Assembly: GCA_026169375.1 (NCBI GenBank)
Contig: JAPFCR010000032.1
Coordinates: 24,266 to 88,265, forward strand
Length of the DNA stretch: 64,000 nucleotides
Reading direction: 5' to 3'
Origin: Sporosarcina sp.
GTDB taxonomy: Bacteria; Bacillota; Bacilli; Bacillales_A; Planococcaceae
Shown here: positions 1-64,000 of the stretch, piece after piece
How positions within the stretch are numbered: the stretch's first letter is position 1
Layout of the letters: each line of letters starts with the position of its first letter
Notes under the pieces: generated by a model
The model's database searches: none
What the model was told of the DNA's origin: nothing
Seen by the model: only the letters and a program-made list of their open reading frames with translations
Translations under genes and position numbers: made by a program

Positions 1-1
1 G

Positions 2-1078
2 TGCAATCATTACCGCAAGCATCGCTGGGTAAACGCCTGCACATCCATTTTGCCCAATCGACAAACCAAATGATCCTGCAAAATTCGCAATTCCATCTGG
101 AACACCAAATCGTTTCGTCTGCGTCTGAATGTTAAGCGGTAAAGCGCCCGCACTAGAACGAGATGTGAAAGCAAAGAGTAAAACATCGCTCGCTTTCTTT
201 ACATAAGTGAGTGGATTTAATCCCGTCATCGTAATGATTAATAAATGAATGGCGAACATAATCGCTAACGCAACATAAGAAGCTAATACGAATTTCCCTA
301 AACTATAGATCGCACCGAAATCAGAAGTCGCAACGGTACGCGCCATAATCGCTAGAACTCCATAAGGCGTTAAACGAAGAACAATCCGCACAACCCCCAT
401 AACAAGTGCATATACTGCATCAATCCCCTTCTTGATAACCGCTGCATGTTCCGGCTCTTTCCGTGAAACTGTTAAATAAGCAAACCCAAGAAAAGCTGCA
501 AAAATAACAACTGCAATCGTTGAAGTTGAACGAGCCCCTGTAAAATCTAAAAATGGATTCGCTGGGAGTAAATCTAAAATTTGTTCAGGTAAAGCACGCT
601 CTATAACAGTTTCAGACGTTTCTTCCATTGAAATCCCTCTCGATAATTCAGCTTCGCCTTGTACAATCTCCGAAGCATCTAATCCGAAAAGTAGTGTAAC
701 TGATATTCCAACAATTGCAGCAATCGCTGTTGTACCAATGAGAATACCTAGAATAGATCCCGCCATTTTACCAAAATTTTTACCAATCGTCACTTTCGTA
801 AAAGCAGCCAAAATTGAAATAAAAACAAGAGGCATAACAATCATTTGAAGTAATTTAACATAACCAACACCAACTAAATTGAACCAAGGAACCGAGGCCA
901 ACAATACCTCTGAACTCGGGCCATAAATAAATTGTAGAATAAGACCAAATCCAACACCAAACCCTAACGCAGTAAAGACTCTTTTAGAAAAAGTAATCTG
1001 TTTTTTATGCATTATATAAAGAACGCCGATTAACAAAAGTAAACCAATGATATTTAAAACACTGAGAAACATCTCCAT
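2..1078 (-). CDS. tcyP: L-cystine/dicarboxylate:Na+ symporter, 3' end beyond window edge (partial)
   Basis: Manual translation from ATG at 1078: MEMFLSVLNIIGLLLLIGVLYIMHKKQITFSKRVFTALGFGVGFGLILQFIYG..., typical TcyP/SDF-family N-terminus; hydrophobic throughout; not in ORF track because it is truncated. Confidence 0.85.
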   Translation of the reverse strand, partial: MEMFLSVLNIIGLLLLIGVLYIMHKKQITFSKRVFTALGFGVGFGLILQFIYGPSSEVLLASVPWFNLVGVGYVKLLQMIVMPLVFISILAAFTKVTIGKNFGKMAGSILGILIGTTAIAAIVGISVTLLFGLDASEIVQGEAELSRGISMEETSETVIERALPEQILDLLPANPFLDFTGARSTSTIAVVIFAAFLGFAYLTVSRKEPEHAAVIKKGIDAVYALVMGVVRIVLRLTPYGVLAIMARTVATSDFGAIYSLGKFVLASYVALAIMFAIHLLIITMTGLNPLTYVKKASDVLLFAFTSRSSAGALPLNIQTQTKRFGVPDGIANFAGSFGLSIGQNGCAGVYPAMLAVMIA

Positions 1079-1305
1079 CAAACTTCCCCCTATATATTTT
1101 ATGGTACAAACACTTTATACCATTAAAACATATCAGTCAAGTAGGGATTGATTGTTATTAGTTTGAAATGAATAACTTAAAACTAAATTACTCCGATGCA
1201 AAGCACTAAGTAATACCTTTCTTTATCACACTTTGTTCGTTTTCTATATAATTCTTTTTTCAATCCGTTATACTGGATATAGCGGAATAATTTTAGGAGG
1301 AGCCT

Positions 1306-2754
1306 ATGACACCGATTCTTAGTTTTGCAGTAACTGGCATTTTAATACTGAATATTTTCCTCGCAATTGCACTTATTTTCTTAGAACGACGTGATGCTAC
1401 ATCTACTTGGGCGTGGTTAATGGTTTTGTTTTTTATTCCTTTTTTTGGATTTTTTATTTACTTAATGTTTGGTCGGAGACTGAGAGAAAAGCATCTTTTC
1501 CGGTGGGAAGGTCGCAATAAAATTGGAATCGATCAACTCATTAACCATCAAATGACATCCATTGAAGACAATACATTACAATTCCGTCATCACGAGATGG
1601 AAAAATATAAAGATATGATTTATTTGCACTTGCGTAACAACGACGCGGTGTTAACACAAGATAATGATATCGAAATTTTCAATGATGGGAACGCTAAGTT
1701 TGAATCTTTAATTGAAGACTTAGAAAAAGCAACTGACCACATTCATATTCAATATTATATTTTCAGACTAGATAATCTCGGAAAAAGAATTCGGGAAGTA
1801 CTCACACGTAAAGCTAAGGAAGGCGTGGAAGTTCGGCTTTTATTTGACGATATGGGGTCACGAAGAGTTTATAAGCGACATTTTCAACAACTCATTCGAT
1901 ATGGTGGAAGTGTGGAAGCTTTTTTCCCATCCATTTTACCACTCATTAACACTCGCCTTAATTATCGAAATCACCGAAAAATCGTTGTGATTGATGGACG
2001 AATTGGTTATATTGGTGGTTTTAACGTGGGAGATGAATATTTAGGTAAAGCAAAGAAATTTGGCTATTGGCGAGATACCCATTTACGAATCGAAGGAAGT
2101 GCGGTACACCCAATCCAAACAAGATTTTTACTCGATTGGAACCAAGCCGCTGAACAAGAAGTTGAATATGCAGATAAATACTTCCCCGAAATTCCACTTA
2201 AAGGCGATGTCAGTATGCAAATTGTATCAAGTGGCCCAGACTCCGAATGGGAACAAATTAAAGACGGCTATTTAAAAATGATTTTCCGTGCTAAAAAGTA
2301 TATTTATATTCAAACACCTTATTTCATCCCTGATGTGAGTTTTTTAGACGCACTGCGAATCGCTTGTCTTTCAGGGGTTGATGTTCGTATTATGATTCCG
2401 AACAAGCCTGATCATATATTTGTTTACTGGGCAACTTATTCAAATGTTGGACATTTACTAAAAGCAGGCGCTAAAATTTATATCTATGATAATGGTTTCT
2501 TGCATGCCAAACAAATTGTCATTGATGACGAAGTCGCTACTGTAGGTACTGCTAACATTGACGTGCGTAGCTTTAAGTTAAATTTTGAGGTAAATGCTTT
2601 TATTTACGATCGTGATAAGTCTCATGAATTAGCGGAATTATTTGAGCAAGACTTGCTTCTTTCAACCGAATTAACACTCGATATATACCGCGAAAGGTCA
2701 TTAACCATTCGCTTAAAAGAATCAATGGCTAATTTAATTTCACCAATTTTATAA
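1306..2754 (+). CDS. cls: Cardiolipin synthase
   Basis: Two N-terminal TM helices, two HKD motifs (NHRKIVVIDG, LHAKQIVIDD), RBS GGAGG. Confidence 0.95.
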   Translation: MTPILSFAVTGILILNIFLAIALIFLERRDATSTWAWLMVLFFIPFFGFFIYLMFGRRLREKHLFRWEGRNKIGIDQLINHQMTSIEDNTLQFRHHEMEKYKDMIYLHLRNNDAVLTQDNDIEIFNDGNAKFESLIEDLEKATDHIHIQYYIFRLDNLGKRIREVLTRKAKEGVEVRLLFDDMGSRRVYKRHFQQLIRYGGSVEAFFPSILPLINTRLNYRNHRKIVVIDGRIGYIGGFNVGDEYLGKAKKFGYWRDTHLRIEGSAVHPIQTRFLLDWNQAAEQEVEYADKYFPEIPLKGDVSMQIVSSGPDSEWEQIKDGYLKMIFRAKKYIYIQTPYFIPDVSFLDALRIACLSGVDVRIMIPNKPDHIFVYWATYSNVGHLLKAGAKIYIYDNGFLHAKQIVIDDEVATVGTANIDVRSFKLNFEVNAFIYDRDKSHELAELFEQDLLLSTELTLDIYRERSLTIRLKESMANLISPIL

Positions 2755-2755
2755 C

Positions 2756-2800
2756 AAAAAAGATGTCCATTCGTCAGACGACTACATGGACATCTTTTTT
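2756..2800. terminator. Bidirectional intrinsic terminator
   Basis: AAAAAAGATGTCCAT...ATGGACATCTTTTTT between convergent genes. Confidence 0.85.
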
Positions 2801-3653
2801 ATAGACCTAAATATTCTTCTAATGTACGATCATTTTCGTAAATGTCTTTTGCAATTTCCTCTCCAACATAACGGAAGTGCCAAGACTCATGCATATAGCC
2901 TGTAATCGGTTCTTTGCCTTCTGGATAACGCATAATAAACCCAAACAAATGCGCATTTTGTGCAATCCACTTTCCAGCTTCAGTTTCTCCAAAGCTAGCA
3001 GATGCCCAATCTTGCTCTTTGTTAACTTCACCAATGTCAAAAGCAAGACCTGTTTGATGTTCAGAATATCCTGGGCGCGCACTGTAGCGATCTGCTTCTT
3101 CTACACCATCTCGCTCAACATATCGGTCGTAAAGATCTGTTTGATATTCAAAAGAACGATACGTACTAAAAGCGACTAACTGAAAATTTTCCAGTGAAGC
3201 TGCGGCCGCCATTTTATCGAAGGCTTCACGCGCTTCCTTACTTTCACCTGGTGCAAATGTACTCGGAAGCGGATTTCTTTTGTTCGCAATGAGTATCCCT
3301 TCAATATAGGTTGGCTTCCCTGGCAACTCCTGTCCTTCTATGTACTGAATGGCTTCTTCTGTCGTCAATTCTTCCTCAGCGTTCGTTTCTGTCGAGCTTT
3401 TATCATCTTCATGGTTCTCATCTCCAGCCTCTAAAGACTGGTTAGGCTCTTTTTCGTTTGATGGGAACCTATGAACAATCGCTTCTTCAATTTGTGTATA
3501 ACTTTTTTCAACATCCCAATCATTCCACCAAATCCAAGCGACCGCCGATAGAATAAAAAAGGCTCCAATGACAATCAACACAATCGACAGCGTCTTCTTC
3601 TTTTTCTTTTTCTTCTTCTCACTTCGAAACATATAGGATTGATTTTTCTTCAC
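2799..3653 (-). CDS. M15B (VanY-like) D-alanyl-D-alanine / LD-carboxypeptidase, membrane anchored
   Basis: SYR, ARPGYSEHQTGLAFD and ESWHFRYVG zinc-peptidase motifs; basic N-terminus followed by a TM helix. Confidence 0.9.
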   Translation of the reverse strand: MKKNQSYMFRSEKKKKKKKKTLSIVLIVIGAFFILSAVAWIWWNDWDVEKSYTQIEEAIVHRFPSNEKEPNQSLEAGDENHEDDKSSTETNAEEELTTEEAIQYIEGQELPGKPTYIEGILIANKRNPLPSTFAPGESKEAREAFDKMAAAASLENFQLVAFSTYRSFEYQTDLYDRYVERDGVEEADRYSARPGYSEHQTGLAFDIGEVNKEQDWASASFGETEAGKWIAQNAHLFGFIMRYPEGKEPITGYMHESWHFRYVGEEIAKDIYENDRTLEEYLGL

Positions 3654-3706
3654 TATTTAGCCGTCCTTTGCCTAATCTCTTTTTATCTTCACCTGTTTAT
3701 TTTTCA

Positions 3707-3955
3707 CTATAATATAATCGTGACAACAAATACAATCACAAACAAAACAATAAAGCTTATCGCGATTCGATTCATCCATTTTGCTTCCCGAATCAATCCA
3801 CGGTCTTTAAATGCTTGTGCCCGCATTAAATTTGTTAATGTAAAAACACCTAAAATTGATAACAAAGCAAAATTCATATTCATATGATAAACCGATAATG
3901 ATGCACCTGCAATCCCTATTAAAATTCCAGCTGCTATAAACCATTTTACATCCAT
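3707..3955 (-). CDS. Small membrane protein (~82 aa)
   Basis: Start reassigned to MDVKWF behind RBS GAGGAGG; three hydrophobic segments. Confidence 0.7.
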   Translation of the reverse strand: MDVKWFIAAGILIGIAGASLSVYHMNMNFALLSILGVFTLTNLMRAQAFKDRGLIREAKWMNRIAISFIVLFVIVFVVTIIL

Positions 3956-4007
3956 TTTGAAAACCTCCTCAAAAAAAAGCCGAAGAATGCTCTTCGACTT
4001 CTCTTGA

Positions 4008-4808
4008 TTATTCTTTTGAATTTGCATCTTTTGCTGAAGCTTCTGCAGCCGGCTCAACATCTTTAAAATACAGTTTACGGCCAAGATACGTTTGAACGAT
4101 TAATAACGTACCTCCTACCGCCCAGTAAAGCGGAAGTGCAGCAACAGCTTTTAAAGAAATGAACATAATCATAACCGGCGATAAATAAATGAACATTTTC
4201 ATTTGTTGTTTTTGTTGTTCAGGCATTGTCCATAGAGAAACTCTTGCTTGAACAAAGTAAACAGCACCTGCAACAAGCATCATAATAATGTCTGGTTCAC
4301 CTAGGTTAAACCATAGGAATTTCTGTTCACCCACTTCAGGCGAGTATAAAATTGCAAAATATAAGCCCATAATAATCGGCATTTGGATCAAGAGCGGAAG
4401 ACAGCCCATATTTAACGGGTTGACACCATGCTTTTGATAAAGTCCCATCATTTCCTGCTGCAATTTCATTTGCTCGTCTTTATCTTCAGCTTCTTTTGCT
4501 TCTTTCAAGCGCTTTTGGATATCTTCCATTTCTGGTCGAAGTGCATCCATCTTCACTTTCATTTCCTGTTGCGACTTGTAATTTCGAAGCATTAAAGGCA
4601 TTAAAATAAGACGAATTAATACCGTAATGACGATAATTGCAAATCCGTAACTCCCATTGAATAAACCACTAAAAAACTCTAGTAGTCCTTCCATTGGTTT
4701 TACAAAAAGATTGTAAAAATTACCTTCTTTGTTTTCGACACCCGCACACCCACTTAACACAAGTGCTACCGTTGTTAAGATTGATATTAAACCGATTCGT
4801 TTTTTCAA
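4008..4808 (-). CDS. yidC: Membrane protein insertase YidC/OxaA (lipoprotein)
   Basis: Lipobox LSGC; YGFAIIVITVLIRL, GCLPLLIQMPI and LPLYWAVG motifs; likely TTG start at 4808 behind GAAGGTG (track start 4823). Confidence 0.93.
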   Translation of the reverse strand: MKKRIGLISILTTVALVLSGCAGVENKEGNFYNLFVKPMEGLLEFFSGLFNGSYGFAIIVITVLIRLILMPLMLRNYKSQQEMKVKMDALRPEMEDIQKRLKEAKEAEDKDEQMKLQQEMMGLYQKHGVNPLNMGCLPLLIQMPIIMGLYFAILYSPEVGEQKFLWFNLGEPDIIMMLVAGAVYFVQARVSLWTMPEQQKQQMKMFIYLSPVMIMFISLKAVAALPLYWAVGGTLLIVQTYLGRKLYFKDVEPAAEASAKDANSKE

Positions 4809-4889
4809 TAGATTCACCTTCATTAATTCAAGCTACTAAAAAGTATACAACAAATCGAAGACAATTTACAATAATTCATCGTCTTCAAT

Positions 4890-5672
4890 TTACTTTTCTT
4901 GTTGAAGGTAAAATTTAAAATAATTTCCCTGGATATTATTTTTGAATTTTCTCGGCGTTAATCCTGTGTATTTCTTAAAAATCCTTGTAAAGTAACTTTG
5001 ATTACAAAAGTGGAAGTTATCCGATATATCTGATATTTTTTGATTTGAAAATCTCAAATAATACTGCGACTCTTCCACTTTTTTAATATTAATATATTCC
5101 ACAAGCGTAATCCCCGAATACTCTCGAAAGATACGCGATAAATGACTTGTACTCACTTTAAACCGCTTTGCGAGCCCTTCGACTGATAACGACGATAATA
5201 CCTCTGTATCAATAAACTCAATCACTTCATTCACTGTTTGATGAAGTAAATTAGGATGTTCTCTTCTCTCGATTTTATAAGTAAAAAACACAATAATTTC
5301 ACCTAGGACATCGACTGCATTTTTGTCATTTAACTTCTCTTCTATTAACGCCACACTCGTTGAGTTGAAAGTGAAAATCTTCTCTGTTGGCAAACGTAGT
5401 TTCTGCATTTGCTTTGAAATTGTGCCCACGAGTCCAACAAAATAATATTTAAAACTTGGATAATGCCCCTTTTCCACAAAACCTTGCATCATCTTCACAA
5501 GTGTTTTTGCATCATTTTTTGCCTTCTCTTTTTCAAATTCAAATAAATAATCAACGAAACGCTCTTCTATTTTATAAAACAGTTCAATTTGCGAAATTTC
5601 TTTAGCTCGTTCTTCATTCCAAGTTGCGTCAATATCTACCTCTTGATCTTGCTCAAATGCAAGCTGGCCCAT
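4890..5672 (-). CDS. AraC-family transcriptional regulator
   Basis: C-terminal dual HTH (LAKRFKVSTSHLSRIFRE...FCNQSYFTRIFKKYTGLTP); likely start MGQLAF behind GAGGTG. Confidence 0.9.
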   Translation of the reverse strand: MGQLAFEQDQEVDIDATWNEERAKEISQIELFYKIEERFVDYLFEFEKEKAKNDAKTLVKMMQGFVEKGHYPSFKYYFVGLVGTISKQMQKLRLPTEKIFTFNSTSVALIEEKLNDKNAVDVLGEIIVFFTYKIERREHPNLLHQTVNEVIEFIDTEVLSSLSVEGLAKRFKVSTSHLSRIFREYSGITLVEYINIKKVEESQYYLRFSNQKISDISDNFHFCNQSYFTRIFKKYTGLTPRKFKNNIQGNYFKFYLQQEK

Positions 5673-5770
5673 GGCTTTCACCTCTCATCTTCCTGATGTT
5701 GGATGACTGAAGGGTTTTCTTACCGAACAGGCATCCGTTTTGCGTAAAATCTTTTCATATGCGCTTTATT

Positions 5771-6085
5771 TTATTCCTCTTCTTTATAAAGTCCGCTTGT
5801 CTTTTCTTTAGTGTTATCTTGAATTTCCTGATTATAATAATGAACACTAGTCTGTGCACCTTCACTGACCATCTCATTGTCGTCCACATCATATGGGTCT
5901 GGATTACCTGCTTTCGTTCCAGGTGTATGTTGTACTTTCTGAGACTCTATAAATGACTCTACTTTTGTTTTCATGTTGTTAAACGCCACTTGTGCTTTGT
6001 CACGATTTTCTTTTTTACTAAAATATGCATAAGCACCTGCTGCTAATGTTGCCAGTAGTAACCTATTTTTCTTTTTGTTACCCAT
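5771..6085 (-). CDS. Small hypothetical protein with N-terminal hydrophobic segment
   Basis: ORF with RBS GAGAGGA; LLLATLAAGAYAYF segment. Confidence 0.7.
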   Translation of the reverse strand: MGNKKKNRLLLATLAAGAYAYFSKKENRDKAQVAFNNMKTKVESFIESQKVQHTPGTKAGNPDPYDVDDNEMVSEGAQTSVHYYNQEIQDNTKEKTSGLYKEEE

Positions 6086-6271
6086 TCAAAATCAGTCCTC
6101 TCTTTAATCTATACGTGTATGTCATGAGTATACCCTTTTAAATGAATTAAAAACCTTCTTTTGTAAACTTGTGATATATCCCGCGCTTTAGCTAGCCTTC
6201 GCATATTTTATCTCAATAAAGAAAAGATTATCCGGAAATCAAATTTTTGATTTCCCGGATAATCCTGTTTT

Positions 6272-6745
6272 TTATAGAGGTCTCATTGAATCATCAAAAT
6301 TCTCTTCTACAAAAGATGATTCTGATGGCTGATAGGGTGGCTTTTTCGTAAAGCTCAAAATTGCCGCAATGTAAAGCATGATTGAAGTTGGTGATATAAT
6401 AAATACAAACAATCCTGCAATAATAAACATAATTCCTGCTAGTTTTGGATTTTTATTATTCCAAATAGAAACCATACCAACAATTGTTGCAATCAAGCTA
6501 ATGAACAATACAATCACAATAAACCAACCAAATCCACTAACCGAGTCTAATATAGAAAGCACCATTTGAGCTTCCTCAGGTTCCAATGTAGGATCTGCGT
6601 AAACATCCGCTTCAAGCTCTCTACGAATTTCACCATCAGATAAAGCCTTTCCAAATATAACAAGAATAAAACTAGGAAGTAACGCTAACGCTGTAAAAAC
6701 TAAACTTACAATTGATAATACTTTTTCTGCCGTACGATTAATCAT
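6272..6745 (-). CDS. DUF4064-type membrane protein
   Basis: NRTAEKVLSIV N-terminus, 3-4 TM helices, RBS AGGAGG. Confidence 0.75.
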   Translation of the reverse strand: MINRTAEKVLSIVSLVFTALALLPSFILVIFGKALSDGEIRRELEADVYADPTLEPEEAQMVLSILDSVSGFGWFIVIVLFISLIATIVGMVSIWNNKNPKLAGIMFIIAGLFVFIISPTSIMLYIAAILSFTKKPPYQPSESSFVEENFDDSMRPL

Positions 6746-6867
6746 GCCGTCAAAATCCTCCTTTTCCTTATACTAAACATACGTTTCAAATGGGAATAAG
6801 TTTCATACTCATTAAATTTTAAAAAGAAAAAACAATTCGCCAAAAAGCAAACGAATTGTTTTAGTTG

Positions 6868-7149
6868 TTAAGCTTTTACATCAGCATATTCATCATAACG
6901 CTCGAATGCCGTTACGACATATGAACAAATTGGTTCCATTTTATAATCATGTTCACGTGCATAATCTGCTGCACGATCAAGTAACTTTTTCGCAACGCCT
7001 TGTCCTCTTAGTTTTGGCGAAACAAAAGTATGCTCTACCGCCATGACATCGCCAAGCATCGTCCAAGAAATTTCAGCAAGGACCTCTTCTCCCTCCAGGT
7101 GACGAAACGCAAATTCTTCACTTTCTAAATTTGTAAATTCAAATTCCAT
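6868..7149 (-). CDS. Small GNAT N-acetyltransferase (YjdJ-like)
   Basis: HTFVSPKLRGQGVAKKL acetyl-CoA motif; PICSYV. Confidence 0.9.
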   Translation of the reverse strand: MEFEFTNLESEEFAFRHLEGEEVLAEISWTMLGDVMAVEHTFVSPKLRGQGVAKKLLDRAADYAREHDYKMEPICSYVVTAFERYDEYADVKA

Positions 7150-7329
7150 TTCTATTGCCTCCTTCCAGAATTAGTTTGGTGGAATTTTTCAAATAATCAT
7201 TCTTTTAGTATATCAACAGTTTCTACTTTCGTAAAGCCCAAGTTAAGTAGCTTACGATTCGAAATCCCTCTATTCATGCCACAACTCAAAAAAGCAAACT
7301 TCTTTTCAATCAGAAGTTTGCTCACTTAC

Positions 7330-8238
7330 TTAGTTAAACCATGATTTTATCGAATCAATTAAATCAGAAAAGAACTCTCTTATTTTCTCCCAAAAACTTG
7401 GGTCAATTTCACCAAGTTTCTCTTTAATTTTACTACTGAAATCCGAAAGTTGTTCTGAAAGCTTTCCAAAGTCAATATCGAGACCGCGAATTTTATCCAT
7501 TAAATCAATTAGTAGTTGACGATCTGCTTCACTCAATTCAATGTTCAACTTTTTTAGTTGCTCCGAAACAATTTTCTCTACATCTTCTTTTGTTGCAGGG
7601 TTACGGTCAGAAATTTCTTTTTTTATGTCAGTTAATAACTCAGACACTTTTTCTTTATCTATTCCTGCATCTTCTGCAAACTTTGTTGCTAAATTCAATT
7701 CGTCATTCGCAACGTCTGTCCGTTCCGTATCTAATTTTTCACCTGAAACTTCATAAGCTTTATAAATCCCTGTCAGCGCAGAATGCCCAGTTACTTTTCT
7801 AGGCGATGCGATTTCTACAATGGCATCTTCCACACCAGCAGTTAGCATAGCTGTTCCATACATATCTGCTGTCACTTGAGTAATATTATCTTCTGTTATA
7901 ATTTTAATGACAAGACCTGTTCCAGCATCTTGTCTTTTAATTTTTGCTGAAGAAAACATCCTAGCATTCGGATCTCCATCAGGAATATATTTGACTAAAT
8001 CTGTTCCATCAATATAAATCTCTTCTACTTCTGCTTCTTGGTCTACTCCAAGGCTTTTTCTTACACTTTCTTTCTCTGCATCCGATAAATTTGCACCTAA
8101 CACAACAATGGGTACACCAAGTTTCTCATCAATGACTCCCTCTGCTTGTGCTGAGCTTGGCAAGATCCATGCAAATAATAGAACGAAAGCGGTAAACAAA
8201 AGACTGATTCGTTTCACTTTCCAAAACCTCCTTGTCAT
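7330..8238 (-). CDS. DUF1002 (YpuA-like) secreted protein
   Basis: Signal peptide; SSAKI and VTGHSALTGIYKAYE motifs. Confidence 0.85.
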   Translation of the reverse strand: MTRRFWKVKRISLLFTAFVLLFAWILPSSAQAEGVIDEKLGVPIVVLGANLSDAEKESVRKSLGVDQEAEVEEIYIDGTDLVKYIPDGDPNARMFSSAKIKRQDAGTGLVIKIITEDNITQVTADMYGTAMLTAGVEDAIVEIASPRKVTGHSALTGIYKAYEVSGEKLDTERTDVANDELNLATKFAEDAGIDKEKVSELLTDIKKEISDRNPATKEDVEKIVSEQLKKLNIELSEADRQLLIDLMDKIRGLDIDFGKLSEQLSDFSSKIKEKLGEIDPSFWEKIREFFSDLIDSIKSWFN

Positions 8239-8338
8239 CTATTAGTACGTTTACATCACAAATAGGTTGCCGATCAATCAATTTTTGTATCATTCTACAT
8301 TAAGCTTATCTTTAAGTTTACATACTCGGGTCGTTATT

Positions 8339-9217
8339 TCACGCGTTGTCAGTTTCAGTGGATTTCGTCCAACCGTCTTCTTGAATCACTTTTCGCTCTC
8401 TCATTAAACGACCAAGTGCGCGTTTAAAAGCACCTTTACTCATGTCGAACATTTCACGAATTTCGTCTGGTGATGACTTATCTGTAAACGGCATCTTGCC
8501 GCCAATTTCCATTAAATACGTGTAAATTACTTCTGAATCACCTGATAATCGTTCTTCTACTCTTGGTAATAATGAACCGTTCATCGTTCCATCATCGTGA
8601 ACATCAATCACACGTACTTTCAATTCCTCTCCTAATCTTGGCTCCGCTTTACGCTCTGATTCATGAACGAAAATACGATAATTTTCTGGAATTGTTAACA
8701 TAAAAGAGCCTACTGGCAATAAACGATAAGGTCTTGCAGTCACATCTGCATTAAACAAAGAAGGTTCTGCAAACCCGACTCGTTCCATAACACGTTCTTC
8801 TGTGGCAAGTCTGCCGAAAATATTGCCCCCTAAATCCTTTCGAAGTGTCATGTAAAGTTCGTCACCCGGTTGTGGCCATAATTTTTTAATTTGCGGTAAG
8901 TCAGCCCCGTTAACGAGGACTTCAAACGACGATCCGATATCTACGTAGACACCTTCTCTTGGTTCTGTACGAATCACTTTCGCCCATCCAAATGCATCAA
9001 TTGTCATATTCGGCATTTCCATCGTTGCTGTTAATTCTTTTCGACGATTTACATATAAAAACACTTCAACAAAGTCACCAATTTGAACTGTTTCTTCTGC
9101 ATCTGAAACGTTCATTAAAATTCTTTCTTCATCATGATTTAAAACCCATCTTGATCCTTCTCGGTCAATTACTTCTAATTTTGTAATACTTCCTGATTGT
9201 AATTCTGTCATCTTCAC
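8339..9217 (-). CDS. cvfB: CvfB/YitL-family S1-domain RNA-binding protein
   Basis: S1 repeats; C-terminal [26 protein letters not shown] winged helix. Confidence 0.9.
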
Positions 9218-9639
9218 TCATCCTTTTGTTTTGTTCTATCTTCTTTTAATTGTTTTACAAATTTTGGATTCCTTTCTAATGCTTCCACTAAATCTGTAAT
9301 TCGATCAATTGCATTCCAACTTAAATGATGCTCAATGCCTTCAACATCTTCGTAAATCTTCTCTTCTTTCACACCTATTATACGCAAAAACTCTTCCAAT
9401 ATATCGTGTCTTTTCACAAGTTTCTTGCCAAAAGCTAAACCCCTATCCGTTAGTTCTATCCCTTTATATCGTTCATAATAAACATATCCTTCGCGGTCGA
9501 GTCGCTGCACCATTTTTGTTACAGATGAAGGTAATACGTCTAAAGAATCTGCAATGTCAGATGCTCGGGCAAGTCCACTCCGTTCAATATGTAAATAAAT
9601 CTGTTCTAAGTAATCTTCCATACCTGGTGTCGCCATCAT
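9214..9639 (-). CDS. mntR: Manganese transport regulator MntR (DtxR family)
   Basis: [22 protein letters not shown] and [11 protein letters not shown] motifs. Confidence 0.95.
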
Positions 9640-9737
9640 TCATTTGCCTCCAGTAAAATTTAATCGTTTTTCAAAAATTTGTTTAAATTATTTTTTCAAT
9701 GGGTAAAGTAAGACAAATAAGATAAGAGGTGAACAAC

Positions 9738-9893
9738 ATGGGTCAGTTTCTTTGGTTTATCATTGTAGCACTTATTGCATTTTGGGTATTAGGCCTCGTA
9801 TTTAAAATTGGCGGCGGACTTATCCATATTGTATTAATCATTGCGGGGATTATTTTCATCTTCCAATTAATTACCGGAAGGCGAGCCAATTAA
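9738..9893 (+). CDS. Small membrane protein (lmo0937-like, 51 aa), absent from ORF track
   Basis: RBS GAGGTG; MGQFLWFIIVALIAFWVLGLVFKIGGGLIHIVLIIAGIIFIFQLITGRRAN; followed by terminator hairpin 9896-9932. Confidence 0.85.
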   Translation: MGQFLWFIIVALIAFWVLGLVFKIGGGLIHIVLIIAGIIFIFQLITGRRAN

Positions 9894-9947
9894 CGAAAGG
9901 GATGTCGACTCATCTAGTCTGGCATCCCTTTCTATTATACAACTTAC

Positions 9948-11051
9948 TTATCTAATTTTCGCGTATATGCATGTATTACGCAAATTCTTTCCATCCATTG
10001 TGATTGCATCTTGCTTTAAAATTCCTTCTAGTTCATATCCAGCCCGTTCTGCAACCATCCGACTTTTACTATTTTTTTCATCGCATCTAATTTCCACGCG
10101 ACGCGCATGAAGTGTCTGAAATGCAAAATCTGAAATGACTCGAACTGCCTCTGTCATATATCCTTTCCCTTCCATTTCACTACTCAGCCAATAACCGATT
10201 TCAAACTTTGGAATCGACCACTGAATATTGTGAAGACCTGAAGAGCCAATAAATTCTCCAGTATCTTTTAAAAACAAATGCAACCTTAAATCCCTTCGTG
10301 TAATAAAGTCTGCAACGGCTTCGCGTAAAGTTTCTTCAGTTTCTTCAAGTTGTGGCACTTCCTTTGCCCACGGCATCCACTCGGAAAGTGCTTCCTGAGA
10401 ATTACGAATTGCCGTCCAAACGTCTAAAGCGTCCTCTATTTTAGGTATACGAATCAATAATCGCTCAGACTCAAACTGATCAGGGAAATTAGGGATTTTT
10501 ACTTGTGTCTCTTTTTTGATTTCTTCTTCCCATATGACAGGGGTAATCACGCCATCCAAGTAATCTTCCCGTGTGATCCCATAAGTGACCGCATCGTAAT
10601 AAGCATCTTCCTTTGGTGAAAACCATGCCTTTCGTAGCTGCGCTTCTTTTACAAAACCAGCACGTTCAAAAGTTTTACGCATCGCTAAATTATCTTGACG
10701 CGTATGACCTTCCAAACGAATCTTCTTTTGTGAAAGACCAAACACATAATCTACGACGAGCTTCAATGCATCCGGGCCATATCCGGATCCCCGGTACAAA
10801 TCAGCGACTCTTAAATCAAACATCGGGATTTCATCATGTAAGTCATATAGCTTTACAATACCAACCTTTTCTTGTTTCTCATTTTTCACCCAAAATGTTT
10901 TCACTTCATCTGATTGGTAACCGCCGTCCTCGATTGTTTTTTCTATTAAATGGCGAGCGGGATTTGAATCCCCGTGATAAGGCCATGTATTTGTCATTAA
11001 AAAATGAATCAGTTGTTCTTGTTCTTCTATCGTCCATTCTTGTAATCGCAT
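9948..11051 (-). CDS. Tandem two-domain GNAT (RimJ/RimL-like) acetyltransferase
   Basis: Two GNAT domains: RGSGYG...NLAMRKTFERAGFVKEA and FEIGYWL...EGKGYMTEA...SRMVAERAGYELEG. Confidence 0.85.
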   Translation of the reverse strand: MRLQEWTIEEQEQLIHFLMTNTWPYHGDSNPARHLIEKTIEDGGYQSDEVKTFWVKNEKQEKVGIVKLYDLHDEIPMFDLRVADLYRGSGYGPDALKLVVDYVFGLSQKKIRLEGHTRQDNLAMRKTFERAGFVKEAQLRKAWFSPKEDAYYDAVTYGITREDYLDGVITPVIWEEEIKKETQVKIPNFPDQFESERLLIRIPKIEDALDVWTAIRNSQEALSEWMPWAKEVPQLEETEETLREAVADFITRRDLRLHLFLKDTGEFIGSSGLHNIQWSIPKFEIGYWLSSEMEGKGYMTEAVRVISDFAFQTLHARRVEIRCDEKNSKSRMVAERAGYELEGILKQDAITMDGKNLRNTCIYAKIR

Positions 11052-11347
11052 CGTGAAAATCCCCTCTTATTTTTTGACATGTGAAAGTCTCAATGTGTTA
11101 ATCCTATCCATAACATTATCCCAATCTTTTACAAACCATTACCGAATAAAGTTTCAATTAGCTAGTTAATAGTATCTGTAGTATAGGTGAATCAAATATT
11201 GAAAACAAGGATTATAAAGCATGGTTGCGAGCAATCCCCTGCATTAAATAGATTGTTCTTAATTATCTATCTAATATGTCGTATAATGATGCTAGTCTTT
11301 ATTTTTATCAAACTATATAAAATCGTTTACTAGGAAGGAATTGACTT

Positions 11348-12394
11348 ATGAAAAAAGGACATTGGAATGCAATTACAGACGTACCCGGTGTAAAGGTAGG
11401 GCATGTTACACTCGATGAGAAACTAGGCAATGGTAAAGTTGCTTGCACAGGAGTTACAGCTATTTTACCGCATGACGGAAATGTATTTGAACAAAAAGTA
11501 CCTGCGGCAAGCTTTGTTTTAAATGGTTTTGGGAAAACAGTCGGGCTTGTTCAAGTCGATGAACTTGGTGTCATTGAATCACCAGTAATGCTGACGAATA
11601 CATTTAGTGTAGCCCAAGTATTACAAGGTACACTTGCATACATGCTCGAGCAAAATCCAACGATTGGTGACTCGACAAGCTCATTAAATATCGTTGTCGG
11701 GGAATGTAATGACAGTTATTTAAATTCAATGAGAGCAATGCACATACAACCAACGCATGCGATTGAAGCGATTGAAAAAGCAGCAGATGGATCTATTGAA
11801 CAAGGGGCAGTTGGTGCTGGTAAAGGGATGATTTGTTATGAAGTGAAAGGCGGAATCGGTTCTTCTTCTCGAGTCGTGACTCATGAAAAGAATATTTTTA
11901 CAGTTGGTGTGCTGACATTGACGAACTTTGGAAAAGCAACCGAATGCAAAATAAATGAATGGCTGATGGAAAATGGTTTCGCGCAATATGAAGCAACTTT
12001 CCCTAAAAAAGAAGATGTTGAAAAACCAGATGGCTCTGTTATGATCGTTGTCGCAACGGATGCATCCGTCAATGAACGCCAATTAAAACGATTCGCTAAA
12101 CGTGCAGCCATTGGACTTGGCCGAACGGGAACTACGATACATAATGGAAGTGGAGATCTCATTATCGCCTTTTCAAATGGCTATACAATCCCACATTATT
12201 CAAAAAATAGTACTGAAACAAATACCATTTTACGTGATGATCATCCGATTATGAATGACTTATTCCAAGCAACAGTCGAAGCAACTGAAGAAGCTGTCTA
12301 TCAATCGCTTCTTCATGCAAAAACAACAAGAGGAAGAGAAAAACGAGTAATTGAGGAGTGCCTGCTCATCTCAAAAAACAGCGAGAACCTCTAG
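11348..12394 (+). CDS. P1/S58 (DmpA-like) aminopeptidase
   Basis: ITDVPGVKVGH, NGFGK, GAVGAGKG and DGS cleavage/nucleophile motifs. Confidence 0.9.
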   Translation: MKKGHWNAITDVPGVKVGHVTLDEKLGNGKVACTGVTAILPHDGNVFEQKVPAASFVLNGFGKTVGLVQVDELGVIESPVMLTNTFSVAQVLQGTLAYMLEQNPTIGDSTSSLNIVVGECNDSYLNSMRAMHIQPTHAIEAIEKAADGSIEQGAVGAGKGMICYEVKGGIGSSSRVVTHEKNIFTVGVLTLTNFGKATECKINEWLMENGFAQYEATFPKKEDVEKPDGSVMIVVATDASVNERQLKRFAKRAAIGLGRTGTTIHNGSGDLIIAFSNGYTIPHYSKNSTETNTILRDDHPIMNDLFQATVEATEEAVYQSLLHAKTTRGREKRVIEECLLISKNSENL

Positions 12395-12410
12395 GTTCTC
12401 GCTGTTTTTT
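12373..12410. terminator. Bidirectional intrinsic terminator
   Basis: AAAAAACAGCGAGAACCT...AGGTTCTCGCTGTTTTTT. Confidence 0.85.
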
Positions 12411-14768
12411 CTACTCAGTAACTAACTTTAATATGTGCCCATCTTCTATTTTCCCAACTAAAACAGACTCATAAAAATGCCCATCCACCCAATCATCGAC
12501 TGCACTATGATACCACTTTGATTTTATATGACCGCTCTGACTTGGCGCAACAATCTGGTGAGTTGAAGATAAATCTTCCAGATCAGCAACAAATCGCCAC
12601 GGCGCACCGTGGTTTACTGTTCCATCCTTTTTAAAAGCAGCCGCTTGCACTGTAATATTTGATCCACCAAGCTCTCGTTTTTCCGGCTCCAAAAACTTTT
12701 CAAAAATTGCAGATGCACTTGATAGTGGATGCGGAAAAGTCACTTGGTGATAGTCTCCCCAACGCCATTTACTTATATCTTCTCCAAAGGTTGCCATCGT
12801 ATTTTCAACTGATTGTTCAAAAGCATCGAAAACCCATTCATCAATTCCGCCGTATGCACTTACCCATTCTCCTGGATTTTTTGCATAGCCATCTCTAAGC
12901 ATCTGATCTGTAATCTGTCCTTTTCCAGGCATCATTGCATAGACATCCTTTGGTATTTCATCAGCAAACATGGTCGTTGGCAACTGTTTAATCCACTTAT
13001 GGAAAATTAACGGCGCTGCCTCGTCGACTTCGTCAAACTGGTTCCAATCCTCTAAAACAGTCATAAACGCTTCATATTTCCCCTCTGAATCTTTCACTTG
13101 AACTGAACGGATCATATTCGGTAAAAATTCCCGTGCATATAAGTTTTTCTGATCCATTTGTAATGCCATCATATCATCAGCGGTAAACGCATCGCCTGTT
13201 TCCAACACTTCCGCAATTCTTTCATATCGATAAGGTTGTGCCCAAAACTTCGTAATATGGTACGGGTATTCATCCCCAACAACTTCATTATTCGCCGTGG
13301 CAATAAACCCTTCTTTGGGATTCACAACGCGCGGAAGTTCGTCATAGGGAACATATCCTTCCCAACCATATTCAGAAGAATCTCCAGGTACGGGAAGTTG
13401 GCCATCCCCTTTTTTACGAAGTGGAATACGTCCATTCGCTTTATACGCTATCGTTCCGTCTTTTGAAGCAAACACAAAGCTTTGCGCAGGTGCATGGAAA
13501 TCTTCTAACCCTTTCTCAAAACCTTGCCAATCTGTTGCTTTGTTTATATTTAAAATTGCTTCTAACTCTTTTGTCGGCTCAAGTGCAGTCCATTGCATAG
13601 AAAACAGTGCATCTGGATCTTCCTCTTTATAAAGAATGTCTGAAACAATCGGTCCGTGACGCGTCACAACGACTTCAAACGGAATGTCTTCCCCGTCTTT
13701 CACATGAATCGTCTCATCTCTTACTTGGGCTTTCTCCCACTTCCCATCATACAAAAACTCTGCAGGATCATCTGGATTCGGTTGTTCAATATATAAATCT
13801 TGCACATCTGGACCTACATTCGTCACACCCCAAGCGATCTCTTCGTTATGCCCTAAAATAATGCCTGGCACTCCCGCAAAAATCACACCTCCAACATTTT
13901 GTTCAGGCGATTGTAAGTGCATCTGATACCAAATCGAAGGGGTATTTAACCCAAGATGTGGATCATCAGCTAGTAATGGGAAACCGCTTTTTGTTTTCTC
14001 CCCGGCAACTACCCAGTTGTTACTTCCATTGAATTCAGGCGGCAATAAACTAGCATCAAATCTTCCTGCAACTTGAACAGGCGTCTTTAAGTTTGCCTCA
14101 ATAATAGAAGGTGAATTATCAGGGTATTCAATAAATAATTCTTTTGCTTTTTCTTCTTCAAAATGATTTAGCGCCCAGTGTCTTACCGCAAGCGTATCCC
14201 AATGCCCACCTAAGTCATAAGCCATGAACTTTCCAATCGTCAGCGAATCTATCGCTGTCCACGGTTCGGGTGTATAGCCTAATAGTTTAAATTCATAAGG
14301 CAGTTTACTAGATGCGGTTGCTTCTTCAATAAACGCATTCACACCTTCAGAAAACAAATCAAGTACTTCTTTGGCTTCAGTCCCGTATCCCTCGTAAGAA
14401 TCTTCTGCGGCGGCTCGTAAACTAAACGTCCGGAAATGTTTATCCGTATCCACTGCAGCTTCTCCAACAACTTCTGCAAGCCGACCGCTCGCTTGCCTTC
14501 GCGACATATCCATTTGAAAAATTCGGTCCTGCGCTTGCACATATCCTTGTGCCCTATAAAGATCAGCATCCGATCCCGCATCGATATGCGGGATGCCGTA
14601 TTCATCACGCGTCACAATGACTTCCGCATCTAAAATGGGTACCTTCACCTCTCCTTCGATAACTGGCTTTGATTTTCCAATATACATATTCAAAAAGACG
14701 ACTGCACAAATGAGCAAAACGCCAAGTACACCGACTCCCCATAATAAACCTTTCACCCAACGATTCAT
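12411..14768 (-). CDS. Penicillin acylase family (S45 Ntn-hydrolase), N-terminal membrane anchor
   Basis: RDEYGIPHI, AQGYVQAQDR and beta-subunit start SNNWVV; DPHL motif. Confidence 0.92.
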   Translation of the reverse strand: MNRWVKGLLWGVGVLGVLLICAVVFLNMYIGKSKPVIEGEVKVPILDAEVIVTRDEYGIPHIDAGSDADLYRAQGYVQAQDRIFQMDMSRRQASGRLAEVVGEAAVDTDKHFRTFSLRAAAEDSYEGYGTEAKEVLDLFSEGVNAFIEEATASSKLPYEFKLLGYTPEPWTAIDSLTIGKFMAYDLGGHWDTLAVRHWALNHFEEEKAKELFIEYPDNSPSIIEANLKTPVQVAGRFDASLLPPEFNGSNNWVVAGEKTKSGFPLLADDPHLGLNTPSIWYQMHLQSPEQNVGGVIFAGVPGIILGHNEEIAWGVTNVGPDVQDLYIEQPNPDDPAEFLYDGKWEKAQVRDETIHVKDGEDIPFEVVVTRHGPIVSDILYKEEDPDALFSMQWTALEPTKELEAILNINKATDWQGFEKGLEDFHAPAQSFVFASKDGTIAYKANGRIPLRKKGDGQLPVPGDSSEYGWEGYVPYDELPRVVNPKEGFIATANNEVVGDEYPYHITKFWAQPYRYERIAEVLETGDAFTADDMMALQMDQKNLYAREFLPNMIRSVQVKDSEGKYEAFMTVLEDWNQFDEVDEAAPLIFHKWIKQLPTTMFADEIPKDVYAMMPGKGQITDQMLRDGYAKNPGEWVSAYGGIDEWVFDAFEQSVENTMATFGEDISKWRWGDYHQVTFPHPLSSASAIFEKFLEPEKRELGGSNITVQAAAFKKDGTVNHGAPWRFVADLEDLSSTHQIVAPSQSGHIKSKWYHSAVDDWVDGHFYESVLVGKIEDGHILKLVTE

Positions 14769-14839
14769 AAAACCCCTCCTATCATTCTCACTATTCTATC
14801 AACCTCTGTTAAATTCCTTTTTCATCTAAATTTCACGAT

Positions 14840-14875
14840 AAAAAAAGATGCAAACCAATTTTGATTTGCATCTTT
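14840..14875 (-). terminator. Intrinsic terminator downstream of hemH
   Basis: AAAGATGCAAA...TTTGCATCTTT with A-tract (U-tract on minus strand). Confidence 0.75.
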
Positions 14876-14902
14876 ACTATATGAAATAATACTGTTTTCA
14901 AT

Positions 14903-15835
14903 TTATAGTTGATTCAGGACAACCTTTGCTAATGTTTCGATAAATAACGGGTCTGTATTTGGCATTTTTGGACGGTAATAATTTGCGCCCACTTCATCAC
15001 AGACAACTTTACATTCATAATCATTGTCATACAACACTTCTAAATGATCGGAAACAAAGCCAACTGGTGTATAGACGAAGCTTTCATAGCCTTTTTCAGC
15101 ATGTAAATCACGTGTTAAATCTTGTACATCTGGACCTAACCACGGATCTGGTGTATTACCTTCACTTTGCCATCCAATCTCATATTGAGTAATGCCAGCT
15201 CCTTTAGCAATCAGCCTTGCCGTTTCAGCGAGTTGTTCAGGGTATGGGTCGTTGTCTTGTAAAATCTTTTCAGGAAGACTATGAGCCGATACGATTAAGA
15301 CAGCTTTTTTTCGCTCTTCTTCTGACATGGTTGCATAGGTTTCTTTAATATTATTAACCCAAAACTCAATGAATCCAGGGGCATCGTACCAATCTTCGAC
15401 TGAATAAAGTTTAATGCCGTATTGATCAGCGCTTTCTTTCGCTCGACTGTTATATCCTTTAATACTAAAAGTAGAATAATGCGGTGCTAACACTAATGTT
15501 ACTGCTTCTGTAATGCCCTTTTCATCCATTTCTGCAACCGCATCTTCGATAAATGGATGAATATGTCTTAAACCGATAAATAGTTCAAACTCATACGTGT
15601 CTTGCATGTCATTCAATTTCTCAGTAATGGCATTTGCTTGCTCTTCTGTAATACGCGCTAACGGGGAGATTCCACCAATTGCATTGTAGCGATCTTTAAG
15701 ATCTTGAAGCGCTTCTTCTGATGGTTTACGCCCGTGACGAATATGTGTGTAATACGGTTCAATATCCTCTTCTTTATACGGTGTTCCGTATGCCATTACT
15801 AGTAAGCCGATTTTTTTCTTATCCATCTTATCCAC
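14903..15835 (-). CDS. hemH: Coproporphyrin ferrochelatase (HemH/CpfC)
   Basis: MAYGTP, SAHSLP (catalytic His), WQSEG and [10 protein letters not shown] motifs. Confidence 0.95.
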
Positions 15836-15898
15836 CTCATAATAGTCGTTTTATTATATTTCTAAGTGAATGTCCTGACCACTTGTATACCAATCTTT

Positions 15899-16708
15899 TT
15901 AATTACGCGGAACATCTTTTATTTTACTCTCTACTAAACCTGTCGCTGTAAATGTTGGAATCCCGTCTTCTTTAATGATATTTGCATGAACCGAAAATAC
16001 TTCTCGAAATAATGCTTCATTCATCACTTCGGTTGGGACCCCACTTTTCACAACTTCTCCGTCTTTCATCACGATTAAATAATCACTATATTTCGCCGCC
16101 TGGTTAATATCGTGTAACACCATCACAATTGTCATATCTAATTTCTCATTTAAATACCGGACTAATTCCATCACTTCTAGCTGATGGGAAATATCTAAAT
16201 AAGTTGTTGGTTCATCTAATAGTAAAATATCTGGAGACTGCACAACAGCCATCGCAATCCATGCTCGCTGACGCTCCCCACCCGATAACTGTTGAATAGG
16301 CTTATCTTCCAAATGCTTTAAATTCGTAATTGAAATTGCCCAATCGATTGTATTAAAATCTTCTGTTGTCAGTTTTTCATACCACTTTCGGTGTGGAAGA
16401 CGTCCATGTGAGATTAGTTCTCGGACAGTTAAATCCAAATCATTATTTTGTACTTGAGAAAGCATCGTCATTTTTTTAGCCAGTGCCTTAGCTTTCATCG
16501 CGGATACTGATTGATCGTTAATCACAACAATTCCTTGATCCGGTTTAATTAAATTGGTCAGTACTTTTAAAAATGTCGACTTCCCTGACCCATTCGGTCC
16601 GATAATACTCGTCACCTGCTGTGGTGGAAACTGTAAAGAAATCCCTTCCAATGAAAACGTTGGTGACTGTTTGTAAACAATATTTTCAGCTGTTAGTTTT
16701 TGTGTCAA
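15899..16708 (-). CDS. Iron-chelate/tetrapyrrole ABC transporter ATP-binding protein
   Basis: Walker A GPNGSGKST, LSGGERQRAW, DEPTTYLD. Confidence 0.92.
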   Translation of the reverse strand: MTQKLTAENIVYKQSPTFSLEGISLQFPPQQVTSIIGPNGSGKSTFLKVLTNLIKPDQGIVVINDQSVSAMKAKALAKKMTMLSQVQNNDLDLTVRELISHGRLPHRKWYEKLTTEDFNTIDWAISITNLKHLEDKPIQQLSGGERQRAWIAMAVVQSPDILLLDEPTTYLDISHQLEVMELVRYLNEKLDMTIVMVLHDINQAAKYSDYLIVMKDGEVVKSGVPTEVMNEALFREVFSVHANIIKEDGIPTFTATGLVESKIKDVPRN

Positions 16709-16724
16709 GATTGATCACCCTTGT

Positions 16725-17705
16725 TTACTCTTTTGCAATGCTTTCTAATTCTTCATGTAAATAATCTAAAGAGTCGATGATTCGAGATCCAGGGTTCGCA
16801 CCGAATAAGTCATTTGGCAAACCAATAAAATGATCTTCTTGTACTGCTTGTATATTTCCCCATGCAGGATTTTGTTCCATTTCTTTTGTAAATGCCGCAA
16901 CCGTTTCTTCATAAGGTCCAGCTGTAATAAAGAAAATGACTTCTGGATCCGCTTCAACAATTTTTTCCATATCTAATTGTGCGTATTGCGGAAACCTTTC
17001 TAGTTTCTCATAGTCTTCTGCGATATTATAACCACCTACTGCATCCAGCATATTTCCTGATAGCGAGTCAGGTAGTGCCACCATCCAGTTTCCTGCAGAA
17101 CCAAAAATAATTAATGTTCTTAGTTTGTCTGCTTCATCTTGGTTAGCTTGGTCTGACGCTTCTTCAATATTTTTTATAAGTTCAGCTGCGTTCTCTTCCT
17201 TTTGTACAAGTTTACCAAGAATTTCAATGGACTCTTTCACTTCATCAATCGAATTGGCACCCATTTGTACTACGCCTATTCCTAACTCCTCTAATGCTGG
17301 AATTACATCCTTATTTAACTGTGGGTGTGCAATCACAACATCTGGTCGTAAACTAGCAATTTTTTCGACATTTACATCGTTCGACGTTCCTACTTCGGGG
17401 ATTTCTTCGATTTCTTCACGCATATTCCCCCGAATCACTGGCCTACCTACAGCCGTTTCACCTAAATCATAAAGTGTATTTAAATCTCCAGCTGTTAATG
17501 AGACAATTCGTTCCGGAGCAGCTTCTAATTCCACTTTATTTCCTTGTAAATCTGTCAGTGAAATCCCGCTATTTTCTTCACTTTCTGATTGCGTTTCATT
17601 TTGATCTGTTTCTTTGTTTTCTTTATTTGCATTGTCATTTCCACAAGCCGCTACGATTAAAAGCAAACTTAACATGAGTAACGTCAATGATAATTTCTTT
17701 TTCAA
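16725..17705 (-). CDS. Class III substrate-binding lipoprotein (IsdE/BtuF-like fold)
   Basis: Lipobox VAAC; PERIVSL, NVEKIASLRPDVVI and MEKIVEADPEVI repeats; C-terminal layout resembles IsdE. Confidence 0.85.
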   Translation of the reverse strand: MKKKLSLTLLMLSLLLIVAACGNDNANKENKETDQNETQSESEENSGISLTDLQGNKVELEAAPERIVSLTAGDLNTLYDLGETAVGRPVIRGNMREEIEEIPEVGTSNDVNVEKIASLRPDVVIAHPQLNKDVIPALEELGIGVVQMGANSIDEVKESIEILGKLVQKEENAAELIKNIEEASDQANQDEADKLRTLIIFGSAGNWMVALPDSLSGNMLDAVGGYNIAEDYEKLERFPQYAQLDMEKIVEADPEVIFFITAGPYEETVAAFTKEMEQNPAWGNIQAVQEDHFIGLPNDLFGANPGSRIIDSLDYLHEELESIAKE

Positions 17706-17722
17706 TTTTCTTTCCTCCCAAA

Positions 17723-18781
17723 TTACATTACTTTTCCTTTTCGTAATAAATATAAAAAGAATGGCGCACCTAATACCGCTAACAAAACACCGACTGGCAA
17801 TTCAATTGGCTCAAACCAACTTCTCGCTGCTGTATCCGCAAATATCACTAAAGCGCCGCCTAATAGAGCAGATGTAGGCAATAAATATTTATAATCATTC
17901 CCAATCAAAAGTCGAACCATATGCGGTACAACTAACCCTACAAACCCTAATAAACCGGCCACACTCACCGCAGCACCTGCTAAGAACGTACTTAACAACA
18001 GTAATAATAAACGATGCTTTTCTACATTATACCCGAGCAACTTTGCTACATCGTCGCCTAAGCGAAGAATATTCACAGACCGCGATGCAAAAAGGGATAA
18101 AACAAGTCCAATCACTGCATAAGGAAGAATGATTTTTAAATGTGGCCAACTTTTCCCACTAAGACCGCCCATTAACCAAGACAAAACAGTTTGTACTTTA
18201 TCGCTATATACAATCATAACGCCAGACGTAATGGCGCCTAAAAATGTATTAATGGCTACCCCCGCAAGTATTAACCGTAAAGGTGCCACACCACCATTCC
18301 ACGCCAATCCATAGACAAGAGCTGCTGCTATAAAAGCACCGATGAATGCACCGATTGGAACAAGCCCAGTATAAGCAGGAAAGATAAGCATTGTAGAAAC
18401 AGCGACTAATCCTGCACCAGAAGAAACTCCGATAATCCCTGGATCTGCTAATGGATTACGCATGATTCCTTGTAAGATTCCGCCAGAAACCGCAAGACAC
18501 ATTCCTACTAACAGACCTGTCAATAGTCGTGGTAAGCGTAAATTCCAAACAATTTGGTGCTCTATCGTCCCTTCTTCTCCAAAAATGCCATTAAGTACTT
18601 CACTCACAGTGAGCGTGACAGATCCCGTTGCAAGTCCATAAATGAGCGATATAATCACTAGCAAAAAGCAACCGACTAAAAGGAATATTCTATTTCTTCC
18701 AACCGAATCACTTTTAGCGTCTTCACCTTTTGCATGTTCATCGATCAGATCCACCTCATTCTTTTTGTCAAACGTTTTCAT
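17723..18781 (-). CDS. FecCD-family ABC permease
   Basis: LRLPR, RNPLADPGIIG and GFVGLVVPH motifs; likely start MKTF behind GGAGG (track start 18796). Confidence 0.92.
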   Translation of the reverse strand: MKTFDKKNEVDLIDEHAKGEDAKSDSVGRNRIFLLVGCFLLVIISLIYGLATGSVTLTVSEVLNGIFGEEGTIEHQIVWNLRLPRLLTGLLVGMCLAVSGGILQGIMRNPLADPGIIGVSSGAGLVAVSTMLIFPAYTGLVPIGAFIGAFIAAALVYGLAWNGGVAPLRLILAGVAINTFLGAITSGVMIVYSDKVQTVLSWLMGGLSGKSWPHLKIILPYAVIGLVLSLFASRSVNILRLGDDVAKLLGYNVEKHRLLLLLLSTFLAGAAVSVAGLLGFVGLVVPHMVRLLIGNDYKYLLPTSALLGGALVIFADTAARSWFEPIELPVGVLLAVLGAPFFLYLLRKGKVM

Positions 18782-18957
18782 ACATATATCCTCCACCCAA
18801 AACTTCTTCCCTTTTCATCAGAAGGAGCTTTGGTATTACTACTGACTTCTTATCATACTTTGTACTCATTCAATAATCCTATTCTTTAGAATCCTCTAAT
18901 CAGCGCATTTTTTCCTTCTCTATACAAAATCCTTACGCCTACGATTGCTTGAATTTT

Positions 18958-19704
18958 TCATTCATTCTCAAAAAATGATTCAAGCGCTTCTTTTGATAAA
19001 TAATGCCCAACGTAAAACGGACCATAATCCGTGTACTTAGCATGCACCTCATCAAACCGACTATCAGACAGCAGTTTTTTAAATTGCATTGGATCATCAC
19101 AAAATAAAGAGACGCCCCATTCATAGTCATCAAAGCCAATCGATCCGGTGACTATTCTCTTCACATCTTTTGAGTAAGGTTTGACGGTGTCAATATGATC
19201 ATACATTATACGTCCACGTTCTGCCTTAGAGAGAGCATACCAGTTATTCACTTCTCCTCTTTGCTTACGCATCGGATAAAAACATATATGCGCCTCTTTT
19301 GGAATTTCCGGATACAACTTTGCACGCATCACTGGGTCTTCATAAGGATTTGTCTCAAGTTTCGTATATGTACTTTTTTCAATGACTGATACATATGAAT
19401 AGGCTGGTTTCGTAAAATGCGCAAGCGCAGTTTTATTCCAAGCTGTTTCTAACTGATTTAACTCTTTCATTGTTGGGCGTAAAAACATCATAAGAAAATC
19501 TGCTTTCTGGCCAAGTATCGAATAAATCGCATGACTTCCTTCTTCACGATCTTCAGTCCTTTGCCAACCGTCAATCATATCATAAAGTTCTTTAAGCGCT
19601 GCCAAACGATGATCTTCTGAAGCACATGCCCACTTTTCCCAATCAAAAGTACGAAAATCATGTAAAGCGTACCACCCGTCGAACGTTTCTACTTTTCCTG
19701 ACAT
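18958..19704 (-). CDS. ChdC/HemQ-like heme protein, divergent paralog with distal Arg (Cld/ChdC/DyP superfamily)
   Basis: DGWYALHDFR, GQKADF, CFYPM, NNWY and GFDDYEWGV motifs; Tyr143, Lys147, His170 present; Arg183 where ChdC has Gln. Confidence 0.85.
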   Translation of the reverse strand: MSGKVETFDGWYALHDFRTFDWEKWACASEDHRLAALKELYDMIDGWQRTEDREEGSHAIYSILGQKADFLMMFLRPTMKELNQLETAWNKTALAHFTKPAYSYVSVIEKSTYTKLETNPYEDPVMRAKLYPEIPKEAHICFYPMRKQRGEVNNWYALSKAERGRIMYDHIDTVKPYSKDVKRIVTGSIGFDDYEWGVSLFCDDPMQFKKLLSDSRFDEVHAKYTDYGPFYVGHYLSKEALESFFENE

Positions 19705-20060
19705 TTCAAGTATTCCTCCCTTTCTCTAATTCATTTTTTCCTTTTGGTTTTTATTAAGCTATTCCACGCCTGTTTTCAGTAAGACAGGCGCGTGAATAAC
19801 TAAATAACAATCCACGACCCGGCACTGATTCAAAAACAATTGAGTATCTTTCTCCAAAATGCCATAACTTTTATTATACTCCATTAATTGCGTTGTTTCT
19901 TTGAATTTATCGACATTTTTGTGACTTGTTATGTTAATGATAATATTCTCTTTAGGACCAAATTCGATAATATTGTGAAGTTCACTTCAAAAATATTAAT
20001 TTATGCTATAGTATTTTAAGATATATTAAAATACACACAACAAGGAGAGATTAATTCATC

Positions 20061-20810
20061 ATGGCAGAAGCTGTTGAAACAATGGATGGTTGGTATGTAT
20101 TACACGATTTACGAAAAGTCGATTGGACGAAGTGGAATAAGGCATCTGTAGAAGAAAGAAATGCTGCATTAAAACAATTCAAAGAGCATTATCTTGCATG
20201 GGATGAAAACGAGAAAAAAGAGGAAGGATCCTTTGGTATCTTTCATATTGTTGGCCAAAAAGCCGATCTTATGTTTACACTTTTAAGACCGACATTAGAA
20301 GAAATTCTCGATGCAGAAACTGCATTAAATAAATCTGCTTTAGCAGAGTTTCTGATTCCTACTGACTCTTATATGTCTGTTGTCGAGTTGTCAAAATATC
20401 GTCCCGACCAAGACGGCATAGACCCAGAAACATTACCTGAAACTCAAAAAAGACTTAAACCAATACTTGAAAAATGGGAGTATGTCTCTTTTTATCCGAT
20501 GAGTCGAAAGCGCGAGGGCGAAGACAATTGGTATACATTAGAAAAGAGTAAACGTGGAAAATTATTATATGAACATAGCATTACTGGAAGAAAATATACC
20601 GGAGAAGTGAAGCAAATTATTACAGGGTCAACTGGTTTCGATGAGTGGGAATGGGGCGTTACATTATTTGCCCATGATTACTTACAGTTGAAGAAAATCG
20701 TTTATGAAATGCGCTATGATACGGCGACTGCACGATATGGCCTATTTGGTGACTTCTACACTGGAAAGACACTCACATTTGAAACACTCGAAGAAATGAT
20801 GCACGTCTAA
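20061..20810 (+). CDS. hemQ: Coproheme decarboxylase (ChdC/HemQ) homolog
   Basis: DGWYVLHD, SFYPM, DNWY, HSITGRKY, VKQIITGS and VYEMRYD motifs; RBS AAGGAG. Confidence 0.85.
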   Translation: MAEAVETMDGWYVLHDLRKVDWTKWNKASVEERNAALKQFKEHYLAWDENEKKEEGSFGIFHIVGQKADLMFTLLRPTLEEILDAETALNKSALAEFLIPTDSYMSVVELSKYRPDQDGIDPETLPETQKRLKPILEKWEYVSFYPMSRKREGEDNWYTLEKSKRGKLLYEHSITGRKYTGEVKQIITGSTGFDEWEWGVTLFAHDYLQLKKIVYEMRYDTATARYGLFGDFYTGKTLTFETLEEMMHV

Positions 20811-20812
20811 AT

Positions 20813-20856
20813 AAAAAAGCATCTTTTTGCCAATTAAAACAAAAAGATGCTTTTAT
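20813..20856. terminator. Bidirectional intrinsic terminator
   Basis: AAAAAAGCATCTTTT...AAAAGATGCTTTTT between hemQ and mnhG. Confidence 0.8.
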
Positions 20857-20885
20857 TTATTATTTAAAACTAATTATACAAAGAT

Positions 20886-21257
20886 TCAAGATTCATCCTC
20901 TTTCTTGTCTCCATGCAATACTTCATACAAATCATCTGTCCCTGAAATATCCGCTAACTCTACTTTCGAACGATAAGCTGCCCGTACGAGTAAATGTCCC
21001 GCAACAGGTGCTGTTAGAAAAACAAACACAATTCCTAGTAACAAACGAACACTAATGAAATTGTCCTTCGTCCAAAAGTAAACAAAAGCCCCGAGTAAGG
21101 TTAACAAAACAGCAAGCGTTGAACTTTTCGTCGCAGCATGTGACCTCGTGTACACATCTGGCAATCGAATGAGCCCAAAAACACTAATCACGCTCATAAT
21201 ACCGCCTGTTAAAATGAACAATGCACCTATAAATTCACCGATTGCGCTTACGTTCAA
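20886..21257 (-). CDS. mnhG: Na+/H+ antiporter subunit G
   Basis: RLPDVYTRSHAATK, LTAPV; operon position. Confidence 0.92.
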   Translation of the reverse strand: MNVSAIGEFIGALFILTGGIMSVISVFGLIRLPDVYTRSHAATKSSTLAVLLTLLGAFVYFWTKDNFISVRLLLGIVFVFLTAPVAGHLLVRAAYRSKVELADISGTDDLYEVLHGDKKEDES

Positions 21258-21519
21258 CGACAACCCCCCTCAAAATATACTTCGAATAAGCAATCGTTCC
21301 GATAAAAGATAAAATCCCCAAAATTAAAATCGCTTCTAAAAAAGCTCTCGTATTCATTAACACAGAAATCACGGCGATTGACGCAATTATATTAACCCCA
21401 ATGACATCGAGTGCTAATACACGGTCTGGCAGAGATGGCCCGAGAACAATTCGCAGAACAGCAATTAAAATCGCAATTGAAATTAAAATAATTGATGTCA
21501 CTAACATCGCTTTAATCAT
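21235..21519 (-). CDS. mnhF: Na+/H+ antiporter subunit F
   Basis: GPSLPDRVLALD motif. Confidence 0.92.
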   Translation of the reverse strand: MIKAMLVTSIILISIAILIAVLRIVLGPSLPDRVLALDVIGVNIIASIAVISVLMNTRAFLEAILILGILSFIGTIAYSKYILRGVVVERKRNR

Positions 21520-22001
21520 TATCGGGTCACCTCCATAATAGCTTTCTCAAAGTTTTTCAACTGACTTAATATCGCATCCCGTTCACTTTCAACATCCATC
21601 GCATGAACGAATAATACATTCCCTTCCGGCATCACTTCCATCACAACAGATCCTGGCGTTAATGTCAGTAGAAGAGAAATCGTTGTAATTTCGAGATCAC
21701 TTTCTAATACTGTTTCATATCTAAATATTCCTGGTTGTATTTTCAATTGTGGACTTAAAATTTGTCTTAAAACGAGAATACTTGACTGCACTAGCTCTGA
21801 AATGAAAATAAACAACAATTTAAAACAAGCAAATAGCCGACGTAAATAAAGTTGACTACCAAAAAAACGATGCATGAGGAAAATAATTCCTATCCCTACA
21901 AGGTAACCCGTTAAAAAAGTTGAAAAACGTACCTCCCCAGCATCTACGAGCAACATCCATAAAAATGCGATCATTACATTTAACAATAATTGAGCCCGCA
22001 C
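21519..22001 (-). CDS. mnhE: Na+/H+ antiporter subunit E
   Basis: ISLLLTLTPGS, LFVHAMD motifs. Confidence 0.92.
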   Translation of the reverse strand: MRAQLLLNVMIAFLWMLLVDAGEVRFSTFLTGYLVGIGIIFLMHRFFGSQLYLRRLFACFKLLFIFISELVQSSILVLRQILSPQLKIQPGIFRYETVLESDLEITTISLLLTLTPGSVVMEVMPEGNVLFVHAMDVESERDAILSQLKNFEKAIMEVTR

Positions 22002-22043
22002 AAATCGTTCACCTCAACTTTCTAGTAGAATTCAAAGGCTATT

Positions 22044-23528
22044 CTACTTTCCTTTCTCTAATACAGCATCGATATACACTTCTGGATTCATAAGTGTATA
22101 TGCAGCGTCTTCTACATAAACAAGAATTCCTTCAGCTCCTACACCAAGTGCAATCGTCATCATACCGAGAAGAACACATGGTAAAAGCAATCCTTTTCTC
22201 AGTGGAATTTCATCTTCTTCACTAATAATTGTTTCTCCCCAAAATGTATTCATAAAAATTCGTAGCAGCGAATACAAAACAAGGATGCCCGATAGAAAAG
22301 CAAGTGCAAGTAAAATGTACGAACCTGCTTCAACCGCGCCTTGACCGATATATAACTTACCTAAGAATCCACTCAATGGAGGAATTCCTGCAAGTGCTAG
22401 CATTGTTAAAAAGAACAGCCATCCGAGCAGTGGATAATTTCGAATGAGCCCACTCATCTCTTCTATACTCGTTTTACCTGTTAAGTAAATCATCGTACCA
22501 GCAAGTAAAAATAACGAAGCTTTAATGATGATGTCATGAACGAGGTAAAACACAGAACCTTGAATACCAATACTTGTTGAAACAGCAAGTCCCACTAAAA
22601 TAAAGCCAATTGTAATGACAACATTATAGGAAACAATTTGACGGATATCTTGATAGGCAATCGCTCCAATACTACCGCCGACTAATGTAATTGCTGCCAT
22701 CACACCAATTAACGTATGTGTAATTGACGGCTCGTGGTAGAAAATAAGCGTAAAAGTACGGAACAATGCGTAAATCCCTACTTTTGTTAGTAAAGCTCCG
22801 AATAATGCTGCTATCGCTGTTGGTGGTGCGCTATATGAGCCTGGCAACCAAAAGTATAGGAGCAATCCAGACTTTAAACTAAAAACAATTAAAAAGATAA
22901 TACTAATAATCGTCAGGAGAGGTCCTTGTCCAACTTCCGCAATACGCGCTGATAAATGTGCCATGTTGAGCGTTCCAACTGTTCCGTACAAATAGGCAAT
23001 GCCTAATAAGAAAAACCAAGAAGACAGTACATTTATCGCCACATATTTAATCGATTCCATTAATTGAACTTTCTTCCCACCGAGTGTAATTAGCACATAA
23101 GAAGCAAGAAGCATGACTTCGAAAAAGACGAATAGGTTGAAAAGATCTCCTGTTAAAAACGAACCATTCACCCCTGCAATCAATAAAAGAACAAAAGGAT
23201 AAAAGAACATATTTTCATATCTTCTACCAATCGAAGAAAACGCATAGATTAAAATAATCGATGAAACAATCGCTGTCGTCAAAACGAGTAAGACCGAAAA
23301 GGAGTCAGCGACAAACAAAATCCCATAAGGCGGTTTCCAACCACCAAAGTCTAAACGTAAAACACCGTTCATTTGAATGCTATTTAATATATATATACTC
23401 ACAATCGCCGTAGCAACTAATGCGATTAAACTTAAAACACGTTGCACCTTGATAAAAGGGCGTAAAAAAACGAGTATAATGCTCACCAACAAAGGAATTA
23501 CGACAGGCATTGCAATGATATTATTCAT
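22044..23528 (-). CDS. mnhD: Na+/H+ antiporter subunit D
   Basis: GDLFNLFVFFEVML, FWLPGSY, LTKVG, GIPPLSGF. Confidence 0.95.
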   Translation of the reverse strand: MNNIIAMPVVIPLLVSIILVFLRPFIKVQRVLSLIALVATAIVSIYILNSIQMNGVLRLDFGGWKPPYGILFVADSFSVLLVLTTAIVSSIILIYAFSSIGRRYENMFFYPFVLLLIAGVNGSFLTGDLFNLFVFFEVMLLASYVLITLGGKKVQLMESIKYVAINVLSSWFFLLGIAYLYGTVGTLNMAHLSARIAEVGQGPLLTIISIIFLIVFSLKSGLLLYFWLPGSYSAPPTAIAALFGALLTKVGIYALFRTFTLIFYHEPSITHTLIGVMAAITLVGGSIGAIAYQDIRQIVSYNVVITIGFILVGLAVSTSIGIQGSVFYLVHDIIIKASLFLLAGTMIYLTGKTSIEEMSGLIRNYPLLGWLFFLTMLALAGIPPLSGFLGKLYIGQGAVEAGSYILLALAFLSGILVLYSLLRIFMNTFWGETIISEEDEIPLRKGLLLPCVLLGMMTIALGVGAEGILVYVEDAAYTLMNPEVYIDAVLEKGK

Positions 23529-23859
23529 TTTTAAACCCTCGCAATTCCTGAAGGTCGTCTGAACCTGCTTCTTGATAAGTACGATACGCCAGCACTAATA
23601 AGAATGCTGTCACTGCAAAGCTGATGACGATTGCCGTTAAAATGAGTGCTTGAGGTAAAGCGTCTGCAAAGTTCTCAGTTTCTTCTCCTATAAGTGGAAC
23701 GCCACCTTTTTTCAAACCACCCATCACCATCAACAACAGATGGATCGCATGAGAAAGCACAGCAGACCCTAAAATGATTCGAATGACACTACGGGATAGC
23801 AGCAAATAAACGGCAACCGCTACAAGTACGCCGACAAGTATCGTTATTAACGTTTCCAT
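23521..23859 (-). CDS. mnhC: Na+/H+ antiporter subunit C
   Basis: DALPQALILTAIVI motif. Confidence 0.95.
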   Translation of the reverse strand: METLITILVGVLVAVAVYLLLSRSVIRIILGSAVLSHAIHLLLMVMGGLKKGGVPLIGEETENFADALPQALILTAIVISFAVTAFLLVLAYRTYQEAGSDDLQELRGFKNE

Positions 23860-23861
23860 GG

Positions 23862-24284
23862 CTACACATCCTCACTAATACTTAAAATAATTGTTACAAC
23901 CGTACCGACAACTGTCAACGCTACACCTAATTCAAATAACAACACAGTTGCAAGCTCGGTTTCACCGTAAACTGGCAAATTCACTGTAAGAAATGTTTGT
24001 GTTAAAAATGCACTTCCAAATAATACAGCGAATACACCGGTACCAACTGCAAACAAAACGCCCGTTGCAGCTACCTTTTTAAAATCAACAGGTATGCCTT
24101 GTTGCACTGTTTCAATATCGTGAACAAGAAATAATAAGACAAATGCCGAAGAAAGAACGAGTCCTCCGATAAAGCCGCCTCCTGGACTATTATGTCCTGC
24201 GAAAAACAACTCAACGCCAAACGTCAATATAATAAATACAACGACTTTCGTAATCGTTTGTAAAATGACATCATTAATCTTCAA
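23862..24284 (-). CDS. mnhB: Na+/H+ antiporter subunit B
   Basis: GHNSPGGGFIGG motif. Confidence 0.95.
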   Translation of the reverse strand: MKINDVILQTITKVVVFIILTFGVELFFAGHNSPGGGFIGGLVLSSAFVLLFLVHDIETVQQGIPVDFKKVAATGVLFAVGTGVFAVLFGSAFLTQTFLTVNLPVYGETELATVLLFELGVALTVVGTVVTIILSISEDV

Positions 24285-26679
24285 GGTCTCGTTCCTCCTT
24301 TCTTGGCTTCAACTTGACTAATGTATAAACACCAAGCCCCGCAATAAACAAAACGACAACTTCAAGCATCGTATCAAATGCACGGAAGTCTCCTAATATT
24401 GTATTTACAATATTTTTACCCCCCGTTAATTCGTATGCATTCTCAAAGTACGACGCAATCGAGTCAAACATTTTATTGCCTTGAACCGCGAGTCCAAGAA
24501 CCGTTACAATCACACCTGCGGAAATCGCAATGATTCCATTCACTACTTTTGATGAACGTGCAGGTTTTTCTTTTTTCATCTCTGGCAAGAAATAAAAACA
24601 AAGTAAAAATAAAGCAGTCGTAACAGTTTCAATGACAATTTGTGTCAATGCTAAATCAGGTGCACGGAAGATTACGAAAAACAATGCAATCGAATACCCT
24701 AACACACCATTTAATAAAATCACTGTTACACGTGAGCTGATAAAAATCATTAAAATCCCTGTAATCATCATGACGGAAACGAGTATATACTCATTCGCTT
24801 CAATAGGTGAATCATTAGAAAAATCGAATGACACACCGCCAACCAAAGTCATTGTACCGGCAACTGCTAGTAAGAAAAAGCCGAAAATATAGATAAGGTA
24901 ATGACGTAAATAACCTGTCATATAGCGATTCGTCAGTAAAGTTGAACCCTTCTCTAGCATCGTCAAAGAACCGTTATAAACACTATCCAAACTCCAACGA
25001 AGTGGTTCGACTTTATACATCGAGCGCCAATATTTAAAGGAGACGTATAATAAAATCCCAACAACAATGACACCTACTGTCATCCATAAGGCTATATTCG
25101 GACCGTGCCAAGCTTCAATTTTAGGCATCGCCTCCCCAATACCCGATAATGAAGGATAGACAGCAGCCATCGCAGGACGGAGTAAATAATCATTCACTAC
25201 ATTCGGGAAAAAGAAAATTGCTACAACAAGGAGTCCCAAAATCGAAGGTGCCACTAACATTCCTGCTGGTGCTTCGTGTGCTTTTCTATCTAAGCGTTCA
25301 GGTTGATGAGGACCGAAGAAAGTTTGGAAAACGATAATCATACTGTATACAAAGGTAAACACACTTCCGATCCATGCAAGTACAGGGAAAAGTGTCCCCC
25401 AACTTCCAATGGAGAAGAATTCTAACTGACGTACAGCAATCATTGATTCAAAAAACATTTCTTTACTTAAGAAACCGTTAAATGGCGGCAATCCTGCCAT
25501 TGAAAAGCTACCAATTAAAGCAATTGTAAACGTCACGGGCATAAACGCCATTAACCCACCAAGTCGACGAACATCCCTCGTTCCTACATTCAAATCGACG
25601 ATGCCCACAACCATAAATAGTGCACCTTTAAAAGTAGAGTGATTCAGTAAATGAAACAACGCAGCAAAGGTTGCCTGAGCATACACTACTGAACTTCCAC
25701 TGTACCCTTCATAAAGCGCTGCTGAACCTAAACCAAATAAGCTCATGACGAGACCGAGTTGACTAATTGTCGAATAGGCAAGTAACGCCTTTAAATCTGT
25801 TTGTCTAACAGCGTTAAACGAACCCCAAAACAATGTAAAAATCCCTACACTACTCACAACATAAAACCAGACCGCATCTCCACCAAAAACACCTGTAAAA
25901 CGAGCAACTAAGTAAATACCCGCTTTTACCATCGTCGCAGAGTGTAAATAAGCACTAACAGGTGTCGGTGCTTCCATTGCATCCGGTAACCAAATATGGA
26001 AGGGAAATTGTGCCGACTTTGTAAACGCACCGAGCAACACAAGAATCATCGCTGGAATAAACAAAACATGATCTGTTATCTGAGAAACAGCTGCAATATT
26101 TTCACGTATGCTAAAAGAACCTGTCATCGCATACAACATAATAAATCCAGCCAACATTGCGATTCCGCCAGAAACCGTAATTAACATCGACTTCTGCGCT
26201 CCGTAACGTGATTGCTTTCGGTGATACCAAAAGGCAATTAATAAAAACGATGAAATACTCGTTAATTCCCAAAACACATATAAAACCATCATATTATCTG
26301 AAAACACTACGCCGAGCATTGCACCCATAAACAGTAATAAATAAACATAAAAGTGACCTAATGACTCACGGCTAGATAAATAGTAAATGGAATATAAAAT
26401 GACTAAACTACCAACTCCGGTAATTAACAGCCCGAAAATTAAACTAAGCCCATCTAAATAAGTTGTAAAATGGATATCGGCTGACGGGATCCATTGAAAC
26501 GTGTGGCTAATGGTGTCCCCCTTCGCAACAGCCGGAATTAAACGCGCAAGTCCGATAAATAAAAGGAGCGGAAAAATAAGAACGAACCAACCTATGGCAC
26601 GCGGTTTCCATTTATAAATAAACGGCACGAATATCGCAGCTAAAAAAGGAATAAAAATCGCCATTGTAATTGTGAACAA
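24274..26679 (-). CDS. mnhA: Na+/H+ antiporter subunit A
   Basis: FWELTSISS, TKSAQFPFHIWLPDAMEAPTPVSAYLHSATMVKAG, DFRAFDT; likely TTG start behind GGAGG (track start 26697). Confidence 0.95.
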   Translation of the reverse strand: MFTITMAIFIPFLAAIFVPFIYKWKPRAIGWFVLIFPLLLFIGLARLIPAVAKGDTISHTFQWIPSADIHFTTYLDGLSLIFGLLITGVGSLVILYSIYYLSSRESLGHFYVYLLLFMGAMLGVVFSDNMMVLYVFWELTSISSFLLIAFWYHRKQSRYGAQKSMLITVSGGIAMLAGFIMLYAMTGSFSIRENIAAVSQITDHVLFIPAMILVLLGAFTKSAQFPFHIWLPDAMEAPTPVSAYLHSATMVKAGIYLVARFTGVFGGDAVWFYVVSSVGIFTLFWGSFNAVRQTDLKALLAYSTISQLGLVMSLFGLGSAALYEGYSGSSVVYAQATFAALFHLLNHSTFKGALFMVVGIVDLNVGTRDVRRLGGLMAFMPVTFTIALIGSFSMAGLPPFNGFLSKEMFFESMIAVRQLEFFSIGSWGTLFPVLAWIGSVFTFVYSMIIVFQTFFGPHQPERLDRKAHEAPAGMLVAPSILGLLVVAIFFFPNVVNDYLLRPAMAAVYPSLSGIGEAMPKIEAWHGPNIALWMTVGVIVVGILLYVSFKYWRSMYKVEPLRWSLDSVYNGSLTMLEKGSTLLTNRYMTGYLRHYLIYIFGFFLLAVAGTMTLVGGVSFDFSNDSPIEANEYILVSVMMITGILMIFISSRVTVILLNGVLGYSIALFFVIFRAPDLALTQIVIETVTTALFLLCFYFLPEMKKEKPARSSKVVNGIIAISAGVIVTVLGLAVQGNKMFDSIASYFENAYELTGGKNIVNTILGDFRAFDTMLEVVVLFIAGLGVYTLVKLKPRKEERDLED

Positions 26680-26704
26680 ATGCATGCCTCCAATCAAAAG
26701 AAAG

Positions 26705-26841
26705 TAAAATGAAACTTCAATCAGTGAAAAACTTCCACTGATGAAAGGGAATACAAGCTTAGAGCGTCACGTCCTGTGACAACGCTTGTATAACCAACCT
26801 CATGTTGGCCAGAGCCAATCTGGCTTTAATGCGGGATGAAA
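26705..26841 (+). repeat. bcr1-like interspersed repeat, copy A (internally deleted)
   Basis: Begins (T)GAAACTTCAATCAGTG...CACTGAT and ends TTAATGCGGGAT(G)AAA; shares internal module with copies B and C. Confidence 0.85.
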
Positions 26842-27254
26842 AATAATTATCGTCTCTCTAAAATCTCAAACGACCATCATATGTATCATAAATATCTGTA
26901 TATTGAGTTTGAGTGAAAACTTGACTCAAGCTGTGATAAACGGCATAATAAGAGGTCATATAAGACTTTTTCAACATAGGAAAAGTAAATCGCATCATGA
27001 AGGAAAGAGGACTTGTGTTTCTTACAATGGAAATTATACACTAAAATACCTTTCATCGCACTTCATAGCATTTCAAACACTAACTTAAGACGAATTAAAG
27101 TTGCAAAATTACAACAAAATCAATCCTTCATGTAGTAATATTTTTTCATGTTGCATCACTTAAAGACCTTGTATTCTCACTAGATATCCGCTATACTAGT
27201 TAAGTTTTCAATCATCCTAAGTTATGTATCAAATAAAACTATAAAAATTCAGAG

Positions 27255-27944
27255 GTGAATACCACAATGGGCACGGCAAAAAGTCGTATGGACGAGAGCA
27301 TTCTCGTTTGTGTTTACTATGGTCCAAATGGTGAACGTCTCATTAGACGGGGACATAAAATGGCAACAATCATGGACTGTCCACTATATATTTTAACAGT
27401 CGATCCTTTGCCTTTCGATGAGTTTGACGCAGAAAAATCTGCATATGTAGAAAGATGGCAAGAGCTTGCTGAAGAATTTGACGTAGATGAATTCATCGTG
27501 CTTGATAATGAAAAGCGTCCTTCTGCAAAGGTCATTAAACAAGTTGCACATGAACATAATATTACGCAAATTATTATCGGTCAAACTGCACAAAGTAGAT
27601 GGGAAGAAATCACAAAAGGCTCTTTCATGAACGTCTTACTTCGTGAAATTTCATTTGTTGACTTTCATGTTGTGTCGGTTGATCGTTCAGTAAAAGATGA
27701 AAATGAAGACCTTTACGAAAAAGGTGTACGTGCTTATTTAGTGAAAGAAAATAGCGATTTCTATGTAAAGTTTACCTTAACAAAAAACGTAGAATATGAA
27801 GGTATCTTCTTTAAAGAAATTGGTACAGACTTTAACAACGGTATTTTCAAGTTTTTCTGTGGTCATAAAATGTGTCAAGTCCACATCGCAGATGATATCG
27901 TTGCAGATCCAATCCAATTTAAAAAACAATTTAAAAACAATTAA
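27255..27944 (+). CDS. Stand-alone KdpD-like universal-stress-domain protein
   Basis: ESILVCVYYGPNGERLIRRG, ITQIIIGQTAQSRWEE resemble the KdpD USP domain; no kinase domain. Confidence 0.7.
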   Translation: MNTTMGTAKSRMDESILVCVYYGPNGERLIRRGHKMATIMDCPLYILTVDPLPFDEFDAEKSAYVERWQELAEEFDVDEFIVLDNEKRPSAKVIKQVAHEHNITQIIIGQTAQSRWEEITKGSFMNVLLREISFVDFHVVSVDRSVKDENEDLYEKGVRAYLVKENSDFYVKFTLTKNVEYEGIFFKEIGTDFNNGIFKFFCGHKMCQVHIADDIVADPIQFKKQFKNN

Positions 27945-27955
27945 AAATATTTTTT

Positions 27956-27993
27956 TAAAAAGCAGCTTTCCATTAAAAAGGAAGCTGCTTTTT
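27956..27993. terminator. Bidirectional intrinsic terminator
   Basis: AAAAAGCAGCTTTCC...GGAAGCTGCTTTTT. Confidence 0.85.
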
Positions 27994-28002
27994 CGTATAC
28001 AT

Positions 28003-28923
28003 TTACTCGTTCTCTTCTCCGACAATCCTCACTTCAAGCTCCAGTTCAACATCGAATGTCTTTTTTACTTCTGCTTTAACCATTTCAATTGTCTGAATGT
28101 AGTCTGAAGCAGTTGCATTCTGTTTATTAATAATAAAACCGGCATGTTTTGTCGAGACTTCCGCACCGCCGTGTCCCTTTCCTTGCATCCCGCAATCTTG
28201 GATCAACTTCCCCGCAAAATAACCTGGTGGCCTTTTAAAAACACTGCCTGCTGACGGGTATTCTAAGGGTTGCTTAGACTCTCTCTGAAATGTTAAATCT
28301 GCAACTTTCGCATTGATCTCTTCCTGATCTCCTTCGTCAAGTTCAAAATCAGCGGATAATACATAATACCCTTCTTTACCGATAATACTTTGACGATAAC
28401 CCAGTTCTAATTCATCCTTTGATAAGACAAGAACTTCTCCAGACTTTGTTAAAACAGTCGCTTGCTTAATGATGTCTTTTACTTCGCCGCCGTACGCGCC
28501 CGCATTCATCATCATTGCCCCGCCAATAGAACCCGGAATCCCACAGGCAAATTCAAAACCCGCTAAAGCGTGCGCTGCTGCCCGTCTAGAAGCATCGATA
28601 ATGTTCGCACCACTTTCCGCATGAATGGACGTACCATCCACTACAATTTTATTTAACTGTTTCAAATGAAGAACAATCCCGCGAACCCCGCCGTCTCGAA
28701 CGACCATATTGGAACCATTCCCAAGGAGAAGTAAAGGAACATTTTGTTCATATGCATAGCGAACTGTCGCTATTGTCTCTTCTATTGTTGCTGGCATCAC
28801 GAAAAGGTCTGCCGCTCCTCCTAATTTTGTTGCTGTATACTTACATAACGGTTCATCTATTTTTAAAATACCTTCTGTAATTGTTGTTTGTAGTTGTTGA
28901 AACCATTGATGTTTTGACATCAA
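28003..28923 (-). CDS. murB: UDP-N-acetylenolpyruvoylglucosamine reductase
   Basis: GNGSN, GIPGSIGG, NAGAYG, QPLEYPSAGSVFKRP, HAGF. Confidence 0.97.
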   Translation of the reverse strand: MMSKHQWFQQLQTTITEGILKIDEPLCKYTATKLGGAADLFVMPATIEETIATVRYAYEQNVPLLLLGNGSNMVVRDGGVRGIVLHLKQLNKIVVDGTSIHAESGANIIDASRRAAAHALAGFEFACGIPGSIGGAMMMNAGAYGGEVKDIIKQATVLTKSGEVLVLSKDELELGYRQSIIGKEGYYVLSADFELDEGDQEEINAKVADLTFQRESKQPLEYPSAGSVFKRPPGYFAGKLIQDCGMQGKGHGGAEVSTKHAGFIINKQNATASDYIQTIEMVKAEVKKTFDVELELEVRIVGEENE

Positions 28924-29075
28924 GATCCTATCCTTTCAATAAAGTCTATTTCATTTCAAAAAAATCAACTTCTTCCTTTTATAGTATGCGTTGAAATGTC
29001 TTTTTTGACAAGGAATGATATCCAATTGAATTAAAGTTTATATTTTCAGAGTGAATTTCTTCATTACTTCAGTTA

Positions 29076-29295
29076 ATAAAGTGAAACTTCAAACAGTGGG
29101 GGTTTTCTTCATCCACCACTGATTGAAAAGGAACACAAGCTAAGTGCGACACGTCCTGTGTCAACGCCTGCGTGACCAACGTCGTGTTGGCCCGAACCAA
29201 TCGGGATTTTACGGGCAGCCCGACTCCCACTTATCTTTAGCGTTTTCACTTAAATCTTGAAGTGGGAGTCTTACTGCCCGTTAATGCGGGATAAA
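29076..29295 (+). repeat. bcr1-like interspersed repeat, copy B (longest, 220 bp)
   Basis: Flanked by ATAAA direct repeats (TTTAT on minus strand); CAGTGGGGGTTTTCTTCATCCACCACTG and ACTCCCACTT...AAGTGGGAGT hairpins. Confidence 0.9.
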
Positions 29296-29384
29296 TTTCA
29301 ATTAATGTTGATTTCTGTCCCAAATGGACAATATAAACTACAAACTATATTCAGATAAATCCAATCCACTAGCTCTTTTAGTGA

Positions 29385-30020
29385 TTACGCATCATTTTGT
29401 GCTTTTCGCAATGCCTCTACAAACGTCTCTGTGGACTGGGCACCAGAAAGTGCATATTTTCGATTAAGGACGAAGAAAGGAACCCCTTGAACACCAATTT
29501 GACTTGCTTCTTCAATATCTTTTTTCACTACATCAATATAACCTTCGGAATGTAACATTTCTTTCGTACGCTCTTTTGATAAACCTACTTCTTCTGCAAT
29601 TTTTTGAAGCGTTTCATATGTTCCGATTTTTTCACCTTCAATAAAGTAAGCATGAAGTAAACGTTCTGTCATTTCTTCACCTAAGTTTTCTTCTTCTGCA
29701 AACTTAGCGAGACGATGTGCATGGAACGTATTTGCTGGCGTCATTTTTTCAAAGTTATAATCTAATCCAACTGATTTCGCTTGCATCTCTACGTTATCTG
29801 TCATCGTTTTTGCTTCTTCAGAAGACATTTGATATTTTTCCATTAAAGCTGTCACCATCGACTTATCAGAAGTCGCCACTGCATTCGGATCAAGTTCATA
29901 TGCTTTATAAACAACATCAACTTTTCCCTCAAGCCCTGCTTCTTGAATCGCTTCTTCTAACCGTCTTTTTCCGATATAACAAAACGGACAAACATAATCC
30001 GACCATACTTCAATTTTCAT
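29385..30020 (-). CDS. DsbA-family (FrnE-like) oxidoreductase
   Basis: WSDYVCPFCYIG CxxC; GVQGVPFF; start reassigned to MKIEVW. Confidence 0.92.
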   Translation of the reverse strand: MKIEVWSDYVCPFCYIGKRRLEEAIQEAGLEGKVDVVYKAYELDPNAVATSDKSMVTALMEKYQMSSEEAKTMTDNVEMQAKSVGLDYNFEKMTPANTFHAHRLAKFAEEENLGEEMTERLLHAYFIEGEKIGTYETLQKIAEEVGLSKERTKEMLHSEGYIDVVKKDIEEASQIGVQGVPFFVLNRKYALSGAQSTETFVEALRKAQNDA

Positions 30021-30118
30021 TTTTCCTTCACACTCCTTATTCATTATCATAATTCCCTTGAAATTAGGTAACAATGTATATGCCTATTACTTTAAGCATT
30101 CAATGGAGGATTGATATT

Positions 30119-31495
30119 TTGTCAAAATCATTATGGTTACAAACCGCTTATTCATATGAAGCTTTCCCACCACTAGATACAGATATTCAATGCGATGTCT
30201 GCATTGTTGGCGGTGGTTTACACGGGATTGCCACCGCTTACTTTCTTGCTAAACAAGGAAAAGACGTTGTACTTCTCGAAAAAGATTCGATTTTAGCAGG
30301 TGCCACCGGAAATTCAACTGGAAAACTAACGGTACAACACGATCTTATTTATGCACAGCTCATTCAAGACTTTGGCCATGATGGAGCCAAATTGTATTAC
30401 GATGTAAACCGAGATGCTGTTGAATTTGGAAAAGACTTTGCTCGGCGCGATGAATTAATAACAGCAAACTCCATCCTGTACGCGCAAACAACAGTAGGGG
30501 ATGAACAGTTAAAACAAGAAGCGAAAGCCTATCAGGAATTAGGTATTCCAGGGGAGCTCGGACGCAATTCAGAATTACCAATTCCCTTTCTTTCCACACT
30601 CACAATGGAAGATGAAAGCCAAATTCATCCTGTTCGTTTTGGTCAATCTCTTGCTGAAAAAGCTGTTAAAGCGGGTGCACGTATCTATGAACAATCAGCA
30701 GTCTTGTCCATGGATTTTGAAAAACGCTCGTTACTTACCCATACAGAGAATCAAGTACGATTTTCAGAGCTTGTACTCAGTACACATTATCCGATTGAAG
30801 CTTTGAAGGGAATGCAGATTTTAAAACTCGCAGTAGACCGTTCGTATATTATGGCTGCTGAAGCGAATATGGCACTTAGCGGACAATATATTGCAGTGGA
30901 TGAGCCAAAAAGATCAGTAAGAACCGCAAAATTTGACGGAGAAACTTACTTTTTATTATCCGGTACTCATCACACAGCAGGGATGAAAAGTGAAACTTCG
31001 AAGTACTATGAAAGCCTTTATACAGATATAAAAGATACATTTCTACTTTCTTCTTTTATTACAGGTTGGTCGGCACAAGATCCGGAAACACCTGATTTAA
31101 TTCCTTACGCAGGTCAAATTACTTCTTCCCTCCCTTATGTGTATATAAGTACAGGCAATCGCAAATGGGGATTATCAAATTCTATAGCTAGTGCTCAAAT
31201 GATTACAGATCAAATTGTTGGAAAAAAGAATCCTGCGACAAAACTCTTCGCCCCCTCTCGAACGAAGGCTGGTGCACAACTTCTACAAGCTTTGAAATTG
31301 ACAGGACTTGTCTTAAAAGAATTTACAGGCGGACATTTAACAAGAATAGATGCACCTATTTGTACCCATTTGGGTTGTCGCACAAGATGGAATAATGCCG
31401 AAGAGACTTGGGATTGTCCTTGTCATGGTTCACGCTTTCGTAAAGATGGTTCAGTTCTTGAAGGACCTGCAACAAAACCTTTAAATTTAACATAA
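30119..31495 (+). CDS. FAD-dependent oxidoreductase with C-terminal Rieske [2Fe-2S] motif (YhfW-like)
   Basis: GGGLHG FAD motif, CTHLGC and [10 protein letters not shown]; TTG start behind GGAGG. Confidence 0.9.
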
Positions 31496-31533
31496 GAAAA
31501 AGGCTAAGCCGACAATCCAGCTTAGCCTTATTT

Positions 31534-32463
31534 TTAGTTAAGTGCTTCCGTTAAAACAGGAACGATTTGCTTTTTACGAGATACAATTCCTTTTAAAATC
31601 GCTTTACGATTCGCAAGTGGTACATTGAATGCTGCTGCTGCACGGTCCGCCTCTTCACCAAGGGCAATCACAACCGAATCGTTATGAATGATATCCGTGA
31701 CAACGAATAGGAACAACTTCAATCCTTTTTCTTCGATCACACGCTCAAGTACTTCTTCAACCTCTGCTTGTTTTGCGATAACCTCATCAATATCGACTGC
31801 GTTGACTTGTGCAACTTCAATCTTCACACCATTTTCAAGTGTAAATTCTTTCGCATCCATCGTCACAAGATCTTCAATTGTTTTATCGCTTAAATCTGCA
31901 CCAGCTTTTAACATGTCTAAACCGTATACTTCTGCATCTACATCTGCAATTTCTGCAAGCTCTTCAACAGCTAGACGGTCTTCTTCTGTAAATGTTGGGG
32001 ATTTAAATAATAAAGAATCAGATACAAGTGCTGAAAGCATTAATCCAGCGATGTCTTTTGGAATTTTAACGCCATTTTCTTTATATAATTTATTTAAAAT
32101 TGTTGCCGTACAACCAACAGGTTCTGCACGGTAGTAAAGTGGATCATTTGTTTCGAAGTTCGCAATACGGTGGTGGTCAACTACTTCAATCACTTGAACT
32201 TCATCTAAATCATCAACACTTTGTTGTTTTTCGTTATGGTCAACTAAAATCACTTGACTTGCTTCTGGGGCAGCTTTTTCAATTAGTCTCGGCGCTTCGA
32301 AACCAAAATGTTCAAGTGCATAAGCTGTTTCATTCGACACAACACCGAGTCGAACTGCTTCAGCATCCATTCCTAATTGACGTTTTAAATATGCATAACT
32401 AATTGCTGCTGTAATTGAATCTGTATCTGGATTTTTATGTCCAAAAACTAATACTTTACTCAT
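31534..32463 (-). CDS. ppaC: Mn-dependent inorganic pyrophosphatase (family II)
   Basis: [28 protein letters not shown]; start MSKV behind GGAGG. Confidence 0.97.
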
Positions 32464-32493
32464 TTCCATTTCCTCCTGAATCATTGATTGCTT

Positions 32494-32679
32494 TTTATCT
32501 CGCATTAACGGAGAGTCAAGCCTTCACTTTAAAAACACAAGTGAGGACAACTGTCCATAAAAGCCTAACTGAGGTCAACATGACGTTGGACACACAAGCG
32601 TTGTCACGAGACGTGATGCGCTCAGTTTGTGCTCCTTTTTATCAGTGATAGTTCGTCACTGATTGAAGTTTCACTTTAT
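32494..32679 (-). repeat. bcr1-like interspersed repeat, copy C (inverted)
   Basis: TTTAT direct repeats at both ends; reverse complement begins AAAGTGAAACTTCAATCAGTG and ends TTAATGCGAGATAAA. Confidence 0.9.
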
Positions 32680-32683
32680 TTTA

Positions 32684-33127
32684 TCATAACTGCTTGCCTA
32701 ATAATATAGAAGCAAGTCCTTCATTGTTTTCCACAAAGTCGGCTAATGTATAGCCATCTAAAACTTTAAAATATGCATCCAATGCTTCATGTAAAACTCC
32801 CTTTAGACGACAAACTGGCGTGATGACGCATTGGTTTATTTCACAATTAAAACATTCGACTAAATGAAAATCATCTTCTGTTTTCCGAACCGTTTCCCCG
32901 ATATTAATATCACTTGGCGAAACTTTTAAACGAATGCCGCCGCCTCTTCCCCGAATCGTTTCAATGAGTCCCATCTTTCCGAGCTCATGCGTTACTTTCG
33001 TCAAATGATTTCTCGATATATTGTAGGCATTTGAAATCTCTTGAACAGTCGACAATTCCTCTTTTCCTTTAACCCCAACATATAACAGAACACGTAAAGA
33101 ATAATCCGTGTACATTGTTAAACGCAT
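32684..33127 (-). CDS. nsrR: NO-sensing Rrf2 repressor NsrR
   Basis: MRLTMYTDYSLR, RGRGGG, three Cys (VECFNCEINQCVITPVC); divergent from hmp. Confidence 0.93.
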   Translation of the reverse strand: MRLTMYTDYSLRVLLYVGVKGKEELSTVQEISNAYNISRNHLTKVTHELGKMGLIETIRGRGGGIRLKVSPSDINIGETVRKTEDDFHLVECFNCEINQCVITPVCRLKGVLHEALDAYFKVLDGYTLADFVENNEGLASILLGKQL

Positions 33128-33271
33128 AATTTCACCGCACTTTCACATCCTAGTATAACCTTAGAAACACTTTCAATAAAGAAATGTGCCACGACAACGT
33201 TTCTTCAATACATCTTTTATACCTTGTGACAAAGCAGTTAAGAAAATGTGTCCAAAATCGCAACTTTTTTA

Positions 33272-33294
33272 AAGATGCATTTAATATATAGCTT
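33272..33294 (+). promoter_or_regulatory. NsrR operator upstream of hmp
   Basis: AAGATGCATTTAATATATAGCTT resembles the 11-1-11 NsrR inverted repeat (left arm AAGATGCATTT). Confidence 0.75.
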
Positions 33295-33349
33295 TAAAAA
33301 CTTTTATGTTGTATGATTAGGTTAACAATTCAGAAAGGTCGTGCTATAC

Positions 33350-34543
33350 ATGCTATCACAAGAAACCATTGATATCGTAAAATCAACAGTTCCAGTATTG
33401 GAGGAACACGGAAAGACAATTACAACTGTTTTTTATAAGAATATGTTCGATGCACATCCTGAACTATTAAACATCTTTAACCATGCGAACCAATCACAAG
33501 GTCGTCAACAAACTGCTTTAGCGAACACAGTTTTAGCTGCAGCTGCAAATATTGATAATTTAGAGGCAATCGTACCAGCAGTTGTACAAATTGCTCATAA
33601 ACATAAGTCACTTGGGATCGTTCCTGAACAGTATCCAATCGTTGGGGAATATCTACTCAAAGCAATTAAAGAAGTATTAGGAGATGCAGCAACTCCAGAA
33701 ATTCTCAATGCTTGGGAGGAAGCTTACGGTGTAATTGCAGATGCATTCATCGGTATTGAAAAACAAATGTATGATGAAGCAGAAGCATTAGAAGGCGGAT
33801 GGAGAATGTTCAAGCCTTTCGAAATTGCAGACAAAGTTAAAGAAAGTGATGTTATTACATCATTCTACTTTAAACCGGAAGATGGACAAAAATTACCTTC
33901 TTACTTCCCTGGTCAATACATCACAGTTCGTATGGACATTCCTGGAGAAGAGTACACATTTAACCGTCAATACACATTGTCACAAGCACCATGTAAAGAA
34001 GGCGAAGTTTACCGTATTTCTGTAAAACGCGAAGATGACAATACACCTAACGGAAAAGTTTCTGTTCACCTACACGACAACTTAAACGTTGGAGACGAGG
34101 TCGAAATTAGCGTTCCTGCTGGAGACTTCTACCTTGATACAGAAAGCAATTCACCAGTTACATTAATCAGTGGTGGTGTTGGTGTTACACCAATGATGAG
34201 TATGTATGAAGCAATCGCACAAGTTTCACCTGAACGTCCAGTCACATTCTTACACTCAGCACGTACTCGGAAGCACCAAGCATTTGCTGACCGCGTACAA
34301 GAGTTAGATGAAACATTAAAGAATTCTTCAGTCGCAGCTTTATACTCTGAAGAAGGCGATGGATTTATCACAAAAGAATTCTTAGAAGAAAATGTATTAG
34401 AAGACAGCGACATCTATGTATGTGGTCCAACACCATTTATGCAAGTTGTCATTAACTACCTCTACGAATTAGGTTACCCAGAAGAAAAAGTACATTTCGA
34501 ATTCTTCGGTCCTAAAGCTGAATTAGAACTAGTCAATGCTTAA
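33350..34543 (+). CDS. hmp: Flavohemoglobin (NO dioxygenase)
   Basis: Globin domain (FYKNMF, HKHKSLG), FPGQYI, RQYTLS, GGVGVTP, CGPTPFM, HFEFFGP. Confidence 0.96.
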   Translation: MLSQETIDIVKSTVPVLEEHGKTITTVFYKNMFDAHPELLNIFNHANQSQGRQQTALANTVLAAAANIDNLEAIVPAVVQIAHKHKSLGIVPEQYPIVGEYLLKAIKEVLGDAATPEILNAWEEAYGVIADAFIGIEKQMYDEAEALEGGWRMFKPFEIADKVKESDVITSFYFKPEDGQKLPSYFPGQYITVRMDIPGEEYTFNRQYTLSQAPCKEGEVYRISVKREDDNTPNGKVSVHLHDNLNVGDEVEISVPAGDFYLDTESNSPVTLISGGVGVTPMMSMYEAIAQVSPERPVTFLHSARTRKHQAFADRVQELDETLKNSSVAALYSEEGDGFITKEFLEENVLEDSDIYVCGPTPFMQVVINYLYELGYPEEKVHFEFFGPKAELELVNA

Positions 34544-34575
34544 GTTTTTCAATAAATGAGCAACTGATTCAAACC

Positions 34576-34666
34576 ATAAAGTGAAACTTCAATCAGCAGG
34601 GAGTTTTCTCATCCTACTGATAAGCCTTAAGGTGAGAAGTCTTACTCCCCGTTAATGCGGGGTAAA
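34576..34666 (+). repeat. bcr1-like interspersed repeat, copy D (minimal, both ends retained)
   Basis: ATAAAGTGAAACTTCAATCAG...GTCTTACTCCCCGTTAATGCGGGGTAAA. Confidence 0.85.
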
Positions 34667-34710
34667 ACAGCAAAAATCCGCATCTCATGAGAGAGCGGAT
34701 TTTTGCTGTT
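34667..34710. terminator. Intrinsic terminator
   Basis: AACAGCAAAAATCCGC...GCGGATTTTTGCTGT hairpin. Confidence 0.75.
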
Positions 34711-35488
34711 CAATTTTCGCAATATATTCTATGGATAATTTGTTAAAGATTTCTGGTTGATCGATGTTACAAACATGTCCACTATTTTCAATTGTCATAA
34801 ACTCAAATCCATCGTGTTGGCGAACAACTTCTTCTATTGGTGGGATAAACAAGTAATCTTCTTCCCCCATTAAAAACAATGTCGGAATATCTGTTGTTGA
34901 CACTTGTAGACGAGCCAAATAAGGATTTACAAGTTTTGTCAACGAAAACCATTTCACGAATTCTTTCTGGCACATTCTTTTCGCTTGGTTCACAAAAGCA
35001 AGTCGTGACTCCTCATGTTGTTTTTTCGGCATAATAATATAAGCAAAGATTTTATACAACAACATATAGGGAATAAAACGTTTCGTCGCATGACCTAGCC
35101 AAATTAATGCCTTTGTACGGAGATTGAGTCGAATAATTGCACCACCTAATACTAAAGAATGAACCCTTTCTGGATAATCATCGGCCATCGTTTGCGCAAC
35201 AATCGTTCCAAGGGACATTCCAACGACATGTGTTTTTTCAATTGCTAATTGATCCAAAACATCAATGACTTCATTGGCAATTTCTAAAAAAGAATCTCCT
35301 TTTACCCAAAGACCACGTTCAGATTGACCATGTCCTCGAAGATCCACAAGGAGGACATTATGTTCTTTACGAAACTCCCTAATTTGCTTAAACCATGTCG
35401 AAGAACTTCCACCTGCTCCATGTACAAAAGTAACCCAAGGTGCTTCCACGCTTAATTCATACGTTCGATAGTAAAGCAAAAAACTCAT
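34685..35488 (-). CDS. Alpha/beta hydrolase
   Basis: HGAGG, DLRGHG, GMSLG nucleophile elbow, SGHVCN. Confidence 0.9.
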   Translation of the reverse strand: MSFLLYYRTYELSVEAPWVTFVHGAGGSSSTWFKQIREFRKEHNVLLVDLRGHGQSERGLWVKGDSFLEIANEVIDVLDQLAIEKTHVVGMSLGTIVAQTMADDYPERVHSLVLGGAIIRLNLRTKALIWLGHATKRFIPYMLLYKIFAYIIMPKKQHEESRLAFVNQAKRMCQKEFVKWFSLTKLVNPYLARLQVSTTDIPTLFLMGEEDYLFIPPIEEVVRQHDGFEFMTIENSGHVCNIDQPEIFNKLSIEYIAKIEQQKSALS

Positions 35489-35703
35489 CCTTCCTGAGCA
35501 AAATATTCACTTTTACTATATAACTATAACTAGTAGTTAATTCAACTTAATTTAGCACATCTTTTAGTATTCTTCAATGAATCAAATACAAATAGAAAAT
35601 TATGAATGGTCAAGTCAATAGAATAACTCTTTTTGCACAAAAAACCGCTTAGCATGATGACTTATATCATAGCTAAGCGGTTTTGCTGTTTATTTAATTG
35701 ATT

Positions 35704-36216
35704 TTACTTCTCTAAAAGCTTCAATGCTTCTCGGTTAAACGCAGGCATGTCTGCAGGCGTACGGCTTGTTACTAATTGGTTTTGACAAACAACAACTTCT
35801 TCATCAGTAAAATTCACGCCTGCATTCTCCATGTCAACTTGGATCGACTTGTAGCCTGTTGCGTCACGACCGTCTAAAGTCTTAGCGGTAATGAGTAATT
35901 GCGGACCATGACAAATCGCAAAGACTGGTTTTTTGTCATCCATAAATGCTTTTGTAAATTCCACAAAACGATCGTCTGCACGTAAAATATCTGGTGCAAA
36001 ACCACCTGGAATCAGAAGTGCATCAAAGTCTTCAGGTTTGACATCGTCAATTCCTGTATCAACTTTAAGCGTTTCTCCTTTTTTCCCTTTAATTTCCGCA
36101 CCTGCTTCTTTTTCAATTGTAATGACTTCATGTCCAGCATCTTTAAACGCTTTCGCTGGAACCGTATACTCCGAGTCTTCAAATAGATCTGTAATTACTA
36201 CTGCAATTTTTGCCAT
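35704..36216 (-). CDS. pfpI: PfpI/DJ-1 family (YraA-like) protease/glyoxalase
   Basis: FEDSEY, PGGFAPD, AICHGPQLL; start reassigned to MAKIAV behind AGGAGG. Confidence 0.9.
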   Translation of the reverse strand: MAKIAVVITDLFEDSEYTVPAKAFKDAGHEVITIEKEAGAEIKGKKGETLKVDTGIDDVKPEDFDALLIPGGFAPDILRADDRFVEFTKAFMDDKKPVFAICHGPQLLITAKTLDGRDATGYKSIQVDMENAGVNFTDEEVVVCQNQLVTSRTPADMPAFNREALKLLEK

Positions 36217-36297
36217 TGTATCAAAATCCTCCTTGAAATCATTGTCTCTTACATACATACCCTATTTTACGGCATTGAAACATATATTTCCATTCAA

Positions 36298-36894
36298 TCA
36301 CTTTCGATACTTAGAAACAAAAGGATTATCCTGTTCATAAAAGCGCCAAGGATAATGAACCGCCTCACCTGAATTTCCGATTCCAACGCGAGGCCCTGCG
36401 ATAATTTGGTCAATATGTTCTCCTTTGGCGATAAAAAGTGGTGAATGAGACCAATGATGTCCATAATAATCCATCGTAATGCCGAGCGCTTTCGTTAATT
36501 TTCCTGGTCCATTCGTCCAGTCAGTTTTCTTGAAATGTTCTCCGCGATTCTTCTGCATAATTTCTAATCCTTGAACTGGTTCCACCGCACGAATTAAAAT
36601 CGCATGCGGCACACCTATAGGACCAGCAACTACATTAATGAGCGTATGCGTATGCATTTGGTAAGCATAAACAAGTCCTGCATGTCCAAACATCACTTCT
36701 GTTCGCTTCGTTCGTCGATTACTAAAACTATGCGCTGCACGGTCTTCAGGTCCTTGGTAGGCTTCCGTTTCGACAATTTTCCCAACAACCAAACCTTCCG
36801 GCAACTCATGTACAATATATTTGCCTAAAAGCTTCTTGGCTAATTGTAAACCTGGTATTTCAAAAAATGATTGGTCAATTGGTTCATACATCAA
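36298..36894 (-). CDS. mpg: DNA-3-methyladenine (alkyladenine/hypoxanthine) glycosylase
   Basis: IVETEAY, AILIRAVEP, NGPGKLTKALGI, GPRVGI, PWRFY. Confidence 0.93.
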   Translation of the reverse strand: MMYEPIDQSFFEIPGLQLAKKLLGKYIVHELPEGLVVGKIVETEAYQGPEDRAAHSFSNRRTKRTEVMFGHAGLVYAYQMHTHTLINVVAGPIGVPHAILIRAVEPVQGLEIMQKNRGEHFKKTDWTNGPGKLTKALGITMDYYGHHWSHSPLFIAKGEHIDQIIAGPRVGIGNSGEAVHYPWRFYEQDNPFVSKYRK

Positions 36895-36945
36895 ATAACG
36901 TCCTTTCTTTATCGCTCATTTATGCATAGCAATTTAGGCACTTTT

Positions 36946-37833
36946 TCACTTTTCAATCAACCCTTTTTCAATTAAAAACTCTCTTGCAACATCTTCAGGT
37001 TTTTCCTCGTCTAAATCTACACGGGCATTCATATCGAGCATATCTTCAGCAGATATTTTCCCACCCAATTCATTTAAAACCTTTTTCAGCTCAGGAAATT
37101 CTTTTAATGTTTCTTGGCGAACAACAGGTGCTGCGTCATACTTAGGGAAAAAGTCTAAATCATCTTCAGTTGTTCCTAAATCAAATAACTGAATTCGGCT
37201 ATCCGTTGTAAATGCAGGAATTAGATCCACATCTCCATTTTTCACGGCTTCATACATGACATTTGGATCTAGACTTTTTGTATCGCTAAATGTAAAGTCA
37301 TACACCTTTATCAAATCTTCATAACCGTCTCCTTTACGCTCATAAAAGGCATGTGGCGCACCAAAGACCATGGCTTCTTGCTCAGACGATTTCGCCAAGT
37401 CAGAATACGTATCTCCCCTATGACGGTCTTGATCATAAGCAAGCGTATAGCCATTTTCAAAACCAAGTGGTTCTAACCAAGTAACATCAAATTTTTCTTC
37501 GTACCCTGCTTTTACTCTTTTATATACGCTTTCTGCACTTTCACCTGCTTCTGATTCTTCTTTTAACACATCCTTCAATCCTGTTCCTGTATATTCAACA
37601 TATAAGTCAATTTCACCTTTTTCAATTGCAGGTGTCATAATCGCGACTTCACCTAAACCATCTTCATATTTCACCTGATAATCCGTTTTTTCTTCAATAT
37701 AAGTTCCTAATATATACGGTAAAATAAACTGTTCAGTCCACGGCTTACCACTAATGACAATGGCATCTTTTGTTCCACATGCACTTAGTAATAAAAGTGC
37801 TATTGTCAATACAATTCCTATCTTCTTTTTCAA
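36946..37833 (-). CDS. Glycine betaine/choline-type (OpuC/OsmF-like) ABC substrate-binding lipoprotein
   Basis: Lipobox LSAC; EYTGTG, LGFENGY, FFPKYDAAPV. Confidence 0.9.
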   Translation of the reverse strand: MKKKIGIVLTIALLLLSACGTKDAIVISGKPWTEQFILPYILGTYIEEKTDYQVKYEDGLGEVAIMTPAIEKGEIDLYVEYTGTGLKDVLKEESEAGESAESVYKRVKAGYEEKFDVTWLEPLGFENGYTLAYDQDRHRGDTYSDLAKSSEQEAMVFGAPHAFYERKGDGYEDLIKVYDFTFSDTKSLDPNVMYEAVKNGDVDLIPAFTTDSRIQLFDLGTTEDDLDFFPKYDAAPVVRQETLKEFPELKKVLNELGGKISAEDMLDMNARVDLDEEKPEDVAREFLIEKGLIEK

Positions 37834-38492
37834 CGTTTAATCCCTCCATTAGATGATGAATAAACTCCTTTTGGTGTCACTTTTCTTTCTATCCATTTTA
37901 ATAAAAAATCGAACATAATCGCTAAAATTGCTACCGGAAGCGCTCCAGCTAGTACAAGAGAATTATTATAAGACTGTAACCCTCTATAAATTACATCTCC
38001 TAATCCACCTGCCCCAACAAATGTCGCAAGTGTAGCAATTCCTACAGTTAAAACAGTCGCGGTTCGAATACCTGCCATAATAATCGGAAGCGCCAAGGGA
38101 AGTTCTATTTTTTTCATAATCTGAAAAGGAGTCATCCCCATTCCTCGACCCGCCTCAATAATCGCTTCATCGGCACTCGTTAATCCTGTATATGTATTTC
38201 TCACAATCGGCAACAACGCATAAATCACAAGCGCAATTAATGCTGTTTTGGATCCAATTCCAATTAAAGGAACAAGAATCCCAAATAACGCAAGGCTAGG
38301 TATCGTTTGCAAAATTGCGGTAATCCCAATAATTGGCTCTGCAAAACGACGATAACGAGCAACAAGGATCCCTATGGGTAAGGCAATGGCAATACCTATT
38401 GCTAATGCTACAAAAGAAAGATATATATGTTGTATAAATGCTGTATAAATTAAGTCTAACCGGCTGCTCACTGTTTGAAAAAAATGATTCAT
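37830..38492 (-). CDS. Osmoprotectant ABC permease
   Basis: QTIPSLALFG, EAGRGMGMT (EAA loop), GAGGLG. Confidence 0.9.
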   Translation of the reverse strand: MNHFFQTVSSRLDLIYTAFIQHIYLSFVALAIGIAIALPIGILVARYRRFAEPIIGITAILQTIPSLALFGILVPLIGIGSKTALIALVIYALLPIVRNTYTGLTSADEAIIEAGRGMGMTPFQIMKKIELPLALPIIMAGIRTATVLTVGIATLATFVGAGGLGDVIYRGLQSYNNSLVLAGALPVAILAIMFDFLLKWIERKVTPKGVYSSSNGGIKR

Positions 38493-39460
38493 TTAAAATG
38501 CCCGCCTCCTTCTCTCGCGATTGCTGCTTCTAAAAGAGAATGATGACCAATATATCCGATAACTTGTCCTTCTTTTAATACGGCAAGGCGACTTTCCGGA
38601 TATTGATTAAGCAGTTGAATCGCCTCATCAACAGAGGCTTCTATTTTAATCTGTTGTATTTTTCCTTCCCATGTTCGATCGTAAAACTGAGTGAATTTTT
38701 CGAGAAGTATTGTACCGAATTTACGCTTTCGCATAATTCTCTCTTGCCCGATAAAATCTCGGACAAAGTCATTATTTTGATATTCAATTAACGCTTTAGG
38801 TGTTGCCATTTGTTCAACTTTTCCATCACGCATAATAATGATATAGTCTGCGATTTCCAACGCTTCATCCATATCATGCGTAACAAAAACAATTGTTTTC
38901 TGGATTTGTAATTGTAGCTGACGTAACTTTTCTTGAAGTTGTTCACGGCTTATAGGATCAAGCGCGGAAAACGGCTCATCCATTAAAACAATGTTTGGAT
39001 TACTTGCTAATGCCCGACAGACACCTACTCGTTGCTGTTGTCCTCCTGATAATTCCAGCGGATAACGATGTTTAAATATTTCTGGCTCTAACCCTACCAT
39101 CTCCATTAACTCATCGACTCTCGCCGTGATTTTATCTTTCTCCCATTGGAGTAAATGCGGCACTAAAGCAATATTTTCTTCAATTGTCATATGTGGAATA
39201 AGTCCAATCCTCTGGATGACATAGCCTATCGACCTTCGAAGCTCAATCTCATCTCGCTCAGTAATCAGCTCATTGTCAATGAAAACCTCTCCAGTTGTTG
39301 GAATTTCCAAGCGATTAATCATTCTCATTAAAGTTGTTTTTCCACAACCACTTGGACCAATAATGGCAGTTAGTTTATTCGAGGGAATCGACATAGAAAT
39401 TCCTTTTAATGCTTCTGTTCCATCTTGAAATTTTTTCGTTACATTTTTAAATGTAATCAT
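38489..39460 (-). CDS. Osmoprotectant ABC ATP-binding protein
   Basis: GPSGCGKTT, LSGGQQQRVG, DEPFSALDP. Confidence 0.92.
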   Translation of the reverse strand: MITFKNVTKKFQDGTEALKGISMSIPSNKLTAIIGPSGCGKTTLMRMINRLEIPTTGEVFIDNELITERDEIELRRSIGYVIQRIGLIPHMTIEENIALVPHLLQWEKDKITARVDELMEMVGLEPEIFKHRYPLELSGGQQQRVGVCRALASNPNIVLMDEPFSALDPISREQLQEKLRQLQLQIQKTIVFVTHDMDEALEIADYIIIMRDGKVEQMATPKALIEYQNNDFVRDFIGQERIMRKRKFGTILLEKFTQFYDRTWEGKIQQIKIEASVDEAIQLLNQYPESRLAVLKEGQVIGYIGHHSLLEAAIAREGGGHFK

Positions 39461-39555
39461 ATCTAGCTCCTATATTTAATTTTTGAAAAAGCATATTTAT
39501 GATAAATATGTTTTCTTTCTTTTGATGTCATAAAACTAATCATGTTTTTAACATT

Positions 39556-40203
39556 TCACTTCATCTCTTTTAACATTTCTCCAATCTTTAACCAATCCGC
39601 TTCAACTGAAGGGCGATGTGATGGTCGATAAAAAACAGATGCCGGGTGAAATGTTGGAATGATTGTATATTTTTCATCAGTCCATTGAAAAGCTGTATCT
39701 TCTAGGTTTTCCAAGTATTGAATCGGTCTTGTTAAAACCTGTCCATGCAACTCAGTTACCTTCATCCCTTTGCCTAATAGACGTTGTAAACCTATATTCC
39801 CTAACGTCACAATAAATTTGGGTTCTAAATTCGCAATTTCATAATCTAAAACAGGTGCATGCGCAAGAATCTCTTTCTGTGTAGGCGGTCGATTATATTT
39901 TCGTTCAGTTATTGTCCCGTCGCGTTCCTTTTTTGTTCCCCAGCGATACGGCCGACTTCGTACGGAACTTGTCATATAGACATCTTCGCGTGATAAACCA
40001 ATCGATTCCAATGATTTCATTAACTCATCCCCGGCTCTTCCTATGAACGGAATCCCATCTACTAATTCAAATTCTCCTGGGGCTTCGCCAACGAGCAGTA
40101 ATTTGGGTTTTTGTCGCCCGCCACCGACAACAAAACCTTCTACTGGAAATCCTTGAATACGCTCTTTTCCAAGTTTAACAAGCGACTCTGGTATTTGAAA
40201 CAT
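39556..40203 (-). CDS. Uracil-DNA glycosylase, family 4-like
   Basis: VGEAPG, PFIGRAG, PTFHPAS motifs; no Fe-S cysteines visible. Confidence 0.88.
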   Translation of the reverse strand: MFQIPESLVKLGKERIQGFPVEGFVVGGGRQKPKLLLVGEAPGEFELVDGIPFIGRAGDELMKSLESIGLSREDVYMTSSVRSRPYRWGTKKERDGTITERKYNRPPTQKEILAHAPVLDYEIANLEPKFIVTLGNIGLQRLLGKGMKVTELHGQVLTRPIQYLENLEDTAFQWTDEKYTIIPTFHPASVFYRPSHRPSVEADWLKIGEMLKEMK

Positions 40204-40382
40204 GCGCTCCCTCCCTTCAAATTTTCAACAGTTTTTATTGATTATCTACATAATACATATTCTTTACCACGTTCCAAATAATATAAACGATAAACGCGAC
40301 CTTCTACTCTTTCTTCTTAGTAAATAGCTAATGCATCTTCTACATTTTTCATTAAGTTTTTGTCGCGCCCAAATCATATCCG

Positions 40383-40401
40383 ATAAAGTGAAACTTCAAT
40401 C
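40383..40401 (+). repeat. bcr1-like repeat end fragment (copy E)
   Basis: ATAAAGTGAAACTTCAATC, identical to the left end of copy D. Confidence 0.7.
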
Positions 40402-40487
40402 CCTCATTAAAAAAAAGCATACTCTTAACTGCTTTACCCTTAACTACAACAAGATAAGCATATAACAGTAGGCTTTTTCTAAATTAA

Positions 40488-41690
40488 TTAGGTCAATTCA
40501 GTTTGTTTCGTTTCTGTTCCTAAGAAAACAACGGCTAAAACACCAATGACAATAGCTATACAAAAAATACTGAAAATAAATCCAAAACCATAGCCAATAT
40601 TTAATAACGTCCCGACAAGAAGCGGTCCGAATATTCCACCTACTCGTCCAATTGCCGCCGCTGAACCAGCACCTGTCGCTCGAATAGACGTCGGATATTG
40701 TTCTGGAGAATACGCATATAGCGCTCCCCATGCACCTAAATTAAAAAATGATAATAAAGCACCGAAAACAAGCAATCCGCCCAATGACTCAGCATTTCCA
40801 AACGCTACTGCGCTGAATGCCGTACCGAGTAAATACGTTGATAAAACAAATTTACGACCTACCCTTTCAATGAACCAAGCTGCGGAAAAATAACCTGGTA
40901 ATTGAGCGATTGTCATAAGAAGCACATAACCAAAACTGTCAATCATACTAAAGCCTTTTAACACCATGACACTTGGCAACCATAAAAACATGCCGTAATA
41001 AGAAAAGACGACAGTAAACCAAACGATCCAGAGCATTAACGTTCGCTTTCGATATTGTACGGACCATAATTCCATCACCTTTTTAAATGCAGATTGTTTC
41101 GATTGACTAGATGCTTCAAACTTAGGTGAATCAGGTAAATTCCGCCTCAAATAGATTGCATAAAAAGCTGGAAGTGCTGTAATTAGGAGCGCAATTCTCC
41201 AACCATAATCTGGAATCACAAAGTAGGCAATTAACGCAGCAAGAATCCAACCAACAGCCCAAAAACTTTCCAATAAAACAACTATTTTTCCACGCTCATG
41301 TGCTGCTACACTTTCTGATACAAGCGTCGATGCGACTGGTAGTTCTCCGCCTAGCCCTGCACCGACTAAAAAACGCAAAAATAAAAAAGCGGCAAGTGTC
41401 GTCGTAAGTGCAGATAAACCACTTGCAACTGAAAATAAAACCAAGGTCATCATAAACACTTGTTTTCTTCCAATTCGATCAGCCAGTACACCAAAACCAA
41501 ATGCACCAATTGCCATCCCAATGGAGTTCATACTACCGATCCAGCCCATTTCAGTTGGAGTTAAATTCCAATCCACTGCGATCGCCGCAATTACAAAAGA
41601 TAAAATTCCTACATCCATCGCGTCGAACATCCAACCTGTTCCTGCAAGTCCTAATAATCTATTTCTCGATATTTGCTGACGTTGTGTCAA
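40488..41690 (-). CDS. MFS transporter (YceI/NiaP-like)
   Basis: FDAMDVG, ADRIGRK, GLGGELPV, SPEQYPT motifs; TTG start. Confidence 0.88.
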   Translation of the reverse strand: MTQRQQISRNRLLGLAGTGWMFDAMDVGILSFVIAAIAVDWNLTPTEMGWIGSMNSIGMAIGAFGFGVLADRIGRKQVFMMTLVLFSVASGLSALTTTLAAFLFLRFLVGAGLGGELPVASTLVSESVAAHERGKIVVLLESFWAVGWILAALIAYFVIPDYGWRIALLITALPAFYAIYLRRNLPDSPKFEASSQSKQSAFKKVMELWSVQYRKRTLMLWIVWFTVVFSYYGMFLWLPSVMVLKGFSMIDSFGYVLLMTIAQLPGYFSAAWFIERVGRKFVLSTYLLGTAFSAVAFGNAESLGGLLVFGALLSFFNLGAWGALYAYSPEQYPTSIRATGAGSAAAIGRVGGIFGPLLVGTLLNIGYGFGFIFSIFCIAIVIGVLAVVFLGTETKQTELT

Positions 41691-41713
41691 TATATTTCTC
41701 TCCTTACTTCCAT

Positions 41714-41734
41714 CCCACTGTCTTTACACATGTA
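41714..41734 (-). promoter_or_regulatory. Possible NiaR operator upstream of the MFS gene
   Basis: Imperfect palindrome TACATGTGTAAAGACAGTGGG resembling NiaR sites as recalled; consistent with a NiaP-like transporter. Confidence 0.45.
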
Positions 41735-42053
41735 ATTATACATCATAAAATTATTAATGACAAAGTATTTTTAAGCGCGTTTGACAAAGAATATATACTT
41801 AAATCAACAACAAATTGTCTTCATAAATGATAGGCTTACATATGGAGAAAACTTATAAGAAAACCTTTCCAACTCTGCCAAAGTAATAATTTACATACAT
41901 TTACTTTACAAAGGATTTTCATCTATAAGTGTTTTTAAATTTTATTAACGGGAAGTATATGAAGTGAATATAAAGCTTCATGCCAAGGTCTACCTTGGAA
42001 ACTGTTTCCGGCATTTTCTCGTTGGAATCAGATTTTAGTAAAGGAGGAAACCC

Positions 42054-43415
42054 ATGATTAGGCTAGATAAAAAGAAACGCGGACAATACGCTAAAAACAT
42101 TTTAACCAAACTAGACACAAAAAAAGAAAATGAATTCCGCGACTTATTTTTACCTTTACATCCTTGGGATCAAGCAGAAATATTTTTAACAATGGGTAAA
42201 GAAGCACGCGAATGTGTTTATACGTATTTATCAGCAGAAGAGTTCGCAAAAATTTTTGGTAATCTTGATAGTACGAACCAAAAGCTTTTCTTTCTTGAGC
42301 TAGATGAAAATTATGCTTCTACCATGCTTAATAGTATGTTTACTGATGATGTTGTTAACTTTCTAACAGAAATTAACACAAGTCGCGCTGAAGAAATTTT
42401 ACAAGGAATGGATCAAAAGAAGGTCGCTAAAATCCATGCCATTTTATCTTATGACGATGAAACAGCTGGAGCGATTATGACTAAGGAACTTATTCATATC
42501 TCATCAACAGAAACAGTTAGCGATGTGTTAGAAAGACTTCGTAAAGAAGCACCTGATGCAGAAATCATTTATTATCTTTATGTCGTCGATCCAAAAGGAG
42601 TTCTCGTTGGCGTTGTTTCATTAAGAGACCTTATTATCGCAACACCAGATAAGATTATTGAAGAGGTCATGAACACAAGAGCTGTCTCTGTTTCAGAAGA
42701 TATGGACCAAGAAGACGTCGGTAAAGTCATTAAGAAATATGATTTACTGGCAGTTCCGGTTGTTTCAAAAGAAGGTCATTTATTAGGAATTGTTACGGTT
42801 GATGACGTGATGGATATTCTTGAGGAAGAAACAACGGAAGATTTTGGAGAAATTTCAGCTACTAAAGGAGCCACAGACGTTAATCTTAGTGCTTTCACGG
42901 CAGCCAAAAAACGTTCACCATGGATTATTGCTCTAATGTTCTTTGGACTCATTACAGGTGGAGTCATTGGCCAATTTGAAGACACATTAGAATCTGTCGT
43001 CCTCCTTGCTGCTTTTATCCCAATGATTATGGACTCAGGCGGAAACGTTGGAACACAATCCCTTGCTGTATCAGTTCGTGGACTTGCGCTTGGAACGATT
43101 GAAAAAGGAGGATTTTGGCGGATGGTTAGAAGAGAATTCGCAACTGGAACGATGATTGGTGCTGTTTGTATGGTACTGATCACGATTCTTGTTCTGATTC
43201 TTTACGGTAATGGCATGCTCGGTTTCATTGTCGGCATTTCGATCTTATTTACATTAAGTGTTTCAGCAGTTATTGGCGCAGTGATCCCCTTATTGATCAA
43301 TAAATTAAAATTTGACCCAGCAATTGCATCCGGACCATTTATTACAACAGTAAATGACATTACAGGATTGCTCATTTACTTCTCAATCGCAACTTATTTA
43401 ATGGAATATCTATAA
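42054..43415 (+). CDS. mgtE: Mg2+ transporter MgtE
   Basis: N-domain, CBS pair, GNVGTQS, DPAIASGPFITTVND. Confidence 0.96.
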   Translation: MIRLDKKKRGQYAKNILTKLDTKKENEFRDLFLPLHPWDQAEIFLTMGKEARECVYTYLSAEEFAKIFGNLDSTNQKLFFLELDENYASTMLNSMFTDDVVNFLTEINTSRAEEILQGMDQKKVAKIHAILSYDDETAGAIMTKELIHISSTETVSDVLERLRKEAPDAEIIYYLYVVDPKGVLVGVVSLRDLIIATPDKIIEEVMNTRAVSVSEDMDQEDVGKVIKKYDLLAVPVVSKEGHLLGIVTVDDVMDILEEETTEDFGEISATKGATDVNLSAFTAAKKRSPWIIALMFFGLITGGVIGQFEDTLESVVLLAAFIPMIMDSGGNVGTQSLAVSVRGLALGTIEKGGFWRMVRREFATGTMIGAVCMVLITILVLILYGNGMLGFIVGISILFTLSVSAVIGAVIPLLINKLKFDPAIASGPFITTVNDITGLLIYFSIATYLMEYL

Positions 43416-43487
43416 GATTTTCTTCACATATAAAAAAAGGGTTGTCCAATCGTCAATAGACTTTTGGACAACTCTTTCTTTATACCC

Positions 43488-44450
43488 TTATAATGTTTCT
43501 TCAATCTCAGCAATCATTTCTTTAATCGATAATAGACCGCCGCCTGATAAGTACCAGTAGTTCGGATCTAAATAATAAATGGCATCATTTTGATAAGCCG
43601 TTGTTTTCTTTACTAAGTCATTTTCAATTGAATCTTTGGCACTTGCTTCTCCACCAATTGCAGCATCACGGTCAATAACAAATAGAACATCTGGATTTGT
43701 TTCTAAAATGTATTCAAACGTAATGTTTTGTCCATGCGTAGAAGCTTCGATCTTTTCATCTGCCGTTTTAAACTTGAAAACGTCATGAATAATTCCAAAG
43801 CGTGAACTTAAACCATAGGCACTTACCTTTCCTTCGTTACCCAGAACGATTAGCGCTTTATCATCTGAATTCGCTGCTTTCTCTTGAATATCCGCGATAC
43901 GCTCATCAATTTCCGCAAGCTCTGCATCCATTTCTTCTTCCTTATCGAACATTTCCGCAATCAGTTTCATATTCGATTTAAATGAATCCATATAATTTGC
44001 ATAGTCGAGATCAATATAAACAGTTGGTGCAATATCACTTAATTCCTTATACATATCCGATTGACGGCCAGAAATAATAATCACATCTGGATTCATCGAG
44101 TGAATCGTTTCTAATTCAGGCTCTTTTAAGCCACCAACGTTCGTATACTTCTCATCATCGTATTTAGATAAATAAGACGGCGTGTTTCCTTTAGGAATAC
44201 CTGCAACTTCAATGCCTAGCTCATCCATTGTATCTAAGATTCCAAAGTCAAACACAACAACCGTTTCAGGATTTTTCTTTACTTTAACCGGCTTGGAATC
44301 AAGCTCATGTTCAATTTCCATATATTCTGTTGAATCATCATTCGTTGCTTCATCATCTGCTGTATCATTATCATTTGAACTGCCACATGCTGCAAGTACT
44401 AACATGACTGCAAGCATCATCATTGTAATTGTCATTTTTCTCATATTCAT
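43488..44450 (-). CDS. yclQ: Catechol-siderophore binding lipoprotein (YclQ/FatB-like)
   Basis: Lipobox LAAC; SGRQS, SRFG, STHGQ, WYLSGGG. Confidence 0.88.
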   Translation of the reverse strand: MNMRKMTITMMMLAVMLVLAACGSSNDNDTADDEATNDDSTEYMEIEHELDSKPVKVKKNPETVVVFDFGILDTMDELGIEVAGIPKGNTPSYLSKYDDEKYTNVGGLKEPELETIHSMNPDVIIISGRQSDMYKELSDIAPTVYIDLDYANYMDSFKSNMKLIAEMFDKEEEMDAELAEIDERIADIQEKAANSDDKALIVLGNEGKVSAYGLSSRFGIIHDVFKFKTADEKIEASTHGQNITFEYILETNPDVLFVIDRDAAIGGEASAKDSIENDLVKKTTAYQNDAIYYLDPNYWYLSGGGLLSIKEMIAEIEETL

Positions 44451-44471
44451 GATTGTAAACCATCCTTTTGT

Positions 44472-45233
44472 TTAAGAGTTAAAGTAAACGCAAATTCTAC
44501 AGTTACTTAATTGTTTAATGGGAATATCCATATCGTAAATTTCTCGTAGTGAATCTGAGTTAATAATTTCATCAGTCGGACCGTCTTTTACAATACGTCC
44601 TTCTTTTAAAGCGACAATGCGATCTGAATAAACAGATGCAAAGTTAATATCATGTAAAACAATGATAACTGTTTTTCCAAGATCATCGACGAGTCGCCTT
44701 AAAATTTTCATGATTTGTACGGAATGCTTCATATCCAAGTTATTTAATGGTTCGTCTAATAATACGTAATCCGTATCTTGTGCAATCGTCATCGCAATAA
44801 ACGCACGTTGACGTTGACCGCCTGACAACTCTTCTAAATAGCTATGTTGAATATCGACTAAGCCCATATACTCAAGTGCTTGATCAATAAAATTGATGTC
44901 TTCAGCGTTTAAACGACCTTTCGAATGTGGATAGCGTCCGAAAGAAACAAGTTCACGAATCGTTAAACGTGCATTCATAAAGTTCGATTGTTTTAAAATA
45001 GATACACGTTTTGAAAACTCATTTGATTTCATTTTCCTTGTATTTTGCTGATCGAGAAGGACTTCACCTGTATCTGCATCTAAGAGACGACTTACCATGG
45101 ATAATAGCGTCGATTTTCCGGCACCATTCGGTCCAATAAAAGAAGTGATTTTCCCTCTATGAATATTCACATTGACATTTTCCACAACGGCTTTATCACC
45201 GAAAAACTTTGTAAGCTCACGAACTTGAATCAT
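44472..45233 (-). CDS. yclP: Siderophore ABC ATP-binding protein
   Basis: GPNGAGKST, LSGGQRQRA, DEPLNNLDMKH. Confidence 0.9.
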   Translation of the reverse strand: MIQVRELTKFFGDKAVVENVNVNIHRGKITSFIGPNGAGKSTLLSMVSRLLDADTGEVLLDQQNTRKMKSNEFSKRVSILKQSNFMNARLTIRELVSFGRYPHSKGRLNAEDINFIDQALEYMGLVDIQHSYLEELSGGQRQRAFIAMTIAQDTDYVLLDEPLNNLDMKHSVQIMKILRRLVDDLGKTVIIVLHDINFASVYSDRIVALKEGRIVKDGPTDEIINSDSLREIYDMDIPIKQLSNCRICVYFNS

Positions 45234-46180
45234 GTAGCTCGACTCTCCTTTAATAATAAGTAAATAAAGTAAATCCCACCGACGAAGTTAATAATAACGC
45301 TTAACGTTGTTGAAAATGTAAAGACACGCTCAACAATCCATTGACCGCCGACAAGTGCTAAAACACTCATAATCGATGCACCGATAATTAACACTGAATG
45401 CTTATATGTTTTGAAGAATTGATAAGACAAGTTTGCAACAATTAGGCCAAAAAACGTAATCGGACCAACAAGTGCAGTTGATACTGCAATTAACACCGAA
45501 GAAAGAATTAAAATAACTTTCACGACATGGTCATAATGAACACCTAAGTTAATCGCTGTATCTCTTCCTAATGATAAAACATCCAAATCGTGAATATAAC
45601 GCCAGCCAATCGAAATTGTGATCACAATAATCGCAAGCGCCCACCAAACGAGTTCGCTACTAATGTTGTTGAAACTCGCGAACATTTTATCTTGGACATT
45701 TAAAAACTCATTCGGATCAATTAACACTTGTAAGAAAGTAGAGATACTTTCAAAAAATGTTCCAATAATAATTCCGACTAATAATAAAAAGTAAATCGGT
45801 CTTTTACCGGATTTAAATAAGAACTGGTATAACAGTAAAGCAAAAAGCACCATTGCACTTACTGATAAAATAAAGTTTAAATGTTTATTCACAATAACTA
45901 AATGGCTTGAGCCAAGTGTAAAAATAACGACTGTTTGAAGCAATATATAGAGTGAATCGAATCCCATAATGCTCGGTGTCAAAATTCGGTTATGCGTAAT
46001 CGTTTGGAAAATAACCGTTGAATAAGCAATCGCAACACCCGTCATCGCCATCGCAAGTACTTTAAGCGCCCGTCTTGGAAGCGCATAATCATAACTTCCA
46101 TTCAAGCCTTGAAACAAGTACAAGCTACAGAATAACAATGCGAGTCCTGTTAAAATAATTAATTTCGTTGAGTTACGCAT
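45230..46180 (-). CDS. yclO: Siderophore ABC permease
   Basis: FQTITHNRILTPSIMG, GPITFFG. Confidence 0.9.
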   Translation of the reverse strand: MRNSTKLIILTGLALLFCSLYLFQGLNGSYDYALPRRALKVLAMAMTGVAIAYSTVIFQTITHNRILTPSIMGFDSLYILLQTVVIFTLGSSHLVIVNKHLNFILSVSAMVLFALLLYQFLFKSGKRPIYFLLLVGIIIGTFFESISTFLQVLIDPNEFLNVQDKMFASFNNISSELVWWALAIIVITISIGWRYIHDLDVLSLGRDTAINLGVHYDHVVKVILILSSVLIAVSTALVGPITFFGLIVANLSYQFFKTYKHSVLIIGASIMSVLALVGGQWIVERVFTFSTTLSVIINFVGGIYFIYLLLKESRAT

Positions 46181-47123
46181 ATGCTTTCCTCCTAAACAAC
46201 AAATAGAGGAACATTCCGCTACCGATAACCCCTACCATTAAGCTAATTGAAATTTCATACGGATAAATCAGAACCCGTCCTAAAATATCACAAACAAGTA
46301 GGAATATAGCGCCTAATAATGCTGTATGGGGCAACGTCTTCTTTAAATGATCACCTTGAAAGATGGATACGATATTCGGGATGATCAAGCCTAAAAATGG
46401 AATCATACCGACTGTTAATACAACCGTTGTCGTAATTAATGCCACGAGTATTAACCCGATATTTAAGACTCTTTTATAGGAAAGACCAAGGTTTTTAGAG
46501 AAATCCTCTCCCATTCCTGCAACTGTAAATTTATTGGCATACAGATAAGCAAGAATAATAACGGGAATACTTATATAAAGTAGTTCGAAACGCCCTTTCA
46601 TAATCATTGAAAAATCGCCTTGTAACCACGCAGACATATTTTGAATCACATCTGCACGATATGCAAAAAATGTCGTTACCGAAGATAAAATATTACCGAA
46701 CATAAGCCCGACAAGTGGAATGAAAATCGCATCTTTAAACTTGATACGACCGAGAATTTGCATAAACAATAGCGTGCCGGCTAACGCAAACGCAAATGCA
46801 ACAATCATTTTCTCAATCGTCGACGCATTCGTAAACAACAACATAGATACTAAAATACCAAGTCGTGTTGCATCGAGCGTTCCAGCTGTCGTTGGAGAAA
46901 CGAACTTATTTCGACTTAGCTGTTGCATAATAAGCCCCGCGATACTCATTCCTGCTCCTGCAAGAACAATCGCAATAAGCCGTGGCAATCGGCTAATTAA
47001 AAATATTTCTGTTTCTTCCGATTTAAAATCCAGTAAATCCATCGGTGTGATTCGGCTTACCCCTACAAATAAAGAGAGTAGTGAAAAGCCTATCAATGCG
47101 AGTATTAAATAACGTTTTTTCAT
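46173..47123 (-). CDS. yclN: Siderophore ABC permease
   Basis: SRLPRL, NKFVSPTTAGT, GMIPFLGLIIPN. Confidence 0.9.
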   Translation of the reverse strand: MKKRYLILALIGFSLLSLFVGVSRITPMDLLDFKSEETEIFLISRLPRLIAIVLAGAGMSIAGLIMQQLSRNKFVSPTTAGTLDATRLGILVSMLLFTNASTIEKMIVAFAFALAGTLLFMQILGRIKFKDAIFIPLVGLMFGNILSSVTTFFAYRADVIQNMSAWLQGDFSMIMKGRFELLYISIPVIILAYLYANKFTVAGMGEDFSKNLGLSYKRVLNIGLILVALITTTVVLTVGMIPFLGLIIPNIVSIFQGDHLKKTLPHTALLGAIFLLVCDILGRVLIYPYEISISLMVGVIGSGMFLYLLFRRKAYA

Positions 47124-47236
47124 TGGGCAGCCTCAATCTAAAATATTTGAACCTAATTGAGAATCTTCAATAAAAACATTTCTCAGATAAGCTCAAACTT
47201 AATTATAATCACCGAAACAGCAGTTGTCAATGTAAA

Positions 47237-47251
47237 TGAAAATGATTATCA
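47237..47251. promoter_or_regulatory. Fur box
   Basis: TGAAAATGATTATCA, one mismatch to the 7-1-7 consensus TGATAATNATTATCA, upstream of yclN. Confidence 0.85.
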
Positions 47252-47404
47252 ATTAGTTTTTCAACATATTAATATGCATTTTCTCTATTCAAAATAAAAC
47301 CTCAAATATATGCTTCCTTTTGAAGCTCTAGCCTATCAAGCTACTCCTAATTTTCCCCTTCAAAAAAGCTTAAAGTAACAATCCCACTTTAAGCTTTTTG
47401 ACAA

Positions 47405-47527
47405 TTAATATTCTACAGCATTCTCAATAGCTTCTTGAGAAACTATCATTTCTCCAATCTCGTATAGTTGACTCATTCCTGCTTTCGCGTCTTGCTTCGT
47501 ACGAACTGTTTTTTCATTCTCATTCAT
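47405..47527 (-). CDS. Putative 40-aa small protein, absent from ORF track
   Basis: MNENEKTVRTKQDAKAGMSQLYEIGEMIVSQEAIENAVEY; followed by terminator hairpin 47364-47399; RBS spacing suboptimal. Confidence 0.45.
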   Translation of the reverse strand: MNENEKTVRTKQDAKAGMSQLYEIGEMIVSQEAIENAVEY

Positions 47528-47683
47528 TTCGATATTGATCGCTCCACTAAATGCTTCTTTAGTCTAGGATGAAATGACTTTAAGGACGCTTAAGATCATT
47601 CCACTTCCAGGAAGCCGAAGTCGTTTTTATATAGAAAATCAGTTATACTAATTTTCACAATGAACTGGAAGGGAGCTATTAAA

Positions 47684-49402
47684 ATGCTAAAAGATTTCTT
47701 TTCTTACTATAAGCCGCATAAACGATTATTTATCATTGACTTTTCAAGTGCTGTCTTCGTTGCACTCCTCGAACTTGCTTTCCCGCTCGCAGTTCAGTGG
47801 TTTATCGATCAACTATTGCCTAGTGGGGACTGGGGTACTATTGTTACGGTCAGTATTTTATTATTATTTATTTATTTAATTAGTACAGCATTACAGTACG
47901 TTGTTAGCTATCTTGGTCATAAATTAGGCATTAACATTGAAACCGATATGCGACAACAATTATTCAATCACGTACAAAGACAATCTTACCGCTTTTTTGA
48001 TAATACAAAAACCGGTCATATTATGAGTCGTATTACGAATGACTTATTCGACATTGGAGAACTCGCTCACCACGGTCCAGAGGATTTCTTTATTGCGATT
48101 ATGACTGTGGTTGGTGCATTTATTCTCATGTACAATATTAACCCCGAACTGGCGTTAATTGCGATTGTCATGGTGCCGCTTCTTGTCGTCGTCATTACAT
48201 TTTGTAACAAACTTATGAACCGTGCTTGGACAAATATGTATGGGAAAATTGCTGATGTAAACGCACGTGTAGAAGATAGCGTCTCTGGTGCACGCGTTGT
48301 AAAATCTTTCACGAATGAAGATTTTGAAATTGCTCGTTTTGAAGTAGACAACGGCAACTTCCGTACAGCAAAACTAGTCGCTTATAAAGTGATGGCCTGG
48401 ACAACTTCGAGTATGTATATGATGACACGTCTGATGACACTCATCGTATTGGTTGTCGGTGCTTGGTTTACAGTGAATGGAAAACTTACTCACGGGGAAC
48501 TTGTTGGGTTCATTTTATTTACAAATATTCTTGTGAAGCCTGTTGATAAAATTAGTGCTTTACTCGAATTATATCCAAAAGGAATGGCTGGTTTTAAACG
48601 TTTCAGAGAGTTAATTGCACAAGAGCCTGAAATAAAAGATAAGCCAAATGCGCTTACTGTTGAACATTTATATGGAGATATTCATTTTAAAGACGTGCAT
48701 TTTAACTATGAAAGTACTAAACCAGTTTTACAAGCTATCAATTTAAATATCCGAAGAGGTGAAACGGTCGCTTTTGTTGGTCCTTCAGGTGCTGGAAAAA
48801 CGACAATTTGTTCATTAATTCCTCGTTTTTATGATGTTACTTCTGGGAGCATTTCAATCGATGGCATTGACATTCGTGATATGACGCAACAATCGCTGCG
48901 CAGACAAATTGGAATCGTCCAGCAAGATGTATTTTTATTTACTGGAACGATTAAAGAAAACATTGCCTACGGGAATTTACATGCGACAGATGAAGAAATT
49001 TACGAAGCCGCCCGGAAAGCTCATTTAGAAGAGATGATTCAAGGTTTACCAGACGGTTATGAAACACAGATTGGAGAGCGTGGTCTGAAACTTTCAGGCG
49101 GTCAAAAACAGCGTCTTGCGATTGCACGTATGTTTTTGAAAAACCCACCTATCTTAATCTTAGACGAGGCTACTTCTGCCTTGGACACAGAGACAGAACG
49201 TATTATTCAGCAATCTTTAAATGAACTTGCAGAAAATCGTACGACCCTCGTGATTGCACATCGTCTTGCTACAATTCGAGATGCAAACCGCGTCATTGTC
49301 GTCACGGAAGATGGCATTGCGGAAGATGGAACATACCAAGAACTTGTTGAACAGGACGGGATTTTCGCACGACTGCATAATATTCAATTTCAAGAAGTAT
49401 AA
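47684..49402 (+). CDS. ABC exporter, fused permease/ATPase (YwjA-like)
   Basis: TMD plus GPSGAGKTT, LSGGQKQR, DEATSALD, AHRL; start MLKD behind GGGAG. Confidence 0.9.
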   Translation: MLKDFFSYYKPHKRLFIIDFSSAVFVALLELAFPLAVQWFIDQLLPSGDWGTIVTVSILLLFIYLISTALQYVVSYLGHKLGINIETDMRQQLFNHVQRQSYRFFDNTKTGHIMSRITNDLFDIGELAHHGPEDFFIAIMTVVGAFILMYNINPELALIAIVMVPLLVVVITFCNKLMNRAWTNMYGKIADVNARVEDSVSGARVVKSFTNEDFEIARFEVDNGNFRTAKLVAYKVMAWTTSSMYMMTRLMTLIVLVVGAWFTVNGKLTHGELVGFILFTNILVKPVDKISALLELYPKGMAGFKRFRELIAQEPEIKDKPNALTVEHLYGDIHFKDVHFNYESTKPVLQAINLNIRRGETVAFVGPSGAGKTTICSLIPRFYDVTSGSISIDGIDIRDMTQQSLRRQIGIVQQDVFLFTGTIKENIAYGNLHATDEEIYEAARKAHLEEMIQGLPDGYETQIGERGLKLSGGQKQRLAIARMFLKNPPILILDEATSALDTETERIIQQSLNELAENRTTLVIAHRLATIRDANRVIVVTEDGIAEDGTYQELVEQDGIFARLHNIQFQEV

Positions 49403-49447
49403 ATTGCTTACAGGCGGGGATACTAGTAACTCCCCCCCTTTCTTTAT

Positions 49448-49488
49448 AAAAAAATGCGCAATCCTTCCCCCAGGATTGCGCATTTTTT
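49448..49488. terminator. Bidirectional intrinsic terminator
   Basis: AAAAAATGCGCAATCC...GGATTGCGCATTTTTT. Confidence 0.85.
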
Positions 49489-50758
49489 AATAACTTACAA
49501 TAAATTCTTCATATCTTTTACGGTCATCAACCAACAGCTCAACGACCATCATCGTTCCATCTTCTTCATAATCTACATTTTTCACGTTCGCATGATCATT
49601 CATATAAGAGACGACATCGCCTCTTTCGAATGGAATAAACAGTTTACATGTGACATATTGATCGAAAATAAAGTCTTTAATCAGCTCGACTAATTCAGCA
49701 AGTCCTTTGCCGTTTTTAGCCGATAACCAAACGGTATTGTCTTTCACCCTCGGATAAGAGACATCTGCTAAATCTGCTTTATTAAACACGTTAATGGTTG
49801 GAACGTTCTCAACACCAACGTCGACTAACGTATCATTAGTCACATCCATCATAAACCTGTGTTCTTCATGAGAGACGTCTACAACTTGCAAAAGTAAATT
49901 GGCGTCTCGTGCTTCTTCTAAAGTAGATTGGAATGCTTTGACTAAATGGTGTGGCAGTTTACCAACAAATCCAACTGTATCCGTTAATAAAAATGCTTTA
50001 TTATCCGGCAACCTCACTTGTCTAACAGACGTATCAAGCGTCGCGAATAACATGTCTTTTTCAAACACTTGCTTATCTACTTCAGCGTCCACCTTTTCAA
50101 GCAGTGCATTCATAAGCGTTGACTTTCCAGCGTTCGTATACCCAACAAGTGACACCACAGGCAATCCACTCTTTCGGCGTCGCTTCCGTTGTGTTTCTCG
50201 CTGCCCTTTGACACTTTCTAAGTCACGGTTTAACTTTGCAATTTGGTCTTCAATTACACGACGGTCGAGCTCTAGCTTCGTTTCTCCCGCTCCTTTATTT
50301 TGAAAACCCCCACCTGTCCCTCCACCTTGTCTACTTAAAGATGCACGTAATCCGACAAGTCTTGGTAACATATATTGCAACTGGGCAAGCTCTACTTGCA
50401 TACGTGCTTCCCTCGTACGTGCACGTCTGGCGAAGATATCGAGAATGAGCATCGTTCGGTCAATTACTTTACATTCCAAGCCATTTTCTAAATTCCGAAT
50501 TTGAGAAGGGGATAATTCTTCATTGAAAATAACCAAGTTCGCACCTGACTCATCATAATAATTACGGATTTCTTCAATTTTCCCTCCGCCTACATAATGA
50601 GAAGGATTTGGACGCTCTAAATTTTGTGTGATCGTCCCAACAACCTCTACTTCTATCGCCTCTGCAAGGTTCGCTAACTCTTCCATCGAGTAGTCGAAAT
50701 GTTCATCTGTTTGTGTATGCACGCCAACAAGTACTGCTCGTTCAACTAAAACGTTCAA
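49487..50758 (-). CDS. hflX: Ribosome-splitting GTPase HflX
   Basis: MEEL, LSPSQ, GETKLELDRR, GYTNAGKST, LFATLD, DTVGF, NKAD. Confidence 0.96.
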   Translation of the reverse strand: MNVLVERAVLVGVHTQTDEHFDYSMEELANLAEAIEVEVVGTITQNLERPNPSHYVGGGKIEEIRNYYDESGANLVIFNEELSPSQIRNLENGLECKVIDRTMLILDIFARRARTREARMQVELAQLQYMLPRLVGLRASLSRQGGGTGGGFQNKGAGETKLELDRRVIEDQIAKLNRDLESVKGQRETQRKRRRKSGLPVVSLVGYTNAGKSTLMNALLEKVDAEVDKQVFEKDMLFATLDTSVRQVRLPDNKAFLLTDTVGFVGKLPHHLVKAFQSTLEEARDANLLLQVVDVSHEEHRFMMDVTNDTLVDVGVENVPTINVFNKADLADVSYPRVKDNTVWLSAKNGKGLAELVELIKDFIFDQYVTCKLFIPFERGDVVSYMNDHANVKNVDYEEDGTMMVVELLVDDRKRYEEFIVSY

Positions 50759-50879
50759 TGAGACAACTCCTTTCAGTTATCCTTCGTATTCTCCACTTTA
50801 CCATAATAATTTTCACAAGGTAAAGCAGAAGGAATTTAACGAGTCGGATAAGCTTCCTTCTATAATTGAAATTTAAAAT

Positions 50880-51593
50880 TTATTCACGATACACAATCGA
50901 CACATCAATCAGTCTTTCTTTCACTTCTTTTATTTTTTCAGTAAATTTCAATGTACAATTCGGCAACTTAATCATAGTATTTTCTGTATCCTTTGTACTT
51001 TCCAACCCTAAGATTACTTGCCATTCTTCCGTCGTTTGTTCTACATCTCGAACATTAAAAAGACAAGATGTGACTTCTAGTTGTTCGTTTTCCTGTAAAA
51101 TGGTTCCTTCTGTTCGAAGGATTTCAAGTCTTTCTTTTTCTTCTATTTCCCACTCGATAAAAAAAGGATAAGGCAATGCATCAGAAGGCTTTTGATCGAT
51201 AAATAACATTTTCCATCTTCTAATTGCACCACTCGTTGTTTTCCGTTCTGCATGCAAAATACCGGAAGTTGGATAGCCTTGCTTCTTTAATCGGTTATGA
51301 ACTGCCTCAATTTGTTCCACAGAAAAACAAATCGTCCCCCAACCTTCCACATCTGCTCTATCATACATATACAATTGGATTAGCGGATTATCCGATGCAT
51401 TTGCAATTTTTTCATGCTCAAGCGCTAACCATTCAATATACGCATTATGGACATACATCAGCGCATTATACGTCCCCCACTGCTCGTGACTGCCCCCCAT
51501 TACTGCATGCCAACCAAGTTGCCTTTGTTCCCAAACCACTTCCAAAGGTGTTTTCTGCGTGAAATAAACAACGTGATCTACTTTCATGGACAT
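50880..51593 (-). CDS. VOC/glyoxalase-like family protein
   Basis: DHVV, GGSHEQWGTYNAL, YIEWL, PFFIEW motifs. Confidence 0.85.
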   Translation of the reverse strand: MSMKVDHVVYFTQKTPLEVVWEQRQLGWHAVMGGSHEQWGTYNALMYVHNAYIEWLALEHEKIANASDNPLIQLYMYDRADVEGWGTICFSVEQIEAVHNRLKKQGYPTSGILHAERKTTSGAIRRWKMLFIDQKPSDALPYPFFIEWEIEEKERLEILRTEGTILQENEQLEVTSCLFNVRDVEQTTEEWQVILGLESTKDTENTMIKLPNCTLKFTEKIKEVKERLIDVSIVYRE

Positions 51594-51687
51594 CCCTCCC
51601 TTTTCTAAAATCCTACCACTAAGAAGATAAAAAGCTCCTTAGATAACATTTGTTTAACTTATCCAAGGAGTTTTTCAAGTGATTAGG

Positions 51688-53166
51688 TTATTCTTTTTTC
51701 AACATTTCGATTGCTTCATCAAATTCTTTATCAATTTGAGGATTCGGGCGATACGTTGCTAGACTTACAAAATAAGTAACAAGCCAGGCGCCGATGAAGC
51801 CAGGAATAATTTCATATAAATTGTCTGTAAGAACGTTTATATTCCCCCAGATTAATACGATAATTGCACCTACACTCATTCCCCACAATGCACCTTTGGT
51901 TGTAATTTTTCTCCAGTACAAAGAGAGTAAAATAACTGGTCCAAATGATGCACCAAAGCCAGCCCATGAAAACGAAACGATACTTAAAATCGACTCATTA
52001 TTCGGCCATGCAAGGATGATGGCGACAATCGAAACAATTAAAACAGCCATTCTTCCCAAGAAGACGTATCGCTGATCGGAAGCGTCTGTTTTAATCATCG
52101 ATTTATACAAATCTTCAATAAGCGCCGAAGATGTAACAATCAATTGTGAAGAGATTGTACTCATTACCGCTGCGAGTATTGCCGCAAGCATAATTCCCGC
52201 AATAAGTGGATGGAAAATAATTTGACCTAGTACGATAAATACTGTCTCCGCATCATTAAGTGTACCGCCTGTTTGCTGGAAATAAGCAATTCCAATCAGC
52301 GCTGTAGCAACTGCCCCAAAAAGACTTAAAAACATCCATCCTATCCCGATACGACGTGCACCTTTTAATTCTTTCACTGAACTAATCGCCATAAACCGGA
52401 CGATAATATGTGGTTGGCCAAAATAGCCTAACCCCCACGCCACTGCTGATAAAATACTCGCAACAGAAGCGCCTGATACGAAGTTTAAAAGTTGTGGATT
52501 CACTTCCTGAATTGAAATTGCCGTTTCAGAAAATCCACCTGTGACGAATAAACCAATGATTGGAACAAGTAATAACGCAAAGAACATCGTCACACCTTGT
52601 ACCACATCCGTATAACTTACTGCTAAAAACCCGCCGAATAGGGTATAAAAAATAACAACTGCAGATACAATTAATAATCCAATATGATAATCAATTCCGA
52701 ACGAACTGTTAAAAAACTTCCCGCCGGCTACCATTCCAGAAGAGACATAAAATGTAAAGAAAATAAGAATAATCACACTTGAAACAATGCGTAAAACTCG
52801 AGAATTATCTTTCAAACGACTTTCTAAGAAACTTGGAATTGTAATTGAATCTCCAGAAACTTGTGTATATGCACGAAGTCTAGGCGCAACAAGAAGATAG
52901 TTAAAATAAGCCCCTAATGTTAAACCTACGGCAATCCATGCTTCCACAAGTCCGTTCAAATAAATCGCGCCTGGTAATCCCATCAGCAACCATCCAGACA
53001 TATCTGCAGCGCCAGCACTTAATGCTGTAACTGCCGGTCCAAGTGAACGCCCACCAAGCATATAGTCAGTAAGATTAGCTGTTTTTTTATAAGAATAATA
53101 CCCTATAAAAACCATCATCGCCATATACAGAAAAATTGCAATCAACTGATACAGATCACCTGACAT
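51688..53166 (-). CDS. putP: Sodium/proline symporter
   Basis: DYMLGGR, ASDMSGW-like AADMSGW, GYFGQPHIIVRFMA; start MSGD behind GGAGGAGG. Confidence 0.95.
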   Translation of the reverse strand: MSGDLYQLIAIFLYMAMMVFIGYYSYKKTANLTDYMLGGRSLGPAVTALSAGAADMSGWLLMGLPGAIYLNGLVEAWIAVGLTLGAYFNYLLVAPRLRAYTQVSGDSITIPSFLESRLKDNSRVLRIVSSVIILIFFTFYVSSGMVAGGKFFNSSFGIDYHIGLLIVSAVVIFYTLFGGFLAVSYTDVVQGVTMFFALLLVPIIGLFVTGGFSETAISIQEVNPQLLNFVSGASVASILSAVAWGLGYFGQPHIIVRFMAISSVKELKGARRIGIGWMFLSLFGAVATALIGIAYFQQTGGTLNDAETVFIVLGQIIFHPLIAGIMLAAILAAVMSTISSQLIVTSSALIEDLYKSMIKTDASDQRYVFLGRMAVLIVSIVAIILAWPNNESILSIVSFSWAGFGASFGPVILLSLYWRKITTKGALWGMSVGAIIVLIWGNINVLTDNLYEIIPGFIGAWLVTYFVSLATYRPNPQIDKEFDEAIEMLKKE

Positions 53167-53323
53167 GAAAATAAAACCTCCTCCTTTTTCCATTGTTTTA
53201 TTATACCATGACTCCCCATTTTTTGAGTACACCTTTAAGTTCCTTGTATAATATAGATAATTCATTATTTCCTAACAAATTTCCCGGGAAATAATGAGAA
53301 TTCGACATGGAGGATGATCTAAC

Positions 53324-53791
53324 ATGAATCATAAAAAATGGTTAAACAAAACCGTTCAAATGGCAGTAGAGAACGTTAAAGATGGTGGTGGACCTTTTGC
53401 AGCAATCGTCGTAAAAGATGGAGAAATCATTGGTAAAGGCACGAATCTTGTTCACGTACAAAACGACCCTTCTGCACATGCAGAGTTACTTGCGATTCGG
53501 GAGGCTTGCGCACATCTACAATCCGTTGACCTTTCTTCCTGTGTCTTATATGCGAGCGGTGAACCTTGTCCAATGTGCCTAGGGGCTGCTTATTGGTCGG
53601 ACGTCGGTCAAATTTATTATACATGTAGTAAAGACGAAGCTTTTCAGGAAGTTGGATTTCCAAATCCAGTAGAAAATTATTTCCCTGATCAGGAAAAAGA
53701 ACCTGAAAAACGACAAGTGCCTTTCATTCAAATTGAAACTGACCAGTCTTTCGCACCTTTCCTTGAATGGAAAAATACGCAAGAGAAGTAA
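53324..53791 (+). CDS. guaD: Guanine deaminase (CDA-family, GuaD-like)
   Basis: GGGPFAA, HAE, EPCPMC zinc motifs. Confidence 0.8.
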   Translation: MNHKKWLNKTVQMAVENVKDGGGPFAAIVVKDGEIIGKGTNLVHVQNDPSAHAELLAIREACAHLQSVDLSSCVLYASGEPCPMCLGAAYWSDVGQIYYTCSKDEAFQEVGFPNPVENYFPDQEKEPEKRQVPFIQIETDQSFAPFLEWKNTQEK

Positions 53792-53999
53792 AGTCCGTTG
53801 CTCTTTACTTTCAAATGCAATTTCAAGCATAGTAGGATGTCAGTAAAACTTTGTACAAATAATTTTTCTAGACATTTCCTTCTGTTCAATTCTTTATATT
53901 CTTCATCCCAAACAAACCCATTCAAAGGACCGATTAACTATCCGCCGGCGTTTAGTTTTCGGATTGAAAGGGAACTTTACTTTCAAGGAGGAGAATATT

Positions 54000-54365
54000 A
54001 TGCCATGGAATCAAAATGACTATCCGGCGTCTTTTAAAAATTTAGAGCCTCGGGTAAAGAAAAAAGCGATTGAAATTGCGAACGCTTTAGTAAATGAAAA
54101 TTATAATGAAAGTCGTGCAATTTCAATTGCTATGACAAAAGCTAGAGAGTTTTTTCATGCTGAAGATGAAAACCGACCAACATATATTATAAAACATCGT
54201 CGTAATGACTGGGCTTTAATAAAAGCACAAGGAACAAAAGCGATTTTCGTAAATGAAATAAAACAAAGCCTAATGGAAAAAGCCAAGCCATATGTCAATG
54301 AACAAAATGGCATTTTGAAAATTTACCATGAGGATGGTTCTTTAGAGGATACATTATATGAATAA
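54000..54365 (+). CDS. YdaT/DUF2188-like stress protein
   Basis: MPWNQNDYPASFKNL...KKAIEIANAL; RBS GGAGG. Confidence 0.8.
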   Translation: MPWNQNDYPASFKNLEPRVKKKAIEIANALVNENYNESRAISIAMTKAREFFHAEDENRPTYIIKHRRNDWALIKAQGTKAIFVNEIKQSLMEKAKPYVNEQNGILKIYHEDGSLEDTLYE

Positions 54366-54384
54366 CTCTCATTTTCTTCGAAGC

Positions 54385-54430
54385 ATACCAAGCGTATTCT
54401 CCAACAAAATGAGAATACGCTTGGTATTTT
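54385..54430. terminator. Long perfect hairpin / terminator
   Basis: ATACCAAGCGTATTCTC-loop-GAGAATACGCTTGGTAT (17-bp stem) between convergent genes. Confidence 0.8.
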
Positions 54431-56063
54431 ATACATCTACTTTATCTTTCGCTAACTCTTGTAATTTAAACTTCATAATCTTTCCGGATGCTGTCATTGG
54501 ATAAGCGTCTGTAAATTTAATGTATCTCGGAATCTTATAATATGAAATCTTCCCTTTACAAAACTCCCTCACAGATGCCTCATCAATTTCTTCACCTTTT
54601 TTAGGAATAATCCAAGCCATTAACTCTTCACCGTATTTCGGATCTGGTACGCCAACCACTTGAACATCTTCCACACCCGGATGTTTATATAAAAACTCTT
54701 CAATTTCTCGTGGATAAATATTTTCTCCACCTCGAATCACCATATCCCGAATTCTGCCCGTAATGTCAATGTAACCATCTGTATCCATAATTGCGAGGTC
54801 TCCTGTACGCAACCAACCTTCTTCGGTAATCGCTTCCCGTGTTGCTTCCTCGTTATTATAGTACCCTTTCATGACGTGATAGCCTCTTGTCCACAACTCA
54901 CCTGGCTCACCTACAGCAACATCTTTACTTGTTATGGGATCGACGACTCGTACTTCGACATTTGGATGTGGCTTTCCAACTGTTGACGTGCGTTTTTCAA
55001 TCGGGTCATCTGTTCTTGTTTGTGTAATGACCGGTGAAGACTCTGTTTGTCCATAGCAAATTGTAATCTCGCTAGCCCCCATATCTTCAATCACACGACG
55101 CATCACTTCAATTGGACATGTCGAACCAGCCATAATACCTGTTCGTAATGAAGATGTATCGTATTTCTCAAAATCAGGGTCATTCAATTCAGCAATAAAC
55201 ATTGTTGGAACCCCGTGGAGTGCGGTACATTTTTCATCTTGTACGGCTTGTAGCACTGTTTTCACTTCAAATTGTTCAATAATCACCATTGTCGATGCGT
55301 GTGTCACAGCCGCCAATGTGCCTAGCACACAACCGAAACAATGGAAAAATGGGACTGGAATACAAACACGATCTTCTTCCGTTAGCTTCATATTGTCACC
55401 AATCGTTTTTCCATTGTTCACGATATTATAATGGGTTAACATGACGCCCTTTGGAAACCCTGTCGTTCCAGACGTATATTGAATATTAATGACATCATCA
55501 GGACTTAGCGACTCAAAACGCGCTTCTAATTTTTCATCTGAAACACTTTCAGCATGCGCAAGGAATTCCGACCATTTATACATTCCTTCTTCTGCTCGAT
55601 CTGTCATTAAAATAACACGCTTTAAAAATGGTAATTTCTCACTTTGAACGTTGCCCCTATGACTTTCTTTAAGCTCTGGACAAATTTCCCGAACAAGGTC
55701 GATATAACTTGTCCCTTTATATCCTTCATCTAAAATAAGCGTTGTTGCCTCTGACTGTTGCAATAAGTATTCTAATTCAGCTGCTTGATAATTTGTATTT
55801 ACCGTAACGAGGGCTGCCCCCATTTTCCCCGTTGCAAATTGACTCTGTAACCACTCACGTTTATTATCGGACCAAATGGCAACATTTTCTCCTTTTTCAA
55901 TCCCCATGCCCATAAACGCTTTTGCAATTTGATCTGTTTCTTCATCAAATTCCCGATACGTCTTTCGTATACCATGTTCTGGATACACATACGCTTCTCT
56001 GTCCGGAAATGCTCTAGCTTGATCTCGTAAAACTTCCCCAACTGTTTTTTGTAATAAAGTCAT
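54429..56063 (-). CDS. Acyl-CoA synthetase (AMP-binding, YngI-like)
   Basis: YTSGTTGFPKG, YGQTE, TGDL, RGGENIYP, TASGKI. Confidence 0.92.
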   Translation of the reverse strand: MTLLQKTVGEVLRDQARAFPDREAYVYPEHGIRKTYREFDEETDQIAKAFMGMGIEKGENVAIWSDNKREWLQSQFATGKMGAALVTVNTNYQAAELEYLLQQSEATTLILDEGYKGTSYIDLVREICPELKESHRGNVQSEKLPFLKRVILMTDRAEEGMYKWSEFLAHAESVSDEKLEARFESLSPDDVINIQYTSGTTGFPKGVMLTHYNIVNNGKTIGDNMKLTEEDRVCIPVPFFHCFGCVLGTLAAVTHASTMVIIEQFEVKTVLQAVQDEKCTALHGVPTMFIAELNDPDFEKYDTSSLRTGIMAGSTCPIEVMRRVIEDMGASEITICYGQTESSPVITQTRTDDPIEKRTSTVGKPHPNVEVRVVDPITSKDVAVGEPGELWTRGYHVMKGYYNNEEATREAITEEGWLRTGDLAIMDTDGYIDITGRIRDMVIRGGENIYPREIEEFLYKHPGVEDVQVVGVPDPKYGEELMAWIIPKKGEEIDEASVREFCKGKISYYKIPRYIKFTDAYPMTASGKIMKFKLQELAKDKVDV

Positions 56064-56290
56064 CTTATCTCCCCTCCCTACACAACATTATTATACAATT
56101 CCCAATATTTGTCCATGACAGAATCTTTATTTTTCGTCAATATCTTTAGATTCATTTCTCTATCAGTAGGAATGTACTGTTCTATAAATTATTTTTCACC
56201 TTACAACAAGGTACATTACTAGTTTATTTACTGCCTTTTTTGGTACGCTTATTATAAGAGACTGCTTATTGATACATGGAGGGAATTACA

Positions 56291-57019
56291 TTGACACTTG
56301 AATTATTAACACAACACGCTTCTGTAAGAAAATATAAACCTGTTGAACTTTCTACTGAAGAAGTACAAGAGCTCGTAATCGCTGGTCAACATGCTGCAAG
56401 TTCAAACTTCGTCCAAGCATACTCTGCAATTCACGTTACAGACCAGACGAAAAAAGAAGAACTTGCCAAATTGGCGGATAATGAGCAACAATTTTTAACT
56501 GCGGGCGCTGTACTCGTTTTGTGTATGGACTTTTACCGTATTGAAAAAGGAGCAAACTTAGCTGGACAAATCGACTATCAAAATGCTGAAGACTTACTCG
56601 TAGCAGCGACAGATGTATCGTTATTTGCCCAAAACATTGTTGTTGCAGCAGAATCTAAAGAGTATGGCATTTGTTATATTGGTGGTGTTCGAAATAACCC
56701 CACAGAAATTAGTAAGCTGCTCGGTTTACCAAAAGGAGTTGCACCAATGTATGCCCTAACGATTGGTGTTCCTGATGAACAAAATGAAGTCAAACCTCGA
56801 CTGCCAGTTGAAGCAATTTTGCATGAAAACAGTTATGATAGTGACAAATATCAAACGCTCATCCCAGTATATGATGAAACAATGAATGCTTATTACAAAA
56901 ATCGAAGCTCAAATCAGAAAAACTCAGATTGGTCTGAATCGATGGCAACGTTTTTAGGTAAACCGAGACGTCTCCATATGAAAGAGTTTTTACAAAAACA
57001 AGGATTTGACTTTAAATAG
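56291..57019 (+). CDS. nfsA: NADPH-dependent FMN nitroreductase (NfsA/NfrA)
   Basis: HASVRKY, ASSNFVQAYS, YIGGVRN, KPRLP; likely TTG start. Confidence 0.9.
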   Translation: MTLELLTQHASVRKYKPVELSTEEVQELVIAGQHAASSNFVQAYSAIHVTDQTKKEELAKLADNEQQFLTAGAVLVLCMDFYRIEKGANLAGQIDYQNAEDLLVAATDVSLFAQNIVVAAESKEYGICYIGGVRNNPTEISKLLGLPKGVAPMYALTIGVPDEQNEVKPRLPVEAILHENSYDSDKYQTLIPVYDETMNAYYKNRSSNQKNSDWSESMATFLGKPRRLHMKEFLQKQGFDFK

Positions 57020-57034
57020 GAGTAGATTATAAAG

Positions 57035-58195
57035 ATGCAATTTGAAGAATTAGTTACAAAACTAACTGACCAAGTAACAGATGGTTCGCTTATCAATGGA
57101 ACCATTAGCCAACCGCGCATGCGATCTGATGAGCTAAAACGTGTTCGCTTAAAACCCATAGAACTTCGCGGAGAATTTCATATTCAATTTGAACTTCAAT
57201 ATGAACGGATACTCGAACATGAAAACGTTCCACTTCACGAAGTCGGTCAAAAGATGGAAGAATTATTAAACCGGTTCCGTCAAGTACATGCAGAGTTTAC
57301 AAATGAAACAGTGCACATCCAAATTTCTAAAAAGTTTAAAGTGATGTGGAAAGCGAAACAAACAGAAACGAAGAAAGCAGTAGATTTATCCCATAATCGC
57401 CGAAAGAATTATTTGTTAGATGAAGATACAGCCCATCCGTTTTTAGTACGATTAGGCGTTCAAACCCCTGAAGGAAGAGTGCGCAACCAACATCAAGATA
57501 AATTTAGACAAATTAATCGTTTTGTAGAATTTATCGATGATGCATTAGAACATTTACCACAAGACAGAACGATTCGCATTTTAGATTTTGGTTCGGGAAA
57601 ATCGTATTTAACATTCGCACTCTATCACTATTTACGAATTGAAAAAGGACTTGACATTAAAGTGACTGGGTTGGATTTGAAAAAAGAAGTGATTGAAGAA
57701 TGTCAGACGATTGCTGAGGATTTAAATTACGAAAACTTAGAATTCCTCGTTGGTGACATTAATGATTATAATGAAGAAACGGCTGTCGATATGGTCGTCA
57801 CCCTTCATGCTTGTGACGTCGCGACGGATATGGCGTTAGGACGTGCTGTCAAATGGGGTGCGAAAGTCATCTTAAGTGTGCCATGTTGTCAACACGAACT
57901 TTTTTCACAAATTGAATCGCCAGGACTTGACGTTATGTTGCAGCATGGTCTAATGAAGGAAAGATTCTCTGCACTTGCAACGGACTCTATCCGTGCAGAA
58001 CTCCTCACATTCGTCGGCTATGATACGCAGCTGTTAGAGTTTATCGATATCGAACATACGCCGAAAAACGTTTTAATTCGCGCGTATCACACGGGGAGAA
58101 AACCAACTGAAGAAACATTCAAACGTTACGAAGCGTTTAGAGATATGCTGAATGCGAAACCGTTTTTAGAAAAGGAATTAAAAGAGTTACTATGA
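57035..58195 (+). CDS. SAM-dependent methyltransferase
   Basis: KFRQINRF, LDFGSGKSYL, LHACDVATD, VPCCQHE, HTPKN. Confidence 0.88.
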   Translation: MQFEELVTKLTDQVTDGSLINGTISQPRMRSDELKRVRLKPIELRGEFHIQFELQYERILEHENVPLHEVGQKMEELLNRFRQVHAEFTNETVHIQISKKFKVMWKAKQTETKKAVDLSHNRRKNYLLDEDTAHPFLVRLGVQTPEGRVRNQHQDKFRQINRFVEFIDDALEHLPQDRTIRILDFGSGKSYLTFALYHYLRIEKGLDIKVTGLDLKKEVIEECQTIAEDLNYENLEFLVGDINDYNEETAVDMVVTLHACDVATDMALGRAVKWGAKVILSVPCCQHELFSQIESPGLDVMLQHGLMKERFSALATDSIRAELLTFVGYDTQLLEFIDIEHTPKNVLIRAYHTGRKPTEETFKRYEAFRDMLNAKPFLEKELKELL

Positions 58196-58198
58196 TAC

Positions 58199-58708
58199 TT
58201 GACACAAGGAGGAATGATGATGGTTACTAATACAGACTTGAAGCATTTACAGCGTTGCGTTGAACTAGCTAAAACAGCACTTGAAAAAGGAGATGCGCCA
58301 TTTGGTTCAGTTCTGGTTTCAGCGAGCGGTGATGTTCTTGCAGAAGACCATAACCATATTTCTGGTGGAGATCATACACAACATCCTGAATTCGCTTTGG
58401 CGCGTTGGGCAGCTAAGAATTTAAGCACCGAAGAAAGAGAAAAAGCGACTGTCTATACGTCAGGTGAACATTGTCCAATGTGCGCGGCAGCTCATGGGTT
58501 AGTAGGGTTGGGACGTATTGTGTATGCGAGTTCATCCGAGCAACTTGGCGAGTGGCGTAGGGAAATGGGCGTTGACACTTCACAATCACGTGTAAGGAGT
58601 CTTCCAATCCAAGAAGTGATTCGTCATACGGAAGTAGATGGCCCGGTTCCTGAACTTGCCGAAAAGGTTCGTGAGCTTCAACGTCAATTTCATCGTCAAA
58701 ACAGTTAA
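58199..58708 (+). CDS. Nucleoside/nucleobase deaminase (CDA family)
   Basis: GDAPFGS, HPE, EHCPMC zinc motifs. Confidence 0.88.
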   Translation: MTQGGMMMVTNTDLKHLQRCVELAKTALEKGDAPFGSVLVSASGDVLAEDHNHISGGDHTQHPEFALARWAAKNLSTEEREKATVYTSGEHCPMCAAAHGLVGLGRIVYASSSEQLGEWRREMGVDTSQSRVRSLPIQEVIRHTEVDGPVPELAEKVRELQRQFHRQNS

Positions 58709-58829
58709 GCATTTATTGTTGAAAATAGCTTGATTCGTTTTACGTGTAAAAAGCACATTTTTGAAAAACAATGTGCTTTTTGTATGTTTGATCATCGTTG
58801 AGTCAACTATCTTTTTATACTTTTGAAAA

Positions 58830-59051
58830 TCAACTATTCGCAATCCATGTAAAACCGTTGGATAAACATTGTTCAATATTGTCTGAATGGACAAGAGTAA
58901 TTTGTAAATATCGTTTACATATATCCTTCGAACGAAAAGCACAGACCGAATCGGAAAGGTTGCTTCCGTGAATACTGCTGGCGGGATGATTTAATTCCTT
59001 CTGCCTTAGTCTTTCTCTTTTTTCTTCAGGAGTTTCGTTATTTCTCTTCAT
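58830..59051 (-). pseudogene. Small ORF resembling the N-terminus of a DUF6366-type protein, apparently truncated or scrambled
   Basis: ETPEEKRERLRQKEL motif with RBS GGAGGG; lacks the C-terminal TM helix recalled for this family. Confidence 0.45.
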
Positions 59052-59161
59052 TTTTTTCCCTCCTAAGAACGTTATTTTGCTATCTGACCCGATTGATGAC
59101 TGGGCACAAATCCTTGTTACGGAAAAGCGCCCTATTCTAGAAATAAATTTCTTGCGTGCAG

Positions 59162-59353
59162 TTACTCACTTACATTTTCTTTGCTGTATCTGCTTTCTAC
59201 AATGTAAAAAATGAATAGCGTTATGAGAATCACAATTAGAGTTGTACTATGCGCGATTAACCCAAAGTACGGTAATGTTAAAGACAGGAGTATAAGTATA
59301 GTCGCAACTATTCGAACGGTAACAAGGTTTTTAGAATGTCTTTTAGTTTGCAA
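59162..59353 (-). CDS. Small two-TM membrane protein (63 aa)
   Basis: TTG start behind AAGGGG; two hydrophobic helices. Confidence 0.6.
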   Translation of the reverse strand: MQTKRHSKNLVTVRIVATILILLSLTLPYFGLIAHSTTLIVILITLFIFYIVESRYSKENVSE

Positions 59354-59446
59354 ATCACTTTCCCCTTTCTTGTTCTATCTCCAACACTCTACCCCATTCA
59401 AGCACAATGTTTCCTACCAGCTGCGCTCAATCCTGAAAGAAGATGG

Positions 59447-59704
59447 CTATTTGATCGCATCCACGATTTTCTTTGCATCTATCAAGGACAAGCCGTATGT
59501 CTCTCTCAATGATCGAATCGTTTTAACTTCTGTTGAACTTTTCAATATTTCTTTTGCCTTATGTTTCATATCATCATATTCCCCTGTCTTCTTTAAAAGC
59601 CGCATGTTTTCCTTTTTTAAAACCTGATTCTGACGCATTAAACTGATTCCCCATCCTAAAAGCAAAAGCATGATTAGAAGCGAACTGATTTCCGCCCATT
59701 GCAT
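59447..59704 (-). CDS. Small membrane protein with L7/L12-CTD-like helix pair
   Basis: N-terminal TM; VKTIRSLRETYGLSLIDAKKIVD; RBS AAGGGGG. Confidence 0.65.
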   Translation of the reverse strand: MQWAEISSLLIMLLLLGWGISLMRQNQVLKKENMRLLKKTGEYDDMKHKAKEILKSSTEVKTIRSLRETYGLSLIDAKKIVDAIK

Positions 59705-59884
59705 GTTAAATACCCCCTTTTAAGCCAATTCTAACAAATTCTTATTCAAGAATCATAACCCTCCATGTAACATTCGTGCGAACTCTTATTAAGAATACGC
59801 CCAGATTATTGCTCTATGCTTTCTTTTCCATCCCTAACAGTGTGGATGAAAGCATAAAAAAAGAACACATACAATCTTTCTTTT

Positions 59885-61336
59885 TTAATAAGTTGTAATG
59901 CCAGTTAACTTCTGTACCCAGTAAGTTAGTTTAAGTAATGGTGTCAGTTCGTCTGCATTCGTTTCATAATCTAGTGTAAAAAGACCGTCTTCATTATGCC
60001 ATAAACGCTGGAAGTATTCGTCCACATCTTTCATGACTTCTACATCCGGTTTCGCAGTGACTTTAAGGCCATTTTCTAAATTAAGATCATCTAGGTTCCT
60101 CGTCGTATAGTTTGACGAACCGCCAATTAAAACACTTTCCTCTTTCTTCTTGATATACATTAATTTCGTATGATACTGATCCTTATCGGCGTTATACCAA
60201 CGAATTGAAAGCTTTTCATTTTTATTTAACTCTGAAGCAACCGGTATATTTGGCAAACCTATTTTTTGATTGCCAAAAGCGGCTTTATTTGGATCGAGAA
60301 TAAGCCTTACTTTAGCTCCGCGGTCTGTCGCATCATCAAGTGCATCAATCACACCCCGATTGGCAATGTAAAACATCCCCACCCAGATTTCCTCATCTTT
60401 TTGGACCTGCTCAATTTCATAAAGAATATGTTTTAAGATTTTGCCTTCTGTCAAATATTGTACCGCAATCTTGCCATTTTCCGAAGGCATGTTTTCCGGT
60501 ATGTTAATTTGTGTTTTTCCACCAGAATAATCGATCACCGCTTGCTCGGCTTCCGCAATTGCTGGCAGAATATCTCCTGAAACTTTGAAGGCAATATTGG
60601 ACGCAAACCCACTTTCATTATGAGGATTCGCTGAAGCAATTAAAGACTCATGTTCAGTTAGCAGCACTTTTCTATGGTTTGCCTTCACATTGAATAGCTC
60701 TAAATAAGACCGTACAGTAAGATCCGGTGCTTCTTTAGCGAAAGGATTGGGTAACCATCCTGTGCCGCTTTGTCCAAAAGGTTGAAATAACAGTCGCCAA
60801 ACGGACGAATACATTTTGTTTGAGTCTCGGAGCTCGGTTAGATTTGTCAAAACAACTTCAATGCCTTGTTCTTCAAGCAAGCGGAGATGTGGTTCTTCGT
60901 AAGAGTGGTAACCTGTATTAATTAGATCTGTTATAAAAACGACTTGCAAATCTGGATACTGTTGTTTTTGTTTGATTAACGCTTCTGTAAGTTCGCCGCT
61001 TAAATCAGGGAAGTCCCGGTCCTGATCCGTATAAGCATTAAAAAGAAACATATCTACTACAATGACTTCTTGTGCTTCTTCTACCATATTGAAAGCTTCT
61101 TTGAATATTTCTTGCTCATTCGTCATCTTCCCATTCTTTTTTTCATATGTAAGATCCGCAAGAAACTCGACATGATCTGTATAATAAACATCGCTTTCAA
61201 AAGATAAACCTGCTGGGAGTGATTTGAAACGATTCGCAATACCGATGCCGATTAAAATCAGAAGAAAAGAAAATAAGACAATCCACTTTATCTTACTTCT
61301 TTTCTTATCATGAGTTCTATGCTTTTTTCGCTTCAT
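59885..61336 (-). CDS. Phospholipase D family protein, N-terminally anchored
   Basis: Two HKD-like motifs NHRKVLLTE and YHTKLMYIK; GSSN. Confidence 0.88.
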   Translation of the reverse strand: MKRKKHRTHDKKRSKIKWIVLFSFLLILIGIGIANRFKSLPAGLSFESDVYYTDHVEFLADLTYEKKNGKMTNEQEIFKEAFNMVEEAQEVIVVDMFLFNAYTDQDRDFPDLSGELTEALIKQKQQYPDLQVVFITDLINTGYHSYEEPHLRLLEEQGIEVVLTNLTELRDSNKMYSSVWRLLFQPFGQSGTGWLPNPFAKEAPDLTVRSYLELFNVKANHRKVLLTEHESLIASANPHNESGFASNIAFKVSGDILPAIAEAEQAVIDYSGGKTQINIPENMPSENGKIAVQYLTEGKILKHILYEIEQVQKDEEIWVGMFYIANRGVIDALDDATDRGAKVRLILDPNKAAFGNQKIGLPNIPVASELNKNEKLSIRWYNADKDQYHTKLMYIKKKEESVLIGGSSNYTTRNLDDLNLENGLKVTAKPDVEVMKDVDEYFQRLWHNEDGLFTLDYETNADELTPLLKLTYWVQKLTGITTY

Positions 61337-61473
61337 AAATTTGCCCTCTTTTTTACAAAGTAAGTTCCCTTACTTAATCATTTAAAACCTTTACGCTTCT
61401 AATCAGAAAACTCACTTAAAAAGTCAGCTCAAAAACGACCGTCCTCAATAGATTCCACAACCTTCTTTTCTTC

Positions 61474-63411
61474 TCACAAACAATGCATCGCTTCTTTCGC
61501 TTCATCCCAAGGCACCTGATAGCCTTTTCCATGTAAAATGAAAATAGACGTAGATGTATAGTCAGGATCAGCATTTTTATCATAGCCAATCTCCTCAATA
61601 ACTTCCGCTGGATTATGACAATGATCATAACCGCCAAATGTTAAACTCAGTGCACCTTTCCCACCTGTAATCGATGCGAATGTTGTATGATAATCCATAA
61701 ATGTAGCGACCGGTACTTTTCCTGTGATGATCGTTTGATTGCCAACTGTTTCTGGTGGCTCAAAAGTTCCATATGCTTTTTGAATATCAGACAGAATCCG
61801 TCCCATTAAATCGAGGTCTACTTTTATTTTAAAAGTATAAAACGGTTCAAGTAGAACATTTTTTGCCTGTTCAAGTCCTTGACGAAGCGCACGATAAGTG
61901 GCCTCCCTAAAATCACCTGCAGAAGTATGTTCGTTATGTGCACGACCTGTTAATAACGTGATTTTTACATCTGTAACGGTGGAACCTGTTAATAAACCGT
62001 GATGATCTCGTTCAAAAATATGTTGACGAACAAGATTTTGATTGCCTGTGGATAAATCATTCGCATGACAGGCATTTTCAAATATAATGCCACGATTTCG
62101 TTCTGCTGGTTCTATTTTCAAATGCACTTCTGCATAATGACGTAGCGGTTCGAAATGTCCGTAACCAATCACTGCCGTGTCAATCGTTTCTTTATAAAGA
62201 ATTCGAGGTGTTCCAAAAGAAATATCGATACCGAATCGTTCCTCGACAACTTGTTTCAACACTTCTAGTTGAATCGTTCCCATGACATGGACATGGATTT
62301 CCCCGAAATGTTCACTCCATAAAACGCGTAAAGAAGGGTCTTCCGCGTCTAATTGCTTAAAGTATGCCAACATTTCTTTCGCATGGGTCGAATCGTCAAA
62401 TAAAACAGTTGATGTTAATGTTGGGATTAACTCGAACGTTGTTGTTTCTTCTAGCCCAATCGCGTCACCAATTTCCAAATTCGTTAAACCGGTTACCGCA
62501 AAAACCATTCCAGCAGAAACTTGGTCCACCGCTTCATATTTACTGCCATTGTACAATCGAATCTCTGTGATCTTTTCAAGTGATTCTTTATACGCAATTT
62601 CATCTCGCACCTTTAATATGCCACTTAATGCTTTCATGTAAGTGACTCGATTGCCATTTTCATCATGACGGATTTTATACACTTTGGCAGTGAAAGGTCC
62701 ATCCGCATTATAATTCGTTGTTGTAAGTGCATCGAAAGTCGATAAAAACGCAGTAATCCCTTCATCTTGTAAAGCCGATCCAGCCATACAAAGGAAAAGT
62801 TCATTGTTTTGAATCATCGTTTCCAAAGAGTACCGCCATAACTTTTCGTCGAATTCTCCTTCAAAATAACGTTCAAGAAGAGCTTCATCACGTTCAGCAA
62901 TAAATTCAATTAAATCTTCCGTCATCACACTGTCTTTATAATCATCCGTAAAGTAATACACATCGTCACTTAAATTAGCGCGTATATCATCTAGCACACG
63001 TTCGATATCCGCGCCTTCACGGTCAATTTTATTTATAAAGAAAAAAGTTGGAACCTTATACTTTTGAAGTAATTGCCAAACTGTTTCCGTATGACCTTCT
63101 ACACCTTCGACCGCACTGACAATGACAATTGCGTAATCCATCACTTGAATGGCTCGCTCCATTTCAGGCGAAAAGTCGACGTGGCCTGGTGTATCGATTA
63201 ATGTGTATGTTGTATCACCGTAAGTAAACCGAGCTTGATCTGAAAAGACTGTAATGCCACGATTTCTTTCAATTGTATGATTGTCTAAAAAGGCATCTTG
63301 ATGATCAACACGCCCTCTTTCACGAATGCTATTTGTATGGTAAAGCAATTGCTCTGAAAATGACGTTTTTCCAGCATCTACATGCGCTAGTACTCCGATT
63401 GTTTTGTTCAC
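61474..63411 (-). CDS. EF-G/TetM-like translational GTPase (ribosomal protection family)
   Basis: AHVDAGKT, RGIT, DTPGH, NKID, GSAL; domains II-V; DFREAT, LLEP. Confidence 0.9.
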   Translation of the reverse strand: MNKTIGVLAHVDAGKTSFSEQLLYHTNSIRERGRVDHQDAFLDNHTIERNRGITVFSDQARFTYGDTTYTLIDTPGHVDFSPEMERAIQVMDYAIVIVSAVEGVEGHTETVWQLLQKYKVPTFFFINKIDREGADIERVLDDIRANLSDDVYYFTDDYKDSVMTEDLIEFIAERDEALLERYFEGEFDEKLWRYSLETMIQNNELFLCMAGSALQDEGITAFLSTFDALTTTNYNADGPFTAKVYKIRHDENGNRVTYMKALSGILKVRDEIAYKESLEKITEIRLYNGSKYEAVDQVSAGMVFAVTGLTNLEIGDAIGLEETTTFELIPTLTSTVLFDDSTHAKEMLAYFKQLDAEDPSLRVLWSEHFGEIHVHVMGTIQLEVLKQVVEERFGIDISFGTPRILYKETIDTAVIGYGHFEPLRHYAEVHLKIEPAERNRGIIFENACHANDLSTGNQNLVRQHIFERDHHGLLTGSTVTDVKITLLTGRAHNEHTSAGDFREATYRALRQGLEQAKNVLLEPFYTFKIKVDLDLMGRILSDIQKAYGTFEPPETVGNQTIITGKVPVATFMDYHTTFASITGGKGALSLTFGGYDHCHNPAEVIEEIGYDKNADPDYTSTSIFILHGKGYQVPWDEAKEAMHCL

Positions 63412-63479
63412 AACGTTCCCCCGCTTTTGTTGATTATTTCTATTAGTATAGTACTTTAAAGAGAAGTTTTTATATACAA

Positions 63480-63510
63480 AAAGCTGTGGATATCTTTATC
63501 CACAGCTTTT
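63480..63510 (-). terminator. Intrinsic terminator downstream of fumC
   Basis: AAAAGCTGTGGATA...TATCCACAGCTTTT. Confidence 0.8.
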
Positions 63511-63528
63511 GATAATCGTAAAATTTCA

Positions 63529-63999
63529 TTAATTATTCCCAATCATTTTCGATGGATCCACATACTCATCGAACTGCTCTTCTGTTAACAGACCTGTTTC
63601 AAGTGCAGCTTCTTTTAATGTCGTACCATTTTTATGTGCTGTTTTTGCAATTTTCGCCGCATTTTCATAACCGATATGCGGGTTTAGTGCTGTGACAAGC
63701 ATAAGTGAGTTTTTGAGTAAACCATCAATCGTCTCATGATTTGGCTCAATTCCTACCGCACAGTTATCATTGAAACTAATAATCGAATCACTTAATAATT
63801 GTACAGATTGTAAGAAGTTATGAATAATGACTGGCTTATAAACGTTTAACTCAAAGTTTCCTTGACTCGCTGCAAATCCAATTGCTGCATCATTTCCCAT
63901 CACTTGTGCTGCAACCATTGTAATCGCTTCACTTTGAGTCGGATTTACTTTCCCTGGCATAATTGAACTACCTGGTTCATTTTCAGGAATTGTAATTTC
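63529..63999 (-). CDS. fumC: Class II fumarate hydratase, 5' part beyond window edge (partial)
   Basis: [18 protein letters not shown] signature; GNFELNV; [13 protein letters not shown]. Confidence 0.93.
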
Positions 64000-64000
64000 A

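Follow-up and report, generated by a model that had tools for sequence, protein, structure and literature searches.

A heme-type ABC importer whose substrate-binding protein (SBP) has lost both iron-coordinating residues was found beside the only ferrochelatase gene of a Sporosarcina genome and two paralogues of coproheme decarboxylase (ChdC). We rate the chances as about even that the cargo of this importer has become a porphyrin without metal, in all likelihood coproporphyrin III, which would feed coproporphyrin ferrochelatase (CpfC, encoded by hemH) and then ChdC. The window, that is, the whole stretch of 64,000 nucleotides analysed, belongs to a 90%-complete assembly, referred to below as G000.

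Results

Organization of the locus and transcription signals

All six genes were found where a sequence-only reading of the window had placed them, and in the order it had given, with chdC-A, the FecCD permease, the SBP, the ATPase and hemH following one another on the minus strand up to a terminator, and chdC-B lying divergently (Table 1). Terminator-like hairpins at the locus were detected only after hemH and after chdC-B; none was present in the 162-bp gap between chdC-A and the permease or, as had been noticed before, in the 63-bp gap between the ATPase and hemH. The latter gap carries a promoter-like site from which hemH may be transcribed separately as well.

Table 1. Features of the importer locus and its boundaries, in window positions
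Feature	Position	Strand	Evidence or remark
Intrinsic terminator-like hairpin	14844..14875	-	14 pairs and T-run; 3' of hemH, closes the operon
hemH, coproporphyrin ferrochelatase (CpfC)	14903..15835	-	PF00762, 291 bits; NF009095, 552 bits (cut-off 455)
Promoter-like site TGGTCA-17-TATAAT	15853..15881	-	ATPase-hemH gap; 10/12 consensus positions, consensus match only
ABC transporter ATPase (FecE/heme-type)	15899..16708	-	PF00005, 115 bits
Class III substrate-binding lipoprotein (SBP), IsdE-like fold	16725..17705	-	PF01497 (Peripla_BP_2), 139 bits
FecCD-family permease, type II ABC importer	17723..18796	-	PF01032, 340 bits
chdC-A/permease spacer, 162 nt	18797..18957	-	Hairpin just 5' of the RBS (z = -2.15)
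chdC-A, ChdC paralogue of 'distal Arg' type	18958..19704	-	NF008913, 316 bits
Divergent promoter region chdC-A/chdC-B	19705..20060	.	Sequence and alignments
chdC-B, transporter-linked ChdC clade	20061..20810	+	NF008913, 322 bits
Bidirectional terminator between chdC-B and the convergent mrp/mnh operon	20815..20854	.	Terminator-like hairpin

The divergent promoter region contains a minus-strand TATAAT at 19873-19878, an extended -10 element (TGcTATAGT) for chdC-B at about 20004-20012 and a GC-rich hairpin at 19766-19795 in the chdC-A leader. Alignments revealed blocks conserved between this region and those of the genome G018 and the metagenome contigs L057 and L083, yet no recognisable operator was seen in the upstream alignment of the four loci. 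A search of positions 18797-20060 for a Fur box, allowing up to 3 mismatches, gave no match, and over the whole window Fur-box matches were no commoner than expected by chance; control of the operon by Fur or iron was rejected on this ground. No Rfam match was obtained for the chdC-A/permease spacer, and the riboswitch search of positions 14000-21500 returned none at E <= 1. Since eight related loci likewise gave no Rfam match at the gathering score, the cobalamin riboswitch included, a riboswitch or B12 system was also discarded. The lack of a Fur box and of a cobalamin or other riboswitch is in keeping with porphyrin import.

Transporter and substrate-binding protein

The three transporter genes are adjacent and encode a type II importer. 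The N-terminus of the SBP ends in a lipobox (...VAAC) whose Cys is invariant in 19 orthologues. Among NCBIfam models the SBP matched IsdE best (TIGR03659, 151 bits), below the equivalog cut-off of 298.65, and it scored 59 bits against the BtuF model (cut-off 234). For the ATPase the best NCBIfam models were FecE, at the top, and heme ABC ATPases, every one below its equivalog cut-off. The AlphaFold2 model of the SBP (pLDDT 85) shows the class III fold, its two lobes joined by one long helix, and its top Foldseek matches were 5JOQ and 2Q8P (TM 0.82).

When the SBP was aligned to IsdE (2Q8P) and Lmo2184 (5JOQ), Met78 was found to be replaced by Asn (GTSND) and His229 by Ala (ITAG), and the loss of axial ligands noted in the earlier reading was thus reproduced. 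None of 13 orthologues has a ligand at either column; the first is occupied by Asn (once Ile) and the second by Pro or Ala. Nine paralogues were aligned, among which those with 35-42% identity are His/His and one with 29% is Met/His. Sequences lacking the ligands form a single clade (monophyly 100/99) inside the His/His paralogues, and this ligand-less clade is rare, being present in 2 of 370 genomes of the family. Against the import reading, an N-lobe strand of this clade runs into an AHPQLN loop whose invariant, clade-specific His could serve as an alternative metal ligand.

Ferrochelatase and the heme pathway of the genome

The hemH product aligned to Bacillus subtilis CpfC (1AK1) with 499 bits. 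The catalytic His183 and Glu264 are kept together with the SAHSLP and DHLE motifs, and so are the five propionate-binding residues Arg, Arg, Tyr, Ser and Tyr (propionates p2, p4, p6 and p7; PMC7340540); Lys87 is replaced by Arg and Arg31 by His. Conservation of all five residues for the four propionates of coproporphyrin speaks for the import reading. A preference for coproporphyrin III is suggested by family membership and by the presence of CgoX (hemY) and ChdC.

This hemH is the only ferrochelatase match in G000, and, leaving G018 aside, each of the 84 other species of Sporosarcina carries a single hemH. The earlier idea of an extra, stand-alone salvage copy was therefore not borne out, and a second, salvage-dedicated hemH was rejected. 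Neither was there a separate hemEHY operon: hemAXCDBL, hemE and hemY are fused in G000 without hemH. In all five other Sporosarcina whose neighbourhoods were read, hemH lies within hemE-hemH-hemY; in G000 and G018, hemE and hemY directly adjoin and hemH is gone from between them. From these gene orders, hemH appears to have left hemE-hemH-hemY for the transporter operon in this lineage. In trees, drawn to see whether hemH alone is foreign, the cassette hemH clade falls outside all other hemH of the family, but hemE of G000 and G018 is as divergent as the cassette hemH, so relocation and replacement of hemH look alike in these data. Rearrangement and divergence extend to the full set of heme genes in these two genomes.

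Because hemAXCDBL, hemE and hemY are all present in G000, a heme auxotroph possessing only the terminal steps was rejected, and import would be supplementary rather than obligatory. The complete de novo pathway, which leaves no auxotrophy demanding import, speaks against the import reading.

Two divergent ChdC paralogues

The proteins ChdC-A and ChdC-B, 45% identical to each other, both exceed the cut-off of 253 bits for NF008913 (hydrogen-peroxide-dependent heme synthase) and are the only Chlor_dismutase-family members encoded in the assembly. The canonical, genus-type ChdC that was looked for elsewhere in the assembly was not found, the two paralogues being present instead. Both possess the catalytic Tyr (Lm Tyr147) and the proximal His (Lm His174). 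The substitutions pointed out earlier were recovered by alignment to Geobacillus and Listeria ChdC: ChdC-A keeps the signature Lys151 (YPMxK) and has Arg for distal Gln187, and ChdC-B keeps Gln187 and has Arg for Lys151. The resulting YPMxR motif is common to all four members of the ChdC-B clade. ChdC-B is 87% identical to the G018 copy, 71% to that of contig L058 and 46-50% to canonical Sporosarcina ChdC.

ChdC-A falls in a large Bacillaceae ChdC-like clade, and 77 of its best 120 homologues carry a KRI[IV]TG motif. With its distal catalytic Arg this protein might be a chlorite dismutase, a possibility that was considered; its score, on the other hand, is that of a ChdC, and the PDB entries it matches best are ChdCs (1T0T, 283 bits). 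The neighbourhood of a distal-Arg ChdC in Virgibacillus was uninformative. G018, L057 and L083 lack chdC-A and have an uninterrupted intergenic region; comparison of these loci indicates that the gene entered between the permease and the promoter that originally served the operon. The apparent move of hemH into the transporter operon and the insertion of chdC-A downstream of the same promoter both agree with the import reading.

Genomic contexts of orthologues and heme-type paralogues

This is no chance neighbourhood: the same arrangement was met again in G018 and on the metagenome contigs L057, L083, L058 and L086. Among 17 assessable orthologue contexts, 16 have a tetrapyrrole enzyme gene directly adjacent on the same strand, although they are phylogenetically clustered and perhaps represent 4-5 independent associations rather than 16. 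CpfC is the neighbour in seven contexts, in five of which a member of the dedicated ChdC-B clade accompanies it; a radical SAM/SPASM protein of TIGR04053 (507-524 bits, cut-off 395, with the AhbD heme b synthase as second-best family) in four; and a complete set of ChlI, ChlD and a BchH/CobN-like chelatase in five, one of which is followed by a ferrochelatase-like gene. Chelatases thus make up 12 of the 16 partners. The hemH linkage is found in SBP lineages that are 50%, 62% and 74-100% identical, and hemH lies upstream in L087 and downstream in the other linked loci. The orthologue of Paenibacillus sanfengchensis has no tetrapyrrole neighbour, and a scan of metagenome contigs yielded one further locus only, a duplicate of a known context. 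Judged by context, the transporters of this clade are linked to predicted enzymes of coproporphyrin III and coproheme or of porphyrin metal insertion.

At 14 loci of heme-type paralogues, CpfC, TIGR04053 and ChlIDH were sought and found at none, and an ABM/IsdG-like monooxygenase gene follows the ATPase gene in 12. The sequence-only reading stands as regards co-conservation of the transporter with hemH, chdC and porphyrin enzymes, and fails as regards hemH, which is the sole ferrochelatase and not a salvage copy. Among the outcomes it had named as refuting it was a combination of two: that these are the only hemH and chdC copies, which is the case in G000, and that the ABC genes are not co-conserved, which is clearly not so.

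Discussion

Proposed function of the cassette

Going by the comparative evidence assembled here, the importer (permease, lipoprotein SBP and ATPase) would descend from heme-binding IsdE/HupD-like systems, and with an SBP devoid of either iron-coordinating residue it may take up metal-free porphyrin. Coproporphyrin III is the most likely cargo, with protoporphyrin IX or another porphyrin as further candidates. Flux would be directed inward; CpfC, presumably co-transcribed with the importer, would insert Fe2+ to give coproheme, and a ChdC paralogue of the same locus, ChdC-A or ChdC-B, would decarboxylate it to heme b. The cassette might serve both de novo synthesis and the recapture or scavenging of external porphyrin, because the genome also makes coproporphyrin III and CpfC is its only ferrochelatase; for the same reason, the position of hemH could reflect co-regulation instead of substrate channelling. 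Organisms with the coproporphyrin-dependent pathway excrete coproporphyrin III. The chelatase partners in 12 of 16 contexts suggest a cargo that arrives metal-free, since only then does a chelatase make sense. The ChlIDH sets contain both AAA+ subunits, unlike the ATP-independent HmuS, which points to insertion rather than removal of metal; an HmuS-like dechelatase in the Cytobacillus branch was considered unlikely, as ChlI and ChlD are present there and HmuS needs neither. A class I chelatase is not known to act on coproporphyrin, which speaks against the import reading. Our literature search found no described bacterial importer of coproporphyrin or coproheme, in line with the earlier remark that such a route was not recognised as described.

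Alternative explanations

An ordinary hemin importer, with an SBP able to bind heme although it lacks the usual axial ligands and a linkage to hemH and chdC that merely puts heme uptake and terminal heme synthesis under a common heme-demand signal, is unlikely, even though the nearest characterised SBP relatives bind heme, the sister paralogues are clearly heme-uptake systems, the clade-specific His could ligate iron, and a mycobacterial study reports cross-talk between ChdC and heme uptake (PMC12962153). The two ligands disappeared in a single event at the root of the clade, and there the IsdG-like oxygenase was likewise exchanged for chelatases and coproheme decarboxylases, and imported heme needs no ferrochelatase, ChlIDH chelatase or coproheme decarboxylase. 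Somewhat less probable again is a metallated cargo other than heme, either coproheme (Fe-coproporphyrin III) or a Zn- or Cu-coproporphyrin acting as metallophore, on which ChdC or the AhbD-like enzyme would act directly or whose metal would be exchanged after import. It would account for the four contexts in which the AhbD-like radical SAM protein, with coproheme as its expected substrate, is the only partner, and for ChdC paralogues dedicated to the cassette; the absent axial ligands and the predominance of chelatases among the partners favour a metal-free cargo, however, and no zinc- or copper-related genes lie nearby.

The transporter might instead import an iron chelate or siderophore supplying ferrochelatase and Fe-S enzymes, given that FecCD/Peripla_BP_2 systems commonly carry siderophores, that FecE is the best ATPase model and that the route of iron to CpfC is an open question (PMC10991733). 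We regard this as quite improbable: the SBP clade is nested in heme-type SBPs and not among siderophore binders, a Fur box is missing upstream, and the ChlI-ChlD-ChlH chelatase and the coproheme-type radical SAM protein would be left unexplained. Least probable of all is that no functional link exists and the gene order is an accident of rearrangement, with an unrelated cargo such as a corrinoid. The reshuffled, divergent heme genes of G000 and G018 and the rarity of the clade would suit such an accident, but the hemH linkage recurs in SBP lineages of widely differing identity with different gene orders, other branches are linked to two further tetrapyrrole enzyme sets, and searches of nine loci gave no cobalamin riboswitch.

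Wider significance

If uptake of metal-free porphyrin is correct, the retargeted importer would give Gram-positive heme metabolism a further branch, for salvage or cross-feeding, would explain the move of the sole ferrochelatase next to a transporter, and would show how, in IsdE-like binding proteins, a new cargo can be recognised by two missing ligand residues. A broader proposal, possible although we lean slightly against it, is that the clade constitutes the first bacterial system dedicated to taking up coproporphyrin III as the free base, occurring in interchangeable cassettes in which the importer is combined with CpfC/ChdC (aerobic), with the AhbD-like radical SAM protein TIGR04053 (oxygen-independent) or with an ATP-driven class I chelatase. 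Soil and sediment communities would then share and recycle excreted coproporphyrin as a precursor of heme, and TIGR04053, which the context comparison singles out as a candidate oxygen-independent coproheme decarboxylase, would be the missing enzyme of the coproporphyrin-dependent pathway. The corresponding enzyme in Bacillaceae was still called unknown in a 2024 paper (PMC10965808). The comparison further draws attention to a ChlI-ChlD-ChlH chelatase whose presence in bacilli that are not phototrophic lacks an explanation.

Comparison with known systems

The IsdDEF system of Staphylococcus aureus and the Lmo2184-type importers have the same type II architecture, a lipoprotein class III SBP and the same fold, and IsdE and the Lmo2184 type are the best sequence matches of the SBP in NCBIfam and PDB. 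However, both IsdE ligands are replaced in the window SBP, whose score is half the equivalog cut-off, and IsdE systems are partnered by the heme-degrading IsdG/I, whereas the window transporter is partnered by heme-making enzymes. The closest paralogues belong to a His/His heme-uptake operon of other Sporosarcina, Halalkalibacter and Paenibacillus (SBP 35-42% and permease 51-58% identity), within which the ligand-less clade arose. That operon, which is absent from G000, has His at both ligand columns and the order SBP-permease-ATPase-Ank-like-ABM monooxygenase, the last being an IsdG/HmoA-like oxygenase, in contrast to permease-SBP-ATPase in the window.

With the coproporphyrin-dependent pathway (hemE-hemH-hemY and an unlinked chdC/hemQ) the locus shares recognisable CpfC and ChdC members, and the upstream genes are present in the genome, but hemH is joined to an importer and two divergent ChdC paralogues replace the genus-type ChdC. 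The Hmu system of Bacteroidota links heme/porphyrin uptake to the CobN-like dechelatase HmuS, and the Cytobacillus branch of the transporter clade is likewise linked to a protein of the CobN/ChlH family; HmuS removes iron independently of ATP and without ChlI/ChlD partners (PMC12583661), whereas the Bacillota loci carry the full ChlI-ChlD-ChlH triad, pointing to metal insertion. BtuFCD for vitamin B12 is a type II importer too, and its SBP contributes no axial ligand to the tetrapyrrole that it binds; its similarity to the window transporter is weak, as the BtuF score indicates, a cobalamin riboswitch is lacking, and the neighbours of the window transporter are enzymes of heme rather than cobalamin.

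Organization of the cassette

ORF listing combined with family scans gave six genes laid out as the sequence-only reading had described, five forming a minus-strand string and chdC-B lying divergent from chdC-A. The absence of a terminator between the ATPase gene and hemH was likewise borne out, as none was predicted anywhere within the string from chdC-A to hemH; the 63-bp gap upstream of hemH holds a promoter-like site, and co-transcription of the cassette genes is something we only infer. In alignments, chdC-A together with about 160 bp on either side replaces the promoter-proximal intergenic part of the closest relative genome (G018) and two related contigs (L057 and L083). Because a minus-strand TATAAT aligns with the promoter block of these relatives, the operon in the genome of the window (G000) now probably begins with chdC-A. 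Neither a Fur box nor a riboswitch was found at the cassette locus. The chdC-A leader, downstream of the predicted promoter, contains a GC-rich inverted repeat (stem CGCCTGT/ACAGGCG) with no U-run after it on either strand. Genes for a 785-aa penicillin-amidase-family protein and a divergent S58 peptidase adjoin hemH; L057 and L083 have the pair at this position too (81-84% identity), and it has no apparent tie to the heme genes.

Coordinates of the cassette and of related features (C, contigs of G000; L, related loci)
Feature	Sequence	Position	Strand	Remark
Penicillin amidase, S58 peptidase	window	11348-14768		
Strong predicted terminator	window	14844-14875	minus	after hemH
hemH, Firmicute-type ferrochelatase	window	14903-15835	minus	ORF listing, family scan
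ABC ATPase	window	15899-16708	minus	ORF listing, family scan
Peripla_BP_2 lipoprotein (SBP)	window	16725-17705	minus	ORF listing, family scan
FecCD permease	window	17723-18796	minus	ORF listing, family scan
chdC-A	window	18958-19704	minus	ORF listing, family scan
Inverted repeat	window	19766-19795		
TATAAT	window	19873-19878	minus	
chdC-B	window	20061-20810	divergent from chdC-A	3' end at bidirectional terminator
Fused hemAXCDBL-hemE-hemY	C28	82805-91467		
Second hemA-hemL pair	C45	62196-64830		
His/His heme-uptake operon	L031	9362-12950		same layout in L030, L032, L033, L035-L039
TIGR04053, 377 aa	L041	9854-10987		flanks transporter
TIGR04053, 377 aa	L044	8928-10061		flanks transporter
TIGR04053, 377 aa	L056	4109-5242		flanks transporter
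TIGR04053, 377 aa	L084	637-1770		flanks transporter
Further TIGR04053 gene	L102	7980-9221		
Genes preceding radical-SAM cassette	L056	1846-3872		
Genes preceding radical-SAM cassette	L084	82-381		
Class I chelatase set	L046	3991-10564		
Class I chelatase set	L048	11830-18442		
Class I chelatase sets	L050, L051, L052			

Ferrochelatase and coproheme decarboxylase genes

The G000 assembly (2.87 Mb, 90% complete, GTDB genus Sporosarcina) contains no ferrochelatase gene other than the hemH of the window, so the stand-alone ferrochelatase of the sequence-only reading is not a spare copy. The remaining genes of the pathway lie on another contig as one fused cluster, hemA-hemX-hemC-hemD-hemB-hemL-hemE-hemY, with hemH absent between hemE and hemY, as is also the case in G018. 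Each of the other 85 Sporosarcina species genomes had exactly one hemH, and it sits in the usual hemE-hemH-hemY order in all five Sporosarcina neighbourhoods read. Being the single ferrochelatase and absent from the hemE-hemY cluster, hemH is the housekeeping enzyme, located in a transporter operon. In trees the cassette hemH clade branches outside the remaining hemH genes of the family; in G000 and G018, hemE has diverged to the same degree, and both genes of these two genomes have long branches that fall outside those of all other family members, so that relocation of hemH is indistinguishable from its replacement. These trees suggest that heme genes of this lineage were reshuffled or replaced. 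A second hemA-hemL pair occurs on a further G000 contig (45% and 68% identical).

The two chdC genes are the only Chlor_dismutase-family genes in the G000 assembly, and no canonical chdC was found in the assembled 90%. Every other Sporosarcina species has one canonical ChdC (71-97% identical among those compared), and G018 keeps it alongside a ChdC-B orthologue. ChdC-A and ChdC-B are only 45% identical and thus not a recent duplication. Both keep the catalytic Tyr and the proximal His. ChdC-A keeps the Lys of YPMxK and has Arg in place of the distal Gln, whereas ChdC-B keeps the distal Gln and has Arg in place of that Lys, a change common to all four members of its transporter-linked clade. 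ChdC-A falls in a large "distal Arg" clade that seems to be uncharacterised (77 of its 120 top homologues; widespread in Virgibacillus, Lentibacillus and Neobacillus, among others), carrying a KRI[IV]TG motif with a chlorite-dismutase-type distal Arg (proteins P0041-P0121). Virgibacillus doumboii has two Chlor_dismutase-family genes, one of this type.

Phylogeny of the binding protein

By sequence and predicted fold, the nearest solved relatives of the SBP were Staphylococcus aureus IsdE and Listeria Lmo2184, and in the alignment it has Asn and Ala at the IsdE iron-ligand positions Met78 and His229. Orthologues were gathered at 49-82% identity, nearly all from Logan metagenome assemblies, with named genomes in Cytobacillus, Fredinandcohnia and Paenibacillus; paralogues came at 29-42% identity from other Sporosarcina, Halalkalibacter and Paenibacillus. 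No orthologue has a ligand in either column. The paralogues at 35-42% have His and His, and the one at 29% has Met and His, as in IsdE. The ligand-less proteins are monophyletic (100/99 support) and nested in the His/His group, and their clade is rare, being found in two of 370 genomes of the family and, in a genome-contig scan of 185,579 species, in six species besides G000. One His, invariant in the clade and specific to it, lies in an N-lobe loop and might yet contact a metal.

Genomic context of the ligand-less clade

Gene order in the clade is always permease-SBP-ATPase. The linkage to porphyrin enzymes held up when transporter synteny was checked: an enzyme of the end of tetrapyrrole synthesis is directly adjacent on the same strand in 16 of the 17 assessable contexts, which cluster on the tree and so represent a few independent events rather than sixteen. 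The partner is the hemH product CpfC (coproporphyrin ferrochelatase) in seven contexts (G000, G018, L057, L083, L058, L086 and L087; hemH upstream in L087, downstream elsewhere), a 377-aa TIGR04053 radical SAM/SPASM protein in four (L041-43, L044-45, L056/L082, L084-85), and ChlI, ChlD and a BchH/CobN-like chelatase (~1250 aa) in five (L046, Cytobacillus solani, C. massiliigabonensis, C. praedii and Fredinandcohnia quinoae); Paenibacillus sanfengchensis has none. Of the seven CpfC contexts, five also contain the dedicated ChdC-B clade with its common YPMxR signature.

CpfC, TIGR04053 and ChlIDH genes were all absent within 10 kb of the 14 heme-type paralogue loci, and 12 of these loci end in an ABM/IsdG-like monooxygenase gene, in most cases with a small ankyrin-like gene just before it; this is the classical arrangement for extracting iron from heme. 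Because orthologue and paralogue contexts differ in this way, loss of both iron ligands coincides, at the base of the clade, with a swap from heme-degrading to heme-making partners. In other Sporosarcina the heme-uptake operon comprises SBP (His/His), permease, ATPase, a 157-aa ankyrin-repeat-like protein (55-66% identity among loci, no obvious role) and the monooxygenase.

The second-best family model of the TIGR04053 partner is AhbD heme b synthase. TIGR04053 is encoded elsewhere in all five named genomes carrying the transporter, and in P. sanfengchensis its gene overlaps the 3' end of hemY (CgoX). The oxygen-independent coproheme decarboxylase of Bacillaceae was still unknown according to a 2024 paper (PMC10965808), and for the coproporphyrin pathway a radical-SAM review mentions an "AhbD-like step"; TIGR04053 is a candidate for this enzyme. 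Genes for DUF2249 proteins, a TusA-like protein, an FeS_assembly_P protein and a membrane protein faintly similar to COX1 precede the cassette in this branch and may hint at low-oxygen or nitrosative use.

In the non-phototrophic bacilli Cytobacillus and Fredinandcohnia, the transporter is immediately followed by a complete class I chelatase set of the ChlI-ChlD-BchH/CobN-like kind; no subunit reaches the NCBIfam cut-offs for Mg- or Co-chelatase. These contexts have a divergent Crp/Fnr-family regulator, and a ferrochelatase-like gene follows one of them.

Discussion

We propose that the importer would take up a metal-free porphyrin, into which CpfC would insert iron, after which a ChdC (coproheme decarboxylase) would make heme b. 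In the alignment, CpfC keeps all residues that are known to bind the four coproporphyrin propionates. The most parsimonious candidate cargo is coproporphyrin III, because it alone is both acted on directly by CpfC and turned into a product that ChdC as well as AhbD-type enzymes use as substrate. The porphyrin import that the sequence-only reading had put forward is favoured by gene context and ligand loss. The hemH on which it builds is the sole copy, not a spare.

Four other explanations are possible. The transporter could be an unusual heme importer co-regulated with heme synthesis, it could carry coproheme or another metalloporphyrin, it could supply iron to CpfC, or the linkage could be accidental. 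Ligand loss, chelatase partners, the lack of a Fur box or riboswitch and recurrence across divergent branches have to be accounted for together, and each of the four accounts for fewer of these observations than import of a metal-free porphyrin does. The system is best described as an IsdE-like heme ABC importer joined to heme-finishing enzymes, and that it was retargeted to import a porphyrin is, from these comparisons of genes and residues, about an even bet.

No bacterial importer of coproporphyrin or coproheme was described in the literature searched. HmuS, a dechelatase of the CobN-like kind, requires neither ATP nor ChlI/ChlD partners (PMC12583661), whereas the Cytobacillus-branch loci have the full ChlI-ChlD-ChlH triad, which favours metal insertion over removal. 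With the IsdE-like heme ABC importers the present system shares the relatives and fold of its SBP, but both iron-ligand positions are changed.

What the first reader, a model, noticed from the sequence alone, without database searches (positions are those of the whole stretch)
16725..17705. IsdE-like binding protein apparently lacking both heme-iron axial ligands
Seen: EVGTSNDVN and FFITAGPYEE. Known: S. aureus IsdE ligates heme iron through Met78 (GQPMEPN) and His229 (RLPHGMPEE). By-eye alignment puts Asn and Ala at those positions, while the surrounding layout (LIIFG..G, QYAQLDME, PEVIF, W...AVQ) stays IsdE-like. Inference: the pocket may suit an iron-free tetrapyrrole, which independently supports the salvage hypothesis. 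A corrinoid ligand (BtuF-like) is the main alternative, but no cobalamin riboswitch is visible.
Basis: partly seen in the sequence, partly recalled or inferred. Interest (0 to 1): 0.7.

Follow-up and report, generated by a model that had tools for sequence, protein, structure and literature searches.

The report
IsdE-like binding protein without heme ligands
This lipoprotein is the capture subunit of an uptake pump descended from heme importers; its lineage lost both iron-holding residues and its genes moved next to the last enzymes of heme synthesis, so it most likely imports a heme precursor (coproporphyrin) rather than heme as an iron source.

Summary
The ORF at 16725-17705 (-) is a lipoprotein substrate-binding protein (SBP) of a FecCD/BtuCD-type ABC importer. 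Its closest solved relative in sequence and fold is S. aureus IsdE with heme. Asn109 and Ala262 sit where IsdE has the axial ligands Met78 and His229.

This is a clade trait, not a one-off. Thirty homologues form one clade (SH-aLRT 99) with N/K/I/V at the first position and P/A at the second. The sister clades are strictly His/His, and a true IsdE (Met/His) lies outside.

Operon partners switch with the residues:
- His/His operons (SBP-permease-ATPase) carry an IsdG-like heme oxygenase in 19 of 20 loci and a Fur box in 17 of 19.
- No-ligand operons (permease-SBP-ATPase) never carry the oxygenase. In 13 of 15 they carry CpfC with or without ChdC, an AhbD-like radical SAM enzyme, or a ChlI-ChlD-ChlH-like chelatase.

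In this genome the only ferrochelatase has left hemE-hemH-hemY and ends the importer operon. No Fur box and no B12 riboswitch were found here.

Best reading (about 0.5): import of coproporphyrin III, or possibly coproheme, for heme synthesis. The ligand is unproven. A new invariant His127 in the pocket could still ligate a metal. The scan has not noted this on other DNA.

The parts
16725..17705 (-). Substrate-binding lipoprotein (326 aa), IsdE-like cluster A SBP of the no-ligand clade. Asn109 = 17379-17381, His127 = 17325-17327, Ala262 = 16920-16922, lipobox Cys21 = 17643-17645.
   Evidence: PF01497 139 bits. IsdE model 151 bits, below the 298.65 cut-off. phmmer alignment to 2q8p. AF2 pLDDT 91.7. 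Foldseek and VIA best match is IsdE-heme, Z 28.1. Codons checked.
17723..18781 (-). FecCD/BtuC-type permease. The likely start is ATG 18781 after GGAGG; the ORF can be read from GTG 18796.
   Evidence: PF01032 340 bits. Start context.
15899..16708 (-). ABC ATPase of the importer.
   Evidence: PF00005 115 bits; FecE, heme and FhuC-type ATPase models 217-272 bits, all below their cut-offs.
14903..15826 (-). CpfC (HemH), the only ferrochelatase found in the genome and the last gene of the importer operon. ATG 15826 follows a GAGGTGG ribosome-binding site.
   Evidence: NF009095 552 bits, above the 455 cut-off. Single PF00762 hit in the genome. Same-genus genomes keep cpfC between hemE and hemY.
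14844..14875 (-). Intrinsic terminator (14-bp stem and T run) closing the operon after cpfC.
   Evidence: No terminator was found between the ATPase gene and cpfC.
18958..19704 (-). ChdC1, an extra coproheme decarboxylase paralogue co-oriented just upstream of the permease. It has Arg183 where ChdC2 has Gln.
   Evidence: NF008913 316 bits, above the 253 cut-off. 45% identical to ChdC2.
20061..20810 (+). ChdC2, the housekeeping-type coproheme decarboxylase, divergent from the operon. It is the orthologue of the ChdC linked to the same importer in L068 and L064.
   Evidence: NF008913 322 bits. 87% and 71% identity to the L068 and L064 ChdC.

Best explanation
The gene encodes the extracellular lipoprotein receptor of a type II (BtuCD/FecCD-like) ABC importer for a coproporphyrin-type tetrapyrrole. 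The ligand is most likely metal-free coproporphyrin III, held in the inter-lobe cleft without protein-to-metal bonds. The ancestor was a Fur-regulated, bis-His heme-binding protein that served heme-iron acquisition with an IsdG-like oxygenase. On the stem of this clade both axial residues were lost and the cleft was remodelled: invariant His127, Asn131, Phe201 and Asn298, plus Arg92, Trp207 and Tyr226. The operon also changed partners. In this organism the imported porphyrin would be metallated by CpfC, whose gene has moved into the operon, and decarboxylated to heme by ChdC, encoded next door. This bypasses the eight earlier steps. Shown: homology, fold, residue loss, clade structure, operon and regulatory contrasts, and cpfC relocation. 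Inferred: the ligand's identity, its metal-free state and the direction of flux.
For: (1) IsdE is the best sequence and structure match, with Asn and Ala at the Met78 and His229 positions.
(2) The no-ligand state defines one clade of 30 sequences (SH-aLRT 99). It groups with two His/His clades, and an IsdE-type protein lies outside. Among the 150 nearest 50%-identity clusters out of 1.84 billion proteins, only 2 carry this signature.
(3) Partner switch. His/His operons have an adjacent IsdG-like ABM gene in 19 of 20 loci and a Fur box with at most 2 mismatches in 17 of 19 (about 4% of random 450-nt windows). No-ligand operons have 0 of 15 ABM genes. Thirteen of 15 carry CpfC with or without ChdC (window, L063, L064, L068), the AhbD-like rSAM TIGR04053 (L056, L059, L062, L108), or ChlI-ChlD-BchH-like genes (L061, L069, L070, L072, L073).
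(4) L064 is a compact permease-SBP-ATPase-CpfC-ChdC unit.
(5) The sole cpfC of this genome lies in the importer operon while hemE-hemY are adjacent elsewhere. Four same-genus genomes without this importer keep hemE-cpfC-hemY.
(6) TIGR04053 is independently tied to heme synthesis: it sits beside a HemY paralogue in 13 same-genus genomes.
(7) The window, L063, L064 and L068 have no Fur box, with a best match of 4-5 mismatches.
(8) A close relative (L068 genome) holds both a His/His importer and this one, so the two are not redundant.
(9) Clade-specific changes add polar and basic side chains and remove Glu226, which fits a tetracarboxylate ligand (inference).
Against: There is no binding data and no model coordinates, so the cleft geometry was not measured. 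His127 is invariant and clade-specific at a ligand-contacting position, and Met208 is invariant; either could ligate a metal. Single axial-ligand mutants of another heme SBP, CgHmuT, still bind heme (PMC4926363). The basal ChlIDH-linked members have 1-mismatch Fur boxes and a Crp/Fnr-type palindrome. That suits anaerobic iron harvest from an iron porphyrin by an HmuS-like dechelatase (PMC12583661). The organism has hemB, hemE and hemY and so makes its own coproporphyrin; salvage is not a necessity. The fold separates IsdE from siderophore binders only weakly (Z 28 against 26-27). One complete context has no tetrapyrrole neighbour (L071), and L107, on a contig cut upstream, shows none either.
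Confidence: 0.5

Rival explanations
1. It imports a metalloporphyrin (coproheme, heme b or another metal-coproporphyrin), bound either without axial bonds or through new ligands such as His127 or Met208. The cargo is finished to heme by ChdC or the AhbD-like enzyme, or is stripped of iron by the linked chelatase-type enzymes.
For: His127 and Met208 are invariant, and His127 aligns with a B12-contacting Trp of BtuF. The rSAM-linked members have only a coproheme-decarboxylase-like partner. ChlIDH-linked members have Fur and Crp/Fnr sites, which resembles HmuS-type iron harvest (PMC12583661). Heme SBPs tolerate the loss of one axial ligand (PMC4926363).
Against: Both canonical ligand positions were lost together and stayed lost in 30 of 30 members, whereas almost all neighbouring families keep His, Met or Tyr at one or both. 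Heme b import needs neither CpfC nor ChdC, yet those are the partners in the window's subclade. There is no Fur box there. The Cytobacillus H subunit is 1243-1251 aa and closest to BchH, with canonical ChlI and ChlD. That differs from the HmuS described in PMC12583661, which is over 1400 aa, membrane-anchored and ATP-independent.
Confidence: 0.3
2. It imports an iron chelate (siderophore or ferric citrate type) that supplies iron to ferrochelatase and the other chelatases.
For: Cluster A SBPs for siderophores are nearly as close in fold (Z 26-27). How iron reaches CpfC is an open question (PMC10991733). The basal members are Fur-regulated.
Against: The clade nests among heme-binding His/His and Met/His proteins. 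Siderophore-SBP models score far below their cut-offs (SstD 67 of 450, FecB 60 of 320). There is no Fur box in the window's subclade. A link to ChdC or to an AhbD-like decarboxylase has no logic for iron supply. No siderophore esterase, reductase or synthesis genes lie nearby.
Confidence: 0.08
3. It is a BtuF-like corrinoid or corrinoid-precursor binding protein.
For: BtuF also holds its tetrapyrrole without ligating the metal. The next sequence neighbours below 30% identity are annotated as cobalamin-binding. CobN-like chelatases flank some relatives.
Against: BtuF model 59 bits against a cut-off of 234. No cobalamin riboswitch in the window or in 8 related loci. The partners are CpfC, ChdC and an AhbD-like enzyme. 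The H subunit scores higher as BchH (791 bits) than as CobN (607-643 bits).
Confidence: 0.05

Closest known systems
IsdE of Staphylococcus aureus (PDB 2Q8P, TIGR03659) and Listeria Lmo2184 (5JOQ)
   Same: Lipoprotein cluster A/class III SBP of a type II ABC importer. It is the best sequence hit (E 3e-19, 24% identity) and the best structural hit (Z 28.1, rmsd 2.4 A over 255 of 258 residues). The cleft layout and many framework motifs are shared.
   Different: It scores half the IsdE equivalog cut-off. The Met78 and His229 equivalents are Asn and Ala. The gene order is permease-SBP-ATPase. There are no isd, NEAT or IsdG neighbours and no Fur box. It is linked instead to CpfC and ChdC.
Unnamed bis-His IsdE-like heme importers of Bacillales (e.g. 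Halalkalibacter hemicellulosilyticus P0035, and same-genus homologues)
   Same: Nearest sister clades (34-42% identity), with the same fold, the same transporter type and the same host families.
   Different: They keep His at both axial positions. Their order is SBP-permease-ATPase followed by an IsdG-like oxygenase, and they have Fur boxes. They co-exist with the no-ligand importer in one close relative.
BtuF, the vitamin B12-binding protein
   Same: It binds a tetrapyrrole in the same cleft without any protein ligand to the metal. His127 and Ser108 occupy the positions of two BtuF tryptophans in the alignment.
   Different: Only 22-25% identity, and far below the family cut-off. There is no B12 riboswitch, and the neighbours are heme-pathway genes rather than cob or cbi genes.
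Hmu system of Bacteroidota (HmuS dechelatase, PMC12583661)
   Same: A heme-type uptake system joined to a class I chelatase-family protein and iron regulation, as in the Cytobacillus and Fredinandcohnia members of this clade.
   Different: HmuS is over 1400 aa, membrane-anchored and ATP-independent, and works with a TonB receptor. The relatives here have a soluble 1243-1251 aa BchH-like subunit with canonical ChlI and ChlD. The window's own operon has CpfC and ChdC instead.
Protoporphyrin IX salvage by heme auxotrophs that keep only late enzymes (e.g. P. gingivalis HemH, PMC13096392)
   Same: The logic is the same: take up a porphyrin and finish heme with a retained ferrochelatase.
   Different: Those organisms use the protoporphyrin branch, are auxotrophs and have no assigned porphyrin-specific ABC importer. 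This organism has the full coproporphyrin-dependent pathway.

Membership tests
IsdE (TIGR03659 equivalog) | Score at or above the curated cut-off of 298.65 bits | tested here: not met
   151.4 bits. A same-genus IsdE (G039) scores 368.3.
IsdE (TIGR03659 equivalog) | Axial heme-iron ligands Met78 and His229 | tested here: not met
   Asn109 and Ala262 at the aligned positions.
IsdE (TIGR03659 equivalog) | Two-lobe cluster A SBP fold with a single long connecting helix | tested here: met
   AF2 pLDDT 91.7. 2q8p is the best match: TM 0.87, Z 28.1.
IsdE (TIGR03659 equivalog) | Encoded with Isd or heme-degrading genes under Fur control | tested here: not met
   No ABM/IsdG gene in 15 no-ligand loci. 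No Fur box upstream.
IsdE (TIGR03659 equivalog) | Binds heme | not testable with these tools
   Complex prediction with heme was not folded and gives no evidence either way.
Bis-His IsdE-like heme SBPs of Bacillales | His at both axial positions; SBP-permease-ATPase-ABM operon; Fur box | tested here: not met
   N/A instead of H/H, permease-SBP-ATPase order, no ABM gene and no Fur box.
Peripla_BP_2 (PF01497) SBP of a type II ABC importer | Pfam domain, lipoprotein signal, adjacent FecCD permease and ABC ATPase | tested here: met
   139 bits against a 27.5 cut-off, FecCD 340 bits, ABC_tran 115 bits. Lipobox LIVAAC.
BtuF (NF002894) | Score at or above 234 bits and a cobalamin riboswitch or cob/cbi context | tested here: not met
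   59.3 bits. No RF00174 hit in the window or in 8 related loci.
Ferric-siderophore or ferric-citrate SBPs (SstD, FecB, FepB, FhuD models) | Score above the family cut-off and Fur-regulated iron-uptake context | tested here: not met
   67 of 450, 60 of 320, 31 of 205 and 28 of 374 bits. No Fur box in the window's subclade. Fold similarity alone is high (Z 26-27), so fold does not decide.
Proposed coproporphyrin-type importer (no-ligand clade) | N/K/I/V and P/A at the two axial positions, plus His127, Phe201, Asn298 and Trp207; permease-SBP-ATPase order; linkage to CpfC/ChdC, AhbD-like or ChlIDH genes | tested here: met
   The defining ligand itself is untested.

The most novel reading that the evidence does not exclude
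This would be the first dedicated importer for a heme precursor (coproporphyrin III) in bacteria that use the coproporphyrin-dependent pathway. It evolved from a heme-iron piracy system by deleting both iron ligands and capturing the cell's only ferrochelatase gene. Its relatives trace a stepwise series. First come bis-His importers with a heme oxygenase under Fur. Next come ligand-free importers with an ATP-driven chelatase under Fur and a Crp/Fnr-type regulator. Then come importers with an anaerobic AhbD-like decarboxylase, and finally importers with CpfC and ChdC. Porphyrins excreted by neighbours would then be a traded commodity.
Probability: 0.4. Interest if true: 0.82.

Novelty: new variant of a known kind. 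Interest (0 to 1): 0.7.

Why it matters
Gram-positive bacteria excrete coproporphyrin III, yet no uptake system for it is described; my literature searches found none. A receptor that has given up iron coordination, with the terminal heme enzymes attached to its operon, gives a concrete and cloneable candidate. It also offers a natural experiment in how a heme-binding pocket is re-tuned, with only a few changed positions.

Two open questions become testable in cultured Cytobacillus, Fredinandcohnia and Sporosarcina. One is the missing oxygen-independent coproheme decarboxylase of this pathway (PMC10965808), for which TIGR04053 is a candidate. The other is the function of ChlIDH-type chelatases in non-phototrophic Bacillales. 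For annotation, these proteins should not be named heme or iron-siderophore binding proteins by homology alone.

Tried and rejected
- Complex prediction of the SBP with heme was not folded by the tool, so it is no evidence either way.
- Model coordinates are not exposed. Distances from His127 or Met208 to the cleft centre could not be measured, and pocket positions rest on alignment to IsdE and BtuF and on secondary-structure logic only.
- The IsdE structure paper (JBC 2007) is not held. The numbers Met78 and His229 come from my own knowledge, checked against chain-index arithmetic.
- I briefly suspected that His127 and Tyr226 match the CgHmuT ligands His141 and Tyr240. After allowing for construct numbering, those map near position 109 and the 203-207 hairpin, so I dropped the idea. 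This is approximate, because no residue-level alignment was available.
- The Fur-box scan of the window gave chance-level counts (12 found, about 10 expected) and no site in the operon's promoter regions.
- The Rfam scan found only Bacillaceae-1 RNAs.
- The sequencing-run search found only a mouse-gut metagenome holding 12% of the words and no RNA data; read laying was not used.
- The upstream regions of the window, L063 and L068 share an AAATTCAAA-rich motif but nothing I could assign.
- A degenerate or pseudogenised SBP was rejected. The clade shows 62% mean column identity with 56 invariant columns, intact signal peptides and intact operons.

Full report
**What is there.** The minus strand of the window carries these genes in order:
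- chdC1 (18958-19704);
- a FecCD-type permease (17723-18781);
- the substrate-binding protein (SBP) under study (16725-17705);
- an ABC ATPase (15899-16708);
- cpfC/hemH (14903-15826);
- a strong intrinsic terminator (14875-14844).

A second chdC (20061-20810) lies divergently upstream. The SBP starts at TTG 17705, 8 nt after GGAGG. It has a lipoprotein signal ending in LIVAAC. The finding's coordinates are therefore exact.

**The observation.** phmmer against all PDB chains ranks S. aureus IsdE (2q8p) first (E 3e-19) and Listeria Lmo2184 second. In the printed alignment, Asn109 lies under the Met of GQPMEPN and Ala262 under the His of LPHGMPEE. An AlphaFold model built on 60 homologues is confident (pLDDT 91.7). 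Its best structural matches are again IsdE-heme and Lmo2184:
- Foldseek gives TM 0.86-0.87.
- VIA-align gives Z 28.1, rmsd 2.4 Å over 255 of 258 residues.

Siderophore binders follow closely (Z 26-27) and BtuF scores Z 23.9, so fold alone does not fix the ligand. The IsdE equivalog model scores 151 bits against a cut-off of 298.65. BtuF and the siderophore models score far lower.

**A clade trait with a single origin.** Database searches gave about 30 close homologues (47-82% identity). These are mostly metagenomic, plus an uncultured Sporosarcina MAG, Cytobacillus solani, C. praedii, C. massiliigabonensis, Fredinandcohnia quinoae and Paenibacillus sanfengchensis.
- All of them lack both ligands: N, K, I or V at position 109 and P or A at position 262.
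- The next relatives (34-42% identity) are common in the window's own taxonomic family (33 of 200 genomes). All of these read His and His.
- One same-genus genome has a true IsdE with Met and His, scoring 368 bits.

In a maximum-likelihood tree the no-ligand sequences form one clade (SH-aLRT 99). It joins two His/His clades, and the IsdE type lies outside. Among the 150 nearest representatives of 1.84 billion proteins, only two clusters carry the no-ligand signature. Most of the others keep His, Met or Tyr at one or both positions.

Clade-specific invariant or near-invariant residues are His127, Asn131, Phe201 (Tyr in His/His), Asn298, Arg92, Trp207 and Tyr226 (Glu in His/His). They sit in loops that follow beta strands and face the cleft. 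His127 aligns with the Trp of BtuF's VIAW motif.

**Operon partners change with the residues.** His/His operons have the order SBP-permease-ATPase.
- In 19 of 20 loci they have an adjacent small ABM protein whose best matches are IsdG-family heme oxygenase models.
- In 17 of 19 they have a Fur box with at most 2 mismatches upstream, against about 4% of random 450-nt windows.

No-ligand operons always have the order permease-SBP-ATPase and never have the ABM gene. In 13 of 15 informative loci they are joined to one of three partners:
- CpfC with or without ChdC: the window, L063, L064 and L068. L064 is a compact permease-SBP-ATPase-CpfC-ChdC unit.
- A 377-aa radical SAM/SPASM protein of family TIGR04053: L056, L059, L062 and L108. 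Its nearest characterised relative is the heme b synthase AhbD (about 380-390 bits).
- ChlI-, ChlD- and BchH/CobN-like subunits of an ATP-driven class I chelatase: L061, L069, L070, L072 and L073.

These partner types follow the tree. Chelatase-linked members are basal, rSAM-linked members are intermediate, and CpfC/ChdC-linked members, including the window, are the most derived.

TIGR04053 is independently tied to heme synthesis. In 13 same-genus genomes it is followed by a HemY/CgoX paralogue, and in another genome it is preceded by a Crp/Fnr-type regulator.

**The ferrochelatase moved.** The genome (2.87 Mb, 90% complete) has a single ferrochelatase hit, the one in this operon. It has hemB, hemE and hemY on another contig, with hemE and hemY adjacent and no hemH between them. 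Four complete same-genus genomes that lack the no-ligand importer keep the canonical hemE-cpfC-hemY.

So cpfC is not a spare 'salvage' copy. It is the housekeeping gene, relocated to the 3' end of the importer operon beside chdC. The Sporosarcina MAG has the same arrangement. That MAG also keeps a separate His/His importer, so the two systems are not redundant.

**Regulation.** I found no Fur box upstream of the operon in the window, L063, L064, L068 or the rSAM-linked loci; the best matches have 4-5 mismatches, which is background. The chelatase-linked basal members have 1-mismatch Fur boxes. They also have a TGTGA-N6-TCACA palindrome next to a divergent Crp/Fnr-family regulator. No cobalamin riboswitch occurs in the window or in 8 related loci.

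**Interpretation.** The simplest account is a tetrapyrrole importer that descended from heme-iron acquisition systems and stopped coordinating iron. It became coupled to enzymes whose substrates are coproporphyrin III (CpfC) or coproheme (ChdC and the AhbD-like enzyme). For the window's subclade, the operon content and the absence of iron regulation fit import of metal-free coproporphyrin III, followed by CpfC and ChdC. I put this at about 0.5.

The main rival (about 0.3) is import of coproheme, heme or another metalloporphyrin, held without axial bonds or through the new His127 or Met208. The Fur and Crp/Fnr control of the basal members fits an iron-bearing cargo and anaerobic iron release there, by analogy with HmuS (PMC12583661). 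The Bacillales enzymes nevertheless look like canonical ATP-driven chelatases rather than HmuS.

Heme SBPs can keep binding heme after losing one ligand (PMC4926363), so residue loss alone is not proof. Iron-chelate and corrinoid ligands are unlikely, for the reasons given under the rival explanations.

**Novelty.** Full-text searches found no described coproporphyrin importer or comparable SBP. A 2024 paper states that the oxygen-independent coproheme decarboxylase of this pathway is still unknown (PMC10965808). The protein is a new variant of a known kind, an IsdE-like cluster A SBP, with a well-supported change of role and an unproven ligand. Earlier notes of this scan concern this window only; nothing similar was noted on other DNA.

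Noticed in passing
L093-L105 (same-genus genomes, e.g. G039:C1:642336-644876); L088: The radical SAM/SPASM family TIGR04053 (nearest relative AhbD) is followed by a HemY/CgoX paralogue (41-42% identical to the housekeeping HemY) in 13 same-genus genomes. In L088 it is preceded by a divergent Crp/Fnr regulator. It is a candidate for the still-unknown anaerobic coproheme decarboxylase of the coproporphyrin pathway. The window's own genome lacks it.
   Followed up: partly
L070:8018-18469 (Cytobacillus solani); also L061, L069, L072, L073: A six-gene operon, permease-SBP-ATPase-ChlI-ChlD-BchH-like (H subunit 1243-1251 aa), in non-phototrophic Bacillales. It has a 1-mismatch Fur box, a TGTGA-N6-TCACA palindrome and a divergent Crp/Fnr-family regulator. 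The function of this class I chelatase is unknown: chelatase or dechelatase.
   Followed up: partly
L047:6677-7585 (-), L048, L050, L055; L061:10575-11489: Divergent ferrochelatase-like genes (25-26% identical to CpfC, below the family cut-offs) follow the His/His heme importer in one genus and the chelatase operon in L061. They keep the catalytic His and Glu.
   Followed up: partly
L038:12344-13101 and homologous loci L039-L046: His/His heme importer operons carry a conserved 139-aa protein with weak ankyrin-repeat matches between the ATPase gene and the IsdG-like oxygenase gene.
   Followed up: no
window 18958-19704 (-): ChdC1 is an extra paralogue (45% identical to ChdC2) found only in the window's version of the operon. 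It has Arg183 where ChdC2 has the distal Gln, as another first-stage note says.
   Followed up: partly
G000:C28:86657-91458: hemB, hemE and hemY lie together with hemE-hemY adjacent and no hemH between them. This is the scar of the cpfC relocation.
   Followed up: yes
window 19765-19794 (-): A GC-rich hairpin (CGCCTGT ... ACAGGCG) sits about 60-90 nt upstream of chdC1, in the 356-nt region between the two divergent chdC genes. No T run follows it.
   Followed up: no
window 26742-26808 (+), 29124-29190 (+), 32575-32641 (-): Three Bacillaceae-1 RNA (RF01690) matches above the gathering score.
   Followed up: no
window 12411-14768 (-): A penicillin amidase family gene (785 aa) follows the operon's terminator. 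The same neighbour follows cpfC in L063, so it is syntenic but a separate transcription unit.
   Followed up: no

Follow-up and report, generated by a model that had tools for sequence, protein, structure and literature searches.

A distinct clade of ChdC paralogs with a distal arginine, a candidate low-oxygen coproheme decarboxylase isozyme

In the window, by which we mean the whole 64 kb stretch of DNA analysed here, one gene of the ChdC family, P0001, encodes an arginine at the distal position that is occupied by glutamine in Firmicute ChdCs. Its membership in a separate clade of ChdC paralogs sharing this Arg is near certain. On balance, we read P0001 as a functional member of this clade, and the clade as coproheme decarboxylase isozymes for low oxygen in which the distal Arg would alter the handling of the oxidant. 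The parts of this reading differ in strength: judged from the sequence, P0001 probably retains decarboxylase chemistry, and the predicted low-oxygen role of the Arg clade is a matter of even chances. ChdC itself is a well-studied enzyme and a candidate antibiotic target. The gene P0001 is intact and represents a second copy of this last enzyme in Gram-positive heme synthesis, as the window also contains a divergently transcribed Gln-type ChdC gene. The following features are concerned:

18958..19704, minus strand: P0001, Arg-type ChdC paralog of 248 residues (intact open reading frame; PF06778, NCBIfam NF008913 and membership in the Arg clade)
19156..19158, minus strand: codon AGA of the distal Arg183 (DNA reading; BLASTP, MAFFT and HMMER alignments)
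19195..19197, minus strand: codon CAT of the proximal His170 (DNA reading; MAFFT and HMMER alignments)
19705..20060, strand not applicable: intergenic region of 356 nt between the divergent ChdC genes, with no good-quality Fnr, Fur or PerR box
20061..20810, plus strand: P0002, Gln-type ChdC of 249 residues, 45% identical to P0001, with the usual Gln at the aligned position and divergent from P0001

Identity of P0001 and its active-site residues

The reading frame of P0001 is unbroken and has a good ribosome-binding site. The protein matched the Pfam family PF06778 (Chlor_dismutase) at 1.2e-56, and its score of 316.1 bits against NCBIfam NF008913 (hydrogen peroxide-dependent heme synthase) exceeded the equivalog cut-off of 253. 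An AlphaFold model was obtained with a pLDDT of 83, and a Foldseek search with this model retrieved 5t2k, 1t0t, 6fxj and 5loq at E values from 1e-28 to 4e-31 and TM scores of 0.88-0.91; the best fold match was GsHemQ 5t2k (TM 0.88-0.90). By its match to these ChdC structures, the model adopts the two-domain ferredoxin-like alpha+beta barrel subunit. The closest known enzymes are the Firmicute (clade 1) ChdC/HemQ proteins from Listeria monocytogenes (Lm; 5LOQ, 6FXJ), Geobacillus stearothermophilus (1T0T, 5T2K) and S. aureus. P0001 resembles these enzymes in length, fold (TM 0.88-0.90) and identity (43-51%), and shares with them the proximal His, the Tyr, Met and Lys of the YPMxK motif and Tyr113. 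By sequence and fold, P0001 is thus a Firmicute ChdC, and it has all the residues that decarboxylation is known to require.

To place the distal residue, the minus strand was read from 19197 to 19141 (cat att gac acc gtc aaa cct tac tca aaa gat gtg aag aga ata gtc acc gga tcg). Its translation, HIDTVKPYSKDVKRIVTGS, spans His170 and Arg183, which are 13 residues apart, as in chlorite dismutases (Clds) with their distal Arg. In the BLASTP alignment with the neighbouring P0002, R183 lies opposite Q184 (KDVKRIVTGS/GEVKQIITGS) without a gap. HMMER alignments with G. stearothermophilus HemQ (1t0t/5t2k) and L. monocytogenes ChdC (6fxj) are likewise ungapped from the proximal His to R183, and R183 therefore corresponds to Lm Q187. 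A MAFFT alignment of 121 homologues gave the same register, and R183 lies in strand 181-187 of the model. The earlier note on this DNA had proposed, from the letters, that Arg183 (AGA at 19156-19158) occupies the distal Gln position, 13 residues past His170; all three methods agree with it, and the misalignment that it had named as a refutation was not encountered, since the alignments to P0002, GsHemQ and Lm ChdC all place R183 on the Gln. In place of the Gln typical of Firmicute ChdCs, Arg was found in P0001 and in all 103 Arg-clade sequences compared.

For the Lm counterpart Q187, an alignment with the catalytic Arg of the chlorite dismutases, a distance of 5.2 Å from the iron and a hydrogen bond to a propionate have been described (PMC5157759). 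Firmicute ChdCs have no distal base and react slowly with H2O2 (PMC5157759). In the mechanistic literature, ChdCs are described as Cld-like proteins without the Arg, and the Gln is called fully conserved in Firmicutes (PMC5157759, PMC7611857, PMC4420033).

Around this substitution, the residues of the decarboxylation reaction are preserved. Residues H170, Y143, M145 and K147 of P0001 align with Lm H174, Y147, M149 and K151, so that the YPMxK motif is present. As noted earlier, the radical Tyr143 and Lys147 are retained; across the homologues they occur in 121/121 and 120/121 sequences, respectively, and P0001 also keeps Met145 and Tyr113. Two exchanges of Arg for Lys that had been seen by eye are real as well. 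K129 stands where Gln-type enzymes have Arg, and at K175 the 121 sequences divide into 51 with Lys and 70 with Arg. The reported replacement of a conserved Ser by His221 was also found, in a column of 119 Ser, one Thr and the one His of P0001. Compared with Firmicute ChdC, P0001 therefore differs in the distal Gln (Lm Q187), now Arg; in the channel-entrance Arg (Lm R133), now Lys; in the Gly after the proximal His, now Ile; and in the Leu before the gating loop, now Lys.

P0001 belongs to the same superfamily as the Clds from N. defluvii (NdCld, R173/H160) and Dechloromonas (DaCld, R183/H170) and shares with them the spacing of 13 residues from the His to the Arg on the distal strand. The overall kinship is nevertheless much closer to ChdC. 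Against ChdC structures, P0001 reached an E value of 1e-83, a TM score of 0.9 and about 50% identity (43-51%), whereas the corresponding values for Clds are 5e-5 (phmmer, NdCld), 0.73 and about 20%. In addition, Clds use heme b as cofactor and carry Ile at the position of the ChdC Tyr (PMC7611857), and P0001 has Tyr143 there. The earlier description of P0001 as a ChdC-like paralog is borne out by the score against NF008913, the ChdC fold and the presence of P0002 alongside. Its suggestion of a Cld-like identity did not hold, given the retained radical Tyr, the 316 bits against a ChdC cut-off of 253, and the far better match to ChdC structures than to Clds. The structure prediction that it had recommended likewise favours the ChdC side: the model is consistent with a ChdC fold (TM 0.88-0.91), and its kinship with Clds appears weak. 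As P0001 looks like a specialised paralog and not a Cld, the observation was correct and its interpretation right only in part.

A clade of ChdC paralogs with a distal Arg

Among the 121 best database matches of P0001, 77 carry Arg at the distal position, together with Lys129 and the motif HI.T instead of HG. Because these sequences form one clade, Arg183 is unlikely to be a chance substitution. In the maximum-likelihood tree, the Arg sequences are monophyletic (SH-aLRT 100) and comprise a Neobacillus branch and a branch of Virgibacillus, Lentibacillus, Ornithinibacillus, Cerasibacillus, Pseudogracilibacillus and Tigheibacillus; nearest to P0001 are Pseudogracilibacillus MAGs with 69% identity. 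When distant ChdCs were added, the clade remained monophyletic (SH-aLRT 97) and is sister to the sampled Bacillaceae Gln-type clade. Since all outgroup ChdCs have Gln, the distal Arg is derived within ChdC, and its similarity to that of the Clds is secondary. The phylogeny proposed in the earlier note thus places P0001 within a monophyletic Arg clade inside ChdC. In a search of 1.84 billion cluster representatives at 50% identity, the Tyr-His-Arg combination was confined, among the best 150 representatives, to fragments of the Arg clade.

The clade is conserved despite its depth. In 77 sequences, 44 columns are invariant, including Y143, K147, H170 and R183, and the mean column identity is 67%; pairwise identity falls to 52-57%, and the two branches share about 57% protein identity. 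A comparison of the Arg-type sequences (103 compared) with 147 Gln-type sequences gave eleven discriminating positions (Arg type/Gln type): 110 K/L, 129 K/R, 134 I/L, 146 S/D, 148 L/R, 151 E/G, 171 I/G, 183 R/Q, 215 T/M, 226 I/E and 232 I/V. The earlier proposal of a neofunctionalised enzyme survives in altered form: the conservation and separate evolution of the clade fit a specialised or novel role, and P0001 is not the lone odd protein that it had seemed. This clade is apparently undescribed, as we found no paper that mentions it.

In every genome examined, the Arg type is an accessory copy beside a Gln-type ChdC locus. All 21 isolate genomes with an Arg-type gene contain at least one further ChdC-family gene. 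Of 151 sampled genomes from the Virgibacillus-like family, 18 carry the Arg type, each with a second ChdC match (18/18). Altogether, a second ChdC locus was found in 29/29 genomes with the Arg type; it is frameshifted in one of them, Tigheibacillus jepli (G141), where the Gln-type gene is split near residue 122, possibly by a sequencing error. No genome with the Arg type alone was found among the Arg-type genomes examined. The Arg-type gene stands alone, without conserved neighbours, in 26 species-representative loci; in Virgibacillus and Lentibacillus, it lies directly ahead of an apparent rRNA operon or a contig end.

A predicted Fnr-type promoter

The 350-400 nt upstream of each gene were scanned for known Bacillus operator motifs. 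For all 24 Arg-type genes outside the window with enough upstream sequence, the palindrome TGTGA-N6-TCACA was present with at most one mismatch at 57-106 nt before the ATG (24/24; 11 perfect), and it was absent from 96 Gln-type genes (0/96) and five other ChdC genes (0/5). Seven Arg-type genes found later served as a hold-out, of which five had a clear box, one a degenerate site and one none; the two without a good box belong to genomes G210 and G225. Pooled over the other genomes, the box precedes 29/31 Arg-type genes and 0/101 other ChdC genes, counts that span related and therefore non-independent genomes, though the two branches are deep. The sequence is the Fnr consensus of Bacillus and Paenibacillus, to which binding was demonstrated by EMSA on the nar, nrdDG, pfl and hemN promoters (bioRxiv 10.1101/2020.01.03.894683). 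A -10 element, often TG-extended, follows the box at a distance of 21-23 nt, with the box centre near -41.5, which corresponds to the geometry of class II Fnr activation. Fnr would accordingly be expected to bind the predicted box and induce the Arg-type genes. The Arg-type genes of the Neobacillus branch also have a near-perfect Fur box, which overlaps the -10 element. In carrying the Fnr-type box in most genomes, and in always being a second copy, the Arg type differs from housekeeping chdC.

The same box was found before the genes of AhbD-like enzymes (TIGR04053) in five Neobacillus genomes and in 4/5 Virgibacillus-like genomes, so that the Arg-type ChdC is predicted to be co-regulated with the AhbD-like gene of the same genome. 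AhbD/TIGR04053 is a radical-SAM heme synthase for the same reaction as that inferred for Arg-type ChdC, coproheme to heme b. Its fold and chemistry are unrelated: it is an oxygen-independent radical-SAM enzyme with several 4Fe-4S clusters. We considered whether the two enzymes exclude each other, and rejected this, because 19/21 Arg-type genomes have both. For the same reason, an anaerobic need for the Arg type is not obvious.

We read the Arg type as a low-oxygen isozyme, and in Neobacillus also as a low-iron isozyme, because a class II Fnr-type promoter occurs in nearly all of the other genomes, often beside a Fur box. This reading depends on a site that is only predicted to bind Fnr, and a good box is missing from P0001 and from two further Arg-type genes.

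Proposed mechanism

On the stem of the clade, the distal Gln would have been replaced by Arg together with fixed pocket changes (K110, K129, I134, S146, L148, E151, I171 and T215). Coproheme would be bound on His170, and its propionates 2 and 4 would be oxidatively decarboxylated via a Tyr143 radical, aided by Lys147 and Met145. The distal guanidinium, in concert with K110, K129 and the loss of R148, would alter oxidant binding and O-O cleavage. It could exert a 'pull' effect like that of peroxidases and DyPs and so use scarce H2O2 better, or it could alternatively admit an anionic oxidant. The handling of the propionate that is normally held by Gln187 may also change in the Arg type.

A ChdC lineage that gained a polar distal residue has a precedent in actinobacterial ChdC (C. 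diphtheriae, S. coelicolor), where a distal His acts as base and accelerates the formation of Compound I with H2O2 (PMC13564367, PMC7611857). Unlike the Arg type, these enzymes carry the His on another structural element and Ala at the Gln/Arg position, belong to a different clade and are the sole housekeeping enzymes.

The H2O2 consumed by ChdC is made by CgoX (PMC10965808), and the Arg clade would serve when oxygen, and hence CgoX-derived H2O2, is scarce. It would then act in parallel with the Gln-type housekeeping enzyme and the AhbD-like radical-SAM heme synthase. The latter is costly in iron, and Arg-type genes that have a Fur box may allow the cell to spare it. A more specific version, which we put forward tentatively and consider rather doubtful, takes the Arg clade as an Fnr-induced, cluster-free and thus iron-sparing coproheme decarboxylase for low oxygen, derepressed through Fur in Neobacillus, with the Arg permitting the use of trace peroxide or of an oxidant other than H2O2.

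The route by which these bacteria decarboxylate coproheme when both O2 and H2O2 are lacking has been regarded as open or assigned to AhbD (PMC10965808, PMC13564367). The predicted Fnr control, common to the Arg-type and AhbD-like genes, bears on how the coproporphyrin-dependent pathway completes heme under such conditions. If true, the more specific version would provide Bacillaceae short of oxygen with a third means of completing heme, in addition to the housekeeping ChdC and the radical-SAM AhbD. Mechanism papers attribute the slow reaction of ChdC with H2O2 to its missing distal catalytic residue, and a natural and conserved Gln-to-Arg clade is a ready-made experiment on this point.

The importer and the ferrochelatase downstream of P0001

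In the window, P0001 is followed on the same strand by genes for an ABC importer and a ferrochelatase:

17723..18796, minus strand: FecCD-family ABC permease (PF01032 at 1.4e-101)
16725..17705, minus strand: lipoprotein substrate-binding protein, IsdE-like (PF01497; TIGR03659 IsdE at 151 bits, below the cut-off of 299)
15899..16708, minus strand: ABC ATPase (PF00005)
14903..15835, minus strand: ferrochelatase CpfC/HemH (NF009095 at 552 bits)
14844..14875, minus strand: intrinsic terminator with a 14-bp stem and a T run, closing the transcription unit after hemH

The order of the unit is chdC-like gene, permease, binding protein, ATPase and hemH, and its sole strong terminator lies after hemH; no terminator-like site was found between the ChdC stop (18958) and the permease start. 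P0001 is thus probably co-expressed with the importer and CpfC in this genome. When the spacer upstream of the permease was aligned with the closest related contig, conservation was limited to the ribosome-binding site. The best PDB matches of the binding protein are the heme binders IsdE (2q8p) and Lmo2184 (5joq). The axial heme-iron ligands of IsdE, Met78 and His229, align with Asn and Ala in the binding protein, which therefore has neither ligand.

This arrangement suggests a salvage route in which the importer brings in exogenous coproporphyrin III or coproheme, CpfC inserts the iron and P0001, specialised for the imported porphyrin, finishes heme. We consider this unlikely as an account of P0001, though the gene order with its single end terminator speaks for it, and an IsdE-like protein without either iron ligand would suit a metal-free or differently bound tetrapyrrole. 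Orthologous importers, identified in metagenome contigs, add to this. In the closest related contig (binding protein 74%, HemH 86% identical), the same importer-hemH-acylase order is found. In two more distant contigs with unrelated contexts (binding protein 58% and 51%), the importer is followed by a TIGR04053 AhbD-like radical-SAM gene, that is, by another coproheme decarboxylase. The importer thus appears recurrently tied to coproporphyrin or coproheme enzymes, and the tie of an importer lacking the iron ligands to such enzymes hints at tetrapyrrole salvage.

Against a salvage role of P0001, the linkage of the importer to ChdC is not conserved. No ChdC was present within the 455 nt upstream of the importer in even the closest contig, importer or hemH neighbours were absent at 26 other Arg-type loci, and the linkage of an Arg-type gene to importer and hemH occurs in this genome only. 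Furthermore, the ferrochelatase at 14903..15835 is the only one found (a single PF00762 match) in the 90%-complete genome of the window (G000). On contig C28, hemE lies next to hemY and no hemH separates them; the order hemE-hemH-hemY is kept in genomes labelled as the same genus or the same family. As hemB, hemE and hemY are present, the operon would serve de novo synthesis too. The ligand of the importer could, in addition, be an iron chelate or a corrinoid.

Catalysis by the Arg type and divergence of the window copy

The constant company of a canonical ChdC shows that the Arg type is not needed for the basic step, and this leaves some room for a non-catalytic or differently catalytic protein, such as a chaperone or store for heme or coproheme, or a peroxidase with heme b as cofactor. 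The changes of charge at the pocket entrance (K110, K129, R183 and the loss of R148) could indeed alter the release or retention of the product. We nevertheless find such a function improbable, because Tyr143, Lys147 and Met145, which are relevant only to decarboxylation, are strictly conserved across a clade as deep as 52-57% identity.

P0001 itself has diverged from its clade. It carries the unusual residues His221, Arg146 and His139, deviates at 10/104 clade-conserved positions, compared with a clade median of two, and has a long terminal branch (0.63-0.67). Its activity may therefore differ from that of the rest of the Arg clade, as the changed positions suggest. In the intergenic regions of the window, no Fur, PerR, Zur, Rex, HssR or Fnr box better than three mismatches was detected. 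A box of the Fnr type with at most one mismatch is absent from the whole window, and the region between the two ChdC genes holds only sites with three mismatches. No convincing Fur or PerR site was found in this 356-nt region or in the 161-nt spacer, and an Rfam search of 14700-20200 returned nothing relevant. The intergenic region (19705..20060) does contain a palindrome GTGAA-N-TTCAC at about 19975-19985 and a leader hairpin on the minus strand at about 19767-19791.

One might thus regard P0001 as a redundant duplicate drifting towards loss in this genome, with its long branch, its ten changed positions, among them the nearly invariant Ser221, and the missing Fnr box of its clade. We judge this very unlikely. 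Its reading frame is unbroken and preceded by a good ribosome-binding site, and all catalytic residues and all invariant signature residues of the clade (K110, K129, I171, R183) are kept. The branch of P0002 is longer still, so that fast evolution seems to be a property of the genome and not of this gene. The least probable reading, a true chlorite dismutase that detoxifies chlorite from nitrate reductase during anaerobic respiration, can point to the Cld-like spacing of 13 residues from the proximal His to the Arg (PMC7611857) and to a box of the Fnr type, like that of nitrate-respiration genes, but is contradicted by the Tyr at the Ile position of Clds (PMC7611857), by the gap in E value, TM score and identity between ChdCs and Clds, and by the origin of the Arg inside ChdC in the tree.

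In 120 genomes labelled as the same family as that of the window, a single Gln-type ChdC is present, 49-52% identical to both P0001 and P0002. P0002 falls within the Gln-type clade formed by the Arg-bearing Virgibacillus-like genomes, with Ornithinibacillus gellani as its nearest relative (67%), and in the tree both copies group with the Virgibacillus-like genomes. HemE and HemH likewise reach 73-76% against the Virgibacillus-like genomes that bear the Arg type, compared with 68-71% against those labelled as the same genus. We considered horizontal acquisition into the labelled family and do not claim it, because HemE, HemH and both ChdC copies side with the Virgibacillus-like genomes and the family label of the window's genome is not trusted enough; vertical inheritance of both copies is at least as likely as transfer. 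An AhbD-like gene was not found in the genome of the window.

The earlier note contained neither the membership of P0001 in a clade, nor the box of the Fnr type in most members, nor the fact that His221 is private to P0001. A search of read runs, not specific to RNA, listed no RNA run and only partial DNA matches in mouse-gut and dust metagenomes.

Predicted oxygen- and iron-responsive elements

In Neobacillus and Virgibacillus-like genomes, a TGTGA-N6-TCACA (Fnr-type) box is situated 57-115 nt upstream of the AhbD-like genes (TIGR04053 family; L185-L187, L189-L191, L193-L195), which are candidate oxygen-independent heme b synthases, and in these genomes the Arg-type ChdC genes likewise bear such a box. 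At the Neobacillus Arg-type loci (L070-L079), a near-perfect Fur box (TGAAAATNATTATCA, one mismatch) is found about 50-70 nt before the ATG, where it overlaps the -10 region, a short distance downstream of the Fnr-type box. The arrangement of these predicted sites suggests that oxygen and iron jointly control the Neobacillus Arg-type genes.

In the window's own genome (G000), two perfect TGTGA-N6-TCACA boxes, 23 nt apart, precede an operon of PTS EIIC and D-2-hydroxyacid dehydrogenase on contig C44 (154823-154861; L177). The single Crp/Fnr-family regulator of this genome (L171:1489-2193) possesses an N-terminal Cys/His motif in place of the Cys cluster that is C-terminal in Fnr of B. subtilis.

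Two further elements are located between the Arg-type paralog P0001 (18958-19704, minus strand) and the divergent Gln-type ChdC P0002 (20061-20810, plus strand):

About 19975-19985: GTGAA-N-TTCAC palindrome, some 75 nt ahead of the start of P0002
About 19767-19791: 7-bp GC-rich hairpin, presumed leader of P0001

Neither of these matched a known operator or Rfam family.

Elsewhere, the Arg-type gene of Virgibacillus and Lentibacillus lies directly before an apparent rRNA operon (L004:9257-14000), recognized by an ORF with a 23S_rRNA_IVP match. Several draft-assembly contigs end 0.3-2 kb past the Arg-type gene (L057, L060, L062-L064, L066, L077).

Ferrochelatase and the adjacent importer

The hemH gene in the window (14903-15835), preceded by the ABC importer, is the sole ferrochelatase detected in G000 and has moved out of the hemE-hemH-hemY operon. 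On contig C28 of this genome, hemE and hemY are spaced by 42 nt (L037, L038), while those genomes examined that carry the label "same genus" or "same family" retain the hemE-hemH-hemY order. Next after the hemH terminator is a penicillin-amidase-family (Ntn hydrolase) gene (12411-14768), whose position is retained in the closest related contig, L182.

Orthologues of the importer permease, binding protein and ATPase were found on two other contigs (L183:5895-9970 and L184:5975-9987), and in both cases the next gene is a radical SAM/SPASM gene of the TIGR04053 family, the nearest relative of the heme b synthase AhbD. The surroundings of this arrangement are otherwise unrelated between the two contigs.

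Genome placement and Gln-type ChdC copies

In a comparison of G000 with G039, G087 and G127-G130, HemE and HemH of G000 share 73-76% identity with the Virgibacillus-like genomes compared to only 68-71% with the "same genus" genomes, and HemY shows only 49% identity to the latter. Judged from these proteins, the kinship labels look inconsistent.

P0002 has a very long branch (about 1.0), with the Lys of the YPMxK motif replaced by Arg, and its closest grouping is with Ornithinibacillus gellani, at 67%, and not with the genomes that bear the "same genus" label, at 49%. In Tigheibacillus jepli (G141), a frameshift near residue 122 splits the Gln-type chdC (L181, C1:612181-612911) and the Arg-type copy is intact; either the frameshift is a sequencing error or this genome relies on the Arg type.
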